Virus record (IMG/VR): IMGVR_UViG_3300050026_000282
Location: 1 to 13,230 of that record
DNA from: a virus
Taxonomy: Duplodnaviria > Heunggongvirae > Uroviricota > Caudoviricetes
Strand: one strand, 5' to 3'
Length of the DNA stretch: 13,230 bases
Shown here: one piece after another, positions 1 through 13,230 of the stretch
Numbering within the stretch: the stretch's first letter is position 1
Layout of the letters: the number at the start of each line of letters is the position of its first letter
Translations under genes and position numbers: made by a program
The notes under the pieces: model-generated
Told to the model about the DNA's origin: nothing
The model's input: the letters and a program-made list of their open reading frames with translations, nothing else
The model's database searches: none

Positions 1-241
1 TGGGCCTCTTTCATCTCTTGTCATTCATTTGTCCCTGCCGATGCCTAGAAAACGCACGTCCGAACTGTCAGTTCGCCTCCAATTTCACCCATAAATTCCT
101 TCGACGATCCTTAAAATTCATCTAGGTTGTCCTAAATTCTACTGTGACGCCATAAACACACCACACAAACACGCGTGAGCAATTGAATCGCTCGCCCTCC
201 TTCTCCGTTGCGATGCCTCAAAACATCCGGTTGCACGCGCC

Positions 242-1588
242 TTATGGATTCGTTCTCTCTGCTACTTGTGGGAGCGGCCCAATCAGCTGCGGATGGTTGT
301 TTATGGTCAGCACGTTGGCGTCGATCTCTCGTTGCTTCCCGCGTAAGTCGGTAACGCGGATCCGCCCGGTCAGAAAGTCGGGCTTGCCCGTGTTGGGCTC
401 TTCCGACCATACGATGTAGACGGCCTTTCCGTCCGCAAGCTTCGCGCGGTAGCGGCCGGGACCGAGGAACTGCACGCCTCGGTTTTGCCCAATCATGCGG
501 ACCAAGGTCTGATAGGCGAAAAATGACGGTTTGCGGACGGCTAGCTGGCCCCACGGCGCCTTCGCCAGCACTCCCCAAGCCTGCGGCGTCTGAGCGTCGC
601 CGTAGTCCCAGAGCGTGAACAGATACACACGGCTGAGTCCCGTGGAGGCCGCATGAACAACCACCTTGATCGCCTGATCGGCTTGAACCGTTGGATCGGT
701 GTTGCTCGATCCGGTCTCCATTAGCCATGTCTCGGCGTTAACGGCGTGTTTAGAGAGGCTCCAGCGAGCGGTGGCTTCCGCCACATTCGTAATGTAGGGG
801 TTATTGATGAAATCGTATGGATACGAGTGATAGGCAAGAATGTCGAAATAGGGGTAACTCGGCCCTAGCAGATTCTTCGATGCCAGCAATTCCTCGACGC
901 GCCAAGTGCCCGTGTCAGAGCGATCCGGACGCCACGTGGAAAAGCCCATCGGCATCACCTTAGCGCCAGGATCAAGTGCCTTCACCTCCTCGTGGAGGAT
1001 TTTGAGCCAGATTGCATACTCATTAAGCGACACCGGGGAGGCGTCCAACTCGTTGTTGAGAAGCCAGTGGCGGACGGGCACTTTCAGCCGTGGCGACTCC
1101 GGCCGCTGGCCGCAATAACGCGTCACTATCGCGCGCACGAAACGGCGGAAGTCGCCTTCGAACTCCCGCTTCGGCAGTTCATACCTGACCGGCGTCAGCG
1201 GCTCGGTCAGCGGCACTGCCTTGGCGCCGGTGGCCCACGTCGGATAGGGATAGACCAACGCGACGATCTCGATGCCGCGATCCGATGCCTTTTGAACGAG
1301 GTCGTCGAATGGCTCAAAACGATAGCCTTTGCCCCGCTCGGGTTCGATATCCGCCCAGTTGGCGAACCCGTCGCGGATGGTGGTTACGCCCAGGTCGCGC
1401 ACTGCGTTAAGGTAATTGGTCCGGTCCTCGGACGTCGGTCTGATGATGCCGGGACACTCGCACTGAGTGATGAATCCCAGATGACAATTGATTCCGAAGC
1501 GAACGCTTCCCGGCCCGTCGGCCAAAGCGGCCCGAGCCGGCGCAACAAGCAACGCAACGAGAAGCAGCCTTTTCTGAAACGCGATCAT
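242..1588 (-). CDS. Secreted glycoside hydrolase, clan GH-A (beta/alpha)8 barrel (GH39/GH5-like), 448 aa
   Basis: N-terminal Sec-type signal peptide (KR + LLLVALLVA + ALA-DG). Has IRDGFANWADIEPERGKGYRF (typical W..IEP..G.Y.F), an acid/base motif HWLLNNELD (NEP-like) and a nucleophile motif TWLMETG. Family and substrate cannot be fixed without an HMM search. Confidence 0.75.
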   Translation of the reverse strand: MIAFQKRLLLVALLVAPARAALADGPGSVRFGINCHLGFITQCECPGIIRPTSEDRTNYLNAVRDLGVTTIRDGFANWADIEPERGKGYRFEPFDDLVQKASDRGIEIVALVYPYPTWATGAKAVPLTEPLTPVRYELPKREFEGDFRRFVRAIVTRYCGQRPESPRLKVPVRHWLLNNELDASPVSLNEYAIWLKILHEEVKALDPGAKVMPMGFSTWRPDRSDTGTWRVEELLASKNLLGPSYPYFDILAYHSYPYDFINNPYITNVAEATARWSLSKHAVNAETWLMETGSSNTDPTVQADQAIKVVVHAASTGLSRVYLFTLWDYGDAQTPQAWGVLAKAPWGQLAVRKPSFFAYQTLVRMIGQNRGVQFLGPGRYRAKLADGKAVYIVWSEEPNTGKPDFLTGRIRVTDLRGKQREIDANVLTINNHPQLIGPLPQVAERTNP

Positions 1589-1632
1589 TGGATTGCCTTA
1601 CCCGATATTTGCCATTTGACATTTGCCTGGAC

Positions 1633-1756
1633 GGAACCGTTCACGGGTGGTGGTCATTCTGAGCGCAGCGAAGAATCTCGCGTGAGATCACGGTTTCCGA
1701 CAAGATTCTTCGCTGCGCTCAGAATGACGGTGTTTCGCCGCCCCGTGAACGGTTAC
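1633..1756. mobile_element. 124-bp MITE-like element with 15-bp terminal inverted repeats and a 9-bp target-site duplication
   Basis: Ends read GGAACCGTTCACGGG (1633-1647) and, reverse-complemented, GTAACCGTTCACGGG (1742-1756), 14/15 identical. Flanked exactly by the direct repeat TGCCTGGAC at 1624-1632 and 1757-1765. Confidence 0.75.
1653..1728. repeat. REP-like perfect 26-bp inverted repeat nested in the MITE
   Basis: GTCATTCTGAGCGCAGCGAAGAATCT (1653-1678) and its exact reverse complement (1703-1728), with a 24-nt spacer. Resembles the widespread GTCATTC(T/C)GAGCG..GCGA.GAATCT REP-type palindromes. Confidence 0.85.
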
Positions 1757-1855
1757 TGCCTGGACACACTCCCGGCAGTGAATGCCCCCATCGTAGCTGC
1801 GAGGTATGCGAATCGCCAGATACCGCGCCGATTTTCCTACGCAGATTCTATTGCC

Positions 1856-2032
1856 AAAGTGATAGGAAAAAGTGATAGGAAATTTGATTTGGCTACAATA
1901 AGACCGATTCTACCATGAGGATCCAGCAAGTTAAGCCTTTGGGCGCTGGAAACCAGCCGATCATACCGCGAACTGGGGACAAATCCCGGGACCTGCGCGC
2001 ATCGCCCTCGTTCCGACATGGGTCAGGGCAGA
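1856..2032 (-). mobile_element. Probable oriIS end of an IS91-family element, with a duplicated terminal motif
   Basis: Downstream of the IS91-like transposase stop the minus strand ends ...AAATCAAATTTCCTATCAC-TTTTCCTATCAC. TTCCTAT resembles the oriIS terminal motif of IS91/IS1294/ISCR elements. The 13-mer AAAGTGATAGGAA is tandemly repeated at 1856-1868 and 1869-1881. Confidence 0.5.
1907..1934 (-). promoter_or_regulatory. Candidate outward-facing sigma70 promoter in the IS91 remnant
   Basis: Minus strand has TTAACT (1934-1929), a 16-nt spacer ending in TGG, then TAGAAT (1912-1907), i.e. an extended -10 pointing toward the GH gene. Confidence 0.35.
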
Positions 2033-2374
2033 TCAGAAGGTGGCCTCGAATATGTCGATGTCCAGGCAGGTCAGTTCCCCGGGCTCGTCGGAAGCCGCCG
2101 TCTGGCGGCCCGCATCTTCTTCCGGGTCGTGGACCCAAACGTCCCCGGCGGGCGGCGCACGCGGCGCCGAAGGTTGCCAGAGGCCGCAGCGACGCAGAAT
2201 CTTCTCGATCAACGCGCCCTGCGGCGGATCGATGAAGGCGATCACCTTCATCTGGCCGCCGCACTGGGGACAAGCCAAGGGGTCGATCTCGTACACCCGC
2301 TTGATGAGCATGGCCCAGGTCTGGCTACAACGGGCGGGGATTGAAACCGGCGATGGCACGTTGCCGTCTGCCAA
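2033..2374 (-). pseudogene. tnp: IS91-family (Y2/HUH) transposase, C-terminal fragment only
   Basis: WAMLIKRVYEIDPLACPQCGGQMKVIAFI...IEKILRRCGLW...PRAPP is the characteristic C-terminal Zn-ribbon tail of IS91-family transposases. No HUH catalytic domain is present, and the frame is cut at the 2378-2424 palindrome. Confidence 0.85.
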
Positions 2375-2377
2375 ACG

Positions 2378-2424
2378 AGAAAAGGGGTCAGAACGATTTG
2401 TTAAATCGTTCTGACCCCTTTTCT
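2378..2424. repeat. Perfect 22-bp palindrome (REP-like)
   Basis: AGAAAAGGGGTCAGAACGATTT (2378-2399), loop GTT, AAATCGTTCTGACCCCTTTTCT (2403-2424). AAAAGGGGTCAG...CTGACCCCTTTT palindromes are recalled as common in planctomycete genomes. Confidence 0.9.
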
Positions 2425-2700
2425 ACCCGCATCCCAGAGCACGAAGCTCTGAATCGTCTCGATCATGATTCCCCACTCGTCCATGTCTGGACAGTCGGCG
2501 TTCGGTAATTGTTCGTCCGTGCCTGGCCGCACCTGCGGCTTGTCCGTCTCCTCCACCGCGGCGCGCAGAAGCCGACGCCAGTGGGTCATGTCGAGTCCTT
2601 CATCTTGCATCAGCCGGATCTGCCTTCTCAGGCGGAGATTTTGCGGGCACGGGCCCGCTCGTCGATTCCCGCGCTTCTGGCGGCCGTAGCGGCGATCCAT
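2401..2700 (-). pseudogene. Fragment of a hypothetical island-type protein, truncated by the palindrome
   Basis: The segment HWRRLLRAAVEE...LPNADCPDMDEWGIMIETIQSFVLWD looks like genuine protein. The stop codon (TAA 2403-2401) is supplied by the palindrome and the N-terminal part is of doubtful coding quality. Confidence 0.4.
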
Positions 2701-2764
2701 GATCGACGGGTGGGTCGCAGCGACCGGGTGAGCGACCTGCGAACCCTGGCCCGCTGGTTTGCCG

Positions 2765-4193
2765 GATAACGTCTAGATTGTTGCGCACATTGAAGGGCAG
2801 CCCTTGAACTGGTAAGAGTGATTTTGGTCGAATTCACAAACACCAGTAACAAGGGACTGCCATGACGATTGTAAGCGATTTGAACGATGGCGTGAAGTTC
2901 TCGGAAGTTATCAGGATTGACGAGGGGAAGGTGCGTCAGCACGTCGAGGAGGTGGTAAGAAGTTCAGTCGAGGAGACCCTTAACGGTCTGCTGGAGGCCG
3001 AGGCGGACGAACGGTGCGGGGCCAAGCGATACGAGCGAAACCCTGAGCGGCTGGACACTCGATCGGGGCACTACGATCGGAAACTGGCAACGAAGGCCGG
3101 AGAGGTGATGTTGAAGGTGCCCCGACTGCGGAGCCTGCCCTTTGAGACACAGATCATCGAGCGTTACAAGCGACGGGAGGCGTCGGTCGAAGAGGCGATG
3201 ATCGAGATGTATTTGGCGGGCGTGTCGGTGCGTCGGGTGGAGGACATCACCGAGGCGTTGTGGGGGACGCGGGTCAGCCCCAGCACAGTGAGCGAGCTGA
3301 ACCAAAAGATTTACACCCACATCGACGCCTGGCGGAACCGGGCCATCGAGGGCGAGCACCCTTACGTGTTCCTCGATGGGATTTGGCTGAAGCGGGCATG
3401 GGGCGGCGAGGTGGAGAACGTAGCGGTGCTGGTGGCGATCGGCGTGGGAAGTGATGGCTACCGAGAGATACTGGGCGTGTGCGAAGGGACGAAGGAGGAC
3501 AAGGAGAGCTGGCGGAACTTCCTTCGGCATTTGAAGGAGCGTGGGCTGCGGGGCGTACGCTTGATCGTCTCCGATAAGTGCTTAGGCTTGGTCGAGGCCT
3601 TGGGCGAGTTTTACCCTGAGGCGAAGTGGCAGCGGTGCATGGTCCACTGGTACCGCAACGTGTTTACGGAGGTGCCCAAGGCGAAGGTGAAGGCGGTGGC
3701 GGCGATGCTCAAGGCGATCCATGCCCAGGAAGACCGCCAGGCGGCCCGCCGCAAGGCCGAGGACGTGGTGGAGAAGTTGGAGGCCATGCGGCTGTCGAAG
3801 GCGGCCAAGATGGTGCGGGAGGGCGTGGAAGAGACCCTGAACTACATGGCATTCCCGACGGAGCACTGGCGTCAGATCCGCACGAACAATCCCTTGGAGC
3901 GGATCATGCGGGAGATCCGTCGGCGGACACGAGTTGTTGGGGCCTTCCCTGACGGACGCTCGGCGTTGATGTTGGTGGCGGCCAGGCTGCGGCACATTGC
4001 CGGCACACGATGGGGCACGAAGCGTTACCTCGATATGGAACGGCTTAGGGAACAGGAGAAAGAGAACCCGGTCGCAGTGACCGAAGGAGTTGCGTAAACT
4101 TTGCCGTTTCTCCCCTAGGGGAGAAGGCAGGAAGAACCACCAGTTCCAAGGTCTACCCTAAAATCCAATGTGCGCACCTTGACAGACGCTACC
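2765..4193 (+). mobile_element. IS256-family insertion sequence, 1429 bp
   Basis: IRL GATAACGTCTAGATTGTTGCGCACATTG (2765-2792) and IRR reverse complement GGTAGCGTCTGTCAAGGTGCGCACATTG (4166-4193) are imperfect 28-bp inverted repeats around the transposase. No flanking direct repeat was found. Confidence 0.85.
2862..4097 (+). CDS. tnp: IS256-family (mutator-type) DDE transposase, 411 aa
   Basis: Motifs RSGHYDRKLATKAGEVMLKVPRLR, EMYLAGVSVRRVEDITEAL, YVFLDG, LIVSD, WQRCMVHWYRN and IRTNNPLERIMREIRRRTRVVGAFP. Confidence 0.97.
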   Translation: MTIVSDLNDGVKFSEVIRIDEGKVRQHVEEVVRSSVEETLNGLLEAEADERCGAKRYERNPERLDTRSGHYDRKLATKAGEVMLKVPRLRSLPFETQIIERYKRREASVEEAMIEMYLAGVSVRRVEDITEALWGTRVSPSTVSELNQKIYTHIDAWRNRAIEGEHPYVFLDGIWLKRAWGGEVENVAVLVAIGVGSDGYREILGVCEGTKEDKESWRNFLRHLKERGLRGVRLIVSDKCLGLVEALGEFYPEAKWQRCMVHWYRNVFTEVPKAKVKAVAAMLKAIHAQEDRQAARRKAEDVVEKLEAMRLSKAAKMVREGVEETLNYMAFPTEHWRQIRTNNPLERIMREIRRRTRVVGAFPDGRSALMLVAARLRHIAGTRWGTKRYLDMERLREQEKENPVAVTEGVA

Positions 4194-4303
4194 GGCAGTC
4201 CCCGTCAGAGATCGGTTCGTTTCTTTTTTGCTTCCACGACCAGCGTTGGACTCGATGGGAAGACGGGTGACTGGGAATCCGCTTCCATGCATCCGCCGGA
4301 CTT

Positions 4304-4342
4304 TTTGTACCCGCCGCAAAAGACTCGGCGATTTGTACCCGC
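4304..4342 (+). repeat. 11-bp direct repeat TTTGTACCCGC x2; probable arm-type sites of an older island
   Basis: Copies at 4304-4314 and 4332-4342, in the position relative to the tRNA fragment that the CATAGCAC repeats occupy at the other att end. Confidence 0.6.
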
Positions 4343-4350
4343 AAGAAACT

Positions 4351-4388
4351 AAAAAAACCTTACGCAACTCATTGCTACGTAAGGCTTT
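4351..4388 (-). terminator. Intrinsic terminator downstream of the displaced tRNA 3' fragment
   Basis: Minus strand CCTTACGTAGC-AATGA-GTTGCGTAAGG-TTTTTTT: 11-bp stem including two G.U pairs, followed by a U7 tract. Confidence 0.75.
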
Positions 4389-4392
4389 AATT

Positions 4393-4440
4393 AGTGGGCG
4401 CACGCAGACTCGAACTGCAGACCTCGTCCTTATCAGGGAC
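4393..4440 (-). repeat. att site: displaced 3' half of tRNA-Ile (anticodon arm to acceptor stem)
   Basis: 48-bp direct repeat of 10725-10772 with 44/48 identity (mismatches at 4405, 4409, 4417, 4419). The exact 21-bp core 4420-4440 = 10752-10772 spans the anticodon loop. Confidence 0.95.
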
Positions 4441-4447
4441 AGGGAAG

Positions 4448-4590
4448 GGGGTTTGACGGGGTTTGACCACGTCCTCTTTTTTGTTGATACGTGTTGTTTT
4501 CCCCGTGGCATCCCGATAGAATGCCATAGCACGGGGTTTGATGGGATTACCCCGGTTTTCCCCCAGCACATAGCACCGGCATAGCACCGG
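4448..4590 (+). promoter_or_regulatory. att arm region: GGGGTTTGA repeats and CATAGCAC arm-type sites
   Basis: GGGGTTTGAC tandem at 4448-4457 and 4458-4467, GGGGTTTGAT at 4533-4542. CATAGCAC at 4525-4532, 4569-4576 and 4580-4587 (11-bp period). Confidence 0.65.
4494..4522 (+). promoter_or_regulatory. Candidate integrase promoter
   Basis: TTGTTT (4494-4499), 17 nt, TAGAAT (4517-4522). SD AGGAG precedes the ATG at 4655. Confidence 0.45.
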
Positions 4591-4654
4591 CAAAAGGGAC
4601 GGGGTTCTAAAAGGCCACCACAACCACCAGGAACACGATAGGAGCGATCCCGCC

Positions 4655-5836
4655 ATGACCATGACTAATCGGTTCACGTTCACTAAGACGAAGTTGGAAG
4701 CACTCACCGCCCCCCAGGACGGCCGCCAGTATTGGTACGATTCGAAACAGGACGGGCTAACCGTCTGCATCACGCGAGCCAACACTCGGACGTTTTACGT
4801 CTACCGCTGGGCCAACGGCCGCCCAGTGCGGATTTTGATTGGGCGTTTCCCCCAAACCTCAGTAGAGGCCGCGCGGAAGGCCGCCCAGTCGCTCATCGGC
4901 GAGATGGCCAAGGGCAATGACCCCCAGGCCGCTCGACAGGCCCGCCGGCATGAGCAAACCGTAGAGGGCCTGTTCGCCTACTGGCTCGAATGTGCCAAGG
5001 CTAGAAAGGCTAAGACCTGGACGGAGGATGAGCACCGCTATCGTCGGTTCCTAAAGCCATGGGCATCAAGGAAACTATCGTCAATCAAAAAGACCGACGT
5101 TCAGGCCCTATTCGCCCGAGTGGCTAAGGACAATGGCCCATGTGCTGCGAACAGGCTGCTGGCGTTAATCAAGGCGATGTTCCACCAGTCGCCCAATATG
5201 GGGTTCGTTGGTGCCGATCCCACCGCCGGCGTGAAGAAGTTTAAGGAGACGAAGAGAGATCGTTTCATTCACGCCGATGAGATGCAGGCTTTCTTCCGTG
5301 CCCTGTTTGCCGAACCCAACGGTACGCTCCGTGACATCCTCTTGGTTGCCTTGCTGAGCGGAGCACGTAAATCCAACGTGATGGCCATGCGGTGGGACGA
5401 AATAGACTTCCACACCACCCTATGGCGAATCGGCGAAACCAAGACCGGTAAGCCGGTTGTGGTGCCGTTGGTTTCGCCTCTTGTGCGCCTACTGCAATCC
5501 CGCCGTGAATGCGCCAACGGTGGGTGGGTGTTTCCAGGACGTGGCAGAACTGGCCATATCACCGAGGTTAAGAGCGCGTGGAAGCGGATCGTCCAGGCGG
5601 CAAAGCTAACGGACTGCCGGCCGCATGATTTACGCAGAACTATTGCATCCTGGATGGCAATCGCGGGAAATGGGCTGCCACTTATCGGTGCTCTACTCGG
5701 CCATTCGCAGCCGGGCTCGACGGCGATTTACGCGAGGCTGAGCACCGGTCCCGTCCGCATTGCCGCCGAATCGGCAAGCAGTGCGATCCTTGAAGCTGGC
5801 GGCGTGAAGCTACTCGGCCACAATCCAGAGAAGTGA
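4655..5836 (+). CDS. int: Tyrosine recombinase/integrase with N-terminal arm-binding domain (P4-like), 393 aa
   Basis: N-terminal WYDSKQDGLTVCITRANTRTFYVYRWANGRPVRILIGRFP (Arm-DNA-bind_3-like). Catalytic motifs SGARKSN, ETKTG, HDLRRT, LLGH and TAIYA. Confidence 0.96.
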   Translation: MTMTNRFTFTKTKLEALTAPQDGRQYWYDSKQDGLTVCITRANTRTFYVYRWANGRPVRILIGRFPQTSVEAARKAAQSLIGEMAKGNDPQAARQARRHEQTVEGLFAYWLECAKARKAKTWTEDEHRYRRFLKPWASRKLSSIKKTDVQALFARVAKDNGPCAANRLLALIKAMFHQSPNMGFVGADPTAGVKKFKETKRDRFIHADEMQAFFRALFAEPNGTLRDILLVALLSGARKSNVMAMRWDEIDFHTTLWRIGETKTGKPVVVPLVSPLVRLLQSRRECANGGWVFPGRGRTGHITEVKSAWKRIVQAAKLTDCRPHDLRRTIASWMAIAGNGLPLIGALLGHSQPGSTAIYARLSTGPVRIAAESASSAILEAGGVKLLGHNPEK

Positions 5837-6285
5837 ACATGGCAACGGAAGAAGACAAAGAAACTGTCCGCCGCATTGCTGGCATAGCCGAGTTCGGGAA
5901 AGACCTCCCGAGTGACAGTCTCAGCAGTAGCGCATGCGGAGAAGCCGCGAAGGTGTCAAAGGCCGTTCAGGCCGGCGACATCGACGCCGCAGTGCGATGG
6001 GCATTTGAGTGCGGCTACAAACTCGGCAAGTGCTGTGAGTTGGTACACAGGCCCGCCCTAGAAGCGCTCGACAAACGATTGCAGAACGAAAAGAAGAAGG
6101 TCAAGGCGATGGTGGATATTACCAGCACGCCGGCCGAATTGCGGGAGAAAGCGCTCGCGGAATACGACAGACTGCAACGAGAAGGCTATGGAAAGACCTA
6201 CTCGAAAGAGCAGGTCGCAAACAAATACACCATCGGCGTAAGATCGTTAGAGCGTTTTCTGGGGCAGCGATCCGCCAAACTATAA
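5833..6285 (+). CDS. Hypothetical protein with a C-terminal HTH-like motif, 150 aa (ATG alternative at 5839)
   Basis: GTGA overlap with the int stop. The C-terminus SKEQVANKYTIGVRSLERFL has helix-turn-helix spacing. Confidence 0.7.
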   Translation: MNMATEEDKETVRRIAGIAEFGKDLPSDSLSSSACGEAAKVSKAVQAGDIDAAVRWAFECGYKLGKCCELVHRPALEALDKRLQNEKKKVKAMVDITSTPAELREKALAEYDRLQREGYGKTYSKEQVANKYTIGVRSLERFLGQRSAKL

Positions 6286-6357
6286 GTCTGGCGAATCGCC
6301 TACGGAGGTTGACGGTAAGATACTTGTGTTGACTCTAACCTTCACGACCAACACAAG
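6267..6357. promoter_or_regulatory. Two inverted repeats between the HTH gene and xis/alpA
   Basis: GCGATCCGCCAAA / TCTGGCGAATCGC (6267-6279 / 6287-6299, 11/13) around the stop codon. CTTGTGTTG / CAACACAAG (6323-6331 / 6349-6357, perfect) abuts the SD AAGGA. Confidence 0.5.
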
Positions 6358-6366
6358 GATTTACCG

Positions 6367-6576
6367 ATGGCTACCGCAATTCTTCCCGCCTCCAATCTTT
6401 TGACTCGGCAGCAAGCGGCCGAGTTCCTACGCGTCAAAACTCAGACACTCGCGGCCTGGAAAACGAATCAGCGATACCACCTTCCCGTGGTCAAAGTTGG
6501 TTCGCTCGTCCGCTACAAATTGGCGGACCTGGAAAAGTTTCTGACGGAGCGAACGGTGGGCACCGCCGCTGAATAG
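6367..6576 (+). CDS. AlpA/excisionase-like HTH_17 DNA-binding protein, 69 aa
   Basis: LLTRQQAAEFLRVKTQTLAAW...LPVVKVGSLVRYKLADLEKFL is a classic Xis/AlpA wHTH pattern. SD AAGGA is present. Confidence 0.92.
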   Translation: MATAILPASNLLTRQQAAEFLRVKTQTLAAWKTNQRYHLPVVKVGSLVRYKLADLEKFLTERTVGTAAE

Positions 6577-6580
6577 GATC

Positions 6581-6811
6581 ATGTCGATGCCCAACGCATT
6601 GCTCCCCAGGCCGTGGCGATATTCGCGGCGATGCCCTATCTGCCGACGTGGCGGCTGTATCGTCGCCGGTCCCTCTGCCGTGGCCGCTGTATGCGTCCAC
6701 ACCGAGAGCAAGCAGCGTATCGGCACCATCGGCTGGTTGCATGTGCTGGACAATGGCGGCCCGCTATGGTCGTCGTGGCGATGCAGTTTGCAGCGACTCG
6801 CGAAAGGATAG
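6581..6811 (+). CDS. Small Zn-binding protein resembling a primase N-terminal Zn domain, 76 aa
   Basis: CPICRRGGC...AAVCVHTES...GWLHVL has CxxC-x4-C-x11-C plus a GWLH motif, and starts 4 nt after the xis stop. Confidence 0.65.
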   Translation: MSMPNALLPRPWRYSRRCPICRRGGCIVAGPSAVAAVCVHTESKQRIGTIGWLHVLDNGGPLWSSWRCSLQRLAKG

Positions 6812-6820
6812 CAAAGAAAA

Positions 6821-6853
6821 ACCCCGGCGTTGGTCGGCAAAACCCGCCGGGGT
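6821..6853. terminator. GC-rich hairpin preceded by an A-tract (terminator-like on the minus strand)
   Basis: ACCCCGGCG (6821-6829) / CGCCGGGGT (6845-6853). AAAGAAAA lies 5' of it and the rep SD (AAGGAAG) immediately 3'. Confidence 0.5.
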
Positions 6854-6869
6854 AAAGGAAGATCGACAC

Positions 6870-7808
6870 GTGAATGATACCACAAAACCAAGTAAGAATG
6901 GCACCCCCAAAACAGTACTGGATGGAGTCCAGCTTGATACCCCCTCTATCAGTAGTGTAGGGAGTCCACGAGGACTTAGATACTTAGAAGACTATAAAGG
7001 ACTTGGAAGACTGAGAGAGACTGAGAGAGACTCCCAAGGTGTGCCTGACGGCACTGCGCGCTCTCTCTTTGACCTTCCATGGGAAGACTTTCTCGGCAAG
7101 GCAATCGACGCGACGAGAGATCACCTCGACAGCATCGAAGCCGACGGCGACTACACCACCGCATGGCAGACCCAAACGCCGATGTTCCGATTCGCTCACC
7201 TCGTATGGAGCCGGCCAGACTTAGGCCCAGACGCACACCGTCCTGCGGCAGTCTTCACCAGAATCGAAAGCACGTTCAAACAATGGACCACCTACTGCCG
7301 GAAACGCAAAGGACAAGAGCCACCCAACGGATTCACGGGGGACGCGTGGGAGGAGTGGCTCGGCATTTACCGCGAAGATGCCAAGACGGAGTTCCTGACT
7401 CTCTGGCCAAAGTTTCGTTGGCCGGCGAATCAGTCGCCGCTGGAAGCTGCGGTCCTGCTGGCACGCCGGTTGCTTGTAATTCCAACGGACGACATTTGCG
7501 AAAAGCGGATGGTGGAGCGAAACAATCCGACAATTGGGTACTGCTTTTTTTTGAGCGTCGCCGGGCACCTGCAAGTCATGCTCGGCGACCAGCCGATCTT
7601 TCTTCCGCAAGACGACCTTGCGAAACTGCTGCACGTGCAGGGTCGCACCATATCACGATGGCGGTCATGGGCGGTAGAAGATGGGATGCTACGTCAGACG
7701 GAGCCACCAGGCCGCCGACGGGCAGCACGGTACCGTTTCGATATTTCCCGATGGGATGCGCTCGCCAAGAAAGCTTCACCAGGAACTGCGGAGGGATTTG
7801 CTAAGTGA
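6870..7808 (+). CDS. Putative replication initiator with a C-terminal winged HTH, 312 aa from GTG 6870 (frame open from 6648)
   Basis: SD AAGGAAG precedes GTG 6870. The C-terminus FLPQDDLAKLLHVQGRTISRWRSWAVEDGMLRQTE...RRAARYRF is a wHTH with wing. It follows xis and the Zn domain and has internal repeats. No Walker A, TOPRIM or AEP motif seen. Confidence 0.6.
   Translation: MNDTTKPSKNGTPKTVLDGVQLDTPSISSVGSPRGLRYLEDYKGLGRLRETERDSQGVPDGTARSLFDLPWEDFLGKAIDATRDHLDSIEADGDYTTAWQTQTPMFRFAHLVWSRPDLGPDAHRPAAVFTRIESTFKQWTTYCRKRKGQEPPNGFTGDAWEEWLGIYREDAKTEFLTLWPKFRWPANQSPLEAAVLLARRLLVIPTDDICEKRMVERNNPTIGYCFFLSVAGHLQVMLGDQPIFLPQDDLAKLLHVQGRTISRWRSWAVEDGMLRQTEPPGRRRAARYRFDISRWDALAKKASPGTAEGFAK
6960..7035 (+). 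repeat. Iteron-like array inside the rep-like gene (candidate origin)
   Basis: Seven (G/T)ACT-anchored units with ACT at 6974, 6982, 6991, 7001, 7010, 7020 and 7030, including exact GACTGAGAGA x2 (7009-7028), bracketed by inverted GGGAGTC / GACTCCC. Confidence 0.6.
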
Positions 7809-7984
7809 GCACGACAATCAAGGCATCCCCCGAGCGGTTTAACATCGTTCTCACAGCGATGCCCGATCGGAGCGGCGTTCCGGCTGTAATCCGATTGCGC
7901 CATTTCCTTAAGCAAGCACTGCGATCCTACGGGTTAAGATGCCAAGAGATCAAACGATCGGAAGGGAAAGCCAATGAGCGATAA
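7805..7984 (+). CDS. Small hypothetical protein (59 aa), absent from the ORF track
   Basis: My translation is MSTTIKASPERFNIVLTAMPDRSGVPAVIRLRHFLKQALRSYGLRCQEIKRSEGKANER. It has a GTGA overlap with the rep stop, overlaps the next ATG, and fills the gap exactly. Confidence 0.7.
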   Translation: MSTTIKASPERFNIVLTAMPDRSGVPAVIRLRHFLKQALRSYGLRCQEIKRSEGKANER

Positions 7985-8285
7985 TCAGCCGCCAACTACC
8001 GATTCTGACGGTGGCGACCGCGATCCGCGTGGCCGATTCGCCCCTGGCAATCACGCCTCTCATGGGAACGTGGCGGCACGCAAAGCGGCACGCTGCCGAG
8101 CGAAGCTGTTCAACGCCGTTTCGGTGGCGGACTTCCAGGCGATCGTCAAGACGGTGGTGGGCCTGGCAAAGGGTGGCGAAGGGTGGGCCGTCAAACTTTT
8201 GTTTTCGTATCTGCTTGGCGATCCGCTCCCCGCAGACGTGACCGAGAGGCTAGACAATTTAGAAGCAAAAATAGGAGGCCAATAG
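7974..8285 (+). CDS. DUF5681-like / terminase small subunit-like protein, 103 aa
   Basis: N-terminal RDPRGRFAPGN..HGN motif, a helical middle (LAKGGEGWAVKLLFSYLLG) and a C-terminal D.TERLDNLE coil. The TerS role is inference. Confidence 0.6.
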   Translation: MSDNQPPTTDSDGGDRDPRGRFAPGNHASHGNVAARKAARCRAKLFNAVSVADFQAIVKTVVGLAKGGEGWAVKLLFSYLLGDPLPADVTERLDNLEAKIGGQ

Positions 8286-8288
8286 ATC

Positions 8289-8657
8289 GTGGCAACAATT
8301 GAAACCCGGCTAGCCAAACTCGAAACCACAACCGCGAAATCGTGGGAGGGTTCCTCCGACCGAGAGGCAATGCTGAATAACATTTACTGGTTACGAGTAA
8401 TGGACACATTCACTATCGCGGATTGGCCTTGCCAGGTCGGCCAGCAACGAAGTCGGCCAGCACCGCCGGCCCGCAGCGGCGACACTCGCGTGGATGAGCA
8501 GCGACAGCAGCTATTTGACGCCGAAATGAGATCGTACGATTTTGAAAGTGAAGTGCTGGATAATCGAGAGCAGTTTGAACGCGATCTAAAATCCTACCAG
8601 GAAACGGACGCGTGGAAGAGTTGGTATCAAGGAAACACCCCAGCAGCAGGCTGGTAA
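8289..8657 (+). CDS. Hypothetical protein, 122 aa
   Basis: Strong SD AGGAGG before the GTG. It begins IETRLAKLE and is tightly packed in the operon. Confidence 0.75.
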   Translation: MATIETRLAKLETTTAKSWEGSSDREAMLNNIYWLRVMDTFTIADWPCQVGQQRSRPAPPARSGDTRVDEQRQQLFDAEMRSYDFESEVLDNREQFERDLKSYQETDAWKSWYQGNTPAAGW

Positions 8658-8690
8658 CTTTTTTCAGCCACCCTAAAAAGGAATGATCGA

Positions 8691-9545
8691 ATGAGTTGCA
8701 TTGCAGAAGTCATGACGACTTTGGCCACAGAGAAGGCGGCCGCCGAAAATCGCTATCGTGAGTTGGTTCAGGCCGTGGCCCGCGGCACTTCGCCAACGGC
8801 CGATGACCTAGTGACGCTGGCGACGACCGGCAAGTCGCTGGACGCCTTCCAGACTGATTGCGAGGATGCAGGGGCAGCGGAGGCAGACCAGGCCGCCCGG
8901 CGGGAAGCGATCCGCCTTCAAGGCAACGAACAGCGGACCGCCCGCGAAACCCTGGCACGCGTAAACAATGAGCTCGCCATCGTGGAAGTAATCGGCGGCC
9001 GAGTCGTTACCTCGATTGCCGAAGCCACTCGCAGCGTGCGCGACAAATGGCAGGAGTACTTGGGCCAGACATTCGCGGAAGCCCGGGTCCTGCAAGGCCA
9101 ACCAAACCGGTGGGGGCTCGAAGGACACCGCAAGTTTGTCCGCGACCTGGCAGCCGAAATCGAGAACGCCTGGAAATGCTTGCCTCACAGGGACAACGCG
9201 GATTTTTCGGGACAGAAAGCGCACATCCAAAGCGAGGAGCGGCGACTGGAGGCGGCGAAGGCCGCGGCAACCGAGTGGAAAGTGAAGGCAGATTTGCCGA
9301 AAGCCCCCGAGGCCGCTGACGTGTTCCAAACTGGAATTGCCGCCGGCATCACGACGCTGCTGGGTTGTGCCCCTCATTTGTTTTGGATGGTGGCGGCCGC
9401 CTTCCAACAAATATGCGAGGAACGCACAAGGGAAGAAAAGGTGCTCGCGGAGGGAAAAAAAGAGCTCGACGCTCGACTCGCTAATTGCGACAGGCTGCTG
9501 GCTTCGATCGACGCGAGGGAGGCGGCACGAGCCAACAAACCATGA
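8691..9545 (+). CDS. Alpha-helical coiled-coil hypothetical protein, 284 aa
   Basis: SD AAGGA. Ala/Glu/Arg/Lys-rich heptad-like segments (e.g. EERTREEKVLAEGKKELDARLANCDRLLASIDAREAARA). No capsid or enzyme motif recognised. Confidence 0.8.
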   Translation: MSCIAEVMTTLATEKAAAENRYRELVQAVARGTSPTADDLVTLATTGKSLDAFQTDCEDAGAAEADQAARREAIRLQGNEQRTARETLARVNNELAIVEVIGGRVVTSIAEATRSVRDKWQEYLGQTFAEARVLQGQPNRWGLEGHRKFVRDLAAEIENAWKCLPHRDNADFSGQKAHIQSEERRLEAAKAAATEWKVKADLPKAPEAADVFQTGIAAGITTLLGCAPHLFWMVAAAFQQICEERTREEKVLAEGKKELDARLANCDRLLASIDAREAARANKP

Positions 9546-9547
9546 CA

Positions 9548-9647
9548 CCGACCGCGCGGTTTAGTGATTTTGCCGCGATGGTCGGGTTTTGTGCCGCGGC
9601 CGTACGGGTCTCGATCTTCCGCCTGGCCGGCCGCGGCTGTTTTTTGT
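9548..9647 (+). terminator. Two consecutive hairpins each followed by T-rich tracts
   Basis: CCGACC(G)CGCGG / CCGCG(AT)GGTCGG (9548-9585) followed by GTTTT, and GCCGCGGCC / GGCCGCGGC (9593-9601 / 9629-9637) followed by TGTTTTTTGTT. Confidence 0.45.
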
Positions 9648-9679
9648 TCAACCATTGTTCCAAAGTTAGGAGTCGAGTT

Positions 9680-10180
9680 ATGAAAATGCACGGACACGCC
9701 GTAGAGTTTTGCCGAGGTTTCGCCAGTCACGGATTTGAGTCGATGACCGACCTTTCCGAGCCGGCGGCGGCGGGCCGAGCCACCACGCCGGGACGGAAAT
9801 CAAAGCAGCCGCGGCGATTGGCGAAGCGGTTGCGATACCACAAAAAAGCCGCGAAAAGAGCCGCGGCCTTGCAAACGCTGTTGCGGCGGAAGAAGGCCAC
9901 CGAGAGCCGAGCGGCGTGGAATGATCCCGTGGTGGGAATCAAACTGCTTTACGCTGGCTCTTCAATGGAAGCGGCCAGCATCATTTCCGCTCATGCGGGG
10001 TCGAAGGGCGGAAAGACGACCAGGTGGGACAATCGGGAAACTGCCCTGGCCGCGTTAATGGGATGGACGCCCGCACCGGCGACGCCCGCAACGATGGCAC
10101 GTCGGGGCGTCGAATCGAAGGGGCGGACCGTGAAGGCCGTGGGCCTGTTCGCCACGGACTACGCCACGACCGGCTATTGA
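9680..10180 (+). CDS. Basic hypothetical protein, 166 aa (alternative coupled start at 9542)
   Basis: SD AGGAG before ATG 9680. Contains a very basic stretch RKSKQPRRLAKRLRYHKKAAKR...RRKK. Confidence 0.65.
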   Translation: MKMHGHAVEFCRGFASHGFESMTDLSEPAAAGRATTPGRKSKQPRRLAKRLRYHKKAAKRAAALQTLLRRKKATESRAAWNDPVVGIKLLYAGSSMEAASIISAHAGSKGGKTTRWDNRETALAALMGWTPAPATPATMARRGVESKGRTVKAVGLFATDYATTGY

Positions 10181-10299
10181 ACGCCTACGTTCGATTCTGA
10201 GGCATGGAAGGGCCAAGGGGTATCGAACGTCGACCAGGGCATCCCGGACGCAACAGCGGGCCACCGGCGGGCCGGCTTGCGAGTTGAGAGGTTGAACCG

Positions 10300-10494
10300 A
10301 TGAATAGACCTACCGGCCCGTGCATCCTATGCCACCGTGCCCCAGGCCGCGGACAATGGGAATTATGCCCCGACTGCCGGGCCCGCCTTGCCCAGCGATC
10401 CGCCCAGCACCAGGCCGAGCAGCACGTCAAGGCTACCAGGCGATACGACCACAGCAAAAGGAAACATGCCTTTGATGGCACCGGGGGGAGATGA
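10300..10494 (+). CDS. Small C4 zinc-finger protein, 64 aa
   Basis: CILC-x11-CPDC. SD-like GAGAGG upstream. It is the last gene before the terminator. Confidence 0.6.
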   Translation: MNRPTGPCILCHRAPGRGQWELCPDCRARLAQRSAQHQAEQHVKATRRYDHSKRKHAFDGTGGR

Positions 10495-10550
10495 TCCAGT
10501 CTCGGGGCGGTTCACCATGACCCCACCCACCCCCGGCATTTTTCAGCGAA

Positions 10551-10591
10551 GCGGATGGTCGTCCGGATCGGCCATCCGCCCTTTCTTTTCT
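10551..10591 (+). terminator. Intrinsic terminator closing the element's operon
   Basis: GCGGATGGTCG / CGGCCATCCGC stem (10551-10579, one G.U pair) followed by CCTTTCTTTTCT. Confidence 0.65.
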
Positions 10592-10634
10592 CCCCCGCTT
10601 CTAAAGGGGTTTTCTGCCCTGTTTTTTGTCGTGG

Positions 10635-10667
10635 CATAGCACGCCCATAGCACCAGCGGCATACCCC
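10635..10667 (+). promoter_or_regulatory. CATAGCAC arm-type sites at the tRNA-proximal end of the element
   Basis: CATAGCAC at 10635-10642 and 10646-10653 (11-bp period), plus degenerate CATACCCC at 10660-10667. This is the same motif as at 4525-4587. Confidence 0.7.
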
Positions 10668-10680
10668 ACCAGCAAGGCAT

Positions 10681-10720
10681 AAGAAAAAGCCTTCCCTAAC
10701 TCATTGCTAGGAAAGGCTTT
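10681..10720 (-). terminator. Element-supplied intrinsic terminator of tRNA-Ile
   Basis: Minus strand AAAGCCTTTCCTAGC-AATGA-GTTAGGGAAGGCTTT-TTCTT: 15-bp stem with two G.U pairs. Confidence 0.8.
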
Positions 10721-10726
10721 ATCGAG

Positions 10727-10800
10727 TGGGCGCACGAAGATTCGAACTTCGGACCTCGTCCTTATCAGGGACGCGCTCTAACCAACTGAGCTATGCGCCC
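10727..10800 (-). tRNA. trnI: tRNA-Ile (anticodon GAT), 74 nt, CCA not encoded
   Basis: GGGCGCA-TAGCTCAGTTGGTTAGAGC-G-CGTCC-CTGATAA-GGACG-AGGTC-CGAAG-TTCGAAT-CTTCG-TGCGCCC-A folds as a complete cloverleaf. Confidence 0.98.
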
Positions 10801-10825
10801 GAACATCGTAAGTTGTTGCTCCTTA

Positions 10826-10854
10826 TTGACTTTCGTCAACGGTCGAAGTAGGTT
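10826..10854 (+). promoter_or_regulatory. Candidate sigma70 promoter of the second integrase
   Basis: TTGACT (10826-10831), 17 nt, TAGGTT (10849-10854). The -35 is half of a TTGAC-N4-GTCAA palindrome. Confidence 0.5.
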
Positions 10855-10874
10855 AGAAGTCATCGTTTTCAAGG

Positions 10875-10906
10875 TGACACCCGTTCTGACACCCGGCAAG
10901 GTGTCA
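10875..10906. repeat. TGACACCCG x2 plus inverted GGTGTCA; probable arm-type sites of the second integrase
   Basis: Direct copies at 10875-10883 and 10887-10895, inverted copy at 10900-10906, between the tRNA 5' end and the int start. Confidence 0.6.
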
Positions 10907-10949
10907 GTGGGCTTTCCGACCTAGTCTTTCCATAGGGAGACAACTCACG

Positions 10950-12179
10950 ATGTCAGTCGCTAATTCTACCACAAATTCCCGCCCTTCCAAGCCCTACCCT
11001 GACTTCCCGTTGTTCCCACATGCTAGCGGCCGGTGGGCCAAGAAGATTTGTGGAAAGTTCCATTACTTTGGACCGTGGTCGGACCCCTACGGTGCCCTAC
11101 GCCGCTATCTTACCGAAAAGAATGATCTGGAGACTGGACGCAAGCCTCAGCGGGCGTCAGCGGGCGTCACTGACACCTTGACCGTGAAGCAGATGGTCGG
11201 CCTGTTTTTAGATGCCAAGGAGATCAATGTCCAGTCAGGAGAGATGGAGTACCCCACCTGGAAAGCCTACGAGTCATTTGGGAATCGAATGATTCGCGTC
11301 TTCGGTGCAAGTGCGTTGGTTGAAAGTCTCGGCCCCGATGACTTCCAGCGGCTCCGTAAAGACCTTCAAACCACCCACAAGAGTCTGGCGTCCATCAACG
11401 GCGACATCGGCAAGATCAAGGCGTTCTTCAACTGGGCTGGACCTGGCAGCAATGGCCAGGGCTACATCGACCGACTTCCTCGCTTTGGTAGCCTCTTCAA
11501 GCGGCCGTCAAAGTCGGCCTTGGAACGCGAGCGGGAGGAGCAGGGTGGCCGAGTTTTTCGGGCTGAGCAGATTCAGACTCTATTGGCTACCGCCCCTCCT
11601 AAACTGAAAGCGATGATCCTTTTGGGAATCAACTGCGGCTACGGAAACACGGATTGTGCGAAGCTGCCTCTCGGTAAGCTCGATCTAGATGGTGGCTGGG
11701 CCAATTTCGCCCGCACGAAGAATGCCATCCGTCGCCGCAATCCTCTCTGGCCTGAGACCGTTGAAGCCCTGCGGGTGGTACGGGCATCACGCAAGTCGCC
11801 GAGTGACACGAAATATGCGAGTCGCGTCTTCATCACAAAATATAGCCAGCCGTTTCGTGCCTGTGCTCTGGGCTACGAGTTTGAGAAGTTGGCCGTCAAG
11901 GTGGGCATGACCCGAGAAGAGGCGGATTTCTACGACCTGCGGCGGACGTGTGCCAGTATTGGCCTCCAGATGAATGACGACGAGGCCATGCGCACCATCT
12001 TGGGACACAAGCGGCTGGCGGCGGACATGCTGGGCGTGTATAACCGGCTCAGTGTCGCCGATGCCCGCTTGCTGGTCGTTACCGACTACATCCACGACTG
12101 GCTGTTTACTTCGGCTGCCACTTCGGCTGCGGAATCCGGCGACGGCCAGCCGGCCGCCCCTTCGGAGCCGCTTGCGTGA
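10950..12179 (+). CDS. int: Tyrosine recombinase/integrase, atypical active site, 409 aa
   Basis: N-terminal arm-like PHASGRWAKKICGKFHYFGPW. Box I region LGINCGYGNTDC, then RTKN, FYDLRRT, ILGH and GVYNR. Confidence 0.9.
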   Translation: MSVANSTTNSRPSKPYPDFPLFPHASGRWAKKICGKFHYFGPWSDPYGALRRYLTEKNDLETGRKPQRASAGVTDTLTVKQMVGLFLDAKEINVQSGEMEYPTWKAYESFGNRMIRVFGASALVESLGPDDFQRLRKDLQTTHKSLASINGDIGKIKAFFNWAGPGSNGQGYIDRLPRFGSLFKRPSKSALEREREEQGGRVFRAEQIQTLLATAPPKLKAMILLGINCGYGNTDCAKLPLGKLDLDGGWANFARTKNAIRRRNPLWPETVEALRVVRASRKSPSDTKYASRVFITKYSQPFRACALGYEFEKLAVKVGMTREEADFYDLRRTCASIGLQMNDDEAMRTILGHKRLAADMLGVYNRLSVADARLLVVTDYIHDWLFTSAATSAAESGDGQPAAPSEPLA

Positions 12180-12477
12180 TGGCACGTTGTTGCGTGAACG
12201 CTTCTAGGTCGCTTGGGTTGATCCGGTATTTAGGCCGCCCGTTTTCTCGCTCGGTGATGTTGTAGCCACGCAGGCAGCCGGAACGAATCCAAGAGAGCAC
12301 CTTGTTGGGTCGGACGCGAAGGAACTTGGCCACTTCGGGAACGGTCATTGGCTGCTGCGGAGACTCCAGGCGGGCGCTAGACTGCATGGCGTCGGCCAGG
12401 GTCAGGGCGGCAGCGGCCGAAGGCTCGCCGACCTGATTGAGGTACTCGCGGTAGATGGTCCAGGTCGTGGGATTCAT
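12106..12477 (-). CDS. Excisionase-like HTH_17 protein, 123 aa, convergent with and overlapping int by 74 nt
   Basis: MTVPEVAKFLRVRPNKVLSWIRSGCLRGYNI...RPKYRINPSDLEAF. Confidence 0.88.
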   Translation of the reverse strand: MNPTTWTIYREYLNQVGEPSAAAALTLADAMQSSARLESPQQPMTVPEVAKFLRVRPNKVLSWIRSGCLRGYNITERENGRPKYRINPSDLEAFTQQRAITQAAPKGRPAGRRRIPQPKWQPK

Positions 12478-12647
12478 CGCAGCCTGCTGAATGGCGTCGC
12501 TTTTGCCGAAGTGCCAAGAATCCCAACGGCTTTACTTCTCAGCCAAGGGAATGTAAAATCACATGCCGTCCATTTAACTTGATTTTTCGCTGTTGAACGC
12601 TTGCCGGGCGGTTCCGTCCGCACACGATCAGGGCGGGGAGGAGAAAA

Positions 12648-13058
12648 ATGAAGACCGAGAATAGGGCCGCCGCTCTCCTGTGGTGCGGAATGCTGCTTGT
12701 GACGCTCGGTGCTATGCCGCTGAACGGCTATATTGGTTATTTTCTTTGGCCGTTCGAGTTCCATAAGGACGCCTTTATCGGGTCCGCCCTTCACCTGCTG
12801 ATCGGTCTGATTCCGTGGCTGGCGGGTGTGATCTTGCTGGCAACAGGTTCAGTCAAAGCGTGGCACCTTCTGGCCGAGCTGATTCTTGGCATTGGCGGCG
12901 GTGTGCTGCTCATCTCGTGTACCGTGCTTAACAACGCCAAGGATTATAAGGGGGCTCTCGGTTGGATGGCGATCTTTGCCCTTGGCTTCGTCCTGGCTGC
13001 TACGCTTCGTGCGACGTTGGAAATTTCCAGGAAGACGGCGCACCGAATGCACTGCTGA
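12648..13058 (+). CDS. Integral membrane protein, about 4 TM helices, 136 aa
   Basis: Strong SD GGAGGAG and four hydrophobic segments. No family recognised. Confidence 0.75.
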   Translation: MKTENRAAALLWCGMLLVTLGAMPLNGYIGYFLWPFEFHKDAFIGSALHLLIGLIPWLAGVILLATGSVKAWHLLAELILGIGGGVLLISCTVLNNAKDYKGALGWMAIFALGFVLAATLRATLEISRKTAHRMHC

Positions 13059-13118
13059 TTGGGCGACCGAGCCGCTATCGACGCATACCCGGATGGCGAT
13101 TCCTTGACGCTTACGCAT

Positions 13119-13230
13119 TCATTGGCCCAGCTTCTTCAGGAGGGTACGGGCGAACCAGATTTCTCCATCGTCGCAGCCGGCCGAGTAGGCGTCATCGACG
13201 TTTCCGCCGGCCACGTCATCAACTATGAAG
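13119..13230 (-). CDS. 3' end of a gene entering from beyond the window (partial)
   Basis: Minus frame reads ...FIVDDVAGGNVDDAYSAGCDDGEIWFARTLLKKLGQ*, with TGA at 13121-13119. The composition is protein-like and the AGGN.DDAY pattern is recalled from phage hypotheticals, not verified. Confidence 0.5.
   Translation of the reverse strand, partial: FIVDDVAGGNVDDAYSAGCDDGEIWFARTLLKKLGQ

Follow-up and report, generated by a model that had tools for sequence, protein, structure and literature searches.

PICIs of the SaPI type, which carry their own TerS (SatelliteFinder definition, PMC10085698), have a median length of 9.5-kb and occur mostly in Proteobacteria and Firmicutes; planctomycetes go unmentioned in that survey. 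The window analysed here is the whole 13,230-nucleotide stretch of IMG/VR virus record IMGVR_UViG_3300050026_000282 (positions 1 to 13,230), in which tRNA-Ile(GAT) is the integration site of a 6,332-bp island that has att and arm repeats and, all on the plus strand, 11 ORFs, one of them an intact integrase. Like a PICI, it has an integrase flanked by att repeats, an AlpA/Xis-like HTH (HTH_17) regulator, a replication slot and a TerS-like gene in the same order, and it too lacks TerL, portal and tail genes. It differs in having no primase or helicase, so that the primase-replicase module is absent, in having no recognised capsid-morphogenesis gene, in a TerS that is DUF5681-like rather than a match to a Pfam terminase profile, and in its size of 6.3 kb.

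PICMIs of the Vibrionaceae (PMC10803314) resemble the island in their length of about 6 kb, a tyrosine integrase overlapped 4 nt by the next gene, a PF12728-type regulator and the absence of a capsid remodelling gene. The island has no DUF3987/DUF5906 primase, carries a TerS-like gene, and lies in tRNA-Ile (its relatives in tRNA-Ala and tRNA-Lys), whereas PICMIs lie next to fis. PLE of Vibrio cholerae replicates by an initiator without primase and helicase (PMC7145576), and island replication would likewise rest on such an initiator and borrowed enzymes. [quoted passage not shown]

ColE2 Rep, RepE-RepS and PrimHYQ (PMC5862659) are AEP-type replication proteins whose C-terminal helical and HTH module resembles that of the island Rep, which lacks the AEP domain. 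Their PriCT-1-HTH module is expected to bind and open the origin, and PriCT-1 plus HTH of ColE2 Rep unwinds DNA (PMC5862659). VEIMEs and tycheposon-like marine elements (PMC9618062) are also small and integrative, with integrase, excisionase and TerS homologs and no capsid, and some have no known replication genes. VEIMEs are defined by their presence in particles, whereas a packaged form of the island is predicted; planctomycetes go unmentioned in that paper. The island differs from cf-PICIs in having no capsid, portal or TerL of its own, and no ORF is left between the att sites for them. Psu, Delta, Sid and the alpha primase-helicase of P4-like satellites are unmatched on it in Pfam and PHROGs. 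These feature-by-feature tests support the earlier view that the island fits none of P4, PICI, cf-PICI, PLE or PICMI exactly. It is a variant of known phage satellites that has gone undescribed, and a literature search of incomplete coverage found no paper joining phage satellites with planctomycetes.

Integration site and gene content

The features of the island and its borders are as follows.

4354-4388, minus: hairpin beyond the att site, of the same type as the element's own hairpin
4393-4440, minus: displaced 3' part of tRNA-Ile, integrase-side att site, with 21-bp core at 4420-4440 (repeat comparison)
4525-4591, plus: three CATAGCAC arm-type repeats, putative integrase arm sites
4655-5836, plus: tyrosine integrase, 393 aa, Arm-DNA-bind_3 and Phage_integrase, catalytic motifs present (profile matches)
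5833-6285, plus: 150-aa ORF in a variable slot, 4 nt of overlap with int, no profile match
6367-6576, plus: HTH_17 excisionase/AlpA-like regulator, 69 aa (PF12728, E 1.8e-7; phrog_66)
6581-6811, plus: Zn-ribbon-like ORF of 76 aa, standing alone (L068 and L021 matched by iterative HMM)
6870-7808, plus: putative primase-less replication initiator (Rep), 312 aa (Prim-Pol C-terminal homology, wHTH fold)
6975-7035, plus: 9-10-bp periodic GACT array within rep, candidate iteron/origin
7805-7984, plus: conserved 59-aa ORF (homologs in L001, L026, L028, L067, L071 and L088)
7974-8285, plus: DUF5681-like putative small terminase, 103 aa (homology to phage TerS-position genes)
8289-8657, plus: 122-aa ORF, R-h-x-x-h-E-like starting helix (by eye), remainder variable
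8691-9545, plus: 284-aa coiled-coil protein, weak N-terminal likeness to a 169-aa ORF of L012
9680-10180, plus: 166-aa basic ORF, doubtful gene
10300-10494, plus: 64-aa double-CxxC zinc finger (DZR_2, E 0.003)
10551-10579, plus: terminator-like hairpin closing the plus-strand genes (consensus match only)
10635-10657, plus: two CATAGCAC arm-type repeats (repeat comparison)
10686-10720, minus: element-borne hairpin/terminator downstream of the tRNA
10726-10800, minus: complete tRNA-Ile(GAT), integration site (tRNA search)

The att direct repeat is 89 nt long (4352-4440 and 10684-10772; 85% identity, offset 6,332 bp), and its tRNA part is identical at 44 of 48 positions (4393-4440 against 10725-10772), with an exact core of 21 bp. 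The five CATAGCAC repeats start at 4525, 4569, 4580, 10635 and 10646, with no further copy inside the element; together with the long repeat and its core, they bear out the intact att sites and arms of the preliminary description. Both ends of a relative, L012, bear related GTAGCAC repeats. The hairpin at 4354-4388 is probably the scar of an earlier island. In another relative, L087, such a hairpin occurs on the element side only, and the host has a different terminator. An IS256 copy and island scars adjoin the island.

All 11 ORFs are confirmed on the plus strand, with successive gaps of -4, 81, 4, 58, -4, -11, 3, 33, 134 and 119 nt. The co-orientation described earlier therefore stands, but the tight coupling is confined to the middle block, and the single operon proposed there is a putative one. 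The 150-aa ORF, once taken for an HTH protein, has no profile support for this. The 69-aa regulator (dN/dS about 0.35) does not match PF05930 itself, and the PICMI model accepts PF12728 as AlpA. The 76-aa ORF (dN/dS 0.23) is homologous to the part of island primases (L068, L021) that precedes the Toprim domain; it also stands alone in L002 and is partial in L004. The 59-aa ORF directly follows the replication gene in several islands.

Downstream of the TerS-like gene, the 122-aa ORF has no homolog in an HMM search of the fetched loci; an R-h-x-x-h-E-like helix, seen by eye, opens the gene just 3' of the TerS-like gene in eight loci. The 284-aa protein is 26% identical to the L012 ORF by blastp (pairwise E 5e-4, yet profile E=2), and a comparison did not confirm it as a homolog of the coiled-coil family of L001, L067 and L003. 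No homolog of the 166-aa ORF turned up in any of the loci compared, and it is perhaps not a real gene. The 64-aa zinc finger has a 59% identical homolog close to the right end of L087.

Profile searches of the island ORFs (Pfam, PHROGs) matched no capsid, portal, TerL, relaxase, primase or helicase, as had been proposed; weak tail matches of the 284-aa and 166-aa ORFs (E>=0.005) are coiled-coil noise. No capsid morphogenesis profile is matched among ORFs several of which have no assigned function, and neither a Pfam relaxase/T4SS match nor an HUH motif is present. PADLOC gives no defence match of weight. Since no defence or metabolic cargo is recognised on the island, its interest lies in mobile-element biology.

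Putative replication and packaging genes

Rep, with its start corrected to GTG 6870, consists of a disordered linker, a helical domain and a C-terminal winged helix. Its family, which has no name, comprises 1,122 clusters (50% identity), and the family profile matches Prim-Pol proteins (PF09250) over their C-terminal half, with E 9e-13 per genome. The catalytic domain of Prim-Pol is absent from Rep, and no primase domain is present in any of ten long family members scanned. No Rep fusions of 859-2450 aa were found; the Prim-Pol fusions found later are 400-430 aa, below that range. Rep does not match Pfam PriCT_1, so the homology reaches the Prim-Pol C-termini of planctomycete islands and not ColE2 itself. 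Fold searches return generic wHTH proteins only, regulators and initiators alike (best Z 7.7, tied); the RepA_N likeness (4pta, Z 6.9) is tied with many unrelated wHTH proteins and has no Pfam match. Rep has no match in GenBank phages or PLSDB plasmids. From these homologies, Rep is likely the DNA-binding half of a primase, kept without the catalytic half.

The repeat array within rep is significant in all seven close homologs but in one of 11 distant ones, as judged against a codon-shuffle null (that of the window's own row used a frame shifted by one base). Synonymous divergence is lower in the linker, where the array lies, than in the core, which has a dN/dS of 0.10-0.20. The conserved array and the wHTH fold support the initiator-type Rep with an internal repeat array, the candidate iterons proposed at the outset. 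The rep slot ahead of the 59-aa homolog is filled by a primase-helicase or DUF3987 gene in L067 and L071.

The 103-aa protein (dN/dS 0.25) is 43% identical over 76 aa to a gene of phage contig L091 that directly precedes TerL (E 3e-97) and portal (E 7e-35), which supports reading it as TerS. TerL follows the homolog in seven of eight viral loci tested. Profile-profile comparison with the TerS-position phage genes gives a probability of 98.4%, and the A5 profile scores six of seven such genes at 33-100 bits, against <=1.5 bits for reversed controls. The TerS-like assignment is thus upheld, and the DUF5681 label holds through relatives: 11 of 17 aligned relatives match PF18932 (best E 3.4e-7), while the 103-aa ORF itself matches neither this nor any other Pfam profile, and no PHROG TerS profile. 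Its ESM feature score for DUF5681 is 0.92. A fold search from a weak model (pTM 0.35) gives a weak TerS match (E 0.8), a four-copy complex prediction scores 0.31, and the protein has no match in GenBank phages. Gene position is the basis of the putative TerS role of DUF5681-like proteins.

Relatives, helper and competing explanations

L012 (6,408 bp, tRNA-Ala; gene order int-xis-rep-59aa-TerS-like) and L087 (6,256 bp, tRNA-Lys) are related islands, both complete and both lying in host DNA that has no prophage. They show that the island is not a contiguous fragment of a larger prophage, the outcome that the preliminary description had set against its own reading. Islands of this kind do decay or vary: int, xis and the TerS-like gene are retained in L087 and L014 with no recognisable rep, and L003 is frameshifted. 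The rep-bearing relatives L003 and L028 have a Pfam Terminase_4 TerS, and no homolog of the 103-aa gene was found in their DNA examined. IMG/VR scans gave no close relative of rep, TerS or integrase. The int-xis-ZnF-rep-DUF5681 cassette is not fixed, since relatives swap or lack rep and ZnF, and "new family" is too strong: the island is one replication variant among the PICI-like islands of tRNA genes, which form a broad and modular set. Its host is probably a planctomycete, judging from homologs.

The island could be a satellite-derived selfish integrative element that excises and reintegrates yet moves passively, by general or lateral transduction, vesicles or transformation, with the TerS-like protein and "Rep" serving as regulators or phage-interference factors instead of in packaging and replication. 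The wHTH fold matches of Rep are mostly regulators, some relatives do without rep, and VEIME-like elements also occur in vesicle fractions (PMC9618062). Against this, Rep is homologous to the C-terminal half of Prim-Pol and its slot is exchanged with primases, phages carry homologs of the 103-aa protein in the TerS position, and two rep-bearing relatives have Terminase_4 genes; this reading as a whole is unlikely.

The adjacent prophage, from 10950 onward, spans at least 66 kb in a record only about 75% complete. It bears TerL, portal, scaffold, major head and tape-measure genes, and a DNA polymerase and helicase (by eye) that a primase-less element could borrow. A satellite specific to this prophage, sharing its tRNA-Ile site and packaged by its terminase, is nevertheless improbable, as the neighbour's TerL is of phrog_675/phrog_15 whereas TerS homologs precede phrog_979/phrog_2 TerLs, the prophage has no TerS homolog and no DNA in common with the island above chance, and L012 and L087 have no neighbouring prophage. 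The same differences speak against the neighbour as the helper suggested initially; a phage with a phrog_979/phrog_2-type TerL is more likely, by the gene order at these loci.

No attP joint was found in Logan contigs of four peat metagenomes, contigs that drop rare variants. In the Logan contigs of run X1, which may be the source sample, depth over the element (8.8-10.4) equals that on the prophage side (8.3-9.6). An X1 joint, 4589>10685, most likely represents the right arm of a related element and not a deletion.

That the island is a decaying satellite, its primase deleted and its replication lost, is most improbable: the domains from which the Zn-ribbon ORF and Rep each keep a piece are elsewhere joined to primases, and scars and an IS256 copy lie alongside, but the primase-less form is a 1,122-cluster family with no primase domain in the ten long members scanned, the genes are under strong purifying selection, att sites and integrase are intact, and a single deletion cannot explain both pieces because the Zn ribbon comes from a Toprim-type and Rep from an AEP-type primase.

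Proposed cycle and significance

The island is complete and integrated in a tRNA gene, and relatives occupy other tRNAs; its conserved genes evolve under purifying selection, one of them encodes a TerS homolog, and virion genes are absent. A PICI-like phage satellite with a primase-less initiator is the fairly probable reading. Having no virus-shell genes and, of a primase, only the putative DNA-binding half, the island probably depends on others for its capsid and for the enzymes that copy its DNA. Int and Xis would excise it as a 6,332-bp circle. Rep may then bind the repeat array in its own gene and open the origin by its helical and winged-helix module, on the model of the PriCT-HTH module of ColE2 Rep. 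With neither primase nor helicase on the island, Rep would have to recruit those of the host or helper. The DUF5681-like TerS would mark element DNA for the TerL of the helper phage. It would fill normal-sized helper capsids, probably with concatemers, as no gene for capsid remodelling is recognised.

It is possible, if rather doubtful, that such islands form a distinct satellite lineage with a new class of initiator, in which the origin-binding half of Prim-Pol, free of its catalytic domain, loads helper or host primase and helicase at an in-gene origin, DNA is marked by a DUF5681 small terminase, and the size of ~6.3 kb is held by concatemer packaging.

Such an element would escape satellite models in which a primase or a match to a Pfam terminase profile is obligatory. 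A testable role is offered for two unnamed families, the 1,122-cluster wHTH proteins as primase-less initiators and the DUF5681-like proteins as small terminases. If true, satellites would have a second way, alongside that of PLE RepA, to replicate with borrowed enzymes.

Island boundaries and surroundings

The candidate satellite at 4393-10772 is bounded by an 89-nt direct repeat, in which 4352-4440 recurs at 10684-10772 with an offset of 6,332 bp. On the right, the repeat coincides with the 3' half of a complete, minus-strand tRNA-Ile(GAT). The tRNA parts of the two att copies share 44 of 48 positions, including a 21-bp core without mismatch, and the CATAGCAC repeats of the island lie near its two ends only. 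Eleven plus-strand ORFs occupy the att-to-att interval, among them:

6870-7808 (+): rep, 312 aa, GTG start at 6870
7805-7984 (+): 59-aa gene
7974-8285 (+): TerS-like gene, 103 aa

In profile searches, clear matches among these ORFs were limited to the integrase (PF00589, PF13356) and an HTH_17 excisionase; virion, relaxase, primase and helicase profiles gave no match. The island of the preliminary description, with its att sites, eleven ORFs and integrase, is real, intact and mobile-looking. The description of one tightly coupled operon would fit the middle block of ORFs only, since gaps elsewhere include 81, 58, 134 and 119 nt. The TerS-like C-terminus (RLDNLE) and the N-terminus of the next ORF (RLAKLE; window 8241-8320) both carry an R-h-x-x-h-E-like coiled-coil motif, and the gene just downstream of the TerS-like gene starts similarly at eight loci.

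The source record is linear, 77,230 bp and ~75% complete, and this stretch of it is found in peat metagenomes. The host is probably a planctomycete, because the Atlas clusters closest to the TerS-like protein are mostly Planctomycetota and, of the 12 genome loci where distant rep homologs occur, five or six belong to planctomycete MAGs. On its left the island is flanked by an IS256 transposase and host genes. The host flank also has perfect inverted repeats of 26 bp (1653-1728) and 22 bp (2378-2424) and a transposase-like fragment with no Pfam match (2033-2374, minus). One contig from the peat run X1, at a depth (12) that matches that of a second host strain, has a different right arm beside the same hairpin (window 4589 / 10685), and is possibly another island at the same or a similar tRNA site.

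Putative replication and packaging genes

The family that contains rep has no name and comprises 1,122 clusters (50% identity). In the predicted structure, disordered residues 1-62 precede a helical domain, and a winged helix forms the C-terminus. The family profile matches the C-terminal half of planctomycete-island Prim-Pol proteins over ~200 positions (E 9e-13 per genome; PF09250 confirmed in two of them), and the catalytic Prim-Pol domain is absent from the window rep and from all 10 long family members scanned. Purifying selection acts on the rep core, with dN/dS of 0.10-0.20 in comparisons with four homologs. All seven close homologs have a 9-10-bp periodic array in the linker, and all three Prim-Pol fusions have one where the domains join; among distant homologs it is significant in only one of 11. 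Synonymous sites diverge less in the linker than in the core (pS 0.29-0.50 vs 0.62-0.72) and amino acids diverge more, on less certain linker alignments, as would be expected for a DNA site. The 76-aa ORF upstream of rep (dN/dS 0.23) matches a Zn-ribbon-like part of Toprim primases; the relative L002 also has it as a stand-alone gene.

The best reading is that rep is a putative initiator that would bind the origin and borrow replication enzymes from elsewhere, apparently of an undescribed, primase-less kind. This is suggested by the Prim-Pol C-terminal homology without the catalytic domain, the array, and two precedents: ColE2 Rep, where a PriCT-1 and HTH module unwinds the origin (PMC5862659), and PLE replication, which uses an initiator that itself lacks primase and helicase (PMC7145576). 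The rep family also has a member on a contig of a tailed phage (L016 9221-10156), where it precedes a sigma70_r4 gene and is placed as an early replication gene would be.

The 103-aa protein itself has no profile match, and 11 of its 17 aligned relatives match DUF5681. A gene on the viral contig L091, 43% identical over 76 residues, has TerL and portal genes downstream, and TerL directly follows the TerS-like homolog at seven of the eight viral loci whose downstream gene was scanned. Compared as profiles, the two families match with 98.4% probability across 74 columns; reversed controls scored close to zero, and two rep-bearing relatives have a Pfam Terminase_4 TerS. Position and homology make this protein a likely, still putative, small terminase, as had been proposed. 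Two other viral loci have the TerS-like motif fused to a larger protein:

L096 7998-9521 and L097 7998-9524: DUF5681-like N-terminal motif fused to a 508-aa protein, portal-like by eye

Relatives and the neighbouring prophage

Related islands occur at other tRNAs:

L012 5840-12353: complete, 6,408 bp, tRNA-Ala(GGC), host genes on both sides
L087 351-6650: complete, 6,256 bp, tRNA-Lys; int, xis, TerS-like gene, terminal zinc finger
L003: frameshifted, at tRNA-Leu
L067 3760-13629 (genome G286): tRNA-Arg; primase-helicase, 59-aa and TerS-like homologs

L012 has the same gene order as the island and similar arm repeats (identities: int 44%, xis 41%, rep 58%, 59-aa gene 37%, TerS-like gene 65%). 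The preliminary description had allowed that the ORFs might be a fragment of a larger prophage. They are not, because L012 and L087 are complete at other tRNAs, the former between host genes. The three complete islands, at three different tRNAs, measure 6,332, 6,408 and 6,256 bp though their cargo differs, which may point to a size limit set by packaging, or be chance.

In a sample of 401 genomes from the phylum to which the planctomycete MAG with L028 belongs, 14 have a TerS-like homolog and eight a rep homolog; eight homolog loci from this sample are tRNA/tmRNA islands of ~4.6-10.5 kb with att repeats. The replication slot is filled by rep in the window island, a primase-helicase in L067, DUF3987 in L071, an AAA_25 protein in L077 and a Toprim primase in L068, and no rep was found in the complete L087 island. 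The proposed fixed int-xis-ZnF-rep-DUF5681 cassette is therefore not supported; by gene content the cassette is modular, its replication slot evidently exchanged between relatives. In the L067 island, one further ORF (151 aa) weakly matches a tail profile (E 0.004), and another (706 aa) resembles a tape measure by eye, with no PHROG match. One Gemmatales MAG (G004) has seven TerS-like family matches.

The neighbouring prophage (record 10950-77230; window part 10950-13230) runs to the contig end over at least 66 kb with a full head and tail gene set, and encodes integrase, excisionase, TerL, portal, scaffold, major head and tape-measure proteins. Its suggested role as helper was not borne out: its TerL is phrog_675/phrog_15 vs phrog_979/phrog_2 downstream of TerS homologs, no homolog of the 103-aa gene was found in the prophage on this ~75% complete record, and it shares no DNA above chance with the island. 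It may share the tRNA-Ile site, since its integrase lies beside the tRNA 5' end, facing away, with its own TGACACCC repeats; no far att site lies on the contig. A shared integration hotspot is the best explanation for the two lying side by side. A hairpin lies outside the left att site, and in L087 such a hairpin is on the element side only, so the outer hairpin is element-derived, a probable scar left by an earlier island. Within the prophage, two further tyrosine-recombinase-like ORFs (record 24000-26191) are possibly an inserted RIT-type element.

Relation to known satellites

The island matches none of the named satellite types exactly, as first described. It differs from PICI in lacking a primase-replicase, from PICMI in lacking a primase and not lying at the fis site, from cf-PICI in lacking head genes, from P4 in lacking its hallmark genes and from PLE in lacking a serine recombinase. 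Capsid-less elements that carry TerS and unusual replication genes are already known among marine VEIMEs. The satellite interpretation is supported in part: for the mobile island, the TerS-like gene and the initiator-type rep, but not for the neighbour as helper, the fixed cassette or the whole-island operon. On balance, we favour a PICI-like satellite with an undescribed primase-less initiator. Judged from its genes, the island would work like a SaPI-type PICI or a PICMI, as a member of neither.
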